Of a DNA stretch of 64,000 nucleotides, positions 1 to 64,000 are shown one piece after another. Positions within the stretch are counted from its first letter, which is position 1; each line of letters starts with the position of its first letter. Source of the stretch: Vulcanimicrobiota bacterium. Lineage in GTDB: Bacteria; Vulcanimicrobiota; Vulcanimicrobiia; Vulcanimicrobiales; Vulcanimicrobiaceae. The notes below the pieces were generated by a model, which saw only the letters and a program-made list of their open reading frames with translations, ran no database searches and was not told the DNA's origin. The translations under genes and the position numbers were made by a program. The DNA lies in contig CAWHWQ010000002.1 of assembly GCA_963833095.1 (NCBI GenBank), positions 128,001-192,000 on the forward strand. The letters run 5' to 3'.

Positions 1-847
1 AGAGTTTCTTCGCAATCGCTTCGAGATGTTTGGCGCGCGGGTCGCGCACGCGATACTCGCGATGCCCCATGCCCATGATCCGATTGCCTTTAGTCAGCTC
101 GTCGTGCACGAATTTCTCGGCCTTTTCGGGCGCACCGATGGCGACGAGATTCGTGTAGGTGGCGCTGGCCGCACCGCCGTGTAAATCGCCGTTGAGCGTC
201 GCGATGGCCGAGGTCACGCTTGCGTAGATGTCGGCACGGGTTGACGCGGTCACGCGCGCAGAAAAGGTCGATGCGTTGTACGAATGGTCGGCCAAGAGCA
301 CGAGATACGTGTCGACCGCGGCTTCCTCGATCTCCGAAGGCACTTTGCCGGTGCGCATATAGAGGAAGTTGGCCGCGTGCGAGAGATCGGTGCGCGGCTC
401 GATCGGATCCAGGCCGCGGCGGATGCGATCCCACGCCGCGAGGATCGTCGTCATCTTCGCGATCAGCTCGATCGCGCTGTGCACGTCGGATACGTGCTCG
501 CCGTGATTATTCACCGGTACGAAGAGCGCGAGGCCGCTCACGATCGTGCGCATCACGTCCATCGGCCACGCCGTTTTTGGAACGGACTGCATCGCTCCAA
601 GCAACGGTCCGGGCAGCGCGTGGCGCGAGGCAAGCTCCGATTTAAAAGCCGCAAGTTCCGTCGCGTTGGGTAAGTGACCGAAGAGCAGCAGGTGCGAGAC
701 TTCTTCGAAGCTGGCGTTGGGCGCCAGGTCGTCGATATCGTAGCCGCGGTAGGTCAGACGTCCAATCTGGCCTTCAACATTACTCAGAACCGTCGATCCA
801 ACGACGACGCCCTCAAGCCCGCGATCGACAACCAAACCTGTAGACAT
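1..847 (-). CDS. gltA: Citrate synthase (citrate/2-methylcitrate synthase family), partial: runs off the window start
   Basis: Manual translation (not in ORF track): MSTGLVVDRGLEGVVVG..GRLTYRGYDI..LLADHSYNASTFSARV..GDLHGGA..RIMGMGHREYRVRDPRA, canonical citrate synthase motifs. Confidence 0.93.
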   Translation of the reverse strand, partial: MSTGLVVDRGLEGVVVGSTVLSNVEGQIGRLTYRGYDIDDLAPNASFEEVSHLLLFGHLPNATELAAFKSELASRHALPGPLLGAMQSVPKTAWPMDVMRTIVSGLALFVPVNNHGEHVSDVHSAIELIAKMTTILAAWDRIRRGLDPIEPRTDLSHAANFLYMRTGKVPSEIEEAAVDTYLVLLADHSYNASTFSARVTASTRADIYASVTSAIATLNGDLHGGAASATYTNLVAIGAPEKAEKFVHDELTKGNRIMGMGHREYRVRDPRAKHLEAIAKKL

Positions 848-913
848 AGTAGGGGGGATTTTGAGGGGGCGGGCACCCCCGCCTGCCGACATTTGTCGCT
901 CGAGAACGAGCCC

Positions 914-2230
914 TTACGCGAGGTTGACGCGCTTGCCGCCCAGCAGCGTGAGCGCCGGCGCCTTTTCCATAAGCGACATGTCGCGCGTCGGATCGCCGTT
1001 GAAGGCGACGACGTCGGCCCGCTTTCCCGGCGCGAGCTTGCCGCGGTCGCTGACGCCGATCAACTCGGCCGCGCCCGATGTCGCGGAACGAAGCACGTCG
1101 GTTGGGCGCATGCCCATGTGCACGAGCAATGCGAAATCCTTGTTGTTTTCCTGATGCGGGAAGACGCCGGCATCGGTACCGTAGACGATGGTCACGCTCG
1201 ATGCGACCGCGCGCAGCATCCCCTCGTTGCGCACCGTCGCGGCATACTCGGCCTTTTGCACCGAACCCGGCGGAATGTGCATCGGGTTGCCCGGCTGCAG
1301 AATCGAGTCGAGCGCCCAGATCGTCGGCACTAACGCCGTGCCGCGCTGCTGCATGTTCTTCAAGGTTGCTTCGCTCACACCGGTGCAGTGTTCAACGGAA
1401 TGCACGCCGCCTTCGACCGCGATCGAAATGCCTTTGTCGCCGTGACAGTGCGCCGCAACTTTGCGATTAAATTTGGTTGATTCGTCGACCACCGCTTGAA
1501 TCTCGTCGAGATTCATCTGCGGAATGTCCCACACGTCGCCGTAGCTGAGCACGCCGCCGGTCGCAAGAATTTTCACCAGATCCGTGTGACGCTTGACGTG
1601 TTCACGCACCACTTCGCGGAAGCCGTACGGTCCATAGGATACGGCGCTTTCGATCGTCGTCTCTTCGGTGACGAAGTCGGGCATATCGTTGGTATCACCG
1701 TGGCCGCCGGTAATTGAAAGCGCCGGCCCCGCCGCGAAGATCTGCGGACCCGAGTAGACGCCTTCGTTGATCGCGTCGCGCACGGCGAGATCGATGCCCC
1801 AGCCGCCACCGACGTCGCGCAGCGTGGTAAACCCGTTGGCCAACATCTTCTGTGCGTTGTGCATGCCGTAGATCGCGGCTTCGCCGACGTTGTCTTCGGC
1901 GCGTCCCGGGCTTACCAAATAGTGCGAGGTGACGATGAACGGTGCGACGTGCGTGTGGCAGTCGATCAAACCTGGCATCAAGGTAGCATCGCCAAGATCG
2001 ATCACGTGCGCATCGGCGCCGGCATCGCCGGCACTCATCGACACGATGCGATCGCCCTTGATCACCACCAGGCCCGGCGTACGCATCGTCACGCCGTCGA
2101 ACATCCGCGCCGATTTGAGCACGGTCACATCGTTCGCCGCCGCGCGCGCGCGCCACGGAATCAGCGTCGCCGCAGTTGCTGCGGCCGCGCCGGCGATAAA
2201 CGCGCGGCGGCCAAGCGACAACTTCGCCAT
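914..2230 (-). CDS. Tat-exported metal-dependent amidohydrolase (Xaa-Pro dipeptidase-like)
   Basis: GRRAFI twin-Arg signal; PGLIDCHTH, GFTTLRDVGG, AAHCHG, SVEH, YGTDAG, GKRADVVA motifs; start placed at ATG 2230. Confidence 0.88.
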   Translation of the reverse strand: MAKLSLGRRAFIAGAAAATAATLIPWRARAAANDVTVLKSARMFDGVTMRTPGLVVIKGDRIVSMSAGDAGADAHVIDLGDATLMPGLIDCHTHVAPFIVTSHYLVSPGRAEDNVGEAAIYGMHNAQKMLANGFTTLRDVGGGWGIDLAVRDAINEGVYSGPQIFAAGPALSITGGHGDTNDMPDFVTEETTIESAVSYGPYGFREVVREHVKRHTDLVKILATGGVLSYGDVWDIPQMNLDEIQAVVDESTKFNRKVAAHCHGDKGISIAVEGGVHSVEHCTGVSEATLKNMQQRGTALVPTIWALDSILQPGNPMHIPPGSVQKAEYAATVRNEGMLRAVASSVTIVYGTDAGVFPHQENNKDFALLVHMGMRPTDVLRSATSGAAELIGVSDRGKLAPGKRADVVAFNGDPTRDMSLMEKAPALTLLGGKRVNLA

Positions 2231-2290
2231 GTCAAAGGCGCGTTGAGAAAATCCGCTATGCGGGCAACGGCAATCGAAGTGTTCCATCAG

Positions 2291-3226
2291 TTACGCAACA
2301 TCTCTCACGTCGCGACGCGCGAGCGCATACCCCACGAGCCGATCGACTAACGCTTCATAGGAAATTCCCACGGCCGCACACGCGTCGGGCACGAGGCTCG
2401 TTGCGGTAAGGCCGGGTAAGGTATTTATCTCCAAAATCTGTGGGCGGCCCTCTTTGGTCACGATGAAATCGGTGCGCGAGTAATCGCGCAGCCCAAGCAG
2501 ACGGTGTACCGACAACGCAATCATCTGCAACCGCGCGGCGAGATCTTCGTCGATCCGCGCCGGCACGATGTGCGTGCTGCCGCCGGGCGCATATTTTGCA
2601 TCGAAGGTATAGAATTCATCGGCGTTTGGAATGATTTCGATAACCGGAAGCGCTTCTTCGCCCAGAATCGCGACGGTGAACTCGCGTCCGTCCAAATATT
2701 CCTCAGCCATGATCTGCGAATACGTCTTGGCTGCCGCAAGCATGGCACTGGTCCACTGTTCGTGCGTTTTCACGATCGCAACGCCGAGCGCGCTTCCTTC
2801 AAAGCGCGGCTTGATCACCAGCGGCAGATCCAGCGAGCCGGGCAAGAGCGGCAGCGTGCCGCCCGAGAGATCGAAGACGTCCCACGCCGCCGTCGGGAGG
2901 CCTTCGGCGGCGAGCAGCTTCTTGGTGAGATGCTTATCCATCGCAAGCGCCGCGGCTTCCACGCCGCTGCCGGTGTACGGAATGCCCAAGAAATCGAGCA
3001 GCGCCTGCACGTGTCCGTCTTCGCCGCCCGGTCCGTGCAACGCGTTGAAGACCACGTCGGGCGCAATCTCGCGAATCGCATCGAGAAAGCGTTGATCGTA
3101 ATCGAGCGATTGCGCGTCATAGCCGAGCGCTTGAAGCGCGCGCATGACGCCGGACCCGGTGCGAATCGAGATCTCGCGTTCCGCGCTCGATCCACCCATA
3201 ACGACTGCTACTCTAGCGTTCTTCAT
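2291..3226 (-). CDS. ddl: D-alanine--D-alanine ligase
   Basis: VMGGSSAEREIS, ALHGPGGEDG, GIPYTGS, MDKHLTK, LEINTLPG motifs; last dcw gene. Confidence 0.96.
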   Translation of the reverse strand: MKNARVAVVMGGSSAEREISIRTGSGVMRALQALGYDAQSLDYDQRFLDAIREIAPDVVFNALHGPGGEDGHVQALLDFLGIPYTGSGVEAAALAMDKHLTKKLLAAEGLPTAAWDVFDLSGGTLPLLPGSLDLPLVIKPRFEGSALGVAIVKTHEQWTSAMLAAAKTYSQIMAEEYLDGREFTVAILGEEALPVIEIIPNADEFYTFDAKYAPGGSTHIVPARIDEDLAARLQMIALSVHRLLGLRDYSRTDFIVTKEGRPQILEINTLPGLTATSLVPDACAAVGISYEALVDRLVGYALARRDVRDVA

Positions 3227-4172
3227 CGATAAATACACCGACCAAGTGAACTTCCAATTGCAATTCCACGCCGAATTTCTCGAACACCGATCGGCGAACG
3301 CGAGCCAGGAGCGTCGCGACGTCCTTGGCGCTGGCCCCTCCGACGTTATTGATGAAGTTGGCGTGGAGCGTGGAGACTTCCGCGCCACCGGCCCGCCATC
3401 CCTTAGCCCCGGCCGCTTCGATTAGGCGCGCGGCCTTATCGCCGGGCGGATTGCGAAAACAGGAGCCGGCGTTAGGCAGCGCAACCGGTTGTGTGCTCTT
3501 GCGGCGAACCAAGCGCGCCTGCATCTCTTCGCGTACGTCCTTAGGATCGCCGCGCTCGAACGTCAGGTGCACGCGCGCGACGATCGCATCGCGCGCCAGC
3601 GTGGTCTGCCGGTAGTAGTACTGTACGGCAATCGCATGCGGCTTGGGCTTGGCCGGACTTTGCACCAGAATCTCACTGACGAACTCGCCCATCTCGCGAT
3701 CGGTCCCGGCGTTCATGCGCAGCGATCCGCCGACCGTTCCGGGGATACCGGCAAGCGAGCCGATCCCGATCGCGCCGAGCGACGCCGCGCGCGCCGTCAC
3801 CGTTTCCATCTTCGCGGAAGCACCGGCGTCCACGAAAACGCGTTCGCCTTCGATCCGCGCTTCAACCGACGTAAACGCGCCGCCCAAGCGCAGCACGATG
3901 CCGCGCAACCCGCCGTCACCTACCAGCACGTTGCTGCCGCTGCCGAGCACAAACCACGGCAGTTTGCGTTTGAAACACAACGCCATGACCGCGGCGACTT
4001 CATCTTCGCGCTCGGCGGTGGCAAATGCGTCGGCGGGTCCGCCGACTTTCCACGAGGTATACGGCGCGAGCGGCTCATCGAAGCGTACGCGATCGCCGAA
4101 CGTCTCGAGCAGCGCCGCCCGATCTTCAATCGTGAGCAGCGACGCGATCGCGAGATCGTTCGTGAGGCTCAC
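3213..4172 (-). CDS. murB: UDP-N-acetylmuramate dehydrogenase
   Basis: TSWKVGGPA, LGSGSNVL, GIPGTVGG..MNAG, NAGSCFRNP, HANFI; GTG start overlaps murC stop. Confidence 0.95.
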   Translation of the reverse strand: MSLTNDLAIASLLTIEDRAALLETFGDRVRFDEPLAPYTSWKVGGPADAFATAEREDEVAAVMALCFKRKLPWFVLGSGSNVLVGDGGLRGIVLRLGGAFTSVEARIEGERVFVDAGASAKMETVTARAASLGAIGIGSLAGIPGTVGGSLRMNAGTDREMGEFVSEILVQSPAKPKPHAIAVQYYYRQTTLARDAIVARVHLTFERGDPKDVREEMQARLVRRKSTQPVALPNAGSCFRNPPGDKAARLIEAAGAKGWRAGGAEVSTLHANFINNVGGASAKDVATLLARVRRSVFEKFGVELQLEVHLVGVFIDEER

Positions 4173-5569
4173 GAAACTTTGATGTCGGCCTGGTTCGCGC
4201 GTTGGGCGAGGCGGGCCGCGACCTCGGTGATGTTGCCGGCGCCGAGCATCAGCACCAGCGCTCCGCGCGGCGCTTCCTCGAAAAGGCGGTCTTCCAACTC
4301 GTCGACCCGCGTCACGTAGGTAACGCGCGCACCCAACGCGGCGAGCGGTTCGCCGATCGAGCGCTCCGACACGCCGGGAATCGGCGGTTCGGACGCGGCG
4401 TAGATCGGCGCGAGATAGACGCGATCGGCGCCCTTGAGCGAATCGGCAAAATCGCGCGCGAGATACGCGGTTCGCGAGTAACGGTGCGGCTGAAATGCCA
4501 CGATCACCGGGCCGCGGTGATACTGCCGCGCAGCGGCGATGGTGGCACGGATGGCCGTCGGATGATGCGCGTAGTCGTCGACGAGCACCATGCGATCGGT
4601 GCGCACGAGGATATCGAAACGCCGGCGCACACCGCGAAACGCGCTCAGTCCCTGCGCGATGCGCGCAAACGGAATCTCGAGCTCGCGCGCGGTGGCAATT
4701 GCGGCCAGCGCATTCTGCACGTTGATTGCGCCAGGCACGTTGAGTTCTATCGTTCCTAGGCACACGTCGCCAACGATGACGTCGAACGACATCCCGAGGC
4801 CCTGCGAGCGCACGTTACCGGCGCGCACGCCGGCACGCGGACCGAATCCGAAGGACACCGTGCGCACACGGCGCTCGCGTTCGACCAACGAGGCGGCGAG
4901 CGGATCGTCGACGCCGACGATCGCACAACCGTCCTCGGGCAGCTTGCGCAGAAATTCTTCAAAGGCGCGCACGAGCTGGGGCAGTTCGTCGTCGCTCTGC
5001 AGATGATCGTTCTCGATGTTGGTAACGATCGCGATCTTGGGATCGAGCAACGCAAACGAGCCGTCGGACTCGTCGGCTTCGGTCACAAACCAGGGCGAGC
5101 GGCCGTCGCACGCGTTGGTCCCAAGCGAACCGTCGATACCGCCGAGCACGAGGCTCGCATCGATATCGCCCGCCCGAAGGACCGCTGCGATCATCGCCGT
5201 CGTGGTCGTTTTGCCGTGCGTTCCGCAGATCGCAATGCCGCTGCGATTGCGCAGCAGCTCGGCCAGCATCTCACCACGATGCAGCAGCGGAATGTTGCGC
5301 CGTTGCGCCGCCACATACTCTGGGTTGCGCCGATCGATCGCCGAGCTGACGATCACGGTGTGCGCGCGATCGAGGTTGGCGGCGTCGTGTCCGATCGTTA
5401 CCTCGGCGCCTTCTTCGCGCAAGCGCGCGATCAACACGGTTTCTTTGACGTCGGAGCCCGAAACGCACTGGCCGCGCGCAAGCAAAATCCGCGCGATCGC
5501 GCTCATGCCGATCCCGCCGATGCCCACGAAATGCCAGGTTTTTGCGCCTTGCTCGCTTACCGAGGTCAC
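4169..5569 (-). CDS. murC: UDP-N-acetylmuramate--L-alanine ligase
   Basis: HFVGIGGIGMS, GTHGKTTTT, EADESD, DDYAHHPT, FQPHRYSRT. Confidence 0.97.
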   Translation of the reverse strand: MTSVSEQGAKTWHFVGIGGIGMSAIARILLARGQCVSGSDVKETVLIARLREEGAEVTIGHDAANLDRAHTVIVSSAIDRRNPEYVAAQRRNIPLLHRGEMLAELLRNRSGIAICGTHGKTTTTAMIAAVLRAGDIDASLVLGGIDGSLGTNACDGRSPWFVTEADESDGSFALLDPKIAIVTNIENDHLQSDDELPQLVRAFEEFLRKLPEDGCAIVGVDDPLAASLVERERRVRTVSFGFGPRAGVRAGNVRSQGLGMSFDVIVGDVCLGTIELNVPGAINVQNALAAIATARELEIPFARIAQGLSAFRGVRRRFDILVRTDRMVLVDDYAHHPTAIRATIAAARQYHRGPVIVAFQPHRYSRTAYLARDFADSLKGADRVYLAPIYAASEPPIPGVSERSIGEPLAALGARVTYVTRVDELEDRLFEEAPRGALVLMLGAGNITEVAARLAQRANQADIKVS

Positions 5570-6663
5570 ATGCGATTCTTCCGCGTCGTAAGCGCATCGA
5601 CCCGGGCGAGAATTGTCGTAACGGGATCGATTGTGCGAGCGCGCTCGGCTGCTGCGCGCAGATCCGCGAGACGACTGGGCTGCGTCACCTCGGCCAGAAT
5701 CCCGCGTAGCTTGCCGGCGATCAGCTCGCGATCGTCAACCACCACGGCCGCGCCCGCTCGCGCGACGGTGGCCGCGTTGGCGCGCTGGTGATCCTCGGCC
5801 GCGAACGGGTAGGGCACGAGAATCGCCGGGCGACCGGTGGCCGCCAGCTCGCCCAGCGTCGAGGCGCCCGCGCGCGCGAGCACCAGATCCGCCGCCGCAT
5901 AGGCGTCCCCCACATCGTTTAGATAAGCGCGAAGGGCGCCGCCGTTGTCACCCTGCGTGTGCCGGAGGGCTGCCTTCACTCGGTCGTACTCGTTTTCGCC
6001 GGTCACGTGGATCAGTTGCCAGCCTTCGGGCAAGCCGTCACTCTGGAGCAACGAGGTCAACGCGTCGTTGATCGAACGCGCTCCTTGGCTGCCGCCCATG
6101 GCAAGCAGCGTATTGCGTTTCGACGAGAGTCCCAAGCGCTCGATTGCCGCATCGCGTGACGGTAAGGTGCGTAGCGAGGCGCGCACCGGAATGCCGGTCT
6201 GCACGTACTTGCCGGCAAACCGCGGATCACCGCCGGGGAACGCGCCCCACACTTCGTCGACCAGCGGCGCCAGCAGCCGGTTGGTGAGGCCCGGACGCGC
6301 ATTGGGTTCGAGCAACGCGATCTTGGCGTGGATGCGTTTGAATTGACGCAGGATGCGCGCGGCAAGCACGACCGGCAGCGCGACATAGCCTCCAGTTGCG
6401 ATCACGATGTCGGGCTTGAGGCGGGGCAGCACGTTCAGCGCTTGAACGATGCCGGCGAGATTGACGTAGGCGCGTTTCGCGGGCGCACTCTTTACCGTGA
6501 TCAGCGGATAGCCGGCGTTCGGCACGATGGTTGCTTCAAGGCGATCGGCCGCACCGATGAAGGTGACGTTGGCGCGTTCGCCCAGCGCCTGCGCGATCGC
6601 TATGGCCGGATAGAGATGACCGCCGGTGCCGCCGCCGGTAAAGACGACGTTTAATCGATCCAT
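5566..6663 (-). CDS. murG: Undecaprenyl-PP-MurNAc-pentapeptide GlcNAc transferase
   Basis: GGGTGGHLYPA, TGGYV, GGSQGA, RAGASTLGE, HQRANA. Confidence 0.96.
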   Translation of the reverse strand: MDRLNVVFTGGGTGGHLYPAIAIAQALGERANVTFIGAADRLEATIVPNAGYPLITVKSAPAKRAYVNLAGIVQALNVLPRLKPDIVIATGGYVALPVVLAARILRQFKRIHAKIALLEPNARPGLTNRLLAPLVDEVWGAFPGGDPRFAGKYVQTGIPVRASLRTLPSRDAAIERLGLSSKRNTLLAMGGSQGARSINDALTSLLQSDGLPEGWQLIHVTGENEYDRVKAALRHTQGDNGGALRAYLNDVGDAYAAADLVLARAGASTLGELAATGRPAILVPYPFAAEDHQRANAATVARAGAAVVVDDRELIAGKLRGILAEVTQPSRLADLRAAAERARTIDPVTTILARVDALTTRKNRM

Positions 6664-7601
6664 TCGATGTCTCGCGCGTGGCCGGTGCTCGAGGCAATCA
6701 GTTGCTCATTGCCGCCCGGCCAGACGCGCAAACGCGTTTGGTAGCGGCGCGTCGGGTGATCGAATTCCATGCGCAGCCAGGCAAACGGACTTTGCCCAGT
6801 GGCTTGCTCCCCGATTGCTTGGATGGTTCCGGAAAGCCGCGCGCGATCGTCTTTCGAAAGGTGATCCGCCACCACCGACTGCATCACGACGGTCGCATAG
6901 CCGGTTTTCGGTTCGACACGATGCGACAGCCATTCAAACATATCGGCTTGTTCGACCACGAGCGGGAGGTTGCGCGCGGCGTCAATTGCCTCGTGAAGCC
7001 GCGCGATGCGTTCGGCGTCGTCAGCCCACACGAACGAGAGCAAGCGCAGCCGATCTTTTTCGTCGTTGATATCGAGCGGGTGCAGATCGCACGCCGCGCG
7101 TTCTGCGATAACGCCATCCTCGCCGCACAGGCGCGTGTTCAGTCCCGCGCTTGCACCAATTTCGAATAGCCGCAAAGGCAGACCGGTGTTTCGTGCAAAG
7201 GCCGAGAGCCCGGCGGACAGCACGGTCCCGCGCAGGACCTCATTCGTCTGCGGCGTCTCGTCGAAGAGCTCGCCGATGCGCTCCTCGCGCGAGGCGAGCA
7301 GTTCTTGCGCGAGTTCCCAAATTGCCTCGGCATCGCCGTCGCCGCCGCACGACGGAAACCGAGCTGCCAACTCCGGCGATTCGCCGCTGAGCGCGAGAAA
7401 GTGCAGCGCGCCCATTAGGCGCACGCCCGGCGTCGACGCCGCCGCGCGCGACGGCACGTCGGTAAAGAAGTCGTGAACGACACCGCGCGCGCGGTAGTCG
7501 TCCAGCGCGAGTTGCGCGACCCGCGCATAGAGCGGGGAGCCCATGACGGCGAACGCTTCGATTTGCTGTTCGAAGCGCCGTACGACCGGATCGGCGATCA
7601 C
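6651..7601 (-). CDS. DUF2332-family protein (SAM-methyltransferase-like motif), inserted between ftsW and murG
   Basis: SPLYARV, RLMGALH, PQTNEV.R, LFEIGASAGLN, CDLHPLD, LLSFVWAD..ERIARL; GTG start overlaps ftsW stop. Confidence 0.8.
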   Translation of the reverse strand: MIADPVVRRFEQQIEAFAVMGSPLYARVAQLALDDYRARGVVHDFFTDVPSRAAASTPGVRLMGALHFLALSGESPELAARFPSCGGDGDAEAIWELAQELLASREERIGELFDETPQTNEVLRGTVLSAGLSAFARNTGLPLRLFEIGASAGLNTRLCGEDGVIAERAACDLHPLDINDEKDRLRLLSFVWADDAERIARLHEAIDAARNLPLVVEQADMFEWLSHRVEPKTGYATVVMQSVVADHLSKDDRARLSGTIQAIGEQATGQSPFAWLRMEFDHPTRRYQTRLRVWPGGNEQLIASSTGHARDIEWID

Positions 7602-8746
7602 GTTTGCGCGAGGCGCTGTCCGCGACCGACGTTTGCGATCAGGGCGACCGCTACGAGGTTGACGATCAACGAGCTGCCGCCGAACGAAATGAACGGCAAC
7701 GGCACACCGGTGACCGGCCACGACGACGTCACGACGCCGATATTGACGAAGGCTTGAATCACCACGATCGACACGCAGCCGATCACCAAAAAGAAGCCGA
7801 ACCGATCCGGCGCCGCGATCGCGATCTTGATTGCGCGATAGCCGAACACGATGAAGAGCACGACGACTGCAAGCGCGCCGACCAGGCCCAGTTCTTCGCC
7901 CAGAATCGAAAAAATGAAATCGGTATATTGTTCGGGCAAATAAAAGAACTTCGCGCGCGAGTCGCCCAGGCCGACGCCGAAGAGGCCGCCGCTTCCAAGC
8001 GCCAACAGCGATTGCACGATGTGGAAGCCCGCGTTTTGCGGATCTTTCCACGGATTCAAGAAGGCAAAGACACGCGCACGCTTGTACGGGCTTGCCAGCA
8101 CTTCCACGATCACCGCCGGCGTGGTGGCAAGCAAGATCACGAAGAGGTGCGTGAGTCGCGCGCCTGCGGCAAAGAACATTGCGAAAGCGATCATCACCAG
8201 CAGGCTGGCGGTGCCCATGTCGGGTTCTTTGAGCACGAGTACGGCCATCAGCACAACCGGAATGCACAGCGGGAACAGGCCCCGGACCAGCGAGACGATG
8301 CGCTCGCCGCGCGAGGCCAGCATCGCTGCGAGATAGATCACCAGCGAGAGCTTGGCGAACTCCGACGGCTGAAACGAAAATGACGATGCGCCGACCCAGC
8401 GGCGCGCGCCGTTGACCGTGACGCCGACGTGCGGCACCAGCACCAGCACCAGCGAGATGAACGTTGCGACCAGCAAATACGGCGCCCAGCGTTTGAGCTG
8501 ATGGTAATCGAGTTTGTAAGCGCCAAAGGCTACGATCAACCCGACCACCAGCCACACCAGTTGTCGTTTGGCGTAGTAGGCGACGTCGTGATGTTCCAGA
8601 TACGCCGTCGCACTCGAGGCCGAAAAAATCATTACCAGACCAATGCCGACCAGCGACGCCACAGCAAAAAACAGTAGCGTGTCGGGCGGCGCAGCCGCGT
8701 ACGATCGGCGCGGATTCGTGCTCGCGCGGGCGTTCGCGTTAAGCAC
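7598..8746 (-). CDS. ftsW: Peptidoglycan glycosyltransferase FtsW (SEDS)
   Basis: NGARRW, FQPSEFAK, EPDMGT, LPEQYTDFIF..EELG, PVTGVPLPFISFGGSS; start uncertain (GTG 8746). Confidence 0.95.
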   Translation of the reverse strand: MLNANARASTNPRRSYAAAPPDTLLFFAVASLVGIGLVMIFSASSATAYLEHHDVAYYAKRQLVWLVVGLIVAFGAYKLDYHQLKRWAPYLLVATFISLVLVLVPHVGVTVNGARRWVGASSFSFQPSEFAKLSLVIYLAAMLASRGERIVSLVRGLFPLCIPVVLMAVLVLKEPDMGTASLLVMIAFAMFFAAGARLTHLFVILLATTPAVIVEVLASPYKRARVFAFLNPWKDPQNAGFHIVQSLLALGSGGLFGVGLGDSRAKFFYLPEQYTDFIFSILGEELGLVGALAVVVLFIVFGYRAIKIAIAAPDRFGFFLVIGCVSIVVIQAFVNIGVVTSSWPVTGVPLPFISFGGSSLIVNLVAVALIANVGRGQRLAQT

Positions 8747-10133
8747 CAGCCGGCGCTCGCATAGCCTGCACGGCCGCGGTAAACTGTTCGCCGCGATCTT
8801 CGGCCGAACGGAACATATCGAACGACGCGCAGCCCGGAGAGAGCAGCACCGCGTCGCCCGGCACCGCAAGCTCGCGTGCCTTCTGCACGGCGTCGATCAT
8901 CGAGTCCGCGTGCACGATCTCGATGCCCAATGCGTGGGCTGCGATTTGGTCGGCCGCTTCGCCCATAACCACCAGCGCCTTAGCGCGTTGGCGAATCGCG
9001 ACGCCCATTTCAACGAAATCGGTGCCCTTCGAGCGCCCGCCCGCAATGAGCACGATCGGCCGCGCGTAGGCATGCAGCGCGGCTACCACGGAACCAGGAT
9101 TGGTCGACTTGGAATCGTCGACGTAGAGCACGCCGTCGATTTCGCCCGCGCTCTCGAGGCGATGCGGCATCGCGCGGAAACTCATCACCGCTTCGCGCAG
9201 CGCGGCGGTCTCGCACCCGACGACGTACGCTGCCAACAGCGCAGCCATCACGTTCTGCACGTTGTGCGCGCCGGCGAGCGGAATCTCGTCTTTGCGCATC
9301 ACTTTGACCGGGCGTGGATCGCCGCTGATCGGCGCGTAGACGATATCGTCGCCGTGCACGTAGATCGTCGCGTTGTCGTGGCGATCGGCGAGAGTGAACC
9401 AAAGCTGACGCGAGCGGATGTTGCGTTCGCTGGTGCTGACGTCGAGCGAGGTCACGCGCCCGTCGTCGAGGTTGCCCACGAAGAAATCGCCGAATGATTG
9501 ATTGGCGAAGATGCGGTACTTGGCTTCCGCGTACTCGTCCATCGAATGATAGCGATCCAGATGATCCGGCGCGACGTTGAGGAGCACGGCGACGCGTGGT
9601 TTGAACGCGCGAATCGTCTCGAGCTGGAAGGAGGAGACTTCAGCCACCACCCAATCAGTGGTGCGCGCGTCGATCACTTCGTCGATCAGCGGGTTGCCGA
9701 TGTTGCCGCCCACGCGCACGCCGCGTCCGCTGCAGCGCAGCATATGCCCGATCAATGCGGTGGTGGTCGATTTGCCTTTGGTGCCGGTGACGGCGATGAC
9801 CGGCGCCTTGCACAACCGGAAGGCGACTTCAATCTCGCCCAGCACCGGTACTGCGTGGTTTTGCACCGCGATCACTACCGCCGAGTTGAGCGGGACGCCG
9901 GGCGAGAGCACCGCCGACGTGAGCCCGCCGACGATCGGTTCGAGTTGATCCGGTGCGATGAAACGCGCGCCGGTCGCCTCGACGATATCGATCGCGTCTT
10001 GCAGCTCGCTCGCCGGCTTTTCGTCGGTAGCATAGACGGTCGCTCCGCGCGAACGCAACACGCGCACGCAGGCAAGGCCACTTTTACCGAGGCCAATGAC
10101 GAGAATCGTCTCGCGCGCATCAAAGGTCATCAT
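8739..10133 (-). CDS. murD: UDP-MurNAc-L-Ala--D-glutamate ligase
   Basis: GLGKSG, SPGVP, GTKGKSTTT, GGNIG, EVSSFQL, DHLDRY, DDSKSTN, LSPGCASFD. Confidence 0.96.
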   Translation of the reverse strand: MMTFDARETILVIGLGKSGLACVRVLRSRGATVYATDEKPASELQDAIDIVEATGARFIAPDQLEPIVGGLTSAVLSPGVPLNSAVVIAVQNHAVPVLGEIEVAFRLCKAPVIAVTGTKGKSTTTALIGHMLRCSGRGVRVGGNIGNPLIDEVIDARTTDWVVAEVSSFQLETIRAFKPRVAVLLNVAPDHLDRYHSMDEYAEAKYRIFANQSFGDFFVGNLDDGRVTSLDVSTSERNIRSRQLWFTLADRHDNATIYVHGDDIVYAPISGDPRPVKVMRKDEIPLAGAHNVQNVMAALLAAYVVGCETAALREAVMSFRAMPHRLESAGEIDGVLYVDDSKSTNPGSVVAALHAYARPIVLIAGGRSKGTDFVEMGVAIRQRAKALVVMGEAADQIAAHALGIEIVHADSMIDAVQKARELAVPGDAVLLSPGCASFDMFRSAEDRGEQFTAAVQAMRAPAGA

Positions 10134-11089
10134 CGTACGAGAAACCATCCGGCTGCGGAGAGCACGAGCGAAGCGGTCCAAAAACGTGCCGTGACCTTGG
10201 TCTCGGGCCAACCACCGAGTTCGAAGTGGTGATGCAGCGGGCTCATGCGAAAAATGCGCTTGCCGCCCGTTGCTTTGAAATAGCCGACTTGCATGATCAC
10301 TGAAAGAGCTTCGGCCACAAACACGCCGCCGATGAGGATCAAGAGCAGCATCTCGCCTTCCAGAATAGCGATGCCGGAAAGCAAGGCGCCCAACGCAAGC
10401 GAGCCGGTGTCACCCATGAAGATTTTTGCGGGATGCCGATTGTACACGAGAAAGCCGAAACACGCGCCGATACCGATGAGTGCAGCATAGGCCGGCACGA
10501 GCAGGTCCATCGAAAATCCGACCGCCGCGAAGACGACGAGCGGCGGAATCATCGTCCCGGTCGCGAGGCCGTCGAGCCCGTCGGTAAGATTGACGGCGTG
10601 GATCGTCCCCGTGACCGCCAGGATGCCGAGCACGAGCCACAGCCAGTGCGGCACAAGTAACGCATACGTACCGGCGTGGAAGATCACGTCGCGCGGATAG
10701 ATCGCGGTGGTCGCGTCGATCATGCGCAGGAAAATGATGGCGACCAGTGCCGTTGCAAGCAACTTTGTGCGCGCGCGCAAACCTTGGTTGCGCCCGCGCG
10801 TGATCCCGAGCATATCGTCGGCGAAGCCGATGGCGCCACAGGCGAGCACGAGAAAGACGATCGGCGCGGCAAACGGCGCCGAGGGATTCACGAGCAAGAA
10901 CAGCATGGGTACGAGGAAGGCGATGCCGCCCATCGTGGGCGTGCCCGTCTTGGTTTGGTGCGACGCCGGCGCATCTTCATAGGCGTGCTGAGCAAGCTGC
11001 ATACGCCGCAGCAGCGGTAGCAGCAGACCGGCAACCGCCAGGGAGAACACGAACCCGATGCCACAGAAGATCGCGATCGTCGCTAACAT
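10130..11089 (-). CDS. mraY: Phospho-N-acetylmuramoyl-pentapeptide transferase
   Basis: KTGTPTMGG, AVNLTDGLDGL, PAKIFMGDTGS, MSPLHHHFE. Confidence 0.96.
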   Translation of the reverse strand: MLATIAIFCGIGFVFSLAVAGLLLPLLRRMQLAQHAYEDAPASHQTKTGTPTMGGIAFLVPMLFLLVNPSAPFAAPIVFLVLACGAIGFADDMLGITRGRNQGLRARTKLLATALVAIIFLRMIDATTAIYPRDVIFHAGTYALLVPHWLWLVLGILAVTGTIHAVNLTDGLDGLATGTMIPPLVVFAAVGFSMDLLVPAYAALIGIGACFGFLVYNRHPAKIFMGDTGSLALGALLSGIAILEGEMLLLILIGGVFVAEALSVIMQVGYFKATGGKRIFRMSPLHHHFELGGWPETKVTARFWTASLVLSAAGWFLVR

Positions 11090-11757
11090 TGCAGCGGGTT
11101 CTCCCCGGCGGCGCGCCACTTGAGCACCACGATCGGCGTTTGTTCGTCGCCGTTGCCGTGGGGGTTGTCGAGCAGCGCCTGTTCGACCGCGGCGCGATCG
11201 ACGCCGCGCGAGGCTCCCAGCACTTTAGCTTTGTGCAGATCGTTGGCATCGACGATCGCGCAGGCTACGCCGGTCACGGCGGCGATCGTTTCGCAGACAT
11301 CGTCGGGATCGCGTGGTGACAACACGATTGCGCGCTCGTAGGGCGGCATCGTTCCGGTGTAGCCGTCGATCGCGGCGATCGCCTCGCCCATCAATTCGTA
11401 GAATACGCCGCGCTTGCCAAAAACGCGGCCGACCGCATGCAGCACTGAAGCGAAAAACACGCGCCATGCGCCGACCTGATCGATCACGAGTTGGACGGAT
11501 TCGGGCTGACTGACCGTCGCGAGCGCGCCGGCTCGGCGCGCAAGCACGTAGGCTAAACGCGACGGGCGAATGTGCTCCGCCGCGACGAACTCACCTTGCG
11601 CGATGGCTACGGCTGTTTCGGAGATCGCGATCACGTCGCCAGAACGCGCGATGCCATGCACTGCCGCCGCGACGAGCACGCTAAGGTCGTCGCCCTCGCG
11701 CACGATGCGCGTGCGGACGGGGATTGCAACCAAACCGGGAATGCGCGTGGCCGTCAA
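11083..11757 (-). CDS. Coenzyme F420-0:glutamate ligase (CofE)-like protein, inserted between murF and mraY
   Basis: IPVRTRIV..GDD, GDVIAISE.AVAIAQG, AIDG, LSPRDPD, AIVDAND, DNPHGNGDEQTPIV resemble the short F420_ligase-like family; TTG start overlaps murF stop. Confidence 0.75.
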   Translation of the reverse strand: MTATRIPGLVAIPVRTRIVREGDDLSVLVAAAVHGIARSGDVIAISETAVAIAQGEFVAAEHIRPSRLAYVLARRAGALATVSQPESVQLVIDQVGAWRVFFASVLHAVGRVFGKRGVFYELMGEAIAAIDGYTGTMPPYERAIVLSPRDPDDVCETIAAVTGVACAIVDANDLHKAKVLGASRGVDRAAVEQALLDNPHGNGDEQTPIVVLKWRAAGENPLQC

Positions 11758-13133
11758 CGCCGTAACTCCTCGACGATTTCCTCTAACTTATATTTGCGCG
11801 AACCCTTGAGCAACACCGCGTCGCCGGCTCGCGCGTGATCGCGCACCCACCGCGCTGCCTGTTCGTTCGTCATGAAGGGCACGATGCGCTCCGAGGGGAG
11901 CCCTGCGCTGCGCGCTCCTAGAGCAAGCTCGCCCGCGAATTCGCCGCCGACCAGCATCACGTCGACCTTGGTGGCCGCGGCATGTCCGCCGACACGGCGA
12001 TGTAAGTCGGCCGCTCCCTCGCCAAGCTCGGCCATGCTTGCAAGCAGGGCGATATGGCGCGGCGCAGATTCGGCCGCAAAGGCGTCGAGCGCCGCCATCA
12101 TCCCGGCGGCGTTGGCGTTGTAGGCATCGAAGATCAAAACCACGCCGCTCTGAAGCGCGATGCGCTCGTAACGCCCGCTGGGCAATTCGATTTGCGGAAT
12201 CGCCGCGACGATCTGACGCGGATCGATGCCGTGCTCACGCGCTGCGGCGATCGCGGCTGCGAGATTGGCGCGATTGTGCAAGCCGGGAACGCGCGCGTCG
12301 ATCGAGTAGTTGTCGTCGCGGTCGCCGTCGATTTCGAGCCACTGCTGGGCGCCCGAGATCGCGCTGACGCGCCCGTGCATCGGGATGTCGCCGCCGACTT
12401 CGCCCGCAAAAAACCAATGCGAGGGTTTGGCTAGCGACGGCGCGCGGCGAATCGACGTGACGTCGCGCGCATTGAGAATCGCGCGCGCGCCGGTCGAAAA
12501 GAGCGCCCACTTCGTTTCTTCGAGCCGCTCGCGCGTGCCCATGATTTCCAAATGCGCATCACCGACGTTGGTAAGAATGCCCAGATCCGGCCGCGCGGCG
12601 CGTACCAGCCGCTCGATGTCGCCGTAGTGCCGCGCGCCCAACTCGATGACGAGCAACTCGTGCTTGTCGTTGTCGGCGGCTAGCAGCAGTTTGCTCACGC
12701 CGACTTCGTTATTCTCATTGGCGGGCGAGGCCAAGATGCGATCGCCGTAGCGCACGGAAAGCAGTTGCGCGGCAAAGGCTTTGGTCGTGGTCTTCCCCGC
12801 GCTGCCGGTGATCGCGAGCACGCGTCCGCGAAAATGCGCGCGCGCCACGCCGGCCAGATCCAAGTAGGCCTGCAAGGTTTCCTCGACCACGAGCGTGGTC
12901 GTGCCCGCAACGGCGGCATCGGGATCCTCGACGATCAAGGCTTTCGCGCCGCGCTCGACGGCTTCGCGTGTGTAGGCATGGCCGTCGAAGTGCTCGCCGC
13001 GCAGCGCAAGAAATGTTTGCCCCGGCACAATGGTGCGGGTGTCGCTCACGACGTCGACGTGCGACGGCGCCGCGTCGATATCGAGCACCTGCGCCTGCGT
13101 CCCCTTGACCGCTTCGTCGAACGTCAGCTTCAT
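11754..13133 (-). CDS. murF: UDP-MurNAc-tripeptide--D-Ala-D-Ala ligase
   Basis: DTR, GEHFDGH, ITGSAGKTTTK, NENNEVG, DAYNAN, MAELG, LLKGSR. Confidence 0.96.
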   Translation of the reverse strand: MKLTFDEAVKGTQAQVLDIDAAPSHVDVVSDTRTIVPGQTFLALRGEHFDGHAYTREAVERGAKALIVEDPDAAVAGTTTLVVEETLQAYLDLAGVARAHFRGRVLAITGSAGKTTTKAFAAQLLSVRYGDRILASPANENNEVGVSKLLLAADNDKHELLVIELGARHYGDIERLVRAARPDLGILTNVGDAHLEIMGTRERLEETKWALFSTGARAILNARDVTSIRRAPSLAKPSHWFFAGEVGGDIPMHGRVSAISGAQQWLEIDGDRDDNYSIDARVPGLHNRANLAAAIAAAREHGIDPRQIVAAIPQIELPSGRYERIALQSGVVLIFDAYNANAAGMMAALDAFAAESAPRHIALLASMAELGEGAADLHRRVGGHAAATKVDVMLVGGEFAGELALGARSAGLPSERIVPFMTNEQAARWVRDHARAGDAVLLKGSRKYKLEEIVEELRR

Positions 13134-14581
13134 GTTCGCGCACCTCGCGCGGCGAGCGCCTCGCGCGCAACGGCGACGTCATCGAAGGGCAGCGTCTGCG
13201 TGCCGATGATTTGATACGTTTCGTGGCCTTTGCCTGCGATGAGCACCACGTCGCCCGGCGCGGCTTCTTCGATCGCGCGGCGAATGGCGATCCGGCGATC
13301 GATTTCGGCCACATGCGGATGCGCGCCGATTCCGGTTTCGATGTCGGCCACGATCGCTTGCGGCGATTCACTGCGCGGATTGTCGCTGGTGACGTAAACG
13401 CGATCTGCAAACGCTGCTGCAATGCGGCCCATCTCCGGGCGCTTGCCGCGATCGCGATCGCCGCCGCACCCGAACACGACGGCCAGCTTGTGCGGCGTCG
13501 TTTCGCGCAGTGCGATCAGCGCGTTCTCGAGCGAATCGGGGGTATGCGAGTAGTCGACCACGACGTCGATATCCCCACCGCTGACGTGCTCCATGCGTCC
13601 GGCCACGCGCACGAGCGTATCGAGTCCGCGCGCGCAGGTATCCAGATCGATGCCCAGCGTGATCGCGACAGCGATAGCGGCGAGCGCGTTTTGCACGTTG
13701 AAAAGGCCGGGAAGATGCACGCGCATCGCCGTGCCGTCGACGTCAAATGACGTTCCCGCGGCGTCGGGTTCGACGTTGCGCGCGACAACGTCGGCATCGC
13801 CGCGCAGCGAGTAGGTCAGCGTCGGTACCTTGCGGCGCACTTCGGGGAGCCAACGCGCGCCGTGCTCGTCGTCGATATTGAGCACCGCGGCCTGGGTCAT
13901 GTGAAAGAGGCGATGTTTTGCGGCGGCGTAGGCTTCGAGCGTCTGATGAAAGTCGAGATGATCGCGCGTGATATTAGTCAACGCCGCGACGCGAAAGTGC
14001 ACGTCCTCGACGCGATCGAGGGCCAGGGCATGCGAGCTGACTTCCATGGCAACGGCCCAAGCCCCGAGTTCGCGCATCTGCGCGAGCAGACCGTGCAACT
14101 CGGGCGGCTGCGGCGTGGTCTGATCGAGCGTCCACGAACGATCGCGAAAGTGCGCGCCGACCGTGCCGATCACCCCGCACGGACGACCCGAGGTTTCTAC
14201 AATTGCAGCGATCATGCGCGTGGTCGTGGTTTTTCCGTTGGTGCCGGTGACGCCAAGCACGTCAACCGCGCGTGACGGATCGCCGTAAAAGGCCGCCGCG
14301 ATCACCGAAAGCGCGCGGCGCGAATCCGGCACGGCAATCGCCGTGACGTGCTCGGGCACATCGAGCGCGCGCGCTTCTTCCAAGACGACCGCGGTCGCGC
14401 CATTGTGGGCTGCGGCTTGGATAAAGGCGTGTCCGTCGGTGTGCTCCCCGGCAAGCGCAACGAACATCGCGCCGGGCGTGACCCGGCGCGAATCGATCTC
14501 GATGCTTGCAATCTCGCGCGCCGAGTCGCCGATGACACGCGTACTTGCGGGCAAGCGTGCGACGAGCTGCGCGATCGTCAC
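13130..14581 (-). CDS. murE: UDP-MurNAc-dipeptide--meso-DAP ligase
   Basis: DSRRV, GTNGKTTT, MEVSSH, DHLDFH, DYSHTPD, GCGGDRD; the DNPR motif indicates mDAP; GKGHE. Confidence 0.96.
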   Translation of the reverse strand: MTIAQLVARLPASTRVIGDSAREIASIEIDSRRVTPGAMFVALAGEHTDGHAFIQAAAHNGATAVVLEEARALDVPEHVTAIAVPDSRRALSVIAAAFYGDPSRAVDVLGVTGTNGKTTTTRMIAAIVETSGRPCGVIGTVGAHFRDRSWTLDQTTPQPPELHGLLAQMRELGAWAVAMEVSSHALALDRVEDVHFRVAALTNITRDHLDFHQTLEAYAAAKHRLFHMTQAAVLNIDDEHGARWLPEVRRKVPTLTYSLRGDADVVARNVEPDAAGTSFDVDGTAMRVHLPGLFNVQNALAAIAVAITLGIDLDTCARGLDTLVRVAGRMEHVSGGDIDVVVDYSHTPDSLENALIALRETTPHKLAVVFGCGGDRDRGKRPEMGRIAAAFADRVYVTSDNPRSESPQAIVADIETGIGAHPHVAEIDRRIAIRRAIEEAAPGDVVLIAGKGHETYQIIGTQTLPFDDVAVAREALAARGART

Positions 14582-16303
14582 GGAAGAACTCCCGCATGCA
14601 GCATCGCTTCGCGCGCGATCTTCACGAAGACCGGGGCGGCCACGATGCCGCCGTAGTAGGCGCCCTGCGGATCTTCGATCTTGACATAGATGACGTAACG
14701 CGGATGCTCGGCTGGAATCATGCCGATGAACGACGCTGCGTATGCTCCGGTCGAGTATTGCCCGTTGACGACCATTTGCGCGGTGCCGGTTTTGCCGGCG
14801 GTGGTGTAGCCCGGAATTTGCGCGACGCCTTTGCCGGTGCCGCCGGTCACGACCGCGCGTAAGAACGAGCGCAACTCAGCCGCAATCTTTTGCGAGAAGA
14901 CGCGATGCTCGACTTCGGGCGGGTAATCGTAGACGACTTTGCCGTGCTGATCTTCGATCGCCTTGACAATGCGCGGGCGAAGCAGCGTACCGCCATTGGC
15001 GATCGCGCAGTAGTAGCGCGCCATCGCAATCGGCGTTACCGAGACGCCTTGACCAAACGCCATCGTGGGCAGCGACAGTTCGCTCCACTGCGCGGGCGCG
15101 GGCACGATTCCCGGACTCTCGCCGGGCAACTCGACGTCGCTGACTTCGCCGAATCCGGCGTTGCGTTCCATGTCGTAGAAATTCTGTTGGCCGGTCGCAA
15201 GCCCGACTTCTGCCGCGCCGACGTTGTGCGAATACTCGACGATCTCTTGCAGCGTCTCGGTGCTGCTGCGCACCGGCATGTCGTCGTCGGCGTTGTGAAT
15301 CGTGTGGCCGTCGAGCGTCAGCGTCTCGCGCGCGGGGAAGCGCGTCTGCAGATTCACGCGACCCGAGGCCAGCGCGGCGGCGGCGGTGACGAGTTTGAAG
15401 GTCGAGCCGGGCTCATAGGTATCCGCCACGGCACGGTCGTCGTAATCGCGCGCCGGATATTTCCAGAAGTGGTTCGGATCGAAGTGTGGGACGTTCGCCA
15501 TGGCCAAGATCTCGCCGGTCCACGGATCCATCACGATCGCGGTGCCGTCTTTCGCGTGATACTTCGCGACTTCTTGATCGAGGGCTTGCTTCGGTGACGA
15601 ACTGCAGGTATGAGTCGACGGTCAATTCGAGAGAATACCCGGGCTGCGCCGCGCTCACCACGTGCTCGTGGCCAAAGGGAATCGGCCGTCCGAAATCGTC
15701 GGTTTCGAGCGTCACCTGGCCCGACTGGCCGCGCAGCAGTTGATCGAACTGGTATTCCAGACCGTCGAGCCCATTTTCATCGGTACCGACGAAACCCAGA
15801 ATCGTCGAGGCCATGTTGCCGACCATGTCGATGCGTTTTCCGGTCGGCTCTTCTTTGAGCGCGATACCGCCCATGTCGGCTTTGCGCACGCGATCGGCGA
15901 TCTCGACGGGGACCTTGCGCGCGATCCAGACGAACCAGATCGACTTGTCGTGCAACTCGGTGACGATCGCCGGATCGAGTTTACCGAAGATCGCCTGGAG
16001 CTTTGCGACGGTGGCGTCGGGATCGGTGAGGTCGTGCGGCACGGCGTAGACGCTCTCGGAGGGGAGAGAACGCACCAGCACCGTGCCGTTACGGTCGGCA
16101 ATGAATCCGCGCCGCGCAAAAACCTCGACCGTGTCGGAACGCTGTGCGAGCGCTCGAGCGGCGAGGGTTGGGCCTTGCACGACTTGGACGAGATAGAGAC
16201 GCGCGCACAGATACGCGCCCATCAGCGCGACCAGATAGAAAAAGAGTTTCGCGCGCATCGGTGCGACGCGCGCGAAAGCTCGATGATGGAGCGTGCGCGC
16301 CAC
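14578..16303 (-). CDS. ftsI: Class B penicillin-binding protein FtsI; apparent single extra base near 15590 splits the ORF
   Basis: N part RGFIADRNG, GLEYQFD, LTVDSYLQ; C part EPGSTFK, SHN, KTGTAQ; removing one base joins ..FVTE-QALDQEVAKYHAKDGTAIVMDP. Confidence 0.92.
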
Positions 16304-16306
16304 CGG

Positions 16307-16732
16307 CTAGAACCAGGCGGCGATGGTATCGAAGAGCGGTATCCTCGACTTCGCAACCAGTGGTGGTGCGTCGAGATGCGCGACCGTAAAGGTCTGCGCA
16401 TCGTGCATGTTCAGCTTAGCAGCCAGCGCTGCAAGCCGTTCTTCGGAGCTGGCTTGCGCGATGCGATCGTCGAGCCGCGCGGTTTGTTCTTGCAAGGCGT
16501 CGCGTTGATGATGCGCCTTGTCGACCGCATAGGTGAGGCTGGTGGTGTTGGAGAGGAGCATGACGTAGGTCATGAGACCGATGAGCGCGACGCACAGTCC
16601 GGTGGTGACGCGGACGATCGCGGTGTAGCGCGCGCGCGTCGTTTTAACGATGCGCGTCTGGGTGGCGGTGCGAGCGCTGCGCGGATTTTTGATGCGCGGG
16701 CGGTGGTCGACCTTGGGTTGAGCCATTGCCAT
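16307..16732 (-). CDS. ftsL: FtsL-like cell division protein
   Basis: Position between rsmH and ftsI; basic N-terminus, one TM helix, coiled coil, SEERLAALAAKLNM. Confidence 0.75.
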   Translation of the reverse strand: MAMAQPKVDHRPRIKNPRSARTATQTRIVKTTRARYTAIVRVTTGLCVALIGLMTYVMLLSNTTSLTYAVDKAHHQRDALQEQTARLDDRIAQASSEERLAALAAKLNMHDAQTFTVAHLDAPPLVAKSRIPLFDTIAAWF

Positions 16733-16735
16733 GGG

Positions 16736-17608
16736 TTAACTTGCCTTCCGTTGCGCGGCACGCAGCTTGGCGCTGCGGGCCCGGGGATTCTCGGCCATCT
16801 CGCGCGCGTCGGGCACGAGCGGCTTTTTGGTGAGGATTTCTAAGCGCGCGTCGCCCCGGAACGTGTGCTTGACGATGCGATCTTCGAGCGAATGAAAGCT
16901 GATCGCGACGATGCGTCCGCCGGCGCGCAACGTGTCGACCGCTGCAGCGAGGCCTTCGCGCAGCACGTCGAGCTCGTCGTTGACGGCGATGCGCAGCGCT
17001 TGAAAGACGCGTGTAGCGGGATGGATGCGCTCGCGCTTGCCCGGCCGATGCACGACACCCGAAACGAACTGCGCAAATTCAAACGTCGTCTTGGGCAATT
17101 TGCCGGCCGTGCGCCGTTCGACGATCGCGTGCGCGATGCGCCGCGCCGCGCGCTCTTCGCCGTACATGAAGAAGATGTCAGCGAGTTCACGCTCGGTCGC
17201 AGTAGTGAGGATGTCGTAGGCGCTGCGCCCCCGGTACGGGTTCATGCGCATATCGAGCGGCGCGCTATCGCGAAACGAGAAGCCGCGCTCTGCATTATCC
17301 AATTGCATCGACGAAACTCCCAAATCGAAGAGCACTCCGTCGACCTGCTCCACCCCGCAGTCGTTCAGGACCCGACGCAGTTCCGAGAAATTCGCATGGA
17401 CGAAAGTAAACGATGGAAGCGTAATGGCTTGCGCGCGTGCAATCGCGTCCGGATCCGCGTCGAGCGCGATCAACCGGCCGGTTTGCAACTGCGAGAGAAT
17501 CGCTTTCGAGTGGCCACCCGCGCCGAAGGTCGCATCGACGTACGTCCCATCCGGCCGGATCGCCAAATAGTCGATCGCCGCATCGAGCAAGACCGAGACG
17601 TGCATCAT
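16736..17608 (-). CDS. rsmH: 16S rRNA m4C1402 methyltransferase
   Basis: HVSVLL, DATFGAGGHS, DLGVSSMQLD, HPATRVFQALRI, SFHSLEDR, NPRARSAKLR. Confidence 0.97.
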   Translation of the reverse strand: MMHVSVLLDAAIDYLAIRPDGTYVDATFGAGGHSKAILSQLQTGRLIALDADPDAIARAQAITLPSFTFVHANFSELRRVLNDCGVEQVDGVLFDLGVSSMQLDNAERGFSFRDSAPLDMRMNPYRGRSAYDILTTATERELADIFFMYGEERAARRIAHAIVERRTAGKLPKTTFEFAQFVSGVVHRPGKRERIHPATRVFQALRIAVNDELDVLREGLAAAVDTLRAGGRIVAISFHSLEDRIVKHTFRGDARLEILTKKPLVPDAREMAENPRARSAKLRAAQRKAS

Positions 17609-17620
17609 GGAGGCATCCCA

Positions 17621-18064
17621 TCAGAAGAGCCCGAGGTCGGCCATAAACTCAGCCACCTCGCCCTCCGGCGCAGCGTGCGCGGAATATTGTTCTTTGGCCC
17701 AGATCTCGACGCGGGTGAGCGCACCGATGGAGACGACGTCGCGGTCGATCGAAGCGTAGCCGCGCTGCGCGGCCGGGATCAGCAGCCGCCCTTGCGCATC
17801 GCACGCCACTTCCTCTGTATGTGCAAAGATGTTGCGCACAATGCGACGGAAACGCTCATCCTTGCGCGGAGCCTCCTCCAGGCGCGTGCAGAACTCGGCC
17901 CAGGTGACGCTGGGGTAGAGCGCAAGGCATGGCTCAGGCTGAGCAATCGTGATGACGAAGCCCGCCCCAAGCCGATCCCGAAAGCGCGCAGGGACGATGA
18001 GGCGCCCTTTCTCATCGAGGGCATGCTCCACCGAACCCGTAAAGCGCGGTAGCTCCGCGTGCAA
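17621..18064 (-). CDS. mraZ: Transcriptional regulator MraZ
   Basis: FTG..H.LDEKGRL.VP and DAQGRLLIP repeats, RVEIW; TTG start preceded by GGGGGAGGGA. Confidence 0.95.
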   Translation of the reverse strand: MHAELPRFTGSVEHALDEKGRLIVPARFRDRLGAGFVITIAQPEPCLALYPSVTWAEFCTRLEEAPRKDERFRRIVRNIFAHTEEVACDAQGRLLIPAAQRGYASIDRDVVSIGALTRVEIWAKEQYSAHAAPEGEVAEFMADLGLF

Positions 18065-18079
18065 GGTCCCTCCCCCAGA

Positions 18080-18132
18080 CACCACTCAGCACCACTTCAC
18101 ACCACTATACCCGCTGAGGGAGACAAGGGCAA
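18080..18132 (-). promoter_or_regulatory. dcw promoter with three MraZ-box-like direct repeats
   Basis: Minus-strand AGTGGTG x3 at 10-bp period (18080-86, 18090-96, 18100-06); TTGCCC(18132-27)-N17-TATAGT(18109-04) sigma70-like promoter overlaps the distal box. Confidence 0.78.
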
Positions 18133-18154
18133 AGGCGAACGGGTGTTCGACGCC

Positions 18155-18218
18155 TGTGAATTCCAGAAGTAGGCTGGACTCACAGAAGTGGGCTGGACTC
18201 ACAGAAGTGAACTGGACT
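18155..18218 (+). repeat. Three 19-bp-period tandem repeats after a TGT, resembling an IS21/Tn7-like transposon end
   Basis: TGTGAATTC then CAGAAGT(AGG/GGG/GAA)CTGGACT at 18164, 18183, 18202; the repeat is certain, the IS-end reading is inferred. Confidence 0.6.
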
Positions 18219-18321
18219 GTGAATCATCGGCGTTAGGAACCGAGCGCTCCAAGCGCTGGTGGCCAGGAAACGCACGCCGATGAACGCGAACGGCAAGCGC
18301 ATGACATCCGCCCGCTGGCTC

Positions 18322-18786
18322 ATGAACCGCATTGCCGCAGCCATCGCCGGAGCGATTCTCGTCGGGGTGGGTGCTGGTGCTATCCAGGCGGCCGTGAAAG
18401 CCCTCTCATGTGGGCCCACGTGCACCACCCTAAAGGGTAGCGGCGACGGGGTCATGCATTGCGTCGCATATGCTTCTACATGCGGTTACTTCGCTGGGGA
18501 CTTAATATTTGCAGCGATCTGGTCGACGGCTTTCGCGATCGTCCTCGGTACGTTGCCCGGCCTCGCAGCGCTAACACTGACACCGGCGAAACGTCACCCC
18601 TGGCGTTCGTTGCCGGCCCTAGTCCTGGGAACGTTGGCAGGCTTCGGCATTTGGTGTTGTCTCGCAACCCTGACTCCGACGATCGGCGAAGGCTGGGGCT
18701 GGCTCTTACTGCTCGCAATACCCTCAATCGCGGGTCTCTCGGTCGCATACCACATCGAGCGCCTACCTAAGCCGCTGCGCCCGTAA
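18322..18786 (+). CDS. Hypothetical membrane protein (about 4 TM, Cys-containing loop)
   Basis: Hydrophobic segments with CGPTC..HC..C loop; start uncertain (18301 or 18322). Confidence 0.55.
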   Translation: MNRIAAAIAGAILVGVGAGAIQAAVKALSCGPTCTTLKGSGDGVMHCVAYASTCGYFAGDLIFAAIWSTAFAIVLGTLPGLAALTLTPAKRHPWRSLPALVLGTLAGFGIWCCLATLTPTIGEGWGWLLLLAIPSIAGLSVAYHIERLPKPLRP

Positions 18787-18922
18787 TCGGCCCTCGAATC
18801 AGCGGATCCGCCGCGCAGGCTGTCTGAGCACTCTTAATCCGCTAAACCCGGAGCAACGCTGGTAGTGGTTTCGCCCCCGTAGCAAGGCCTCGTCTCGCTT
18901 TCCTTGGCGAAGTAAGGCTCTT

Positions 18923-19105
18923 TTACGCAGCTCGTCCTTGTGTCACCCCCGACGACACTCGTGAGGGAACAATTCCAGCGAGGCGGCCGTACAGAATAAT
19001 CGTCTCTCGGCGGTGTCCAGTGATGCGCTCGACTTCCCGTGCGCTGTGGCCCTCGCGTAAGAGTTCAACGATGCGCTGTTGCTGCTCGACGGTTAGCGTA
19101 TTCAT
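18923..19105 (-). pseudogene. 60-aa HTH resembling the N-terminus of an IS21-family transposase (truncated), or a small HTH protein
   Basis: MNTLTVEQQQRIVELLREGHSAREVERITGHRRETIILYGRLAGI; no DDE domain follows. Confidence 0.5.
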
Positions 19106-19207
19106 GGGTGTTACTCTGCCGGTCGGCGGTCGTAGCCCTGCCGGCGTTGTCCGCTTTTGAAGCGCTAAGTATTCCCCGCGCACATTGGCTTTGCTATAAC
19201 TCTGGCC

Positions 19208-19810
19208 ATGAGCTACCTTGTCCCGACCGTCATCGAGAACACCGCCCGCGGCGAACGCGCCTTCGACATCTATTCGCGGCTCCTCAAAGACCGCATCGTC
19301 TTCATCAGTGGCGAAATCACCGACCAACTCGCGAGCCTTGCCGTCGCGCAGTTGCTCTTTCTGGAGAAAGAAGATCCCGACAAAGACGTCGATCTGTATA
19401 TCAACAGCCCGGGCGGCAGCGTCACCGCCGCGCTTGGAATTTACGATACGATGCAGTTCATCAAGCCGGCGGTCGCGACGATCTGCGTGGGGTTTGCGGC
19501 TTCGATGGCATCGGTGCTGCTAACGGGTGGTGCGCCGGGCAAGCGCGCCGCGCTTCCCTACAGTAAGATCCTCATCCACCAGCCCTGGATCGGCCAGATC
19601 GGCGGCCAAGCCAGCGACATCGAGTTACACGCGCGTGACTTGGTCGCCACGCGCAAGACACTCGCAGGCATTTACGCCAAGACGACGGGCAAACCGGAGG
19701 AGCAGATTTTACGCGATCTCGATCGCGATTTCTACATGACGCCCGAGCAAGCGCGCGAGTACGGTATCGTCGACGACGTGCTCGCAGCCAATGGCCGCGC
19801 TTCGGCCTAA
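19208..19810 (+). CDS. clpP: ATP-dependent Clp protease proteolytic subunit
   Basis: [34 protein letters not shown]. Confidence 0.97.
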
Positions 19811-20186
19811 ACGGACCGCGGCATAACGCGGAAGGGGCCGGAAGCGCAAATTTCCGCAATTTCAGCATTGCTTAGGCGGCTAAAACGCTTGCTGCAGTAT
19901 TCGAACGAATCACCGGACTCAGTCGCGTCGTAACGCGCCTGTGCCTCCGAATTGAGCCCCAGGCGCTGCCGCACGGTCTTGTTCTTGAGGTTCACGCTAT
20001 ACGCGAGGCTCTCCCCAAAGAGGGAAATCTCCCCTCGCGCATTCGAGTAGCCGCCGTAAATAGGCTCGGCTTTCTCCGGTACTACCGTGTCTCGCGCCTT
20101 CGTAACGAGGGTCCCAACCGGTACAGCTATATCTAGAATCATTACAAGCCGTAGAACACCGAAAACGCGAAAAAGGTTTCCTGCCG

Positions 20187-21623
20187 TCAACCCGGTGGAA
20201 TGCCTTCTGCGAAACGAAAGACATTTGTCGGATCGACTTTTGACTTGATCTTCCGTAGGTTTTGATAGTTTTCGCCGTGATAAGCGAGTTGCCAATCACG
20301 CAGCGACGGGTCGATGAAGTTCTGATAGGCGCCGCCCTTTGCGAGCGGCACGATCGCGTCGTAGAAGCCGTCGAGCCATGCCATATTGCGAGCGAGCACG
20401 TCGGGCGGCGTCGTCTGGGTCCAATATAGTTCGATCGAACTGAGCCACTGGCTGGAGCGATGAGCGAAGGCCATGTCGTGCGGTCCGTGATCGTTCACGC
20501 GCGCGCCGGTTTGAAATACCTTGAACGCCGCGCTTTTTGCCGTGCGCGGATAGCGCCGAAGCCACTCGAACACGACCGCATTTGCTTGGTGATCAAAGGG
20601 CGCATTAAAGAATCGCGAGCGCTCCTGATAGTACGCCGGATGGCCTGGTTCGGCGAGCACGTCTTGCGCGGCCCAATAGTGATCGTACGTGACGACCCCT
20701 TCGGGTTCGGCGATCGTGTAGACCGGCGCAAGCATCTCGCGCAGTTGCGCAGGAGTGCCTTGATACTGCCCGAGCAGTTGGACGGAAATATCCGGCGTGG
20801 CCGCGTCGGGCGCGATAGCCGACACCTTCGAACCCAGCGTCGCCGGCGCGTGAGCGAGGACGTCGATCAATCGTTCGAAGACGCGCTCGGGTTGACGCTT
20901 CCAAATCAGGTCGAACACTGTCAGTGGTCCAACCGCGTAGGTTTGAAACGAGAACGACGTGTTGATCCCAAAATTTCCGCCGCCTGCGCCACGACAGGCC
21001 CAAAACAACGCGTCGTCGCCGCGTACCGTGCGAATCGTGCCGTCCGCGGTGACGATGTCCGTTGCGATGAGCTGATCGCACGTAAGCCCGTGCGCTCGCA
21101 TATTGAAGCCGATGCCGCCGCCGAGCACGAGCCCGGCGATACCGACGGACGGACAGCGTCCGTGGGTAATCGCGACATTACGATCGCGAAACGCCGCGTA
21201 GAAGTTTGCGTTTCGAGCGCCGCCGCCGATCGTGGCAACGCCGCTGCGCTCGTCGAACGCCACGCGATTCATGCTCCGTAGATCGATCATCAAGCCGGGC
21301 GTCGTCGAATACCCGGCGTATGAGTGGCCGCCCGACCGCGCGACCAGCGGGACGCCGTATTCACGCGCAAAGAGAATCGCCGTGCTGACGTCGCGCGCAT
21401 CGCTGCAGACCGCAATGGCTTGCGGAAGGATTGCATCGTAGCGGAGGTTATTCGGTTGCGCGTACGCGCTATACCATTGATCTCCAGGACGTACGACCTT
21501 CCCGTTGAGACGACGCGCAAGGTCAGCCCATGGAATAGAACGACTCGCGCCCACAAGTCCGAGTGCGGAAGCGCTGAGCGCAGCAGATGCTGCGCCCTGG
21601 AGAAATACCCGCCGATTCAACAT
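20187..21623 (-). CDS. Tat-exported FAD-binding oxidoreductase (berberine-bridge-enzyme-like)
   Basis: NRRVFL signal; RSGGHSY (covalent FAD His), GRCPSVG, LFWACRGAGGGNFG, AYQNF..KSKVDPTNVF. Confidence 0.9.
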   Translation of the reverse strand: MLNRRVFLQGAASAALSASALGLVGASRSIPWADLARRLNGKVVRPGDQWYSAYAQPNNLRYDAILPQAIAVCSDARDVSTAILFAREYGVPLVARSGGHSYAGYSTTPGLMIDLRSMNRVAFDERSGVATIGGGARNANFYAAFRDRNVAITHGRCPSVGIAGLVLGGGIGFNMRAHGLTCDQLIATDIVTADGTIRTVRGDDALFWACRGAGGGNFGINTSFSFQTYAVGPLTVFDLIWKRQPERVFERLIDVLAHAPATLGSKVSAIAPDAATPDISVQLLGQYQGTPAQLREMLAPVYTIAEPEGVVTYDHYWAAQDVLAEPGHPAYYQERSRFFNAPFDHQANAVVFEWLRRYPRTAKSAAFKVFQTGARVNDHGPHDMAFAHRSSQWLSSIELYWTQTTPPDVLARNMAWLDGFYDAIVPLAKGGAYQNFIDPSLRDWQLAYHGENYQNLRKIKSKVDPTNVFRFAEGIPPG

Positions 21624-21736
21624 GTTGTCCGTTTGGTCGTTGGCGAACAGCGCGCACTGCACCCCCGCCGGACATTCCTGGGCGGGCATGATCGAGGCGG
21701 CCGGTTCCTCGGGCAAATAAGGCGAATGACCCAGGC

Positions 21737-22178
21737 GTGGATTACATCGATGACAACCTGCTCACCGGCGAAGAAGTCGTCTATCGAGCAAAACTGCACC
21801 CCGTCATCTTTGCGCCCGGTACGACCGTCGTGCTGCTCGGGATCGTCATTGCTATCGCGTCCTACCAAAGCATTGGATTGGTCGTCGGCGTCATCGGCGT
21901 TCTTATGGGCGCAGGCTGAGCTGGTTCGGTACAACTATTCCGAATTTGCCGTCACGAACCGTCGTGTCATTGCCAAGTTTGGGGCCTTTAACCGCCGGTC
22001 TCTCGAATTGCAGTTGAGCAAGATCGAGGGTCTCGACGTTCACCAGACGCCGCTCGGCCAGATCTTCAACTACGGCACAATCGGTGTTCGAGGAATCGGC
22101 GGCACCGAGGAACTCTTTCCCGCGATTGCAGCACCACTCGAACTGCGCAAGCACGTGCAAGAAATGCTCCCCGAGTAG
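21737..22178 (+). CDS. Bacterial PH-domain (bPH_2) membrane protein; frameshift near 21914
   Basis: YIDDNLLTGEEVVYRAKLH + 2 TM, continuing in another frame as EFAVTNRRVI..GQIFNYGTI. Confidence 0.8.
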
Positions 22179-22228
22179 CGCAACGCTCCCCGCGCAGCCG
22201 GGGTTAAAACTGGCGAGAGGTTTACGAC

Positions 22229-22744
22229 ATGACATCATCTACCGAGCGTGCAGTTCTTGCCGGCGGCTGCTTCTGGGGCGTCCAGGAGCTGCTGCGCAGT
22301 TACCCTGGGGTCATCTCGACGCGCGTCGGCTACAGCGGGGGCGAGGTGTCCAACGCCACGTATCGCAATCACGGCAACCATGCCGAGGCAGTCGAGATCG
22401 TTTTCGATCCGGCGCAGATCAGCTACCGGCAGTTGCTCGAGGTCTTCTTTCAGCTTCACGACCCGACGACGCTCAATCGCCAAGGTAACGACCGCGGCGC
22501 GAGCTATCGCTCCGCGATCTTCTACACCACCGACGAACAGAAGCGCGTCGCCGACGAGACGATCGCCGACGTTGATGCGTCAGGTTTGTGGCCGGGCAAA
22601 GTCGTGACCGAAGTCGCGCCCGCGGGTCCATTCTGGGAAGCCGAACCCGAGCATCAGGATTACCTCCAGAAATATCCGGATGGCTACACCTGTCACTTCC
22701 TCCGTAAGGACTGGAAGCTTCCGCAAAGGACGCACGTAACGTAA
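22229..22744 (+). CDS. msrA: Peptide-methionine (S)-S-oxide reductase
   Basis: [32 protein letters not shown]. Confidence 0.97.
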
Positions 22745-22761
22745 GAACGTAGCCCGATAGC

Positions 22762-24111
22762 ATGTGGCGGCGTCTATCGGGTCTGCTCGTTCTTGCATTG
22801 GTAACGGGCTGCGTGGGGAGCTTGGCGCCAATTCCGACGGCGAGGAATATCGCGCCGCCCGGTTCGAGCGCGAGCTTCACGATCTACGCCTTCGGAAACA
22901 CGTCAGGCACATACGGCCTGCCGGTGTCCCCGTCAAACGACGGTGCGCAGCCGAAAGGCACGTTGACGCTCGTATCGGGTGCAACCCCCATGCTCTTCGG
23001 TCGAACGGCGGCCGGCGGCAACACAAGCACGTGCGGTGCGTTTTTCGATATGAACCCCGCGTCGCCGTCAAGCTATTCGGTCATCTATCGCTTCAGCGGC
23101 AGCGACGGCTGCTCGCCGCGCCACGACGCGATGGTGCTCAACAGCGGCGGGCTGCTGTTTTCCACGACGCAAGGCGTCAACAACGACGGTATGACGGTCT
23201 ACAACAACGGCGACATCGTCACGGTCACGCCGGCGACGGCCGCAGTGAGCGTCTTCCACCAATTTGCCGGTCAGCCGTCGGACGGTTCGCAGCAGCACAG
23301 CAGTTTCTCATTCGACGCCAGCGGTGATACGTTCGGCATGTCGGCTGACGGCGGTTCGAACGACAAAGGCTTTCTCTACTACATTGCCGCGGGAAGCAGC
23401 ACGCCGATCGGCCTGCATAATTTCAAGAAAAGCGATGGCGAAGATCCGCATGGGCGCATCGTGCTTCTCGGCAACACGCTCTGGGGCATCACGCGCAAAG
23501 GCGGCAGTAACGGTCTTGGCGTCGTCTTCTCGCTTGCCGTTCCGTCGCCGCTTCCCACTACGAGCCAAGATCTCGCGATTACTATCGTGCATCAGTTTGC
23601 CGGGAACGGCAGCGATGGCGCGTTTTCCGATCACGGGTATCTCATTCCCGTCACGCAAGGCGGCTCGACCGTGCTCTACGGAATGACCGAATGCGGCGGC
23701 ACTGGCAACGGTAGCGACACGAGTTCTTGCAGCGGTCAAGGCGGCGGCGATGGGGTGATCTTTCAGATCGACCCGTCGACGGGGAAATACAACACGTTTT
23801 ACCAGTTTGCCGGAATGTCGAATAACGACGGCGCCGACCCCTATGGCTCGCTGCTCTACGATCCCACTTCCAATCTGATCTATGGTATGACGCGCAACGG
23901 CGGAAAATCCGATCAAGGCACCGTGTTCGCAATCGCACCCGGAGCGTTCGGCAGTCACGGAACGATATCGTGGCGTTACAGCTTCACCGGTCAAAACGGC
24001 GACGGAGCAAATCCGATCGACAACGTCATCCTGTATAACGGAACGTTGTACGGGATGACCGAGCAGGGTGGTACCGGCGCCGGCACGATTTTCGCGATCC
24101 CGCTGCCCTAA
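22762..24111 (+). CDS. Lipoprotein with tandem beta-repeats (TIGR03803/choice-of-anchor GloVer-like)
   Basis: Lipobox VTGC; recurring F.G..DG..P...L...G.LYG.T..GG...G.VF units. Confidence 0.8.
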   Translation: MWRRLSGLLVLALVTGCVGSLAPIPTARNIAPPGSSASFTIYAFGNTSGTYGLPVSPSNDGAQPKGTLTLVSGATPMLFGRTAAGGNTSTCGAFFDMNPASPSSYSVIYRFSGSDGCSPRHDAMVLNSGGLLFSTTQGVNNDGMTVYNNGDIVTVTPATAAVSVFHQFAGQPSDGSQQHSSFSFDASGDTFGMSADGGSNDKGFLYYIAAGSSTPIGLHNFKKSDGEDPHGRIVLLGNTLWGITRKGGSNGLGVVFSLAVPSPLPTTSQDLAITIVHQFAGNGSDGAFSDHGYLIPVTQGGSTVLYGMTECGGTGNGSDTSSCSGQGGGDGVIFQIDPSTGKYNTFYQFAGMSNNDGADPYGSLLYDPTSNLIYGMTRNGGKSDQGTVFAIAPGAFGSHGTISWRYSFTGQNGDGANPIDNVILYNGTLYGMTEQGGTGAGTIFAIPLP

Positions 24112-26969
24112 GCGCGAAGCGTTCCCGGAAGTACCGCGCGCAGGTGCGCTCCGCCGCGCACCGTGCGATGGCTGGCGGTAAACTCGCGCGCCAGTTGCGA
24201 GACGATGTACAACCCGCGCCCGCGTTCGGAATACACTTCCGAAGGAAGCTTCGGATTGAGCGAAAAGCCCGGGCCGCTATCGAGGACGTTTAACACGGGC
24301 GATGCTTGCGTTAAATCGAGGCCGACCTGGATCGGCGTGCGCGCATGGCGCACGGCGTTCCCAACGAGCTCGAAAAAGATCGTGTCCGCCGCGAAGCGAT
24401 CGTCGGCGTTCAGGCCACCGCGAACAAGAATTGAACCCATCTCGCTGCGCGCACGGTGCGCGGCGATACCATCGTCCCAGGCAAACGTCCAGCTTGGTGC
24501 AAACGGGGTGCCCAACATCGGCTGCTCGAAATAGGTCGTGAGCACCGCGACGTCGTCGTGCGAAATGCCGCCCGCGCCAAGCACCGCGTCGCGAATGGCG
24601 CTGGCAGCACACGAGGCGGTCGCGCCCGTCGTGTTCATCGCCGATACCGCTTGCATTAAGCGAAATTCGCCCTCTTCATGATCGTGATTCGCTTCCGTCA
24701 AGCCGTCGGTGTAGAGCGCCAACAGCGAACCGGGTTCGAGAATGACGCTCGAGACCCGCCGGTACCCGTGACGGGTTTCCTGGTCGAGGCCAAGCAGCAG
24801 ATCGTTCTCGACCAGCGGAACGATCGAACCATCCGGACACCGTAACAAGCCCGGCGGATGTCCCGCGCTCGCGTACTGCATCGAAAACGTCAGCGGATCG
24901 ACGACGGCAACAAACGCACTCGCGAACGGTGGTCTTCCCGAATCCAAGAACACGCCGTCGGCAGCCTTGAGCATGAGTTGCGGATCGGGATTGATCGTTG
25001 CCGCCGCTCGGATACTCTGACGCACCGCGCCCATCGTCGCGGCAGCTTCGACTCCCGAACCCGCGACGTCGCCAATCGACACCACCAGCCGTCCGTCGAG
25101 GAGCCGAAATGCGTCGTAGAAGTCGCCGCCGACGCGCGTATTGATCATCGCTGGCTCGTATAACGACGCAAAGTGGATGCCTGGAACCTGCGCCAGCGCC
25201 GCGGGGAGCGCTGCATCTTGGAACGAGCGCGCGATCCGCGCTTGCTGTTCGATATGCCAATCGTGGCGGCGCGCCGCGGCCAACTGCGCGCGTACACGCG
25301 TCACGAGTTGATCGGCGGAAAACGGCTTGACGAGATAGTCGTTGGCGCCGGATTGCAAGCCTGCTCTCGACGATTCTTCGCCCGCTCGCGCCGTAAGAAC
25401 GATGACGGGCAGTGCGTGCAACATGGGATCTTCCCGGATCGCTTGTAGTAACGCAAGACCATCCATCTCCGGCATCATTATGTCGCTGATCAGCAGATCG
25501 AACCGCTCGGAACGTAGCGCTGCCAGCGCCTTTCTGCCGTTGGGAACGCCCACCACCTCATAGTCGCTTCCGAGTAAATGCGTGACGTAGTCGCGCAGGT
25601 CGCGATTGTCATCGGCCAGGAGAATTCGTGCAAGCTCGGATTTCGGCTCGTCCCGCAGCGGCGCCCGAAGTGTGGCGGCGGTCTCAATCGTCGCTTGTAT
25701 TTCTGCAAGATATTGCTCGACCGAGCTAATCTGCCCGACGTGCTGCTGCTGCTTGATCTGCGCCGCGTCCAAGTGCGCGGTTCCTAGCGGAATCGCGACG
25801 CGGAACGTCGTGCCCTCGCCGACCGCGCTCGTGACGGTGATCGCGCCGCCATGCAGACGCACGAGTTCCTCGGCAAGCGCGAGCCCAATCCCCGAGCCTT
25901 CGTGCGAACGCGCCTGCGCGTTACGAGCGCGGTGAAACCGCTCGAACACGCGCGGTAGCTGTTCTTCGGGGATACCGACGCCGGTGTCGGACACGGTGAG
26001 CACCGCCGCATCGCCCGCCACGGCAAGCGCCACGCGAATCTCTCCCGTAAGGGTAAACTTCAGGGCGTTCGAGAGCAGGTTAAGGACGATCTTCTCCCAC
26101 ATCTCGCGATCGACGAAGGCGTTGCGCACCGGAGTAAACGCAGTGACGAGACGCAAGCCGGCGCTCTCGATCGCCGAACGAAAGACGCTGGTCAAGTCGT
26201 TGGTCACCGCCCCTAAATCGGTTTCTTCAAATGCGGCGCCGGCGCGACCAGCCTCTAAAGCCGAGAATTGCAGCAGCGTATTGACCAGTTTGAGCAACCG
26301 CAGCGCATTTCGCCGCGCCGACAAGAGAAGCGGCGTCTGCCCGTCATCGGCCGTGCGCAATAGCTCCTCGAGCGGACCGAGCATGAGCGTCAGCGGCGTG
26401 CGAAATTCATGACTGACGTTACTAAAAAAAGCGGTCTTTGCGCGATCTAACTCGGCAAGGGCCTCGGCGCGCTCGGCGGCTTCGCGTTCGCGCATAATCC
26501 GTTCCGTCGTCTCGGTGACCGCGCAGAACACGCCGCCGATTCCGCTCTCGGTTCGAATCGGGCTGTAGGAAAACGTGAAGTAGCGTTCTTCTGCAACGCC
26601 ATGGGTTTCGAGTGGCAGATACAGATCTTCTGAGTACGTCGCGCGCCCATCATTGATCACACAATCGAATAGTGGCTTAATCGAGGACCAGATCTCTGCC
26701 CAGATCTCTCGCGCCGGCTGGCCAAGTGCCGCCGGGTGCTTGTCGCGCAGAATGTCGGCGTACGCGTCGTTGTAGAACAGTATGAGGTCGGAACCCCAGA
26801 AGATGACGATCGGAAAGCGCGAGTCGAGGCAGATGCTCAGCGCCGTGCGAAGGCTTTGCGGCCAGCTCGACTCTGGACCGGCGCAGGTCGATCCCCAGTC
26901 GACACTGGGTAAGAGACCAGCAACAGTCCCAGACCCAGCCTGTGAAGCCTCGTCAGAAATACTCGTCAT
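24108..26969 (-). CDS. Soluble hybrid sensor: PAS-like + HisKA + HATPase + REC + SpoIIE/PP2C + RsbW-like HATPase
   Basis: SHEFRTPLT, NLLSNALKFT, DTGVGI, GSGIGL; LADDN..SDIMMP; VGGDFYD, GDVAG, YTDGL, HDD; ELVGNAVRH, RGRGL. Confidence 0.92.
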   Translation of the reverse strand: MTSISDEASQAGSGTVAGLLPSVDWGSTCAGPESSWPQSLRTALSICLDSRFPIVIFWGSDLILFYNDAYADILRDKHPAALGQPAREIWAEIWSSIKPLFDCVINDGRATYSEDLYLPLETHGVAEERYFTFSYSPIRTESGIGGVFCAVTETTERIMREREAAERAEALAELDRAKTAFFSNVSHEFRTPLTLMLGPLEELLRTADDGQTPLLLSARRNALRLLKLVNTLLQFSALEAGRAGAAFEETDLGAVTNDLTSVFRSAIESAGLRLVTAFTPVRNAFVDREMWEKIVLNLLSNALKFTLTGEIRVALAVAGDAAVLTVSDTGVGIPEEQLPRVFERFHRARNAQARSHEGSGIGLALAEELVRLHGGAITVTSAVGEGTTFRVAIPLGTAHLDAAQIKQQQHVGQISSVEQYLAEIQATIETAATLRAPLRDEPKSELARILLADDNRDLRDYVTHLLGSDYEVVGVPNGRKALAALRSERFDLLISDIMMPEMDGLALLQAIREDPMLHALPVIVLTARAGEESSRAGLQSGANDYLVKPFSADQLVTRVRAQLAAARRHDWHIEQQARIARSFQDAALPAALAQVPGIHFASLYEPAMINTRVGGDFYDAFRLLDGRLVVSIGDVAGSGVEAAATMGAVRQSIRAAATINPDPQLMLKAADGVFLDSGRPPFASAFVAVVDPLTFSMQYASAGHPPGLLRCPDGSIVPLVENDLLLGLDQETRHGYRRVSSVILEPGSLLALYTDGLTEANHDHEEGEFRLMQAVSAMNTTGATASCAASAIRDAVLGAGGISHDDVAVLTTYFEQPMLGTPFAPSWTFAWDDGIAAHRARSEMGSILVRGGLNADDRFAADTIFFELVGNAVRHARTPIQVGLDLTQASPVLNVLDSGPGFSLNPKLPSEVYSERGRGLYIVSQLAREFTASHRTVRGGAHLRAVLPGTLRA

Positions 26970-27176
26970 CCCGTCTCCGGCACCCCTTTGCGGGCCTCTT
27001 ACCCAACTTCAGGCGCTTGCATGCCTCTCAAAAGAGCGCGCGAAGACGCATTTCCACGTGCTGGCCCGAAGCGACGTCGCCGATCGATTCGACGATAAAT
27101 CCCGCGGCTTGCCTGCTTTCCACTCTAGCACGATGGCGAGCAGGTTTTTGCAGCCCACCGTGCGCAGTGCATAGCG

Positions 27177-27563
27177 TTGACACCCGCGCCGTTCTCCGAT
27201 GCGTTTTCCGATTTTGTTCGGCGAAATATCTTCTCGGTCGAACAGATACAGGTGCTGGTGCTCTTAAGCGAGCAACCGCAACGCGTATGGTTCGCCGATG
27301 AATTGCGCGCCCGGCTTTCGAGCTCTAGCGGCTCGATTTTGAACCGTTTAGCGGTGCTGGTCCGGCGCGGCCTGGTCAGCGGCAACGAGCGCGACGGCTT
27401 TCGCTATAGCCCAGACGCTGCGCGCGACCCGCTGGTCGAGGAGTTGGGGCGCCAGTTTATCGAGCGACCCACGAGCGTGATTGCTTTGGTCTTTTCCGGA
27501 CCCAGCGCATTGGAGTCGTTCTCTGATGCCTTCCGGATCGGTGGCGAAGATGATCCTCGCTAG
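27177..27563 (+). CDS. Hypothetical winged-helix-like protein
   Basis: FVRRNIFSVEQIQVL..W.ADEL..L..LVRRGLV..FRY.P; C-terminal SFSDAFRI; TTG start uncertain. Confidence 0.7.
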   Translation: MTPAPFSDAFSDFVRRNIFSVEQIQVLVLLSEQPQRVWFADELRARLSSSSGSILNRLAVLVRRGLVSGNERDGFRYSPDAARDPLVEELGRQFIERPTSVIALVFSGPSALESFSDAFRIGGEDDPR

Positions 27564-27813
27564 CGGCGTGCTCATCGCGTGTACGCTGACCAGCGCACTC
27601 TGCGCGGCGCTCCTGATTCGCGCGTACCGTAAAACTCGTCAGCGTCTCCTTTTCTGGAGCGCACTGTGTTTCATCGGACTCTGCCTGAATAACGCGTTGC
27701 TCTTCGTCGACATTATCGCGCTGCCCAGTATTGATCTCTCGGTCTGGCGCCTGCTCCCGGCACTCTTGGGCATCGGCGCGCTCTGCTACGGACTGATCAT
27801 GGAGGTCGATTGA
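27550..27813 (+). CDS. DUF5985-family small membrane protein
   Basis: LTSALCAALLIRAY..TRQRLLFWSALCF.GL.LNN.LLFVD; 3 TM. Confidence 0.78.
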   Translation: MILASGVLIACTLTSALCAALLIRAYRKTRQRLLFWSALCFIGLCLNNALLFVDIIALPSIDLSVWRLLPALLGIGALCYGLIMEVD

Positions 27814-27814
27814 C

Positions 27815-28066
27815 GTGGCGTCCTTTCTTTCGGGCGCGATCATGATGGGCTGCTTCGTTGCCGCGACCTTCTTTTGGCGCTCGTGGCTGCGCACCACCGA
27901 CCGTCTGTTTTTCTGGTTCGCGCTCAGCTTTCTTATTTTAGGCGTCGAGCGGCTTGCCATCGTGTTGACCAACGTGGGCGAAACGACCACACCGTGGCTC
28001 TATCTCATGCGCATTCTGGCGTTCGCGCTCATTGCGATCGCCATCATCGGCAAGAATCGCCGTTGA
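27815..28066 (+). CDS. DUF5985-family small membrane protein (second paralog type)
   Basis: FLSGA..MG..VA..FFWR.W..T.DRLF..FA.SF, YLMR..AF.LI..AI..KNR. Confidence 0.78.
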   Translation: MASFLSGAIMMGCFVAATFFWRSWLRTTDRLFFWFALSFLILGVERLAIVLTNVGETTTPWLYLMRILAFALIAIAIIGKNRR

Positions 28067-28073
28067 ACCGGTC

Positions 28074-29069
28074 CTAGCGGTTGATCATGGCCGCCTGACG
28101 CTCGTTGTAGCGCGGGCCGGAGATCTTGTCCGGCGTCAGCGACGCATCGAGCGTGGCCATGTCGTCGGCGCTAAGGTGCACCTTCGATGCGCCGAGATTC
28201 TCTTCTAAATAGCGCACGTGTTTGGTGCCCGGAATCGGCACGACATCCGGTCCCTTGTGCAAGAGCCACGATATCGCGATTTGGCCGGGCGTCGCGTCGT
28301 GACGCGACGCGATCTCGCGTACGATCGACGCAGCGCGCATATTTGCGTCGAAGTTTTCGCCCTGATAACGCGGGTCGCCGCGGCGATAGTCGCCTTGGGG
28401 ATATTCTTCCGCGCGTTTCACCGCGCCGGTCAAAAAACCGCGGCCCAGCGGCGCGAAGGGTACGATGCCGATGCTGAGTTCGCGCAGCAACGGAATGATC
28501 GCCGGCTCGAGATTACGCTCCCAGAGCGAATACTCGCTTTGCAGCGCGGAGATCGGATGCGTTGCATGCGCGCGCCGAATCGTCTCTTCGCCGACCTCAG
28601 AGAGTCCGAGAAAGAGCACCTTGCCTTCGCGCACGAGTTCGCCCATCGCGCCGACCGTTTCTTCGATCGGTGTGCCCGGATCTAAGCGATGTTGATAGAG
28701 CAAATCGATGCGATCGGTATGAAGACGGCGCAGCGACCCTTCCACCGCGTCGCGCACGTGTTGGGGCCGGCCGTCGGTGCCGGTCACGGCGCCGTCGGGG
28801 CCAAACGTGAAGCCGAACTTCGTCGCGATCACGGCTTGATCGCGTTTGCCCGCGAGCGCTTGCGCGAGCAGCTCTTCGTTGGTGTACGGACCATAGGCTT
28901 CGGCCGTGTCAAAAAACGTGCAGCCCATTTCAAGGGCGCGGTGGATCGTCTTGATCGACTCGGTGTCATCCCGTTCACCCGGGCCGTAGGCAAAGCTCAT
29001 GCCCATGCAGCCGAGCCCAATGTCGGAAACCGCGAGCCCTTCGATGCCGAGATTACGTGTTGCCAGCAT
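28074..29069 (-). CDS. Aldo/keto reductase
   Basis: IGLGCMGMS, FDTAEAYG, IATKFG, IDLLYQHR, LQSEYSLW, PIPGTK. Confidence 0.95.
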   Translation of the reverse strand: MLATRNLGIEGLAVSDIGLGCMGMSFAYGPGERDDTESIKTIHRALEMGCTFFDTAEAYGPYTNEELLAQALAGKRDQAVIATKFGFTFGPDGAVTGTDGRPQHVRDAVEGSLRRLHTDRIDLLYQHRLDPGTPIEETVGAMGELVREGKVLFLGLSEVGEETIRRAHATHPISALQSEYSLWERNLEPAIIPLLRELSIGIVPFAPLGRGFLTGAVKRAEEYPQGDYRRGDPRYQGENFDANMRAASIVREIASRHDATPGQIAISWLLHKGPDVVPIPGTKHVRYLEENLGASKVHLSADDMATLDASLTPDKISGPRYNERQAAMINR

Positions 29070-29114
29070 TGCTTCTCCCCACGCTTTGGTCACAGACCGC
29101 TACTATAGCATACG

Positions 29115-29141
29115 AAAAGACCGTCAAGAAGACGGTCTTTT
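29115..29141. terminator. Intrinsic terminator hairpin, symmetric
   Basis: AAAAGACCGTC-aagaa-GACGGTCTTTT, a perfect 11-bp inverted repeat downstream of the 29167-29514 gene. Confidence 0.8.
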
Positions 29142-29166
29142 ACGTTACGAAGCGGCCGAGCCGCCT

Positions 29167-29514
29167 TTATCCGTGCGGCGGATGATGATGCGAGCTGCGG
29201 TACTCGTTATTGAATTTCTGCGGATTGTTGCGAAAGTCGCCTTGATGCGAGTGGTAGTACTGCGGGTCTTGGCGCTGATAATACGATTGAGCCGTGTTAT
29301 TGCTGACGTATTCTCGATTTCCGCCGTTGCTGTAGTAATACTGATTGCGGCTGGAATCGTAGATGAGCGTGCCGATGATCGCACCCACGAGTATGGCGGC
29401 GGCGGCGTTGGTCGAATTGTCGGCCTTTGCAACCGTTGGGACCATCAAACCACCCAATATAGCCATGCAGGCGGCCAGGGAACCCGCGCGAGCGAACGTT
29501 GTAAACTTGGACAT
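29167..29514 (-). CDS. Small secreted Y/N/Q/S-rich protein
   Basis: Signal peptide ending AKA, hydrophobic AAAAILVGAIIG, low-complexity polar tail; own terminator. Confidence 0.7.
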   Translation of the reverse strand: MSKFTTFARAGSLAACMAILGGLMVPTVAKADNSTNAAAAILVGAIIGTLIYDSSRNQYYYSNGGNREYVSNNTAQSYYQRQDPQYYHSHQGDFRNNPQKFNNEYRSSHHHPPHG

Positions 29515-29587
29515 AAAATCACTTTCCGATCTGGAACTCACAGCGTATCAGCCCAACGCGAGCGTCGCCATCGTTTAATGCGCGATA

Positions 29588-30676
29588 TCAAGCCCTCACA
29601 GCGATCTCGTAGGTGAAATTCGCAGGATCCAAGCTATCGCTTCGCACGCCCCCGACTTCCGCTTGCGGATACATGAGAAACGGCACCGGATCGCCGCTCG
29701 AGCCGGGAAGCGCGACGTCGTGCGCATCATTGTATGCCATGTAATTACCCTCCCACGCGCCGAAGAGCGTTTCACGCGCATTGACCACCTTGGGATCGCT
29801 CGGCGCAAGATTCCCCGGCGGTTCCTCCAGCATCACTTTGCGCACGTCGGCCGCATCGGCCGGAATCCATCCGTACTGACTTACGAAAATTTCGGCGCGG
29901 CAATGCTGCGCTTTGCTGATCGTCGAGGAGTTGGCGCCAAGACTCTTGTAGCCGAACGCCGACGGCGCGACGCGAATGCCGTACAGATCGCGCGCAGGTA
30001 ATCCGGCCGCGCGCGCGAGGCCAACCACCAAGCCATTGAGATCGGCGCATTTCCCGCCAAAATCACCCGTCTCTAGCAGAAATGAGATGTTGCCCAAGCC
30101 ACAGCCCCGCGTCTTGGGATTGCGATACGTGTTGGTTACCACCCACGCGTAGATGCGCTGCGCCTTTTCCAGCTCGGTCGTGGCGCCGGCCGTAATTTTG
30201 TCGGCCGTGGTTTTGACGATACCGTCGGTCGGAATGAACGAGGTCGGCGCCGTGTAGAGGCGGCGCTCGGCGTCGCTCAACGACGACGGGTGCGGCACTA
30301 AGAAATTGACGTTGCGATCGCGCGTCGTAACGTTCGACGTCACGATCAAGGTGCGCGCTTTGGTACTCGCGGGCAGCTGCGCATACAGCATCTGCGCGCC
30401 GTACCGCGGATCGGTTGCAAACTCGGCGGACGCAGCGTCGCCCGACCACGAACTCTTCCCCGGCCGCATCCAGCTGCTTTCCGAGAATGATGACACAGGT
30501 ATCCAAACCTTTGCCGCATCGCCGGGCGCGATGGTCACCGTCGTCGTCACCGCGTACGAGCGCCAGGGGCCCGGTTTGGGATCGAACGGATCGCTCGCCG
30601 CCTTCGCCACTCCGCGCAGACCCGCGATACCGAACGAAAGAGCCGCCGCGCTCTGGATAAATGACTGCCGTTTCAT
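29588..30676 (-). CDS. Exported transglutaminase-like cysteine enzyme
   Basis: KRQSFI Tat-like signal; triad motifs GGKCADLN, QHCRAE, WIPAD. Confidence 0.88.
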   Translation of the reverse strand: MKRQSFIQSAAALSFGIAGLRGVAKAASDPFDPKPGPWRSYAVTTTVTIAPGDAAKVWIPVSSFSESSWMRPGKSSWSGDAASAEFATDPRYGAQMLYAQLPASTKARTLIVTSNVTTRDRNVNFLVPHPSSLSDAERRLYTAPTSFIPTDGIVKTTADKITAGATTELEKAQRIYAWVVTNTYRNPKTRGCGLGNISFLLETGDFGGKCADLNGLVVGLARAAGLPARDLYGIRVAPSAFGYKSLGANSSTISKAQHCRAEIFVSQYGWIPADAADVRKVMLEEPPGNLAPSDPKVVNARETLFGAWEGNYMAYNDAHDVALPGSSGDPVPFLMYPQAEVGGVRSDSLDPANFTYEIAVRA

Positions 30677-30782
30677 TGTTACATCATAACACCGGCGTCC
30701 GCTGCGCCCACCTAACCGCAACTTTACGCCCCCCTTGTGGCCTCCTTAGGGGAACGCGCTTTCTCAAGCGAATTCTGCATTT

Positions 30783-32702
30783 TTGGAGGGCCGCTTGGAG
30801 ACGTCGGAGCGCAAGGCCTATCAGGACTGGCTCCAAGAGGCCGGAGCAACGAGCATCTGGTTTTACGCCGGATTCATCGTCGTGCTCTTGCCCGCGTTTC
30901 ACTTTATCCTGAGTGCGGTTCCCAATCATCCTCCCGATTCGCTCTCGATCCGCATTGCTGCGGCAGCCGTATCCGCCGCCGTTGCGCTGACGGTCTGGCT
31001 CTATCGTCCCGCGCGCCGATTCGCCGCTGTGCTGCAGATAGTCAACGTGCTTCCGACGATGCTTGCGATCGATGTGCTCGTCGTCGATAGCGGCAACCAT
31101 TATCTCTATATCGCCTCAGCGTTGCTCATGATCGTGGGTGCGCAACAGGCCTTCTATCTCGAATGGCCGCTCGCCCTCGTGATGATCGTCGCCCTCGTGT
31201 TCCAAGCACTTTACTCTGCGCACGCCGGCATTTTTTACACGCCGGCAAACGTCGCCACACTCGCAATCTTTGCCGCCGGATACATCCTCGCGTTCATTCC
31301 GGCGGCGCTACGCATGCGGATCGAGCGGCGCGAGATTCTCGGTCGTTTGCAAGCGCGAAAACTCGCGCGAAGCGACGCGCTCACGGGACTACCCAATCGC
31401 ATATCGCTCGGCTTACATCTCGAAGAAACGCTGAACAGCCCATCGGGCGAGCCGGGTTGCGCCGTGCTTTTCCTCGACCTCGACGGGTTCAAAGACGTCA
31501 ACGACAGCCTCGGCCATAGTGTCGGTGACGTACTTTTACGCTCCGTGGCGGAACGTTTGGAATCCGCACTCGATGGCGGAACGATTCTTGCGCGCTGGGG
31601 CGGCGACGAATTCGTCATCGTGCTGCCGGCGGTGAGTGATCCCGGCGCAGTCTCGGCATTCGCCACCAAGATCTCGGGCCTTTTCACGCAACCGTTTTTC
31701 GTCGACGGCTACGAACTCACGATCGCGGCGAGCATTGGCATCTCGCTCTCGCCCGTCGACGGCACCGACGCAAACGTTCTCATTCGCAATGCCGATACCG
31801 CGATGTACCGCGCAAAGGAAGGTTACGCACCGCGCGTCGCCTTCTGGGCGCCCGAAATGCATGATGCGGCCGACCTGCGCTACAAAGCAGCGAGCGCGCT
31901 GCGCGAAGCGGTGCTGGCAGAACGCTTCATTCTCCACTATCAACCGATCGTCGACACGGTAAGTGCGCGACTAGTCGGCGCCGAAGCGCTGTTGCGCTGG
32001 CCGGACGTCTCCGGAATGCGCTACCCTGCGACGTTCATCGGTGTGGCGGAGGAGTCCGGACTCATTGTTCCGCTTGGCGCCTGGGTGCTGCGCAGCGCTT
32101 GCGCGCAGCTCGCTCGCTGGAGCCGACGCGGCTTGCACCGGTATCTTTCGGTGAACGTGTCGGCGCGCCAATTCATGCATCCGGACTTTTGCGCAACGCT
32201 CGCCGATGCGCTCGAGAGTAGCGGCGCCGATCCGAACCTGCTCGATATCGAGATCACCGAGTCAACGCTGCTCACCAACGTACACGCGGTGCGTCGTATC
32301 CTCGAAGAAGTCAAGGCGATGGGCCCAACGGTAACAATCGACGATTTTGGAACCGGCTACAGCGCACTCGTCTACCTCAAGGAGTTCTCGCTGCATGCGC
32401 TCAAGCTCGACCGCACGTTCGTTTCGGACATCGAGCATCGCTCGGAACGAGCGATCGCACGTTCCATCGTGCGTATCGCGCACACGCTGGGAATGAAGGT
32501 CACCGCTGAAGGGGTTGAAACCCCTGAGCAATTCGATACGCTGTACCAGCTACGTTGCGATCGCGCGCAGGGTTTTCATTTCGGGAGACCCGTGCCGGTT
32601 GAAGAGTTCGACCACCTCTACGCGAACGCGGCCGGGACGCCGCTCGTCGCCCCCCACCCCGCGCGCCGCCTGGTCGCATTGACATCGCCCGTCGTGGAGT
32701 GA
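30783..32702 (+). CDS. Membrane diguanylate cyclase/phosphodiesterase (GGDEF-EAL)
   Basis: About 6 TM, DALTGLPNR, GGDEF, EALLRW, DDFGTGYS, AEGVET. Confidence 0.93.
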   Translation: MEGRLETSERKAYQDWLQEAGATSIWFYAGFIVVLLPAFHFILSAVPNHPPDSLSIRIAAAAVSAAVALTVWLYRPARRFAAVLQIVNVLPTMLAIDVLVVDSGNHYLYIASALLMIVGAQQAFYLEWPLALVMIVALVFQALYSAHAGIFYTPANVATLAIFAAGYILAFIPAALRMRIERREILGRLQARKLARSDALTGLPNRISLGLHLEETLNSPSGEPGCAVLFLDLDGFKDVNDSLGHSVGDVLLRSVAERLESALDGGTILARWGGDEFVIVLPAVSDPGAVSAFATKISGLFTQPFFVDGYELTIAASIGISLSPVDGTDANVLIRNADTAMYRAKEGYAPRVAFWAPEMHDAADLRYKAASALREAVLAERFILHYQPIVDTVSARLVGAEALLRWPDVSGMRYPATFIGVAEESGLIVPLGAWVLRSACAQLARWSRRGLHRYLSVNVSARQFMHPDFCATLADALESSGADPNLLDIEITESTLLTNVHAVRRILEEVKAMGPTVTIDDFGTGYSALVYLKEFSLHALKLDRTFVSDIEHRSERAIARSIVRIAHTLGMKVTAEGVETPEQFDTLYQLRCDRAQGFHFGRPVPVEEFDHLYANAAGTPLVAPHPARRLVALTSPVVE

Positions 32703-32752
32703 ACAAGTGTTCGCCTGTATCCGGTCGTGAAAATGAGTGCTTAAATCGTGCT

Positions 32753-33256
32753 ATGAGTGTGAAGAGCCACGACACCGTCGGAAGCGAGCTGGCGACCTCG
32801 CTGACGGTCAACGGAAAGACCTATGCGGTCGAAGCCGATTGCCGCACCTCGCTGCTCGACTACCTGCGCGAAACCCTTGGACTGACCGGGACGAAGAAAG
32901 GCTGCGATCACGGCCAATGCGGCGCGTGCACGATCCACGTCAACGGTAAACGCACCCTCTCGTGTCTGACCTTTGTGGCGATGCACGACGGCGACGAGAT
33001 CACAACCATCGAAGGCCTCGCCGACGGGGAAAATCTGCATCCCGTGCAGGCCGCATTTCTCGAACACGACGGCTACCAGTGCGGGTACTGCACCTCAGGA
33101 CAAATCATGTCGGCGGCGGCAATGATCAACGAGCCCTGGGGCCCCGACGATGCCGACGTCGCCGAAGCAATGAGCGGAAACATCTGTCGGTGCGGTGCCT
33201 ATCAGCGCATCGTCGCCGCGATCCAATCGGTTCGCCAGTGGGAAGCGCTATTGTGA
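32753..33256 (+). CDS. Xanthine/aldehyde oxidoreductase 2Fe-2S subunit (PaoA/YagT-like, no Tat signal)
   Basis: GCDHGQCGAC, QCGYC, GNICRC. Confidence 0.92.
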   Translation: MSVKSHDTVGSELATSLTVNGKTYAVEADCRTSLLDYLRETLGLTGTKKGCDHGQCGACTIHVNGKRTLSCLTFVAMHDGDEITTIEGLADGENLHPVQAAFLEHDGYQCGYCTSGQIMSAAAMINEPWGPDDADVAEAMSGNICRCGAYQRIVAAIQSVRQWEALL

Positions 33257-34227
33257 GACGTTTTGACATGACGCGCGCTGCCGATCTCGACGAAGCGCTA
33301 CGCGCAACGCAAACCGCGCCGGCGAGATTCGTCGCCGGCGGCACGACGCTGATCGATTTGATGCGTCAAGACGTCGAACGGCCCGAGCGCGTGGTCGCGA
33401 TCAACCGTCTTCCGCTGACGACGATCCAAACGACTGCAGAGAACGGTCTCGTCATCGGAGCCCTCGCGACCAACAGCGAGGTCGCGCACCATCCCAAGGT
33501 CCGCTCGGAGTACCGCGTGTTGTCCGAAGCGATTCTCTCGGGCGCAACGACGCAGATCCGCAACATGGCGACGACCGGCGGCAATTTGCTCCAACGCACG
33601 CGCTGCATCTACTTTCGCGATCCCCACTCGGCGTGCAATAAGCGCGAGCCGGGAAGCGGCTGTCCAGCGACGAGCGGATTCAATCGCAACCTCGCGGTGC
33701 TGGGAACAAGCGAGCACTGCATCGCCACTAATCCGTCCGACCAAAACGTCGCGCTCGCGGCTTTGGGCGCAATTATCGACGTGCAAGGATCGGCGCGCTC
33801 TCGCAGCATTCCGATTGACCGCTTTTTTCTGCTTCCGGACTCGACACCCGAACTCGAGACCACGCTCGAGCCCGGGGAGTTGATCGTCGGGGTCACGCTC
33901 CCCCCGATGAACGGTTGGCGCTCGCACTATCTCAAACTGCGCGACCGGCAGTCGTACGAATTCGCGCTCGCCTCGGCGGCGGTCGCCGTTCGGCTCGACG
34001 GTTCCACCATTGCTGACGCGCGTATCGCGCTCGGCGGTGTCGGCACGATTCCTTGGCGCGTTCCGCAAGCCGAATCGTCGCTGACCGGAAAAGCTGCGTC
34101 GCGCGACGCGTTCCGCGCGGCTGCGGAAATCGCGCTCCACAATGCGCGACCGCAGAGCGAGAATGCTTTCAAAATCGAGCTTGCCAAACGCTGCCTGGTG
34201 CAAGCGCTGCTCGAGGCGACGGCATGA
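33253..34227 (+). CDS. Xanthine/aldehyde oxidoreductase FAD subunit (PaoB/YagS-like)
   Basis: AGGTTLID, IRNMAT.GGN, 4Fe-4S Cys insert RC.YFR..CNKR.PGSGC; GTG overlaps the previous stop. Confidence 0.92.
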   Translation: MRRFDMTRAADLDEALRATQTAPARFVAGGTTLIDLMRQDVERPERVVAINRLPLTTIQTTAENGLVIGALATNSEVAHHPKVRSEYRVLSEAILSGATTQIRNMATTGGNLLQRTRCIYFRDPHSACNKREPGSGCPATSGFNRNLAVLGTSEHCIATNPSDQNVALAALGAIIDVQGSARSRSIPIDRFFLLPDSTPELETTLEPGELIVGVTLPPMNGWRSHYLKLRDRQSYEFALASAAVAVRLDGSTIADARIALGGVGTIPWRVPQAESSLTGKAASRDAFRAAAEIALHNARPQSENAFKIELAKRCLVQALLEATA

Positions 34228-36275
34228 GCGTCGGAGCACCGATCGATCGCATCGATGGCCGCCTCAAAGTCACCGGCGGCGCGGACTACGCTTCGGATCG
34301 CGTCCTTGACGGCATGCTCTACGGCGTTCCGGTCGGCAGCACGATCGCCGCGGGTCGCGTGCTCAACGTCGATCCAGCTGCCGCGCTTGCTGTTCCCGGC
34401 GTCGTCGCCGTGTTCGATCACACCAACATCGGCACGTTCCAATCGCTGCACCCGCCGATGTCGCAGCAGCGCGCCTACGTTGACGAAACTCGCGCACCGC
34501 TTTCCGATGACGCCGTCGCTTACTATGGGCAATACGTCGCGGTGGTGATCGCGCGGACGCTCGAATCGGCAACGGAAGGCGCGTCAGCCGTGCGTGTCAC
34601 GTATGCGCCGGCGATTCCGCTGAATTCTCCCGTCAGGTACGACGAAGGCGAGCGCGGCGTCGTGAGCCACCGCGGCGATCCCGACAAAGCCTTCGCCGAG
34701 GCTTCCATCACACTCGACGAGGTGTATCGCACACCGGCCGAGACGCACAATCCGATCGAGCTGCACGCGACGGTCGCATCGTGGGATGGCGATAGCGTCA
34801 CGCTCTATGAAACGTCCCAGGCGATCGTCAATCACCGCAACGTCTTGGCACGCATGTTTGGCCTTCCCGTCGAGAACGTTCGCGTCATCACCCGCTATTT
34901 GGGTTCAGGATTCGGGGGCAAATTGTGGCCGTGGGCGCAGTCGCCACTCGCCGCGGCCGCCGCGCGAAAGCTCGGTCAGCCGGTGAAGATCGTCGTCACC
35001 CGCGAGCAGATGTTTATGAACGTCGGCCACCGCCCCGTAACGGTGCAGCGCGTGCGTCTGAGTGCCGATGCGGACGGGCGCCTTACCTCGCTACAGCACG
35101 ACTACGCCAATCACACCAACATGCTCGATGACTACGACGAAGGCTGCTCGGAAGCAACGACCTACTTTTACAGCACGCCGAATCTGCGCGTCACGAGCGG
35201 ACTTGCAAAACGCAACGTCGGCGCGCCGACCTCGATGCGCGGCCCCGGCGCCGTTCCCGGTTTATTCGCGACCGAGTCGGCCCTCGACGAGCTTGCCATT
35301 CTTTTGAAAATGGATCCGGTCGCGTTGCGCTTGCGCAACACGCCGGCAATCGACGAGGGCCTCAATATCCCGTTCACCTCGTGCCACGTTGCCGAGTGCT
35401 ACGAACAGGGCGCAAAGACGTTCGGGTGGCACGACCGCACCGCGGGAGTTGGCTCGATGAAGCGGGATGGCATGATCGTCGGATGGGGCGTGGCCGGATG
35501 CTCGTGGATCGCCGATCGCCTCCACTGCGAAGTCCGCGTGGAGTTGCACGGCGACCGCGCGCACGTGTTTTGCGGCACCCAAGATATTGGGACCGGCACG
35601 TACACGATGCTCGCGCAAATCGCAAGCGACGCGCTCGGCATCCCCGTTTCGCGCATCACGATCTCGATCGGCGATTCGTCACTCCCGCCCGGCCCGTTGT
35701 CGGGCGGCTCGATGGCGACCGCATCCGTTATTCCGGCAACGATCGACGCGTGCAAGGAAGCCTTGAAAAAAGGCGTGGGCTACGGGAAGTCCGATGCGAC
35801 GTTTCAAAACAAGAACCGCAAGAAATCGAGTCACTCGTTCGGCGCGCAGTTCGTTGAGGTCACCTGGCAGCCCGAGATCGCGCGCTTACGCGTGCGACGT
35901 ACCGTTACCGTGATCGACGCGGGCACGATCATCAACCCGAAGACCGCGCGCAACCAAATCGAGGGCGCGGTCGTGTTTGGCGTGGGAATGGCGCTGTTTG
36001 AGCAAACGCATTACGATCCCAAGACGGCGGCGCCACTCAATCGCAACTTTGCCGATTACGTCGTCGCATCGAATGCGGATCATCCGTCGATGGACGTAAG
36101 CTTCCTCAATTATCCCGACTACGATTTGAATCCACTGGGTGCGCGAGGCGTCGGCGAAATCGGCCTTGCGGGCGTCGCGCCCGCGATTACCGCCGCCGTG
36201 TATCACGCGACCGGCGTGCGCGTTCGGGATCTTCCGGTCAGCATCGAGGATCTTCTGCCCCGGCAGCCTTCGTAG
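34224..36275 (+). CDS. Xanthine/aldehyde oxidoreductase molybdopterin subunit (PaoC/YagR-like)
   Basis: RIDGRLKVTG, GSGFGGK, MRGPG, DIGTGT, QIEG, GVGEIG. Confidence 0.92.
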   Translation: MSVGAPIDRIDGRLKVTGGADYASDRVLDGMLYGVPVGSTIAAGRVLNVDPAAALAVPGVVAVFDHTNIGTFQSLHPPMSQQRAYVDETRAPLSDDAVAYYGQYVAVVIARTLESATEGASAVRVTYAPAIPLNSPVRYDEGERGVVSHRGDPDKAFAEASITLDEVYRTPAETHNPIELHATVASWDGDSVTLYETSQAIVNHRNVLARMFGLPVENVRVITRYLGSGFGGKLWPWAQSPLAAAAARKLGQPVKIVVTREQMFMNVGHRPVTVQRVRLSADADGRLTSLQHDYANHTNMLDDYDEGCSEATTYFYSTPNLRVTSGLAKRNVGAPTSMRGPGAVPGLFATESALDELAILLKMDPVALRLRNTPAIDEGLNIPFTSCHVAECYEQGAKTFGWHDRTAGVGSMKRDGMIVGWGVAGCSWIADRLHCEVRVELHGDRAHVFCGTQDIGTGTYTMLAQIASDALGIPVSRITISIGDSSLPPGPLSGGSMATASVIPATIDACKEALKKGVGYGKSDATFQNKNRKKSSHSFGAQFVEVTWQPEIARLRVRRTVTVIDAGTIINPKTARNQIEGAVVFGVGMALFEQTHYDPKTAAPLNRNFADYVVASNADHPSMDVSFLNYPDYDLNPLGARGVGEIGLAGVAPAITAAVYHATGVRVRDLPVSIEDLLPRQPS

Positions 36276-36293
36276 AAGGCGGAGGATTCAACT

Positions 36294-37772
36294 ATGCCCG
36301 ATATCGTTCTCATTGGCGCCGGCATCATGAGTTCAACGCTTGGCGTCATCCTCAAGGAATTGGATCCCAATCTCACGATCGAGATGCACGAAGTTCTTGA
36401 GAGCCCCGCGCAAGAGAGCTCGAACGCGTGGAACAACGCCGGGACGGGCCACGCAGCGCTGTGTGAATTGAACTACACACCGGAGCAAAGTGACGGCAGC
36501 ATCGACATTTCAAAGGCGCTCGAGGTGAACACGGAGTTTGACCTCTCCCGCCAATTCTGGAGCTACCTCGTCAAGAGCGGCGCGATCAAAGACCCGCAGT
36601 CTTTCATCCACCCCGTGCCGCACATGAGCTTCGTGCGCGGAGCGGAGAACGTGGAGTTCTTGCACCGGCGTTTCACCGCGTTAACCGCGAACTTCTTATA
36701 TGCGGGAATGGAGTATTCGCAGGACCCTAAAGAAATCGCGGAATGGACACCGCTGGTTATGGAAGGCCGCGACCCAAGCGAGCCGACGGCGGCAACGCGA
36801 ATGGTCACCGGTACCGACGTCGATTATGGCGCGCTCACCAACCTGCTGCTCGACTCGCTCAAAGGCAAGGACGGCTTCTCGCTCAACTTTTCCAGCCGCG
36901 TGCAGAACCTGCAGCGCGCCGGGTCGCGTTGGAACGTGCGCGTGCGTGATGAGAAAACCGGTGATCACCGCGACGTTCTCGCCGACTTTGTTTTCATCGG
37001 CGCGGGCGGCGGTTCGCTGCCGCTCTTGCAAAAGTCCGGGATTCCCGAGGCGCGCGGCTACGCGGGATTTCCGGTGAGCGGTATTTGGCTTCGTTGCGAC
37101 GATTCGCAGATCGCCGCGCGCCACAACGCGAAGGTGTACGGCAAAGCATCGGTCGGATCGCCGCCGATGTCGGTGCCGCATCTCGACCGGCGTCACGTCG
37201 ACGGTACCATCGCCTTGCTCTTTGGCCCGTACGCCGGCTTTTCGACCAAATTCCTCAAACACGGCTCCTATCTCGATCTCTTCGGATCGATCGATCCGGA
37301 GAACATTCTGCCGCTGCTCGCCGTCGGACGCGACAACTTCGCGCTGGAGAAGTACTTGATCGGCCAATTGCTCGAGAGCGAGCAACAGCGGTTCGCCGCG
37401 CTGCGTGACTATTTCCCCAACGCCAAGGAATCGGATTGGCGCATCGATGTCGCGGGGCAACGGGTGCAGATCGTCAAGAAGGATCCAACGCACGGCGGCA
37501 TCCTGCAGTTCGGCACCGAGATCGTCGGATCGGCGGACGGTTCTATCGTCGCGCTGCTTGGCGCATCCCCCGGCGCTTCAACGTCGGTAGCCGTCATGCT
37601 CAGCGTGCTCGAACGCTGTTTTGCTGCGCGACTCAACGAATGGCGGCCCAAACTCACCGAGATGATTCCGTCGTTCGGTCAATCATTGATCGATAACCCC
37701 GAGTTAGTGCGGCGCGTACGCGGCGAATCGGCGTCCGTTTTGCACATCAACGAGCTTGCAACAGCGCACTAG
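36294..37772 (+). CDS. mqo: Malate:quinone oxidoreductase
   Basis: [40 protein letters not shown]. Confidence 0.96.
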
Positions 37773-37782
37773 GAGTTACAAC

Positions 37783-38157
37783 ATGGTACGAGCGTATCGC
37801 CTCTATACCGGCTCCGACGGCAATTCGCACGTGGAACAAGGATGCATCAGCGACAACGCTTTGGTCGCGGCTGAGTCGATCCTTTTTAAGGAAACGCCGG
37901 CGCACTCATCGTATGATTGGCACAACGACCCTATCCCGCAATATGTCATCACGCTCAGCGGGGTGCTCGAATTTAGCACCAAGACGGGCGAGACGTTCAC
38001 CCTGCATCCGGGCGATGTACTGCTCGCGGTAGATAACACCGGAACGGGGCACAAGTGGCGCCTGATCAACGACGAACCGTGGAAGCGCGCGTACGTCGTC
38101 TTCAAAGCCGGATCGGACACGCATTTCCTTGCGGACCAGGTCGCGGCAAAATCCTAG
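37783..38157 (+). CDS. Small cupin-like protein
   Basis: RLYTG.DG.SH, WH..P..QYVITLSG.LE, PGD.LL..D.TG.GH; AGGAG RBS. Confidence 0.8.
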   Translation: MVRAYRLYTGSDGNSHVEQGCISDNALVAAESILFKETPAHSSYDWHNDPIPQYVITLSGVLEFSTKTGETFTLHPGDVLLAVDNTGTGHKWRLINDEPWKRAYVVFKAGSDTHFLADQVAAKS

Positions 38158-38166
38158 TTCGCGCGC

Positions 38167-38970
38167 CTACTCTACCTCGAGCGGCACGCCTTGCGCGGCT
38201 TGGGCTTCCTGCGCTTTGGGTGGCCCGCGAAGGACGCGCGCGACGAGCACCGCAACCACGGCGCCAATGATCGAACCCAGCGGGTAGACCCAATAGGTCG
38301 AGAGATTGCCGATCGCAAGATCGGGTGAGAACGCTCGGGCCGGGTTGAATGCGGCGCCGTCGTATGGACCGCCCATCGTTCCGACAGACATGACGAATGC
38401 ACCGACAGCCAGAGGAACGTATGCGCCGTTGAGTTTCGGGCCGTTGGCCATGCTCAACACCATCAGCACAAGCCCGAACACAAGGATTGCCTCAAAACCC
38501 ACCGAGGGCCACTCCTGACCCGGCGGTGGAATCGTCGCGGCCAAGTTGCCGCCTGTGCCAAAGTACGCGCGAGCGAGCAGCGAACCAGCACTGGCCGCCG
38601 CGAACTGCACGACGAAGTATGCGCAAGCCATGGGCCAACCCATGTCCCCGCGCAGCGTGAACGCTAGTGTCATAGCCGGATTGAAATGCGCCGAAATATC
38701 GCCGAGAAAATAGACGGCTACCACCAGCCAAAGCGCCGAAATCATCGAGAGAATGAAGGCGTACTGATACTTTGCGAGGTCGGCGCCACCATACTTCGCC
38801 AGCACTGCGGCGCCGCCCGACAAGAGAAACATGAAGCCAGCCGTCCCGATGAACTCCGCGAGTAAGCGGCGCAGGCGATGCTCCCGGCTATGCCAGTCCG
38901 CGGTGAACCGCGCACCAAATTGCCGTTCTAGCGCCGCCTGACCTATCTCACTCATCGCCTGCGCGTTCAT
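38167..38970 (-). CDS. Aquaporin (MIP family)
   Basis: AEFIGT, AHFNPA, FNPAR; start overlaps fumC stop by 1 nt. Confidence 0.92.
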   Translation of the reverse strand: MNAQAMSEIGQAALERQFGARFTADWHSREHRLRRLLAEFIGTAGFMFLLSGGAAVLAKYGGADLAKYQYAFILSMISALWLVVAVYFLGDISAHFNPAMTLAFTLRGDMGWPMACAYFVVQFAAASAGSLLARAYFGTGGNLAATIPPPGQEWPSVGFEAILVFGLVLMVLSMANGPKLNGAYVPLAVGAFVMSVGTMGGPYDGAAFNPARAFSPDLAIGNLSTYWVYPLGSIIGAVVAVLVARVLRGPPKAQEAQAAQGVPLEVE

Positions 38971-40436
38971 TACTTGTTTGCAATGTCCGCCGATCCCGGG
39001 TGCGTAAGGTTGATCGGCACAACCACGCGATCGAAAAGGTTCTCGTCAACGCCGTTTGCGAGCGCTGCTTGTTTGAGGGTCAAGTTTTTGGCAATCGCGT
39101 AGTACGAGATCTTCGCCGACAGGTCGTACCCAATCACGGGCGACAACGCCGTCACCATCATCACGGAACGGTCGACATTGGCCTTGAGCTGTGCCTCGTT
39201 GAGCAACGCGCCTTCGACCATGAACTCGCGGAAGTGATCGCACATGTCAGCCATGATCAACGCCGAGTGAAGGTAGTTGGCGATGATGATCGGGCGGAAT
39301 GCGTTGAGCTCGAAATTCCCTTCGGAGCCTCCCATCTGAACCGCGACATCGGATCCCATGATCTCGATGCAGACCATCAACATCGCTTCAGCTTGGGTCG
39401 GGTTTACTTTCCCGGGCATGATCGACGAGCCGGGCTCGTTTGCCGGGAGAATCAACTCCATGAGGCCGGTGCGCGGTCCCGAGCCGAGCCAGCGCATGTC
39501 GTTGGCAATTTTGAAAAGCGAGACGGCAGTCGTCTTCAGTCCGGCATGGGCGCGCACCATGCGGTCGAGCGTGCCTTGAGCCGTGAACTTGTTGTCGGCC
39601 GTTTTGATCGCGAATCCGGTCAGCGTCGAAAGTTGCGCAGCCACTTCGTCGCCAAAACCGACGGGCGCATTGAGGCCCGTTCCGACGGCCGTGCCGCCCA
39701 TCGCCACTTGCAGTAAACCCTCGGTGACGCGCGCGAGCTCAGCAATGCTGTCGTCGAGCGCGCCGACGTACCCCGACCACTCCTGACCTACGGTCAGCGG
39801 CGTCGCGTCCTCAAGATGCGTGCGGCCGATTTTTACGACGTCGTTCCAGATCTGCGCCTTTTTCGCGAGCGCATCGCGCAGCCGCCTTAGAGCCGGGAGC
39901 GTCTTCTCGGTCGCCATCTTGTAAGCGGCAACGTGCATCGCGGTCGGGAACGTATCGTTGCTCGATTGCCCCATGTTGACGTGATCGTTGGGATGGATGG
40001 GTTCTTGCGCGCCGAGCACGCCTCCAACTAACTGGATACAGCGGTTGGAGATCACCTCATTGACGTTCATGTTCGACTGCGTGCCCGAGCCGGTCTGCCA
40101 CACGTACAGCGGAAACTCGCTGTCGAGCGCGCCACTGATCACCTCATCGCTCACCCGTTCGATGAGTTTGCCTTTCCAGTCGGGGAGGCGACCGGCCGCA
40201 GTGTTCACGATCGCGGCGGCTTTTTTCACGTAGCCGTACGCGTGATACACTTCTTTGGGCATGCGGTCATTGCCAATGTTGAAGTGCTCGAGACTTCGCT
40301 GGGTTTGCGCGCCCCAATAATGGTCGGCTGGAACGTCGACCGTGCCCAAGCTGTCGAATTCCTTGCGCATGCCGGTAGCTTGTAAGCCGATTGGAAGGTT
40401 GAGTACCGTGGGAGGCTTCTGTTCTGTGTGGATCAT
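38970..40436 (-). CDS. fumC: Class II fumarate hydratase
   Basis: WGAQTQRS, QTGSGT, KIGRTH, GSSIMPGKVNP. Confidence 0.96.
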   Translation of the reverse strand: MIHTEQKPPTVLNLPIGLQATGMRKEFDSLGTVDVPADHYWGAQTQRSLEHFNIGNDRMPKEVYHAYGYVKKAAAIVNTAAGRLPDWKGKLIERVSDEVISGALDSEFPLYVWQTGSGTQSNMNVNEVISNRCIQLVGGVLGAQEPIHPNDHVNMGQSSNDTFPTAMHVAAYKMATEKTLPALRRLRDALAKKAQIWNDVVKIGRTHLEDATPLTVGQEWSGYVGALDDSIAELARVTEGLLQVAMGGTAVGTGLNAPVGFGDEVAAQLSTLTGFAIKTADNKFTAQGTLDRMVRAHAGLKTTAVSLFKIANDMRWLGSGPRTGLMELILPANEPGSSIMPGKVNPTQAEAMLMVCIEIMGSDVAVQMGGSEGNFELNAFRPIIIANYLHSALIMADMCDHFREFMVEGALLNEAQLKANVDRSVMMVTALSPVIGYDLSAKISYYAIAKNLTLKQAALANGVDENLFDRVVVPINLTHPGSADIANK

Positions 40437-40490
40437 GGTCAGATACCTCGTCGTCCATCGCCCAGTGTAATCATGATACTCGGCCCTTGG

Positions 40491-41447
40491 TTAGCGCGTC
40501 AACGCAATGGCGATCGGCACGGTGACGATCATCGAGACGGTCGTCAACAGAAACGTCGAGGCGGCTTCGGCTTCGTACACTTTGTAGCGAACCGCGAGCA
40601 TCGGGAAAATCACGGCGGTTGAGATCGCGCAGATCAGGATCGCTTCGCTGCTAACGGGCTTAGCGATCGCCAGCGCCACGACCATCAGCGCCATGATCCC
40701 GGGTTGGACGAGCATCTTCGTCATTACGTTGCCGAGAATTTCCGGTGTCAATGTGATCTTATACGCGGCGAGAATGATTCCGGCCACGAAGAGCGCGACC
40801 CCCGCGGTCGCGGAGCCGATGAGTTCGAACATGTTCTCGATCTCGGTTGGTACGCGCACATCCAGCAGCACGAGAATCGTCGCCAGCAGCGGCGCCCACA
40901 CGTATGGCCGCCTGAAAGTGTCCAAGATGCTGCGACGGAGCAGTGTCGAGACGCTTAGCGTCGCTGCGCCCGCCGCTCGCTGGCGATCGTATTCGAGCAT
41001 CGTGACGGTCGCCGGCACGAGCATGATGTTAAACATCAGCGCAGCGACGGCAATAGTGAGAAGAGCAGATGGACCAAAGAGCGGTGTGAGAATCGGAATG
41101 CCCGCGAACGAGGCGTTGGAATACGTTACGCTGCCCGCTTGAATCGCGGCGGCACCAAGGCTATGGCGCAGCGCATACACGCTGAGGAGCGCGACGACCA
41201 CAAACAGTCCCAGCGCAGCGACGATCAGTGCGAGCACGAACGGTGCTTCGGAAAAAAGCGAACCACGCGAGGCTCGGACGATTCCGACAAACAACAGCGC
41301 GGGAAAGGCGTAGTTGAGGACCAATTCATTGAGGCCCGCAACCTGGTCGCTGTCGAATCGCTTGGCGCGCCCCGCCCAAAACCCAAGTGCTAGAACGAAG
41401 AGCACCGGCAAAAGCACTTCAAGGGCGCTAAAGAAGGTCGTCAGCAT
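40491..41447 (-). CDS. AEC-family transporter (malate/malonate permease-like)
   Basis: About 10 TM; LVLNYAFPALLF, SNASFAGIP, ALF..G. Confidence 0.85.
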   Translation of the reverse strand: MLTTFFSALEVLLPVLFVLALGFWAGRAKRFDSDQVAGLNELVLNYAFPALLFVGIVRASRGSLFSEAPFVLALIVAALGLFVVVALLSVYALRHSLGAAAIQAGSVTYSNASFAGIPILTPLFGPSALLTIAVAALMFNIMLVPATVTMLEYDRQRAAGAATLSVSTLLRRSILDTFRRPYVWAPLLATILVLLDVRVPTEIENMFELIGSATAGVALFVAGIILAAYKITLTPEILGNVMTKMLVQPGIMALMVVALAIAKPVSSEAILICAISTAVIFPMLAVRYKVYEAEAASTFLLTTVSMIVTVPIAIALTR

Positions 41448-41528
41448 ATCTCGCTCTAGCTCCTACGGTCGATGTGCTAGGATCTTAGCGCAGATTGCTT
41501 GGGCACCACAACGGGTACGTAAGCAAGC

Positions 41529-41888
41529 GTGAAATCTCTCTTGGATGCCTTTGGCTCTTTTGCACGGCACGTCAACAGCTTTTGCTCGAGCCCCGCAGCG
41601 ACGGCCCTCGCCTTCTCGATCGTCTTGGTCTGGGCCCTTTCCGGTCCGCATTTTCACTATTCTAACGGATGGCAGTTGGTGATCAATACCGGGACGACGA
41701 TTGTAACGTTCCTCATGGTCTTCGTCCTCAATAACGCGCAGAGCCGTGATACGTCGGCGATCAATGCCAAACTCGACGCACTTATCTTCGCAATCGAAAG
41801 TGCCGACAATCGGATGATCGGTCTCGAGCAGGAAACTGAGTTAGCGGCAAAAGAGATCCGTGACGACGTCGTCAGCTCGGTTCAGTAA
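41529..41888 (+). CDS. Low-affinity iron permease family protein
   Basis: W..SGP.F.YS..WQLVINTGTTIVTFLMVF..Q.RD..AI..KLD.LI. Confidence 0.88.
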   Translation: MKSLLDAFGSFARHVNSFCSSPAATALAFSIVLVWALSGPHFHYSNGWQLVINTGTTIVTFLMVFVLNNAQSRDTSAINAKLDALIFAIESADNRMIGLEQETELAAKEIRDDVVSSVQ

Positions 41889-41906
41889 CTTGCGAGGTGA
41901 ACGCGC

Positions 41907-42230
41907 ATGATGGATTCTGAGACAACTTTTATCGCCGTACTCATCTTCACGATCGACCCGAAAGATCTGGTCAGATTCGGTGACGCAGCCGCGCATTTGG
42001 TCCAGCACAAAGGGAGCGCAGCTCCCGGCTTCATTGAAAGTGTCGTGATGGCTAATGAGACCAAGACGCAAGTGTTGGTCGAGACGCGGTGGGAATCGCG
42101 GCACGCATGGGCACAGGTGCACTGGGATCAGGAGGTCGGAAACGGAATCGTCGCGCTCGTTGAGGGCGCGACGTCGTTTGATGTTCGAAGCTACGATCCG
42201 ATCGCGGTGGTGCGCCCCGCTAAGGCTTAG
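41907..42230 (+). CDS. Antibiotic-biosynthesis-monooxygenase-like (ferredoxin-fold) protein
   Basis: APGFIES, ETRWES pattern; about 107 aa. Confidence 0.6.
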   Translation: MMDSETTFIAVLIFTIDPKDLVRFGDAAAHLVQHKGSAAPGFIESVVMANETKTQVLVETRWESRHAWAQVHWDQEVGNGIVALVEGATSFDVRSYDPIAVVRPAKA

Positions 42231-43212
42231 TCCAAAAGTTCTCATCAGCCGGTTTGGCTGATGGGTGCGGCTTCGCATCGGGAGCCGCGTGCTGCGGTTT
42301 CGCGGCAGGCGCAGCGTGCTGTTGCGTAGCGTGCTGCTGCGGTGCCGCGTGCTGCTGCGGTGCGGCTGCGTGCTGCTGCGGTGCGGCTGCGTGCTGCTGC
42401 GGTGCGGCTGCGTGCTGCACCGGCGCGGCAACTGCATGCTGCTGCGCTGCGGCGGCAGCGGCTGGTTGCTGCGGCTTCACTGCTGTGAATCCCGCCGGGC
42501 GGTTATTCGCCGCGAGGGGCTTGGGCACAGAAACCTGACTGGGACTGCCATGATTGACGCTATCCAAGTAGCTGCGGTTCTGTTGCGCGACCGCGACGTG
42601 CGCGGTTTGCGCCGAGGTCATCGGATAGGTGCGCTGATGTTCGGTCGCAATCTGCGCTTGCGAAGGACGAGCCGTGACGCCGTGCGCTCCGCCGTTGTAC
42701 GACGTGCGCGGGATCGTATTCTGATTCACGTAGGAACCCGGATCGCTGTAATAATTACGCGACCCAATCGAGCGATTAACGTTGCTCACCGATGTGTTGT
42801 ATTGGAACGAATTGCCGTTCCATCGTCCACCGCGATAGCCCGATCCGTAGTAACCATATCCGTAGTTGATTCCGCCGTAATAGCCGACGTTTCGGCCCCA
42901 ATACCCGGCGGACCAACCGTATCGACCATTGTTCCAGCCCCAATAGCCGGGCGTCCACAACAGACCGACTTGCGGAGCTTGAACCCACGTTCCGGGAACC
43001 CAAAAGAAGCCGTACGAGCCGAAGCCCCAATATCCCGGCTGCCAGATCATGTTCGGCTGCATCGCGTCGGGTTGGTAATACTGCGGCAAGGGCGGCGGGG
43101 CGTAACCGACGGAAATACCGATCGACACCTGCGCGCTGACAGGCGATGGAACGGCAAAAACAAAGAACGCAGCCACGGCCAGGGTCAACGAAAGCAAAAC
43201 AGCTGAACGCAC
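42220..43212 (-). CDS. Secreted YXWGXW-repeat protein with Gln/His/Ala/Pro repeat tail
   Basis: Signal peptide; APPPLP, WQPGYW, WVPGTW, WTPGYWGW; GGAGGAGG RBS before GTG 43212. Confidence 0.85.
   Translation of the reverse strand: MRSAVLLSLTLAVAAFFVFAVPSPVSAQVSIGISVGYAPPPLPQYYQPDAMQPNMIWQPGYWGFGSYGFFWVPGTWVQAPQVGLLWTPGYWGWNNGRYGWSAGYWGRNVGYYGGINYGYGYYGSGYRGGRWNGNSFQYNTSVSNVNRSIGSRNYYSDPGSYVNQNTIPRTSYNGGAHGVTARPSQAQIATEHQRTYPMTSAQTAHVAVAQQNRSYLDSVNHGSPSQVSVPKPLAANNRPAGFTAVKPQQPAAAAAAQQHAVAAPVQHAAAPQQHAAAPQQHAAAPQQHAAPQQHATQQHAAPAAKPQHAAPDAKPHPSAKPADENFWTKP
42347..42409 (-). repeat. Three perfect 21-bp coding tandem repeats (QQHAAAP) with degenerate flanking copies
   Basis: GCGTGCTGCTGCGGTGCGGCT x3 on the + strand. 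Confidence 0.92.
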
Positions 43213-43294
43213 GTCAACGCCCTCCTCCGGGCGCGTGCTAAGCCTACCGCGCAATGGCAGCAACCAGGCATAGTGGAATGCCCGATTAAGCCGG

Positions 43295-44512
43295 TTATTC
43301 GAAGCGAAGCGCGTCGATTGGATTGAGATTCGCCGCTTTTCTTGCCGGATAGTATCCGAAAAAGATGCCGACGAGCGCCGAGAATCCGACCGCGAGAAAC
43401 ACCCAAGCGACCGGTATCTGGGTGGGCCACTTTGCCAGCAATGACACGACGAGCGTACCGATAAAGCCGAACAACACGCCGATGACACCCCCGACGGCGG
43501 ACAAGACCGTCGATTCCGTCAGGAACTGACGTAGAATCGAGGATCCACGCGCGCCCAGCGACATGCGAAGGCCGATCTCACGCGTGCGCTCGGTAACCGA
43601 AACCATCATGATGTTCATGATGCCGATACCGCCGACGATCAAAGAAACCGCCGCAACGCCGGCGAGCAAAAACTCCATCACCGCTCCGGTTGACGACGCG
43701 GCTGCTGCAATCGACTGCAGGTTGCGCACTTGGAAATCGTCGGGTTGTCCCGCGACGATGCGGTGGCGTTGTTCGAGCAGTTGCGTCACCTCGGTCTGAA
43801 CTGGAGTGACCAGCGCTGCGCTCGACGCAGAAACCATTAGTTGATTCACCGTCGTTTGGCCGGTTAGCCGCTGCATTGCTGAAGTGTACGGAACCAAAAT
43901 CGTATCATCTTGATCGGTACCGAGGCTGCTTTGTCCCAGCGCCGTAAGCGTTCCGATCACCGTGAACGGCACACCTTTGACGATGATATTCTGACCCACC
44001 GGATCGCCGGCGCCCGCAAAAAGTTCGCTGACGTCGGTCTGGCCCAAGACGGCGACCTTGGCAGAGCTCGCGATATCTTCGTCGGTAAAAAATGTTCCCG
44101 ATGCGAGCGGCCAGCCTTTGATAAAGGTGTAGGTCGGCGCGACCCCGCTGATCGTGGTTTGCCAGTTATTCCCACCGGCAACGACTTGCGTGCGAACGGT
44201 AACGAGCGGCGAGACAGCCGCCACGCCGGCAAGTGGCGTCATCGCCATGCCATCGGCGGGCGTCAAGGTCGAGGCACCCCCGAAGCCCGTGCGCGCACCG
44301 CCCTGCGTCACCGAACCCGGTTGCACCACGATCAAGTTCGATCCAAGCGCGTTGATGCTATTGGTGACCGACGTGCGCGCGCCGCTGCCGATCGCGACCG
44401 TCACGATAACTGCCGCCACGCCGATGACGATGCCGAGCATCGTCAGGAGCGAGCGCACTTTGTTGCGAATCAGCGCCTCAAGCGCAAGGCGCACGGTCGC
44501 CATAAAACTCAT
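43295..44512 (-). CDS. MacB-like ABC permease
   Basis: RSLLTMLGIVIGV, VGGIGIMNIM.VSVTERTREIG, GYYPARKAA.LNPIDALR. Confidence 0.93.
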   Translation of the reverse strand: MSFMATVRLALEALIRNKVRSLLTMLGIVIGVAAVIVTVAIGSGARTSVTNSINALGSNLIVVQPGSVTQGGARTGFGGASTLTPADGMAMTPLAGVAAVSPLVTVRTQVVAGGNNWQTTISGVAPTYTFIKGWPLASGTFFTDEDIASSAKVAVLGQTDVSELFAGAGDPVGQNIIVKGVPFTVIGTLTALGQSSLGTDQDDTILVPYTSAMQRLTGQTTVNQLMVSASSAALVTPVQTEVTQLLEQRHRIVAGQPDDFQVRNLQSIAAAASSTGAVMEFLLAGVAAVSLIVGGIGIMNIMMVSVTERTREIGLRMSLGARGSSILRQFLTESTVLSAVGGVIGVLFGFIGTLVVSLLAKWPTQIPVAWVFLAVGFSALVGIFFGYYPARKAANLNPIDALRFE

Positions 44513-45228
44513 GCCACGTTTTTTTCTGCGTCGCGGCGATGCACGTTCGGGCCATCGGAAACGATCTTACCATCGCGAAACGTCACGAGGCGCTTGGCAT
44601 AAAGCGCGATGTCAGGCTCATGGGTAACAAGCATGATTGTGATACCTTGTTCGTCATTGAGCCGCCCCAGAATCGACATGACGTCGTCCGACGTCTTGGT
44701 ATCGAGCGCGCCGGTCGGCTCGTCTGCGAGAATCAACCCGGGGTTATTGACCAGCGAGCGCGCGATGGCCACGCGTTGTTGCTGGCCGCCTGACATTTGG
44801 TTTGGCGCGTGCTGCGCGAGTTCGGCAACGCCGACGATGGCCAGCTTTTCGAGCGCGATACGACGGCGGTCGGCTTCCGGAACGCCCGCGTAGACCATCG
44901 GAAGCTCGACATTTTCAAGCGCGCTGGTTCGTGCAAGCAGATTGTAGGATTGAAAAACGAATCCTAAGCGGCGGCTTCGGATGTCGGCGCGATCGTCCGC
45001 ACTCAGATTCGCAACATCCTTGCCTTCAAACGTGTAACTGCCCGAAGTCGGCGTGTCGAGCAGCCCGGTGATCTGCATGAAGGTCGACTTTCCCGAGCCC
45101 GACGGTCCCATGATCGCAATAAACTCGCCCGGCTCGATCGTCAGATCCACACCGTCGAGCGCGAGCACTTGCGTTTCGCCGATGGTGTACACCTTGCGAA
45201 GCCGTTCTATGCGCACGACCGCAGTCAC
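44509..45228 (-). CDS. MacB/LolD-like ABC ATP-binding protein
   Basis: GPSGSGKST, MSGGQQQR, ILADEPTGALD. Confidence 0.95.
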   Translation of the reverse strand: MTAVVRIERLRKVYTIGETQVLALDGVDLTIEPGEFIAIMGPSGSGKSTFMQITGLLDTPTSGSYTFEGKDVANLSADDRADIRSRRLGFVFQSYNLLARTSALENVELPMVYAGVPEADRRRIALEKLAIVGVAELAQHAPNQMSGGQQQRVAIARSLVNNPGLILADEPTGALDTKTSDDVMSILGRLNDEQGITIMLVTHEPDIALYAKRLVTFRDGKIVSDGPNVHRRDAEKNVA

Positions 45229-46685
45229 TAATGAATCCCTCGTGTTGCGTTGGAGCTTGAACCGCCCAGCGCCGGCGCGGCAGCGTGGGTCGCGTTCTTC
45301 GTAACCACCGTTCCGCTCGTGCTTTGACTCACCACGACCAAATCGCCGACATCCAATGTGCTGCCGGCGCTCAAGCTAACGGCGGCTTGCGTGCTGTTTG
45401 CGAGCAGCACCGTTACGTGTTCGGCCTGCAATTTTCCGGCGTGCTCGACAAAGACGACGCCCGTCGTCGCGGTGTTTCCGCTCGAGGCGCCGCCGAGTGT
45501 CTGTCCCCAGGCCGCTGAACTGTTCGTCGCGGTGGCGCCGGCGCTACGCGCGGCGCCGAACTGCAACGCCGCAAGCGGCACGATTAAGGCATTGTTGGCG
45601 CTCGCCGTGTCGATCGTGGCGTTTGCCGTCATCCCCGGAAGTAGCGTTCCGGTGGGATTAGCGACGTCGACGACGACGTCATACGTGACCACGTTGTTGA
45701 GCGTCTGTGGATTGATGCGCACCTGGGTCACGTTACCGGTGAAGGTCAATTTCGGATACGCCAGCACGGTGAACGTCACCGTGTTTCCAGAAACGATGCC
45801 GCCGATGTCGGGCTCGCCGACATTGATGTCGACCTCCATCTTGGCCAGGTTTTGCGCGATGGAAAACAGAGTCGGCGCCGCCAACGAAGCTGCGACCGTT
45901 TGGCCGACCGAGACCTCGCGTGCCACCACGGTTCCGTTCACCGGAGAGGTGATGACCGTGTGTTGCAGGTTGAGCTGCGCTTCCTCCACCGTGGCTTGCG
46001 CAGCTTGCACCGCGGCCACGGCGGCATTCGCGCCTGCGCCTTGCGCTTGGGTCTGCGCCTGAGACTGCGTGTAGGCGGCCTGCGCCTGCGCTAACGCAGC
46101 TTCATCTTGCATGACGGTCGATTGATCGGCCTGCACCGTTTCTTGCGCAACGTAGCCGTGGCTCAACAGCGATTGATCGCGCGTGAGCTGTTCCTGCGCG
46201 GCGGTAAGCGCGGCTTGCGCTTTAGGGATCGCGGTCTGGGCGGCCGTTGCGCCGGCAGCTTGCGCAGTCGTGTTTGCACCGGCTTGGGTCGCGCTCGCCC
46301 GAGCCTGCGCGAGCGCCGCCGTTGCCTGATCGAGTTGCGACTGGAAGCTACTCGGATCGATCCGCGCGAGCACTTCGCCCATTTTCACCTTCGAGTTGAA
46401 ATCGACGTAGAGCTGCGAAATGATCCCGGAGACTTGAGTGCCGACGGTGACCGTGTTCTGCGGATTTACCGTTCCCGATGCCGTCACGCTTAGCACGAGC
46501 GTCTGTCGCACGATCGGTTTCGTAACGTAGCTCACGGCGGCGTGGCCGCGTAGCGCGACGACGGCGACGATCGCCGCAAGAACGAGAACACCGGCGCCAA
46601 GTGCCGCGAATATCCAGATGGGAATGTGTGGAAATCGTTTGAGGCCCCCGAACCATCCCGGGATCGCAACTGTTGGCGTGGACAT
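45228..46685 (-). CDS. MacA-like periplasmic adaptor
   Basis: N-terminal TM, VGTQVSG, coiled hairpin, ITSPVNG, GQTVAAS, LLPGMTAN. Confidence 0.92.
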   Translation of the reverse strand: MSTPTVAIPGWFGGLKRFPHIPIWIFAALGAGVLVLAAIVAVVALRGHAAVSYVTKPIVRQTLVLSVTASGTVNPQNTVTVGTQVSGIISQLYVDFNSKVKMGEVLARIDPSSFQSQLDQATAALAQARASATQAGANTTAQAAGATAAQTAIPKAQAALTAAQEQLTRDQSLLSHGYVAQETVQADQSTVMQDEAALAQAQAAYTQSQAQTQAQGAGANAAVAAVQAAQATVEEAQLNLQHTVITSPVNGTVVAREVSVGQTVAASLAAPTLFSIAQNLAKMEVDINVGEPDIGGIVSGNTVTFTVLAYPKLTFTGNVTQVRINPQTLNNVVTYDVVVDVANPTGTLLPGMTANATIDTASANNALIVPLAALQFGAARSAGATATNSSAAWGQTLGGASSGNTATTGVVFVEHAGKLQAEHVTVLLANSTQAAVSLSAGSTLDVGDLVVVSQSTSGTVVTKNATHAAAPALGGSSSNATRGIH

Positions 46686-46734
46686 CTTCTCTCGGTCGCC
46701 TCTTTTGGTCTATGCTTGTACCGTGAACGTGTTA

Positions 46735-47298
46735 ATGGTCATGCCGCCCGCCTGGGTGGCTTTTGCGCTCGCATGGGTCGGCATCACGGGATACAGCGCG
46801 AGAGTTACGGCATCCGAGCAACTTGGTTCGAAAACGCAGCAAGAAATTTTTGACTACACGTTTCTCAAGCCGTCCAGCGCGACGATGCACGTGCTAACCG
46901 GTCCTAACGCCGGCGTGACGGTCGTGTGGAGCGGTGGAACCACGGTGGTCGCTCACCGCGGCTCTGGCCTTGCCGCCATGTTCAAGAAGACATTTCCACT
47001 TCACGATCCGCAAGTGACCACGATTCGCGGCTCGTCGCTCGATCAGCTGAGTTTCGGCGCCATCCTCACCCACGGTGCCGACACGGCGGGTGTCGTCGCC
47101 GAAGGCAACGGTCCCACCATCGACGGTGTTGCGACCGATGAGGTCACGCTGGTTCCCACCAACGCCGTGATCGACACCGGATTGACGCTGGAAGTAATTG
47201 ACCTCTCGAAGGTCACGCACTTACCCGTGCGCTTAACCGGCTATGAAGGCGCCGCACTCGTGCGAACGATCGACTTTTCGAACGTCGACCCGCACTAA
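46735..47298 (+). CDS. Hypothetical LolA-like fold protein
   Basis: Beta-rich; F.KP...M, G...VW.GG, ID...LPVR...Y, FSNV pattern; start uncertain. Confidence 0.55.
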   Translation: MVMPPAWVAFALAWVGITGYSARVTASEQLGSKTQQEIFDYTFLKPSSATMHVLTGPNAGVTVVWSGGTTVVAHRGSGLAAMFKKTFPLHDPQVTTIRGSSLDQLSFGAILTHGADTAGVVAEGNGPTIDGVATDEVTLVPTNAVIDTGLTLEVIDLSKVTHLPVRLTGYEGAALVRTIDFSNVDPH

Positions 47299-47311
47299 AC
47301 GTAAAACGCGT

Positions 47312-47659
47312 CTACGGCTGGCCGACCCTCTGGTTGGCGTTGTTCAGAAGATAGACTTTATCCGCGTGTCGCATGCCGAGCATCTTTTGATCGTAGACGA
47401 TGCCGACGTAGCGCCCGGCTCGTATGTCTTTCATTTGGTACGTGGTCTTCCCGTCGGCCGAAAAGAGCTGATCGAAGTGCGGGACGATTTCGAAGGCCAG
47501 CGTTTGTTTCGTCCGCGTGTCCTCGACTTTGATGCTGTTGTCCGAAACGTGGATGACGGTACCGTAGAACGTCGACGCGGCGAGTGCCGGCGCAGGTGCG
47601 CCGAGCAGCAACACGGTTGCCGTGACCGGTGAGAGGAACAGTGCGAGAGGTCGTTGCAT
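47312..47659 (-). CDS. Small secreted protein (possible OB-fold)
   Basis: Signal peptide ending ALA; G.VIHVS...I.V..DIRAG.YV.I.Y pattern. Confidence 0.65.
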   Translation of the reverse strand: MQRPLALFLSPVTATVLLLGAPAPALAASTFYGTVIHVSDNSIKVEDTRTKQTLAFEIVPHFDQLFSADGKTTYQMKDIRAGRYVGIVYDQKMLGMRHADKVYLLNNANQRVGQP

Positions 47660-47672
47660 GGCGATTCTTTCT

Positions 47673-48692
47673 TTAGTTGCCGCCCGGGTTGGTGATAATG
47701 AGTCCCGTCGGTGGTGCGGAGATGGTAACGCCGGCGCCGCCCGCGAGCGCTCGCCCTCCAAAGGCATTGATGGCGGAAGTTATCGCGATCGCGCCGGTCG
47801 GGGCGATGATGTTTCCGTAGAAGGCGGCGCCGACAGCCACGCCGCCGAGTGTTGCTCCGCTCTCATCCGCCCAATAGATGTTGCACGCGTTCGCGCCGTT
47901 TACAAGGATCAGGTTGCCGCCGGGTGCGGCCATCGTAAGTGCTGACCCGATCTGGAAGATGAACACACTCTGCGGGTTACCCCCGCCGTCGAGCGTCAGT
48001 GGTCCGGCCGTGATCGACATCGTCGAGGCCGACTTGTAGACGCCGGCGCCGAGCACGCCTAACCCGCATACCGCCGTTCCGGTCGGACCGCAATTCGCAA
48101 CACCCGAATATCCGACGGGTACCTGCGAGAGATCGTAGCCGCCGCCGAAGGTGGGGGCAGTCGGCGTTTCCGCGTCGGCAAGGTTATACGCGTTTGTCAC
48201 CGCTAACTGCGCGCCCGTGAGGAACGCGGTGTTCGAATTGTAGCCGGTCGCATAGATCGCCGTCGCTCCGCCCGCGGTGTTTGCACCGGTAATTCCGGTC
48301 ACCGTCGTCGTGGGATACGCTCCGATCAGATCGTCATTGAACGTTCCATAAATGTTGGTGCTGCTCGCGCCGACAGCATATGTCACGAACATGCCGCCGG
48401 TGTTCGTGATGCCGCCCGCGCCGAGCAAAGCAAAGGGCGCGGCGAGGCCCAGCGGGATCGTGAAGGCACCGCCCTGCGAACAGGCCGCGAGAGGAAGTGG
48501 CGTTGGCGCCGGCGTCGGCGTAATAATCGGCGTCGGTACGGTTCCCGGAGGCGTGGGCGTCGCGCCCACTGGTGTCGGAAGCGTGTGGAGAGACGGGACG
48601 CTGCAATTGCCGCAGCTACACGCGGTTAGAAACGCGATCGCTACGACGACGGAGAGCAACCGAACGAAGCGCAAGGGTTTGAGCATCTTCAT
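47673..48692 (-). CDS. DUF3494 ice-binding-like lipoprotein
   Basis: Lipobox LTAC, PT-rich linker, LG.AAPFALL.A.GITNTG, GVYK..S, LTLDGGGNPQSVFIFQIGSALT, L.NGA.A.NIYW, GRALA. Confidence 0.85.
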   Translation of the reverse strand: MKMLKPLRFVRLLSVVVAIAFLTACSCGNCSVPSLHTLPTPVGATPTPPGTVPTPIITPTPAPTPLPLAACSQGGAFTIPLGLAAPFALLGAGGITNTGGMFVTYAVGASSTNIYGTFNDDLIGAYPTTTVTGITGANTAGGATAIYATGYNSNTAFLTGAQLAVTNAYNLADAETPTAPTFGGGYDLSQVPVGYSGVANCGPTGTAVCGLGVLGAGVYKSASTMSITAGPLTLDGGGNPQSVFIFQIGSALTMAAPGGNLILVNGANACNIYWADESGATLGGVAVGAAFYGNIIAPTGAIAITSAINAFGGRALAGGAGVTISAPPTGLIITNPGGN

Positions 48693-48697
48693 CGTCC

Positions 48698-49963
48698 TTA
48701 AAGCTTTATGCCGAGGCCAAGATAGGGACCATCATGCGTCTGACCGATCGGCGCGTTCTTTTTGGCACCGTATTCGTCACCGCCAAAGCCCCCGTAAAGG
48801 TAGAGCGGGAAGTGCCGCAGCGCGAGCGCAAGGCCGATGTCGAGCTTCCAGATCGAGTACTGCATCTGATATGTCTTGCCCGCGTTCGAACTGAACGGAC
48901 TGCTGACGGTGTAGCTGCCGGTCGCGCTCGGATAATAGAACGCGGAGCCGTAGTAGCTGATCCCCGGACGGAGATCGGGCAACTTTTCGACGCCGACGCC
49001 GAGCCCGTCCCAATGCGGATATCCGTAATTATTAGACGTCCAGATGTATCCTAGCCCAACGTAGAACCGAGGACTCGCGACCTGGTACTCCAGCCGCCCA
49101 TCTAAACTAACTTGGTGCGCCCAGAACACCGGCGTAAACGACGTGCCGCCGTCGATGGTGGCAAAATGTGTAAACTGGTTGCCGACCAAGTCGGTCAGAC
49201 TGTCGCTCGTGATATAGGAATCGTTGCGATAATCGACTTTCACGGCGAGCTTTGAATTGAGCGGCGCGTAGGCGAAGTTCATCTGCCACGACTCGCAGAA
49301 CGGGCCCGCGACGAACTCGTTGTAGTTACTGGAGCTCCACGTGCTGGCGCCTTGGAGGAAGAATGTGTACGACCCCGGCGTTGGGATGGGTGTGGGCGTC
49401 GGCGCAGCGGTTGGTACCGGCGTCGGCGGTGCGGTCGGCGGCGCAGTCGGTGGCGGCGTCGGCGGAATATACCGAACGACGACGATCTGACGCGTCGGCT
49501 CCCACTCAACGTAGGCACCTAACGCTTCGGAAAGCACGCGCACCGGGACGAGCACGACGCCTTGGTAGAGGATCGGCGGTACATCCAGCGGGCGCGACGC
49601 GCCGTCGACGACGACCTCATTCTTGCCCAGCGTGACCGAAGCGCTCGTGTCACCGCGCGTCACCGTGTAGGTATCGCCCGAGACGGACACGGTCGCGCCC
49701 ATCGCTTCGAACATACTCTGGAGCGGCACGTAGATCTGACCGTCTTTGACCAACGCTGCGAGCACGCGTCCTTGTTTGAGCGTGTCGGGCTTGGCGTACA
49801 CGGTGTGATCGTTGTAGAGAATCGGAACTGCACCCGACGGCGGGGCGCCGAAATTGGTGGTTGTATCCGCCGCCGCTACGAGAGCCGGCGATACATCAGC
49901 CACGGCTACGGCACTAGCGCAGATGGCCAGAGCCAAGCATAAAGCGAGCGAGCGCGTTACCAT
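48698..49963 (-). CDS. Copper-amine-oxidase-N (stalk) domain + PT linker + predicted outer-membrane beta-barrel
   Basis: Signal peptide; IYVPL..MFEAMGATV and VLVPVRVLSEALGA.VEW; amphipathic aromatic strands ending GPYLGLGIKL. Confidence 0.78.
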   Translation of the reverse strand: MVTRSLALCLALAICASAVAVADVSPALVAAADTTTNFGAPPSGAVPILYNDHTVYAKPDTLKQGRVLAALVKDGQIYVPLQSMFEAMGATVSVSGDTYTVTRGDTSASVTLGKNEVVVDGASRPLDVPPILYQGVVLVPVRVLSEALGAYVEWEPTRQIVVVRYIPPTPPPTAPPTAPPTPVPTAAPTPTPIPTPGSYTFFLQGASTWSSSNYNEFVAGPFCESWQMNFAYAPLNSKLAVKVDYRNDSYITSDSLTDLVGNQFTHFATIDGGTSFTPVFWAHQVSLDGRLEYQVASPRFYVGLGYIWTSNNYGYPHWDGLGVGVEKLPDLRPGISYYGSAFYYPSATGSYTVSSPFSSNAGKTYQMQYSIWKLDIGLALALRHFPLYLYGGFGGDEYGAKKNAPIGQTHDGPYLGLGIKL

Positions 49964-49964
49964 G

Positions 49965-50411
49965 TCAGAACCGCACCATCATTACACCATTGCTCATGTT
50001 ACAGGGCTGCGATCCGGTGTTGGCCGGCTCGCGCACGTCCATCCGAAACCCGAGCGCCGTCGTTTGGGCGCCGGCTTGCGCCGATCGCTCCGCGACGTAT
50101 TCGAACGCGTACGATTGACCCGCTCGCAGCGGCGGAACGCCGCGCGAATCGAGCTTGGTGCTGCCCTTATAAATGTCGACGAATTGCAGCGTATTTGAGG
50201 CTTGCGCGGTGCTTCCCAAGTTCACGACTTTGCCGCTCAACCGGTAGTGATTGAGACCGCCGGATGACTGCATGCCCTTGACGGCGACCGAGACGATCGC
50301 CGGGTCAGCCCCCATACATGACGTCGCGGACGCCGGAGCGGGCTGCAAAAAAAGAAGCAACGCGAACGACCCTAAGGCGGCACCAGGCCGGATTGCCACA
50401 TTCGTACCCAT
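49965..50411 (-). CDS. Secreted Ig-like (CARDB-like) protein with two Cys
   Basis: Signal peptide ending ASA; V.N.G, VPPL.AGQS pattern; Cys near each end of the mature chain. Confidence 0.6.
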   Translation of the reverse strand: MGTNVAIRPGAALGSFALLLFLQPAPASATSCMGADPAIVSVAVKGMQSSGGLNHYRLSGKVVNLGSTAQASNTLQFVDIYKGSTKLDSRGVPPLRAGQSYAFEYVAERSAQAGAQTTALGFRMDVREPANTGSQPCNMSNGVMMVRF

Positions 50412-50463
50412 GGCACAACCTTAGCTTGGACGCGGTTGGGGCCGGTATAGTGAAAAACCCGGT

Positions 50464-51474
50464 TTAGGGCTCCTCGGGCACGCTGTCCCACCCGAGGACG
50501 CGCGCAATCAACTCCGTGCGATTCCGGCTTTCGGTCTTATCGACCATGCTCTTGATATGATCCTGAACCGTCGAGGTGGTGATGTTCAGGGCCTCGGCGA
50601 TTTCCTCGAGCTTGGCTCCGTCGAGTAACAGCGCGAGCACCTCGAGTTCGCGCGGTGAGATATGAAAGCGCGCAGCCGGCCCGACAAGTGAATGCGTCGG
50701 CTGAAAACGGTCGATCCGAACGCCGATGAAGAGGCCGGCCGGCCCGGTCACCGGCTGCGTATGCACGACGAGAAACGGCACCGGACGCGCGACGCCCGGA
50801 AGCTGCGTGGCGGGATCACTCTGCCAACCGGCAATCAGTTCGCGCACCGTCTCTTCAAGGACGGCCGGGAGACGATCGGAAAGTCGCGTGGTCAGCCCGG
50901 TGAGGGCGGCGCGGCGCTGTTCCTGCGACGTCCAGGTCATCACGATCTGCAAATCTTGGTCCAGAACGTAGTGCTCACCTTCGGGATTTTCGATGGGGTT
51001 TGGTGCGCTATCGCGATGCCCGGCGGTCGAACGGGCCTGCGCGCTGGCATTCAATCGCAGGGAAGACAGGCGCTCCGACCCCGAGTCGAGCGCCAACGTG
51101 AGCATCGCGATTTCGCTCGACGAGAACGGACCCAGCTCGCTCGTTCGAAGCAGCGTCAGAATCCCAAAGTTGGCTTTGCCGTCGGCAAAGAGCAGGGTGA
51201 CGCCGCTCGCGTAGTCGCCGAGCGGACCGAGTGTTGCGGCGATTCGCGGGCCCGTCCTCGATTTCTCGCGCTGACGCGAGACCTCGCCCTTGAGCGCAGC
51301 CAGCTCGCCGCCATCTCCACTCGAGCCGAGCAAATTGCCCAGGTCGCCGTCGGGCTGGGGCCGCGCGAAGGCCCAGCGCGACGCGGGAACGACGCGAAGG
51401 ATCGCCTTTACGATGGGATATGCCGGATCCGACTTCGGTATGGTGTCTACGATCACCATATCGCGCTTTTTCAC
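50464..51474 (-). CDS. LuxR-family transcriptional regulator with GAF-like N-terminal region
   Basis: ISPRELEVL.LL..G....EIA..L.IT..TVQDH..S...K....NR.EL. Confidence 0.88.
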   Translation of the reverse strand: MKKRDMVIVDTIPKSDPAYPIVKAILRVVPASRWAFARPQPDGDLGNLLGSSGDGGELAALKGEVSRQREKSRTGPRIAATLGPLGDYASGVTLLFADGKANFGILTLLRTSELGPFSSSEIAMLTLALDSGSERLSSLRLNASAQARSTAGHRDSAPNPIENPEGEHYVLDQDLQIVMTWTSQEQRRAALTGLTTRLSDRLPAVLEETVRELIAGWQSDPATQLPGVARPVPFLVVHTQPVTGPAGLFIGVRIDRFQPTHSLVGPAARFHISPRELEVLALLLDGAKLEEIAEALNITTSTVQDHIKSMVDKTESRNRTELIARVLGWDSVPEEP

Positions 51475-51542
51475 GATGGCTGCCTTTTACTGGGGGTGGT
51501 ACCTTGGGACCAACGATTCTTCGCGAGGAGCGCTAACATACC

Positions 51543-51938
51543 ATGGCCCGCACCTGTTGCTTGGCCGCCATTGCACCGGAAGACCTTCCCATGCTCACTG
51601 CCGCGTTGAACGCGGCTGTCGCCCATGCCGACGCGAGCATTGCCCAACTCGACGTCTCGGTTCTCCGAGCGCTCGCGCCCGACGTGCTCGTCATCGACAT
51701 CGATCGATTGGACGTGGATCCGATCGAAGCGATCCGTCAGCTCCGCTTCGTGCTGCCGGATTGCGTCATCGTCGTCTACACGAGCGGCACGAACTCCGAG
51801 GTGGTCCGCGCCTGCCATAACGCCGGCGCGAATTGTCTGCTTTCAAAAGCTTCGGACGAAGCACAACTTGCTGCCGGGCTCCGCCGTGCGATGTGGAGCG
51901 GCTGCTTTACCGACCCTCGATTCGTCTCATCATTTTAA
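51543..51938 (+). CDS. Atypical stand-alone receiver domain
   Basis: PDVLVIDID, VVYT, AGA.CLLSK; lacks the N-terminal acidic pair after beta1. Confidence 0.75.
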   Translation: MARTCCLAAIAPEDLPMLTAALNAAVAHADASIAQLDVSVLRALAPDVLVIDIDRLDVDPIEAIRQLRFVLPDCVIVVYTSGTNSEVVRACHNAGANCLLSKASDEAQLAAGLRRAMWSGCFTDPRFVSSF

Positions 51939-52208
51939 CGCATTAATCGCGCTCTGACCTACACGTAGCAAACCGCCACACGAACGGCGGCGGGTACTCG
52001 CTTCACGCGGCGCTCGCGTGCGCCGAGGTGTTTCAACGAGCGATCGGATTCGATGTAAACCTCGAGCGTATCGCAGAAGTCAATAAAGACTGCGACGCTG
52101 AGACGAAGCTCCACCGTCAATTCGTGCTGGTAGCAAATCTCGCAGGGTTTGGAGCGTGGCTCTTTCGCCACCCGGTCGGCGGCAACACGAAGCATCCCGG
52201 ACTGTTCG

Positions 52209-52967
52209 TCAAGGCTCGGCGTCCGGACTCAGACACGCGATGATCGTTTGGATCACACGCTTGGTGTCCTCGGGATCGCGGACGGCGATGCAGTCGACGC
52301 CCGCCTGTAACGCGGCGTAGTCGTTCCCTCCAGGGAAAATCGCATCGCCGACGTACAGCATTTGCTCGATCGGTACGTGGAGGACGTCGCGAAGCTTGTG
52401 AATCCCGTACGCCTTATCGATGCCGGGCCGCGTCACGTCGATCGACGTCGTGCCGCCGAGTCGCACCGAGAAGTTGGGCAACGTCCCATCGAGGATCGCC
52501 TGAATCGCCTTGCGTTTAGCGAAGCCGGGATCCCAGGTTTCCTTCGCCTCTAGCGGCGCTTGTTGACCCAGCGCCGAGTAGGTGATCTGCGTTCCCCGAT
52601 CTTCGATGCGTTCGCCCCACGTTTGCGCCGGTTGAAATCCCGCCTGCGCGACGGCTTTTTCGAGCTCTGCTTCAATGACGTGTCTTTCCGCGTCGCTTAA
52701 ATCTTCCGAATACAATTTACGCCACTGGCCGTCATAGCTGAAGAACTTCGTTCCGCTCGTCGGTAGGAGCGAAAGGTTTTTCAGCGCGCTGCCGGCCGGG
52801 AGACGATCGATCACTTGCGTTTGGAACTGTGGCAGGTCGCCGCCGGAAATGATGGCGACTTTTACCACCTTGAGCAGGCCGGCGAGTAGTCCCGTCATCT
52901 CATCATCGAGCGCTGATTTGCTCTTCGCCAGGGTGCCATCTAAATCGAACACGATCAGGTTCTTCAT
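52209..52967 (-). CDS. HAD-IIB hydrolase, phosphomannomutase-like
   Basis: FDLDGTL, ISGG, EDRGTQI, GGTTSID, GDAIFPGGND. Confidence 0.88.
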   Translation of the reverse strand: MKNLIVFDLDGTLAKSKSALDDEMTGLLAGLLKVVKVAIISGGDLPQFQTQVIDRLPAGSALKNLSLLPTSGTKFFSYDGQWRKLYSEDLSDAERHVIEAELEKAVAQAGFQPAQTWGERIEDRGTQITYSALGQQAPLEAKETWDPGFAKRKAIQAILDGTLPNFSVRLGGTTSIDVTRPGIDKAYGIHKLRDVLHVPIEQMLYVGDAIFPGGNDYAALQAGVDCIAVRDPEDTKRVIQTIIACLSPDAEP

Positions 52968-52984
52968 CGCGACCACCCTTCCAC

Positions 52985-53974
52985 TTAGGGTTGCATCGTC
53001 AGGAGTTCGAATGTCCCGGGCACGGCGCGGAATCGGTCGCGTGGCGAGGTCGCGTTCGGATTTTCGATCATCTTTGCCGTGACGAGAAAGACGTTGCCGG
53101 TTGAGGGATCGAGTTCCATCGTCCGCGCGCCGATCACCGTCGTGGCATTTTGAACGACGGCGAAGTGGTTGGGATCATCCTCGTGCACGACGGTCAGCGT
53201 TGCATCTCGTCCATTCGACGCAAATGCAAGACCGGTGTTCGCATCGAACCGGGTCGCGTCGGTGCCGGCGCCCGTCGGAAGCGTCGCGATCACGTTGCCG
53301 CTATCGGCGTCAACCACGCCCATCTGTCCCTGACACGCGGGGAAGAGACGCCGGTGCTGCCGATCCATCGAGAGCCCCGAGGGATGTTGGCAGGCGCCGA
53401 GCGCAAAACGCTTGACGATCGTTGCGCTGCGCGCATCGATCGCCACGATCTCACTCGTGCTTTCGATATTGTCGTAGACCATGCCGTGCCCGTCGACGGC
53501 AGGAAATTCCGGCCGTCCACCTAGCGGAATCGTCGCAACGACAGTGTCGGTTTGCGCATCGATCGCGGTTGCGTCGTTGCTGCCGCCGTTGAAGGTAAAG
53601 ACGCGCTTGGTCGCGGGGTCGTACGCGATGCCGTCGGGATTCTTGGCATCGGTGTGAATCGTCGTGAGGACCTTGAGCGACGCGAGATCGAACACGGTCA
53701 CCGTGCCGTCGCCGCCATTCGAGGTGAAGCCCCGGCCGAGATCAGCGGCGATTGCGATGCCGTGCACACCCGGGGTATTGCGAATGTCACCAACGACGCG
53801 ACCACTCGCAGAATCGACGACCATGACGTGGGTCGAGCGTGAAATGAACAGGTGCTTCGTCGACGGATCGATACTGAGGTAGTCCCAGCCGCCATCGCCG
53901 CCGAGCACGTGCGTGGCAGCCAGATGGTAATTCGCGAGAGCGGCGGCCACGAAAATGGCGGCAAGAAATCTCAT
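52985..53974 (-). CDS. Secreted YncE-family beta-propeller
   Basis: GGWDY, GVHGIA, NPDGIAYD, GARTM.LD repeats. Confidence 0.85.
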   Translation of the reverse strand: MRFLAAIFVAAALANYHLAATHVLGGDGGWDYLSIDPSTKHLFISRSTHVMVVDSASGRVVGDIRNTPGVHGIAIAADLGRGFTSNGGDGTVTVFDLASLKVLTTIHTDAKNPDGIAYDPATKRVFTFNGGSNDATAIDAQTDTVVATIPLGGRPEFPAVDGHGMVYDNIESTSEIVAIDARSATIVKRFALGACQHPSGLSMDRQHRRLFPACQGQMGVVDADSGNVIATLPTGAGTDATRFDANTGLAFASNGRDATLTVVHEDDPNHFAVVQNATTVIGARTMELDPSTGNVFLVTAKMIENPNATSPRDRFRAVPGTFELLTMQP

Positions 53975-54011
53975 GCCTGCCTATCGGCGCCGGGCCGCGC
54001 GGACTCCTCCG

Positions 54012-54206
54012 CTACTTCTTGTAGGTGTTCTCGATCCCAGGGTACGGCTTTTGGACGTAGCTATACTTCTCGCCGCAGACGCGGCAGATGTTTAGCGGAC
54101 TACCGAAATGCTCGTGCGGAGGATAGATTTTTGCCGCAGCGGGCGCGCGTTTCTTGACGACGCGAACGGGGACGAGGGCGGGCTCGGGAGCGGTTTTGGG
54201 CTCCAT
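54012..54206 (-). CDS. Small protein with HxH..CxxC motif
   Basis: 64 aa, ..PPHEHFGSPLNICRVCGEKY.. Confidence 0.55.
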   Translation of the reverse strand: MEPKTAPEPALVPVRVVKKRAPAAAKIYPPHEHFGSPLNICRVCGEKYSYVQKPYPGIENTYKK

Positions 54207-54337
54207 CGATATATGTACGTTTCCGGCTCTCGAGCTGAGAGCTGCACGCATTCAGAATTGAAGACGCACTAGCGTTATTCGCGATTTCACGAAAATCGGC
54301 CTCTGTGGTAGAGTTAATCCCCCAGAGGAGAGCCACG

Positions 54338-54955
54338 ATGACGCGTCCGCATGAAGATCTCCAGCATCATACCGCCGTCGATCACCGCCCCGGCGGCTCA
54401 CCACTTGCGTTAGCAAAAAACGTGTGGTGTGCGATCGATCTCGTCCACGTGAAGAGCGATCGCGTCAGTGCCGGAATCTCGGCCTACGAAACGCTGATCG
54501 AAGAAGCGAAAAAATCCGCGGCGAAAGTTGGGCGCGCTGCGATCCTACGAGCGGGCGACGATCGCAGGATCCTTGCGTTGATCGAAGTCGGCGGTCACGA
54601 TGCGTTCAAACACGTGCAATCGGCGTGGGACGACCATCATCTCCTCGCGGAGCATCGCACCGTTGCCGAATCCAGCAAGCTGACGCTCTACCAAGTGATC
54701 GCCATGACGGGTGACTGCGCACTCGACCCGCAATCGAAGGATGCTTACGCGGTCGAAGGCTTCCCCACGGGCCCTCAACACGTTGCGCAACTCATCGCCA
54801 CGCTGGCCCCGGCGCAGGGGTTTCTCGGCGCCCTCCTCTTTGGGACCGACGACGCGACGAAATCTCTCGTGATCTATCGCTTCGAACACGCAGCGCAAAT
54901 CGAGGGGCTGCGCGCAGCAGCGCAGCCCGTTCACCCGGTTAAGACATTCGCGTAG
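54338..54955 (+). CDS. Hypothetical protein, possible tandem ABM/ferredoxin-like folds, His-rich
   Basis: GAGGAG RBS; HEDLQHH, GHDAFKH..WDDHHL, GFLGA. Confidence 0.65.
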   Translation: MTRPHEDLQHHTAVDHRPGGSPLALAKNVWCAIDLVHVKSDRVSAGISAYETLIEEAKKSAAKVGRAAILRAGDDRRILALIEVGGHDAFKHVQSAWDDHHLLAEHRTVAESSKLTLYQVIAMTGDCALDPQSKDAYAVEGFPTGPQHVAQLIATLAPAQGFLGALLFGTDDATKSLVIYRFEHAAQIEGLRAAAQPVHPVKTFA

Positions 54956-54956
54956 G

Positions 54957-55130
54957 TTAGGACTTTCGCGAAACCTTCTCGAGTGCCTCAATCGCGTAGC
55001 GCCGGCGGCGCGGACCACCTTCGGAGGCCTTGAGGAATTCGACTTCCACTTGCGCATCGGGATGGACGGCGGTAACCACCGCGACTTCGTCTTCGTCCTT
55101 CACGACCACATGATCGCCAACGTGAATCAT
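54957..55130 (-). CDS. 57-aa small beta-barrel (SH3/KOW-like) protein, below the ORF-track cutoff
   Basis: Manual translation MIHVGDHVVVKDEDEVAVVTAVHPDAQVEVEFLKASEGGPRRRRYAIEALEKVSRKS; fills the gap between genes. Confidence 0.65.
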   Translation of the reverse strand: MIHVGDHVVVKDEDEVAVVTAVHPDAQVEVEFLKASEGGPRRRRYAIEALEKVSRKS

Positions 55131-55195
55131 TCCATCGGCATATGATAGGCGCTCGCCAGGTCCTTCATCGAAGATCCCGGACCAAGGAGGGGCCT

Positions 55196-57073
55196 ATGCG
55201 CGGGATGCTGTCGCAGATCCGGTTCCAGGCGATTGTCGTCGCTCTGGTTCCGATTGCGGTGCTCGCCGCGATGCTCGCCTATACGATCGCCACCCGCAAC
55301 TCGACGGGCGTTACGGCCTTTTGGGCCGACCACACGGAGCGGGTCATCGAAGCCAATGATACGCTGACGAATGCGCTGGCCGAAGAGAGCCGCACTGCCG
55401 CACTTCATCACGACATCGCTGGATTCGAACGCGCGAGGCGAGAAACGAGCCGGCGCGCGACCGCGTTGCTCGCGGCCGCAAACGCGACACCCGCCGAACG
55501 GCGCCAAGCCCAAATTTACGTCAGCACGGTACGTTCGGCCGATCGCGTTCTGGCTTCAGGAGCTACTCCGTCTCAACGATTGGCGGCGCAGCTCAACATT
55601 GCTAAGCGCGACGTCGACAAATCCCAACGCATTCTAGCGGTGACGGCGCTTCGCGCCGCCAGCGACTACCTCACGCGTTTTTCGACGATCATTCTTGTCA
55701 CGCTGCTCGGCGGCGTTGTGCTTTTCCTAATCCTCGCCGGAGGATTCGGCACACACGTCTGGCTGCGCGCCCGGCACTTGCGTAGTAACGCGCGGGCGCT
55801 ACGCGCCGGACGCGATCCCGATCCGCTTCCCGGCGGCGACGAACTCGCGGTCGCCGAACGCGAGTACCGCGGTTTGCTGGAACGGTTGCAGCAAGAGCAC
55901 AACAACGTCGCCGTCTTGCAGCAAGCTTTGCTCCCGCAAACCTTGCCTAGCGTGCCCGGCGTGCGGATCGACGCCTCGTACGCGCCGTCGACCGAAAACG
56001 CCGACGTGGGCGGCGACTGGTATGACGTCTTTACGCTTGGCGACGGCCGCTTGGGCGTCAGCGTCGGAGATGTCGCCGGACACGGACTGCAGGCATCGAG
56101 CATGATGGCGCAGATTCGGCAATCCGTGCGCATGGCCGCCCGGTTGTACGATCAGCCGGTCAGCGTGCTCCAAGCCGTCAATCGCGCGCTCTATGAAGAC
56201 GGCGGACTGCTCGCCACGCTCTTCTACGGCGAGCTCTCGCTCAATACCGGATTGCTGGTGTATGCTTCGGCGGGTCATCCGCTTCCGATTACCGTTCAAG
56301 CGCGCGGCGTTGTCGAGCAGATTCCGGGCGGCGGTCTCATTATGGGTGCGCAGCGCAACGTCGAGTATCGACAATATTCGCTCACGCTCGACGCGGGATC
56401 GGCCATCGTGCTCTTCACCGACGGCTTGGTCGAGAGCGGAACGCGAACGGAATACGACTACGACGCCGGGATACAACGCTTAATCGACGTCGTGAACCGC
56501 CAGTATTACAGCGCGACCGAAAACATCGCGCAAGCAATTCAGCGTGACGTGCTCGAAGGACGCCCGCAGCTCGACGATGCCGCAGTACTGTTCATCGGCG
56601 TCACCGACGTCGGCTTCGCGCGTGGAAACGCGACAAAAACCTGGGCAATCGACGCGCGCAGCGCGTCTGCGGCTCGGCGCGCGAAGCGCGCATTTCTCTG
56701 GCGTTTGGGTGAATTTGCGCCCGACGGCACCGATCTCTCCGCGCCTGAGCTCATCTTCGGCGAACTGGTGGGCAACGTTGCGCGTCACACGCCGGGAATG
56801 GCGGAGATCACGCTCGAGGTCGACGATAACGTCGCACTGTTGCACGTTCGCGACGAAGGGCCGCCGATCGTGCATGCGGTGTCGCGTCCGGAAGATTTGG
56901 CCGAGGGCGGTCGCGGCTTATTGCTCGTGGAGAGCATGGCCCGCGATCTCACGATCGGTCGCACGGCCAACGGCAATCATGTGACGGTGGTGTTGCCCAT
57001 CACGCTTAACCGGCGTGAAGCCGGGCCGCGTGCGCCGGCGCGACCGTTGCGCCAGCGCACGCTTCCAGCATAG
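55196..57073 (+). CDS. Membrane sensor + HAMP-like + SpoIIE/PP2C + RsbW-like HATPase
   Basis: 2 TM; VGGDWYD, GDVAGHG, SAGHP, FTDGL, DDAA; ELVGNVARH, GGRGL; AAGGAGG RBS. Confidence 0.9.
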   Translation: MRGMLSQIRFQAIVVALVPIAVLAAMLAYTIATRNSTGVTAFWADHTERVIEANDTLTNALAEESRTAALHHDIAGFERARRETSRRATALLAAANATPAERRQAQIYVSTVRSADRVLASGATPSQRLAAQLNIAKRDVDKSQRILAVTALRAASDYLTRFSTIILVTLLGGVVLFLILAGGFGTHVWLRARHLRSNARALRAGRDPDPLPGGDELAVAEREYRGLLERLQQEHNNVAVLQQALLPQTLPSVPGVRIDASYAPSTENADVGGDWYDVFTLGDGRLGVSVGDVAGHGLQASSMMAQIRQSVRMAARLYDQPVSVLQAVNRALYEDGGLLATLFYGELSLNTGLLVYASAGHPLPITVQARGVVEQIPGGGLIMGAQRNVEYRQYSLTLDAGSAIVLFTDGLVESGTRTEYDYDAGIQRLIDVVNRQYYSATENIAQAIQRDVLEGRPQLDDAAVLFIGVTDVGFARGNATKTWAIDARSASAARRAKRAFLWRLGEFAPDGTDLSAPELIFGELVGNVARHTPGMAEITLEVDDNVALLHVRDEGPPIVHAVSRPEDLAEGGRGLLLVESMARDLTIGRTANGNHVTVVLPITLNRREAGPRAPARPLRQRTLPA

Positions 57074-57082
57074 ACCGATAGG

Positions 57083-57738
57083 TTAGGCGCCGAGTTTGAT
57101 GACGCGCGATCGGCTTGGTGGTCGGTTGCTGCGAGCCGCCCGCCGGCTCCACACTGATCGCGGTTGCCGCGGTGTTTGCTGCGTTCGCGGGGATCGTCAC
57201 CAGGGCGCTGCCGTGCTCGTCCGGGGTAAACGTGACCGACGGCGTCACTGTTTTCGCGCCTTTTGCCAGCGTCCACATCTGATACACCTTGCCTACCGGT
57301 AGCGCGGGCAAGCCATGCAGCACGATGAAGAGCCGGTCGGGCGCAACCAGCACGTCGCCTTGCGCGAACGCAACGCGGCGCGCGGCCGAGAGATCCGCGA
57401 TCGTCGCATGCTGTTGCTCGACGACCAGACCAAGGCCCGCAGCGAGCAGCAAACAAGCCGCAGCCAGTGCATACGGCAGGGCATACGATGAGCGCTTCGA
57501 GCGCGATCCTTGCGCCCCGAACCTCCTTCATAATACGCATCTTGAGCAATGGGCTTGGAACCGCTTCGCTTTCGCCCGCAATTCCGACCGCACTTACGAC
57601 TGGGCGCAATGCGTCGTACTCGGCGCAGCACTCGTCGCACGTGCGCATGTGTGCCGCGACTGCGCGCGCTTCCCCAGCGTCCAGCGTCCCGAGCGCGAAG
57701 GCAGCGACGTTGTCGAGCATCTCGTCGTGCGCATTCAT
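57083..57738 (-). CDS. Anti-sigma factor RskA-like; two apparent frameshifts (near 57508 and 57104)
   Basis: H...C..C zinc motif (HMRTCDEC), TM, GKVYQMW, AISVEPAGGS.QPT. Confidence 0.82.
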
Positions 57739-58269
57739 ACTGCAACCACTCCGTCGAGGGCGGCGCGCAACTTGCGCAGCGCGGCGCGGATGCGCGTCTT
57801 GACCGTGCCAAGCGGGGTGTCCGTACGCCGTGCCAACTCTTGATGCGTCAGCCCACCAAAGAAGCCGAGCGTAATGAGCATGCGTTCGGATTCGGAGAGC
57901 TGCCCGAGCGCGCGGCGAACGCTCTCGCCGTTGAGGTGCGCAAACGCCGTATCTTCAAGCGCATCTTGCTCGGGCATCGATTCGGGCAGCTCGACCTGCG
58001 GGTGTGCCGCTCGCGCGCGCATGAGATCGAGCGCTCGATTACGCGTCACGCGCACGAGCCAACCAGAGAAATTTCCCTCGCGAAACGATTCGGGTGCGCT
58101 CCACAACTTGAGGAACACGGCTCTGCGTCACGTCTTCCGCGCTCCCGGGATCGTTGAGCACCCGCAGAGCCACGCCATAGACGAGCCGGTGATAGGCATC
58201 GTAGAGCGCTTCAAAGGCGTCGGAATCGCGGGCGCGCACACGCTCCATGAGCTCGCTTGCGTTGACCAC
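57735..58269 (-). CDS. ECF sigma-70 factor (SigK-like); apparent extra base at 58122
   Basis: DAFEALYD, AEDVTQ-AVFLKLW, WL....RNRALD, GLTHQE.A....PLGTVKTRIR. Confidence 0.88.
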
Positions 58270-58616
58270 AAAGCCGTTTCTTCGCCACCGTTCATCGTCA
58301 TAACCCTTTAGTAAGATGAACGTGGACGACGGCGTTATGGATTCATGGTTACTGCTGCGGCGGCCACTGAAGCATGCGGTAGACGCGGGCGAGCGATCGC
58401 AGGCTGCGTATCTCGGAATGCTCGAATTCCGCGACCGTGGCTTCGAGGTCGTCCTGGCGCGCTTTAGCGCGGACGTCGTGCACGATTGAGGCGGCTTGGG
58501 AAAGAATCTCTGAGTGGTCCATGGGGTCCCATATACCCTTATTTTGCGTTTTTGGGTACCTTTAGAGGACAATCGGCAGCCTAGGGCCCGCATGTTAGGA
58601 ACGGTGTGATACCGAT

Positions 58617-59219
58617 ATGTCGCTTTGGGAACAGCTTCTGGTTATCGCCGCCTTCGGCCAGGTGATCGTCATCGGCGTCGGCGCGATTTTCGCGTATCTG
58701 CAAATTGGTGGTTTGCGCCGGCAGCAGGAAGCTCAGCTGATCCGCGAGATTTTCGCCACGTTTAACGAGCCGGGGTTTGCCGGCGCGCTCGACTTCGTCT
58801 ATAACGGTCTCTCGAAAAGGCTGACCGAACCGGCCTACGTCGAGCAGATCGCCCAAGGCCGCGCCACGGTCGAAACGCACCGCGAATTGATCGTGCTGCA
58901 TTTTTTCAACGAACTTGGCCTGCTGGTGCACGAGAAGATGGTCGGCGAGCGGCCGATCGTGTTCATCGTTGCCTCACCAGCCATGCGTGCGTGGGAGCAG
59001 CTCGCTCCCGTCATCGAATTGATGCGCCGCCACTTTCCCCACGCGTATACGCCGTATGAGTCGCTGGTCGTTCGTGCGCGCGCGATCGATCTTTCGACGA
59101 TCAACGCGCGATTTATGGCCGAGACGCCCCAGCTGCGCGAGCAGTGGGAAAGCACCGCGCGCGACCTCGCGGACGCTAGCGACCGTTCTGCGTCAGCAAG
59201 TAGTCCACAATCGCGCTGA
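58617..59219 (+). CDS. Hypothetical protein with N-terminal TM (DUF4760-like)
   Basis: TM ending FAYLQI; FFNELGLLV, W..L.PVI...R, YESL pattern. Confidence 0.65.
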   Translation: MSLWEQLLVIAAFGQVIVIGVGAIFAYLQIGGLRRQQEAQLIREIFATFNEPGFAGALDFVYNGLSKRLTEPAYVEQIAQGRATVETHRELIVLHFFNELGLLVHEKMVGERPIVFIVASPAMRAWEQLAPVIELMRRHFPHAYTPYESLVVRARAIDLSTINARFMAETPQLREQWESTARDLADASDRSASASSPQSR

Positions 59220-59481
59220 CGTTGCTGTCGGCGACCGGCGCACCGTAGGCCTTCTGCATTTTGACCACTTCGGCGGTCCATTGCTTGCGATTGAGCGGCG
59301 GTTGCGTGTAGACGTACGCCGCGGAGTGGCAGGTCCGGCAGTTCGCGGTCGCGAGGTCAGCGCCCGGTCCCGGTTTGAATTCCACGTTGTCGCTCGGCAG
59401 GGTGATCGTCACGGTCGATGCGGCTGCGCCGAGGATCAGCACCGCACTAGCGAGAGCAGCGATACGAATGACGTCCCTCAT
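59176..59481 (-). CDS. sorB: Monoheme cytochrome c, SorB-like
   Basis: Signal peptide, CRTCH, QP, W..EV.KM..AYGAP. Confidence 0.85.
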   Translation of the reverse strand: MRDVIRIAALASAVLILGAAASTVTITLPSDNVEFKPGPGADLATANCRTCHSAAYVYTQPPLNRKQWTAEVVKMQKAYGAPVADSNVSAIVDYLLTQNGR

Positions 59482-60659
59482 GCTACACGCACCTCGTACG
59501 TCTCGATGACATTGCGCAGGTAGCCGCCCGGATTCCAGACCGGCACCGTCGTCTGCGTCACGCCGTTATTGGCCGTCGCGCGGCAGGCGAGCACGTACGA
59601 GGCACCGCGCTTGGCCGTGAAGCCGATCTCCCACGGCCGGAACGAATAGTTGCCAAGGTCGGCTCCAAGCTTTGCTTTGCGCCACGTTACGCCGCCGTCC
59701 AACGAGAACTCGACGGCTTTGATTCCTTTCCCACTATCAAAGGCGATCCCGCGAATCGTTTGCGGGCCGGCCTGCAGTGTTTGTCCGCTCGTGACGCTAG
59801 TGATGAACGATCGCACCGTCATCTTGTTGATCGGGATCGTCGGATAGCCGGTATCGGTTGGGGCGACGGTGTTGCCGGGCGTGTTGGGAATCCGGTACGC
59901 CGTTTTCATCCAAAAGTTGTCGTCGATCGTATCGATCGCCTCAAGCTCGCTAAGCATCTTCATCCAATACGTCGCGTACCACCCCGGCACGACGAGCCGT
60001 ACCGGATAACCGTTGAGCAGCGGCAGCGGCTGACCGTTCATCTCGTAGGCGATAATCATGTTTTCGTCGATGTCATCGATGGAAAGTGCTTTGACGAACG
60101 GCGGCGTTGTCGGAAGCACCGGCTGTTCGAGCCCGCGAAAACGAATCTGCACCGCGCTATCCTTGAGCCCTGCCGCCGCGAGAACGTCGACCAACCGCGC
60201 ACCGGTCCAGCGCGCATTGCCCATCGCGCCGTTGTCCCATTGACCGCCGGGAACGCGCGGCGAAAATAGTCCGCGGCTATTTCCCGAACACTGGTTGACC
60301 GCCACGATCTCCACCCGATCGAATCGAGCGCGTAGATCCTCAACGCTCAGGCTCATCGGCCGCTTTACCGAACCGTGCACCTTGATCCGATGCGTCGCGC
60401 CATCGACAGTCGTTGGAATTCCGGCGAGATGCCAGCGCACGTAAAACGCATCGTTGGGCGTGAGGATGCTTTCGTTAAAGACCGCGAACGGGGTTTCGAG
60501 CTGAGGCGGCCGCGGCGTCAAAACGATCAGCGAACGCTTCTGGGGATACGCCACCAGCGGGCGCGTGCCGTTTTGGAAGGGGAGCGTCACCGTCGCCGTC
60601 GCGGATGCCGCGCCGGCTGAGGCCATTCCAACGAGAAAGTCGAGGCGAGCTAACGTCAT
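59478..60659 (-). CDS. sorA: Sulfite dehydrogenase molybdoenzyme, SorA-like
   Basis: TP..AFYVRWH, QCSGNSR, GAMGNARW.G, LNGYPVRLVVPG, WNPGGYLRN. Confidence 0.88.
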   Translation of the reverse strand: MTLARLDFLVGMASAGAASATATVTLPFQNGTRPLVAYPQKRSLIVLTPRPPQLETPFAVFNESILTPNDAFYVRWHLAGIPTTVDGATHRIKVHGSVKRPMSLSVEDLRARFDRVEIVAVNQCSGNSRGLFSPRVPGGQWDNGAMGNARWTGARLVDVLAAAGLKDSAVQIRFRGLEQPVLPTTPPFVKALSIDDIDENMIIAYEMNGQPLPLLNGYPVRLVVPGWYATYWMKMLSELEAIDTIDDNFWMKTAYRIPNTPGNTVAPTDTGYPTIPINKMTVRSFITSVTSGQTLQAGPQTIRGIAFDSGKGIKAVEFSLDGGVTWRKAKLGADLGNYSFRPWEIGFTAKRGASYVLACRATANNGVTQTTVPVWNPGGYLRNVIETYEVRVA

Positions 60660-60676
60660 GGCGCAACCTCCGTTTC

Positions 60677-61678
60677 CTACTTGAACAAATCTACCATAGG
60701 GTCAACGCTTGGTGCACTCGCCTGCCCCAAATAGTCATGGATGCCGAAGGCGTCTTCGATCGTGCGCAGGAGTGAATAGTGACTGTACGGCGTCGAATCG
60801 ACCACGCCGCGCGGACCGTGATTGGTGATCACCACCGTCGGAATGTGGCCGCCGCCGGCGTTCGAAGGATCGGCCGGATCGTTGCCGCAGCAGCCCTGCG
60901 TGCCGCCGCCGTCGTCTTCATCGAACGTAATCACGATCGCAGCATTGCCTTGCGACCACGCAGATGACGCCATGATCTCACGCGTCAATGTGTCGACCTC
61001 ACGGTCGCCCCGCGCGATGAGCGCGGACGGATTGTCGGTTCGGCAGTCCGCCGGCGTCCCGTTTCGACCGGCGCCGTGCATTTCGTCGCACACGTTGGGC
61101 ACGATAAAACTGAATGCCGGCAGCCGTCCGCTGTGCAAGTCGGCTTCGAGCGCGTCGAACCCAACTAGATGCTCGGCGCGTTTCGGATCGCGCTGAACGC
61201 CTGCGAAGTTGACGAATCCGGAATGTTTCGAAGCGTAGTAGCCCGACACCACGGCGAGCGAACCGGGCGCCGGCAGCGATTCCTCGTAGTTCTTCCACGA
61301 AAGGCCGGCCGCTTCGAGTTGCGTCGCGAGGCTCGGCGCATCGATCGTATGGTTCACGTAGCCCGGCCGATCGCTGTGCGCACAATACGGACGCGAATCA
61401 TTTGGCACGCAGTAGAATGCGTCGTCGTCGCGGATGCCGTAGGTCGAACCGCCGATCATTGCGACGTAGTTCGGCTCGCTCGGATGCGTCTCGGCAAAGA
61501 ATCGCGACGCCGATCCGTAGGTCTTGGCAAGTCGCGTGATCGCCGGCGCATCGCTGCTTCCCACGATCCGCGCGTAGTCTTTGTTCTCTTCGACGATGAC
61601 GAAGATGTGCTGGTAGCGCGGAATGGCCGCATCCGCGGGCATCGTTGCGGCGAGAAGCAAGGCCAACAATCCGATCAT
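60677..61678 (-). CDS. Secreted phosphoesterase (acid phosphatase/phospholipase C superfamily)
   Basis: HIFVIVEENK, HPSEPNY, PNVCDEMH, ITFDE, YSHYSLLRTIED. Confidence 0.88.
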   Translation of the reverse strand: MIGLLALLLAATMPADAAIPRYQHIFVIVEENKDYARIVGSSDAPAITRLAKTYGSASRFFAETHPSEPNYVAMIGGSTYGIRDDDAFYCVPNDSRPYCAHSDRPGYVNHTIDAPSLATQLEAAGLSWKNYEESLPAPGSLAVVSGYYASKHSGFVNFAGVQRDPKRAEHLVGFDALEADLHSGRLPAFSFIVPNVCDEMHGAGRNGTPADCRTDNPSALIARGDREVDTLTREIMASSAWSQGNAAIVITFDEDDGGGTQGCCGNDPADPSNAGGGHIPTVVITNHGPRGVVDSTPYSHYSLLRTIEDAFGIHDYLGQASAPSVDPMVDLFK

Positions 61679-62454
61679 GGATGCATCGACTCCAATTGCG
61701 TCTGCAGCGGTGCGAGCGAAACGGTGATCATGCCGGTTTGCGGCCGATCGTAGTCGATGACCATCTCAAACACGAGCGCCAAAGCGGCGATATAAATCAT
61801 CGAGAAGACCGCCGGGCGCGCCCGGGCGCGCGCAAAACTCAGCCCAAGCGAAAACACTGCGATGAAAATAAGCAGGAGCGTGCTCGCGACCGCGGCGAGC
61901 GGAACGTGCTGGGTCAGAGCCGCCCGTTGCGCGCTCGCATCGTCGATCGTGTCGTTCAAGGTCTGCATCAAGAGCGAATACCCGAGGTTGGTCTCGTGTG
62001 CGCGAAGGTTCTCCGACGTCACGGTCCAGAGAAATTCTTGATCGCGCTCGCTTTCTTTGAGCCGGCGGGAGAAGAGTGCGAAGTCGTGCGGGGCCGAGTA
62101 CGCTTGCAGCCTCGCCTCCGTATATCGGTACAGCGCGCGCCTGAATTCGGCGCGCAGAGGACCGGGCAGCTGCGCTGCGCGCAGCCAGGTGGTTCCAATG
62201 GCGTTCGCCTCCTTGATGACCAGCTGGCGGCGAACGTCGTAGCGACCTTGCGCTTGCGCAAATGAGAAACCCAGCATGAAGGCGACGAGGGCGAGCAGCC
62301 CCGTTTGGATCGCGTTCCATATCTCGTCGTTGGTCTCAAAGTGTTGCACCAGGGGGCCGCCGAACCGATAGGTCAGCTCGAGCACCGCCACCATCAAGAG
62401 CACGACCGGCCCGATAAAGAACACCCAGTTATCGTGGAAAATCAAATCCGACAT
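61675..62454 (-). CDS. Membrane protein, DUF4239/bestrophin-like
   Basis: LL.L.AFMLGFSF..A..RY..RR.....EANAIGT..LR, IDYDRP..G.I.VS..P. Confidence 0.78.
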   Translation of the reverse strand: MSDLIFHDNWVFFIGPVVLLMVAVLELTYRFGGPLVQHFETNDEIWNAIQTGLLALVAFMLGFSFAQAQGRYDVRRQLVIKEANAIGTTWLRAAQLPGPLRAEFRRALYRYTEARLQAYSAPHDFALFSRRLKESERDQEFLWTVTSENLRAHETNLGYSLLMQTLNDTIDDASAQRAALTQHVPLAAVASTLLLIFIAVFSLGLSFARARARPAVFSMIYIAALALVFEMVIDYDRPQTGMITVSLAPLQTQLESMHP

Positions 62455-62497
62455 GCTATCATCTCCGGGGAACTTCGCGCTCGCTTGGGAGGTGTCC

Positions 62498-62950
62498 ATG
62501 AACGCACGATTGGCGTTCGCCGTCTTCTTTCTGATTTCCATTTTTGGCGTGCTGAGCATTGCGCCGGCCGGCGCCACCGGAACGATGCGCGTGCAACAAA
62601 GCAACGGCACCGTTCAGGTCTATCACGACGTCCTGATTCGGGTCGCGCAACGATCCTTACGGATTGGGTCGAAAGATCGCAAAGGCGTGTTGGTGATCGA
62701 CCGCGCGGCCTGCACCTACGCAGGTGCAATCCTGCGCTGCTTACCATCGACCATGAAGCTGGAGCAGAGTGGCCAAACCAAGGAGATCCCGCTCATCACC
62801 GGGACGATTTATGTGAATCTCACCGGCGACGATCAGCAGCTCCGCCACTCTTCGACGCAGCTTGCGCCACATGATATTCTGCTGGCGCTGCAAACCAAGC
62901 GCGGAACCTATGTTTCCCTGCACGGCCACATCGACGAGATACAGCCATGA
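62498..62950 (+). CDS. Hypothetical secreted beta-rich protein
   Basis: GGGAGG RBS, signal peptide, two Cys. Confidence 0.7.
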   Translation: MNARLAFAVFFLISIFGVLSIAPAGATGTMRVQQSNGTVQVYHDVLIRVAQRSLRIGSKDRKGVLVIDRAACTYAGAILRCLPSTMKLEQSGQTKEIPLITGTIYVNLTGDDQQLRHSSTQLAPHDILLALQTKRGTYVSLHGHIDEIQP

Positions 62951-63762
62951 AGTGCGCACGCGCGCTTCCCGCGCTCGTCCTTCTGTTTAGCGTTCCGCTG
63001 ACGGCCCTCGCCGCTCGCGCGCGGCGGCGGCGGCGGCGCGCGGCCCGCGGCGCCGGCGGCGCGACCAGCGGCTCCGGCGGCGCGGCCAGCAGCTCCGGCC
63101 GCGCGTGCCCGGCGGCTCCGAGCGGCGGCTTCAATTTCAACAACGATACGCGACCCCAGTCACCGGCGCAGCGACCCAATCCGCCGGCGCAACACCGAAT
63201 CCACCAGCGCAACGTCCGAATCCGCCGGCACAGCGCCCAATCCGCCGGCGCAACGGCCCAATCCACCGGTGCAACGACCCAATCCGCCGGCGCAACGACC
63301 GAATCCGCCGGCGCAACGATCCGAATCCGCCGGCGCAGCGTCCGCCGAGTCCCAACTACCGTCCGCCGAATTACCGGCCACCGCATACCGTAGTGGTGGT
63401 TAATCCGATCTATCGCGGACCGGCGTGGGGATGGAATCGCGGCGTTGCATGGTATCCCGCACCGGCATACTGGGGCGGCGGCTTTTGGGGCACGCTGGCA
63501 ATCGCCGCAACCTCGGCCGCGGTCTTCGGATACATCGTACGGGCAAAACGATCAGCAGATCGTGTCCTATCAGGTGCAGCCCAATAGCCCCGGCGCACAG
63601 ATGCTGATGAACTATCAGTTAACGCAGACGCAATGCGGGCCACCCAACCTCGTCGTGATCTACGGTCCGGATAACAGCGTGATCTGCGCCTACCCCAACA
63701 ACTTGGTATCGGCCGGAACCTACAGCCTCGATCCCTCGACGCTCACGCTCTCCTCGTACTGA
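62947..63762 (+). CDS. Secreted Gly/Pro-rich repeat protein broken by several frameshifts
   Basis: Signal peptide, poly-Gly, QRPNPPA repeats, WGWNRG..W.P...YWGGGFWG, C-terminal domain with two Cys, spread over three frames. Confidence 0.7.
63160..63350 (+). repeat. Imperfect 21-bp coding tandem repeat (PAQRPNP)
   Basis: Recurrent CCGGCGCAACGnCCnAATCCG, about 8-9 copies. Confidence 0.85.
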
Positions 63763-63775
63763 CGGGGCGGCGAGC

Positions 63776-64000
63776 ATGAACGAGAACGAACGCATCACAG
63801 CAGGCAAGGCGTTACGGCGTAAGGTGCTGGGCGATGCATACGTCGATCGTCCCGGTCCGCAACCAACCAAATTTGCGGCCGCATTCGCGGAGTTCGCGAA
63901 CGAGCATTGCTGGGCGAACGTTTGGATCCGTCCGGGGCTGGATCTGCGCACGCGTAGCATGCTCAATCTCGCGATGCTCGCGTCGCTTGCGCGTTGGCCC
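63776..64000 (+). CDS. Carboxymuconolactone decarboxylase family protein, partial
   Basis: Manual translation G..LRRKVLGDAYVDR..EHCWANVWIRPGLDLRTRSMLNLAML. Confidence 0.85.
   Translation, partial: MNENERITAGKALRRKVLGDAYVDRPGPQPTKFAAAFAEFANEHCWANVWIRPGLDLRTRSMLNLAMLASLARWP

Follow-up and report, generated by a model that had tools for sequence, protein, structure and literature searches.

Knowledge of peptidoglycan that bears polyamines goes back to the early 1980s, and it has a central place in current ideas about how the outer membrane is tethered in diderm Firmicutes; in ompM mutants, the outer membrane becomes detached. In that decade, Kamio and co-workers reportedly found a membrane-bound lipid intermediate:diamine transferase activity in Selenomonas ruminantium; no gene is assigned to this activity in the literature found. 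Other enzymes, MurT/GatD and AsnB1/LtsA, amidate stem-peptide carboxylates in the cytoplasm, working on the precursor and with nucleotide activation. Two reports place the wall polyamine on the α-carboxylate of D-Glu (PMC5020339, PMC10628300), and the former treats wall-bound polyamines as a well-conserved feature of Negativicutes (PMC5020339).

The gene considered here encodes a protein with the fold of CofE, the F420-0:L-glutamate ligase, and lies within the dcw operon of a member of the Eremiobacteria. From sequence evidence, the family to which it belongs is a good candidate for the long-missing enzyme by which bacteria link polyamines to their walls, a candidacy that comes from the company its relatives keep with genes for making diamines and for handling wall peptides. 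The link of this gene to polyamines is new, and a literature search found no biochemical or genetic datum on any member of the family.

A CofE-fold gene coupled to murF and mraY

The gene for this CofE-fold, non-F420 amide-ligase-like protein occupies positions 11083..11757 of the window (the whole 64,000-nucleotide stretch of DNA analyzed), on the minus strand. It has a TTG start, encodes 224 residues, and is defined by its open reading frame together with a match to PF01996. Just upstream on the same strand is murF (11754..13133), which encodes the UDP-MurNAc-tripeptide:D-Ala-D-Ala ligase (Pfam Mur_ligase_M, Mur_ligase_C, and Mur_ligase), and just downstream, also on the minus strand, is mraY (10130..11119), which encodes the phospho-MurNAc-pentapeptide transferase (Pfam Glycos_transf_4 and MraY_sig1). 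The TTG (11757-11755) and the TGA stop of murF (11756-11754) overlap in the tetranucleotide TTGA. A Shine-Dalgarno-like hexamer, GAGGAG, can be read from the minus strand at 11766..11771, within the end of murF and 8 nt upstream of the TTG. At the other end, the TAG stop (11085-11083) falls within mraY; the overlap is 7 nt or 37 nt, depending on whether mraY begins with the ATG at 11089-11087 or with the GTG at 11119, respectively. The frame and its overlaps with the murF stop and the mraY start, as given in the initial annotation, are confirmed, with the minus strand now specified. A promoter and terminator scan of positions 9500-14000 gave no signal exceeding that of shuffled sequence.

The open reading frame is a real gene. 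The protein matches PF01996 with an E value of 1e-14 and 55 bits (cut-off 25), and 1718 database proteins match it at E ≤ 0.001, with a top identity of 94%; this score and these relatives show that it is not an accidental reading frame in GC-rich DNA. Sequence sources label the protein coenzyme F420-0:L-glutamate ligase, and a Protein Atlas search with it returned "F420 ligase" clusters only.

Both its Pfam gathering score and its three-dimensional fold place the protein within the PF01996/CofE-fold superfamily. The AF2 model has a pLDDT of 92.7, and its only significant fold matches are Archaeoglobus fulgidus CofE (2PHN), 7ULD, and 2G9I. A profile search of the PDB aligns residues 24-87 only, plus a weak second stretch; an hhalign comparison of the family with true CofE of the same phylum gives a probability of 97.8 over 149 columns. 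The models for CofE equivalogs are not matched at their cut-offs, with 37.7 bits against 180.65 for TIGR01916 and 35.1 against 274 for NF009809. In a tree of 113 rows, the 107 family members are split from 6 true CofE sequences, which are the whole outgroup and all come from the same phylum, by a branch with an SH-aLRT of 100; two rows, L105 and L132, have very long branches owing to a wrong domain cut. Grouping with bona fide CofE would have counted against the reading of the initial annotation, and both this branch and the TIGR01916 score set the protein apart from the CofE of F420 synthesis.

Gene company within and beyond the class

Within the Eremiobacteria, the class of the window, the gene order is constant: murF is upstream and mraY downstream at 49 of 49 loci, so the dcw linkage on which the initial annotation had built is retained in relatives. 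At 4 of these loci, corresponding to all 4 genomes of one genus (g42), the gene is fused in frame to murF, a fusion that P0125, a metagenomic protein, also has.

A finding that is new here is the wide occurrence of the family beyond the phylum. Loci beyond the class were found with a 7-row family alignment as query, and neighborhoods were read at 72 of 80, the other 8 being dropped when greedy longest-ORF calling picked no ORF over the match. Among the 72 are 5 fusions to Amidase_3, and of 43 stand-alone genes, 32 have an Amidase_3 gene within 4 genes, adjacent in 29 cases. Overall, Amidase_3 is adjacent or fused at 34 of 72 loci, or at 37 if any occurrence within 4 genes or as a fusion is counted. 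Fusions seen among family proteins include those with Amidase_3 (P0136, P0140, P0152, P0153, and P0172), with a polysaccharide deacetylase (P0217), and, in some metagenomic proteins, with an AsnB-type glutamine amidotransferase (P0218, P0227, P0249, P0253, and P0239); the last group branches at the base of the family in the tree.

Genes for diamine synthesis are the second recurrent neighbor. An Orn/Lys/Arg decarboxylase (PF01276) lies within 4 genes at 19 of the 72 loci and a pyruvoyl arginine decarboxylase at 5, so that a decarboxylase is this close at 24 loci, among them 23 of the 43 stand-alone genes, in at least 4 different gene orders. In Bacillota, the CofE-like genes share operons with both basic-amino-acid decarboxylases and Amidase_3 genes, and some are fused to Amidase_3. 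Genes of the family are linked to those for diamine synthesis as well as to those for MurNAc-peptide enzymes; within the Eremiobacteria, no decarboxylase lies beside the CofE-like gene. HDAC-like neighbors occur at 4 of the 72 outside-class loci and at 7 of 15 Negativicutes loci. The latter sample (15 loci of 20, the other 5 being lost for the same gene-calling reason) shows the order murI, TM-beta gene, CofE-like gene at every locus. The membrane-anchored beta-sandwich that the TM-beta gene encodes is fused or adjacent in Cyanobacteria, Negativicutes, and other Eremiobacterota and is absent in the Eremiobacteria class; a Foldseek search with its TM-beta domain gave generic beta-sandwich matches only, naming no function.

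The taxonomic distribution includes a group in which wall-bound polyamines are known. In Negativicutes, sampled as the class of a Dendrosporobacter genome, 148 of 151 genomes carry the family and none of the 151 has cofD. Co-occurrence with polyaminated walls rather than with F420 genes, a pattern anticipated by the initial annotation, is thus found for the same subfamily. In the cyanobacterial phylum, the family is limited to 52 of 151 genomes. It also occurs in the monoderm Clostridia Moorella, Pelotomaculum, and Thermoanaerobacter, in which wall-bound polyamines are not, to our knowledge, reported. All of these counts overstate the support, since genomes that are related do not count as independent cases.

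A candidate ligase of wall precursors

The best explanation, to which about an even chance is assigned, is that the protein is a cytoplasmic CofE-fold amide ligase of wall precursors, one that probably adds a diamine to the stem peptide. It would belong to a large paralogous family that lies outside F420 and folate glutamylation and acts on MurNAc-peptide wall precursors. By analogy with CofE, a nucleoside triphosphate would activate one of the stem peptide's free carboxylates at a two-metal site, with an acyl phosphate as the product; our best guess is that the α-carboxylate of D-Glu is the one activated. An amine would then capture the acyl phosphate, most likely a diamine (for example, putrescine, cadaverine, or agmatine) from the genome's own Orn/Lys/Arg decarboxylase. 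In the Eremiobacteria, the membrane-anchored beta-sandwich partner would have been lost and the enzyme would instead be translated between MurF and MraY. This position, together with the MurF fusion in one genus, suggests that the enzyme probably takes the product of MurF, UDP-MurNAc-pentapeptide (or else lipid I), before it is handed on. The reading offered in the initial annotation, a CofE-like candidate stem-peptide amide ligase that possibly uses a diamine, gains support at the level of sequence, since each of its named tests that could be run came out in favor.

Diamine ligation is chemically feasible here. The assembly encodes an OKR_DC decarboxylase, whose gene follows bioF, bioD, and bioB, and 96 of 101 genomes of the class have one; MurT_C, a marker of D-Glu amidation, was not found in the assembly. 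The cultured representative of the phylum, Vulcanimicrobium alpinus WC8-2, has a diderm envelope and a thin wall (PMC9758169). The details may nevertheless depart from those of the Negativicutes. A search of the assembly, which is 80.7% complete, found no SLH domain, so the tethering logic of Negativicutes need not apply here. Furthermore, the tree does not place the clade of the class as sister to the Negativicutes/cyanobacterial one, and the putative substrate loops of the class differ: position 56 is E at 22 and R at 22 of the 49 class loci and is mostly R in the rest of the family. The amine or the acceptor may therefore differ in the class.

A ligase of this kind could also add something other than a polyamine, either an amino acid (Gly, L-Glu, D-Asp, etc.) or ammonia supplied by a partner, at the D-Glu α-carboxylate, the mDAP ε-carboxylate, or the terminal D-Ala. 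Such an enzyme would fit the basal position of the AsnB-type fusions as well as the class itself, with its unlinked decarboxylase and with conserved loop residues unlike those of the rest of the family, and CofE itself attaches an amino acid, L-Glu (PMC10861534). However, this version is considered unlikely given that two non-homologous decarboxylase families recur as neighbors in several gene orders, that the family is nearly universal in Negativicutes, and that HDAC-like genes lie nearby.

A more ambitious form of the diamine ligase proposal joins three parts: the family would be the peptidoglycan polyamine ligase of diderm Terrabacteria, CofE would have been drawn from its older, wall-related stock, and the gene would have been rewired into the dcw cluster of Eremiobacteria. 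This combination is tentative, and the chances lean somewhat against its holding as a whole.

Conservation of the putative active site

The active site of the CofE-like protein was mapped from sequence alone. In A. fulgidus CofE, the D-T-N is the stretch to which D170 and N172 align; the metal ligands of CofE are reported to be D109, D150, T151, and E208. Other CofE features have changed. The nucleotide-helix motif K-V-x-S-K-A-E-G-R has become E-x-x-V-A-I-x-Q-G-(R/E) in the family, with the loss of both lysines, and the G-R-P-W-R that follows the metal-binding Asp is absent, with N-D-L-x in its place. With these losses, nucleotide binding in the style of CofE is not assured.

What has been kept is kept strictly. 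Across the 49 class loci, 53 of the 224 positions are invariant, including D41, E47, D131, D170, N172, D173, N198, and T207, and six of these (D41, D131, D170, N172, D173, and N198), besides being invariant at all 49 loci, are conserved in at least 90% of the sequences in the family alignment. Such an invariant Asp/Asn cluster is what a metal-dependent active site typically shows. The median identity to the window protein at these loci is 71.3%, compared with 54.8% for MurF and 59.1% for MraY, and the CofE-like protein exceeds both of them at 45 of 49 loci. The sequence, then, has the look of one from an enzyme that is strongly constrained.

This conservation bears on whether the ligase activity has been lost, leaving a protein of the CofE fold that binds MurNAc-peptide and serves as adaptor or regulator in a MurF-MraY metabolon, or, for example, a hydrolase that acts on modified stem peptides. 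The loss of the helix lysines and of G-R-P-W-R would be consistent with such a protein, as would the MurF fusions. In addition, among 10 stand-alone Amidase_3 partners that were inspected, the zinc motif is degenerate in 3, suggesting that binding without catalysis can suffice in this system. Nevertheless, the family-wide Asp/Asn cluster, and a degree of conservation above that of MurF and MraY, make a non-ligase rather improbable.

F420 and folate pathways

The initial annotation found no F420 genes in the window, and this absence extends to the whole assembly (80.7% complete), in which cofD (TIGR01819) and cofC (PF01983) have no match and cofH-like matches are far under the cut-off (at most 126 bits against 374). 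The rest of the F420 pathway (cofC/fbiD, cofD/fbiA, and cofG/H or fbiC) is thus not found in the assembly. True CofE exceeds its cut-off in 39 of 201 genomes of the phylum, 38 of which also carry the CofE-like paralogue, and in none of the 131 genomes of families f1-f3. In A. fulgidus CofE, the F420 head group is contacted by Arg234 of the partner subunit, by G153-C155, and by F92 (PMC10861534). The model of the CofE-like protein aligns to residues 1-225 of the CofE chain and stops there, so that about 25 C-terminal residues, Arg234 included, are missing; with N-D-L-x also in place of G-R-P-W-R, this set of contacts is not fully reproduced. On the folate side, the assembly has a canonical folC (331 bits, cut-off 162.65), and the neighbors of the CofE-like gene are murF and mraY. 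A cofactor glutamyl ligase, whether a divergent F420 CofE, as the database name has it, or a dihydrofolate/folylpolyglutamate synthase of the FolC2 type like chlamydial CT611, a COG1478 member that complements E. coli folC (PMC1971073), is highly improbable in view of the cofC and cofD not found in the assembly, the absence of true CofE from the genomes of families f1-f3 and its coexistence with the paralogue elsewhere in the phylum, the folC already present, the truncation before Arg234, and the lack of folate genes nearby.

Implications and comparison with known systems

The CofE-like family offers a concrete, testable candidate for the polyamine ligation step. In the more ambitious form of the proposal, the family would be the ligase behind the D-Glu cadaverine and putrescine that OmpM-type tethers hold, Eremiobacteria would modify every precursor between MurF and MraY, and an undescribed stem-peptide chemistry would run throughout the Eremiobacterota, a globally abundant soil phylum. 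If the proposal is correct, a modified wall would be predicted in Eremiobacterota, and the name coenzyme F420-0:L-glutamate ligase would have to be corrected in F420-incapable genomes, including those of Negativicutes, Prochlorococcus and other Cyanobacteria, Clostridia, and Eremiobacterota. The proposal would also bear on the origin of CofE, which a review of F420 calls unclear (PMC8498797).

Compared with CofE and with FbiB's N-terminal domain (PF01996, TIGR01916; 2PHN, 2G9I, 7ULD), the CofE-like protein falls below the equivalog cut-off and forms a separate clade, and its gene is found in genomes without cofC or cofD and in cell-wall gene contexts. Chlamydial FolC2 (CT611, COG1478) is likewise a CofE-family protein recruited to a ligation other than that of F420 (PMC1971073); however, it has a folate gene context and stands in for a missing folC, whereas here folC is present and the context is dcw. 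Like the proposed enzyme, MurT/GatD and AsnB1/LtsA tailor a stem-peptide carboxylate of the precursor in the cytoplasm through nucleotide activation, but their folds (Mur ligase plus GATase, and asparagine synthetase, respectively) are unrelated to that of the CofE-like protein, and they add ammonia rather than a diamine; AsnB-type domains are nonetheless fused to the family in some metagenomic proteins. The diamine transferase of Selenomonas ruminantium carries out the same reaction as that proposed here, joining cadaverine or putrescine by an amide bond to the D-Glu α-carboxylate of a wall precursor, and a tie between it and the CofE-like family is what we infer from the gene neighborhoods. 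In its class, the Negativicutes, the family is nearly universal and is paired with a membrane-anchored protein, the partner that is missing in Eremiobacteria.

The CofE-like gene and its dcw locus

The CofE-like gene (11083..11757, minus strand) starts at a TTG and encodes a protein of 224 aa. It is part of a dcw cluster that is likewise minus-strand in the window and runs in the order mraZ, rsmH, ftsL, ftsI, murE, murF, CofE-like gene, mraY, murD, ftsW, a DUF2332 gene, murG, murC, murB, and ddl. Read from the sequence, the TGA of murF and the TTG overlap as TTGA, with GAGGAG 8 nt upstream of the TTG; the TAG of the gene lies inside mraY, 7 nt from an ATG at 11089 or 37 nt from a GTG at 11119. 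The ORF and its overlaps on both sides, described in the initial annotation, are thus borne out. The protein matches PF01996 (E 1e-14, 55 bits) and 1718 database proteins at E ≤ 0.001, and because of these matches the predicted ORF is a real gene. Its closest database matches, 94% identical, come from Baltobacteraceae-type Eremiobacterota MAGs, by the names given in the source.

Elsewhere in the cluster, ftsI (PBP; 14578..16303, minus strand) is present as two overlapping ORFs, 15413..16303 and 14578..15534, because the frame shifts by one base around 15540-15560; an assembly error would explain this, or else the gene is a pseudogene. The DUF2332 (PF10094) gene (6651..~7700, minus strand) lies between ftsW and murG.

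Linkage, fusion, and conservation

The window protein is matched in 198 of 201 genomes of the phylum (including the unpublished G128) and in 131 of 132 genomes of families f1-f3 of the window's class, Eremiobacteria, counting the window's own. Linkage to dcw genes in relatives, a check named in the initial annotation, is present throughout: in 49/49 fetched loci of f1, f2, and f3, the gene follows murF and precedes mraY, all three in the same orientation. The other classes of the phylum have a long form of the gene, and there dcw linkage is found in 0/12 loci, although ddl is close by in two of them (L042, L050) and a phosphodiester glycosidase gene in L042 and L043. Linkage to dcw genes is confined to one class of the phylum. 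Within a single genus of that class (g42), the four genomes read through from MurF into the CofE-like domain in a single frame, without a stop in between, and a metagenomic protein of 736 aa has the same architecture.

Across the 49 loci, the CofE-like protein is better conserved than its two essential neighbors: its median identity to the window protein is 71.3%, that of MurF 54.8%, and that of MraY 59.1%, and its identity exceeds both others in 45 loci. In these same loci 53 of the 224 positions are invariant, among them D41, E47, D131, D170, N172, D173, N198, and T207.

A CofE fold without CofE identity

The AF2 model of the protein (pLDDT 92.7, pTM 0.88, from a 32-row alignment) has as its sole significant Foldseek matches three A. 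fulgidus CofE entries (E 3e-11 to 8e-10). Compared profile to profile with six true CofE proteins, which belong to the other classes of this phylum, it reaches a probability of 97.8 over 149 columns. Scores against curated CofE equivalogs are 37.7 bits (cut-off 180.65) and 35.1 bits (cut-off 274). As modeled, then, the protein is one with a CofE fold, yet by its sequence scores it is not CofE.

Alignments reveal what has been kept and what has not. The G-D-strand-helix element, the Asp of I-D (D131), and V-D-A-N-D (D170, N172, D173) are retained; in the HMMER alignment, V-D-A-N sits on I-T-D-T-N of A. fulgidus CofE. In contrast, K-V-x-S-K-A-E-G-R of CofE reads E-x-x-V-A-I-x-Q-G-R/E, with both lysines gone, and the G-R-P-W-R stretch is missing. 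The loss of these lysines places the nucleotide site in question. The protein also ends about 25 residues short of the end of CofE, and so lacks the C-terminal tail bearing Arg234, a residue of the partner subunit that stacks against the F420 ring in CofE (PMC10861534).

A maximum-likelihood tree, quickly built from 113 rows and of the kind that the initial annotation had called for, separates the six true CofE proteins from all 107 family members (SH-aLRT 100), the CofE-like protein falling apart from CofE; since this outgroup is small and drawn from a single phylum, the root position inside the family is not fixed.

F420 genes in the assembly and the phylum

The observation that the window holds no F420 genes extends to its whole assembly (80.7% complete), in which cofD (TIGR01819) and cofC (PF01983) were not found, cofH-like radical-SAM matches score far under the cut-off, and the CofE-like gene is the one PF01996 match. 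Two such neighboring cofH/cofG-like genes (G000:C5:479069-482039), with scores far below the CofH cut-off, are probably candidates for mqnC/mqnE of the futalosine pathway, although this is a guess.

True CofE is present above cut-off in 39/201 genomes of the phylum (again including G128) and in 0/131 genomes of f1-f3. Where inspected, in loci L051-L056 from other classes, its gene lies in cofD-cofC-cofE-luciferase-like operons; F420 synthesis is therefore assigned to these 39 genomes, all outside f1-f3. A CofE-like paralogue is also carried by 38 of the 39, the exception being G072 with only a weak match (2.8e-6).

Partners in the wider family

Among 1.84 billion representatives there are 745 matches at E ≤ 0.001, and many of these are long proteins that carry the CofE-like domain C-terminally. 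With one genome scanned per species, a relative is present in at least 579 species. The matches listed include many Bacillota (Moorella/Neomoorella, Pelotomaculum, Thermoanaerobacter, Fermentithermobacillaceae, Limnochordales, Dendrosporobacter), Cyanobacteria (Prochlorococcus, Synechococcus, Oscillatoria, Leptolyngbya, Kamptonema, Gloeomargarita), Acidimicrobiia, and UBP9/Xenobia. Pfam fusion partners are Amidase_3, AsnB-type glutamine amidotransferase with asparagine synthase, MurF, polysaccharide deacetylase, GNAT, adenylate kinase, and TPR. For neighborhoods, genes were called in 72 of 80 returned loci with a simple longest-ORF heuristic, and neighbors were clustered and the clusters named by Pfam; genomes of the same clade are not independent in the resulting counts.

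One partner is a membrane-anchored module of about 180 aa (TM-beta), modeled as one transmembrane helix and an immunoglobulin-like beta-sandwich (pLDDT 84.5) whose Foldseek matches are generic sandwiches. It is fused N-terminally in 24 loci, comprising all Cyanobacteria and Xenobia/UBP9 genomes, and is the adjacent upstream gene in five Bacillota and 15/15 Negativicutes loci; by BLASTP, the fused and stand-alone forms are homologues (E 5e-6, 162 residues). The TM-beta profile, which recovers 12/12 long forms of the other classes, has no match in the window's assembly and a single marginal one (E 6.4e-4) in 101 genomes of its class.

A second partner, of about 300 aa, is Amidase_3, an N-acetylmuramoyl-L-alanine amidase. 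It is fused in five loci and lies within four genes of 32/43 stand-alone CofE-like genes, adjacent to 29. Neither signal peptide nor membrane helix was found in the 15 N-termini inspected (10 stand-alone, five fused; a sixth long form, L105, is not recognized as Amidase_3 and falls outside this set), and the DPGHGG zinc motif is degenerate in three of the 10 stand-alone partners (L077, L082, L108; Bacillota). These features suggest that the Amidase_3 partners are cytoplasmic and partly reduced to binding, non-catalytic homologues. MurF and MraY, in Eremiobacteria, are the third kind of partner.

The cyanobacterial long form (L114-L156) lies in a conserved block of DUF3685, an slr1796-like PSI accumulation factor, the CofE-like gene, a 359-aa protein, RuvX, DUF3727, and HAD; the gene is present in just 52/151 genomes of the cyanobacterial phylum.

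Association with polyamine genes

An Orn/Lys/Arg decarboxylase (PF01276, the ~500-aa form) lies within four genes of a family member in 19/72 loci; for a pyruvoyl-dependent arginine decarboxylase (PF01862) the figure is 5/72. Among the 43 stand-alone genes, 23 have one or the other this close. The distinct arrangements number at least four: AAA-lid, VWA, decarboxylase, Amidase_3, CofE-like gene; Amidase_3 divergent from the CofE-like gene, then decarboxylase and MurJ/Wzx-like; decarboxylase followed by an Amidase_3-CofE-like fusion (L148, and L105 with its unrecognized long form); and pyruvoyl decarboxylase divergent from TM-beta and the CofE-like gene. Since these are spread over different clades of the tree, the association arose or persisted repeatedly, and the two decarboxylase families involved are unrelated. 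In the Fermentithermobacillaceae-type operon, SLH-domain proteins and M20 peptidases are common neighbors.

A hydantoinase/oxoprolinase-like and HDAC-like (PF00850) pair recurs beside the gene (L184-L203, Negativicutes; L095, L096, L102, L112). It follows the gene in 7/15 Negativicutes loci and is nearby in Moorella and Dendrosporobacter. PF00850 also covers acetylpolyamine amidohydrolases, and the two may be a polyamine-processing pair.

As a source of diamine, the window's assembly has one PF01276 decarboxylase, after bioF, bioD, and bioB, and 96/101 genomes of the class carry one (G128, G358, and G365 included). MurT_C, the mark of a competing D-Glu amidation system, has no match in this assembly.

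Proposed role and alternatives

The family-wide evidence suggests that the CofE-like domain would act at the cytoplasmic face, with MurNAc-peptide precursors as its substrates and in concert with a supply of diamine. In the window's class it would act at the MurF/MraY step, given the coupled translation on both sides, the MurF fusions, and the loss of the membrane partner. From such genomic evidence, it is quite likely that the protein is a wall-precursor enzyme with no relation to F420. That it would use an NTP to join a diamine to a carboxylate of the stem peptide is put forward with middling confidence.

A stem-peptide ligase adding an amino acid or ammonia instead, for which the AsnB fusions and the chemistry of CofE itself speak, is rather unlikely. 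Somewhat less likely still is a non-ligase adaptor or an enzyme of another kind, as the lost lysines might imply, but the Asp/Asn cluster is invariant. Cofactor glutamylation, as by CofE or FolC2, is very improbable: a COG1478 protein replaces FolC in Chlamydia (PMC1971073), but the window's assembly has a canonical folC (331 bits) and, as described, no F420 genes were found in it.

Comparison with the Negativicutes

Two papers describe, in Negativicutes, cadaverine or putrescine amide-linked to the D-Glu alpha-carboxylate and needed for OmpM/Mep45 binding (PMC10628300, PMC5020339); according to one of them, polyamines bound to the wall are well conserved across the class (PMC5020339). In the full-text literature searched, with most subscription journals outside it, no paper was found that names the ligating enzyme or ties PF01996 proteins to peptidoglycan. 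A membrane-bound lipid-intermediate:diamine transferase was reportedly described by Kamio's group. The initial annotation had proposed weighing co-occurrence with cofC/D/G/H against polyaminated-wall taxa, and the result agrees with its suggestion: in a sample of 151 Negativicutes genomes (the class, by NCBI taxonomy, of the Dendrosporobacter genome), 148 have one family member at E ≤ 1e-10 and none has cofD. The gene order in the 15 loci with called genes is thioesterase, murI (glutamate racemase), TM-beta, and CofE-like gene, then often hydantoinase-like, HDAC-like, rph, and rdgB.

Confidence in diamine ligation in the window's class is tempered by the lost CofE lysines and by differences from this system. 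SLH domains were not found in the window's assembly, which speaks against carrying the Negativicutes picture over unchanged, and in the tree the clade of the window's class and the Negativicutes/cyanobacterial clade are not sisters. The loops also differ from those of the rest of the family, and, whereas the latter mostly has R at position 56, the window's class has E or R equally often.
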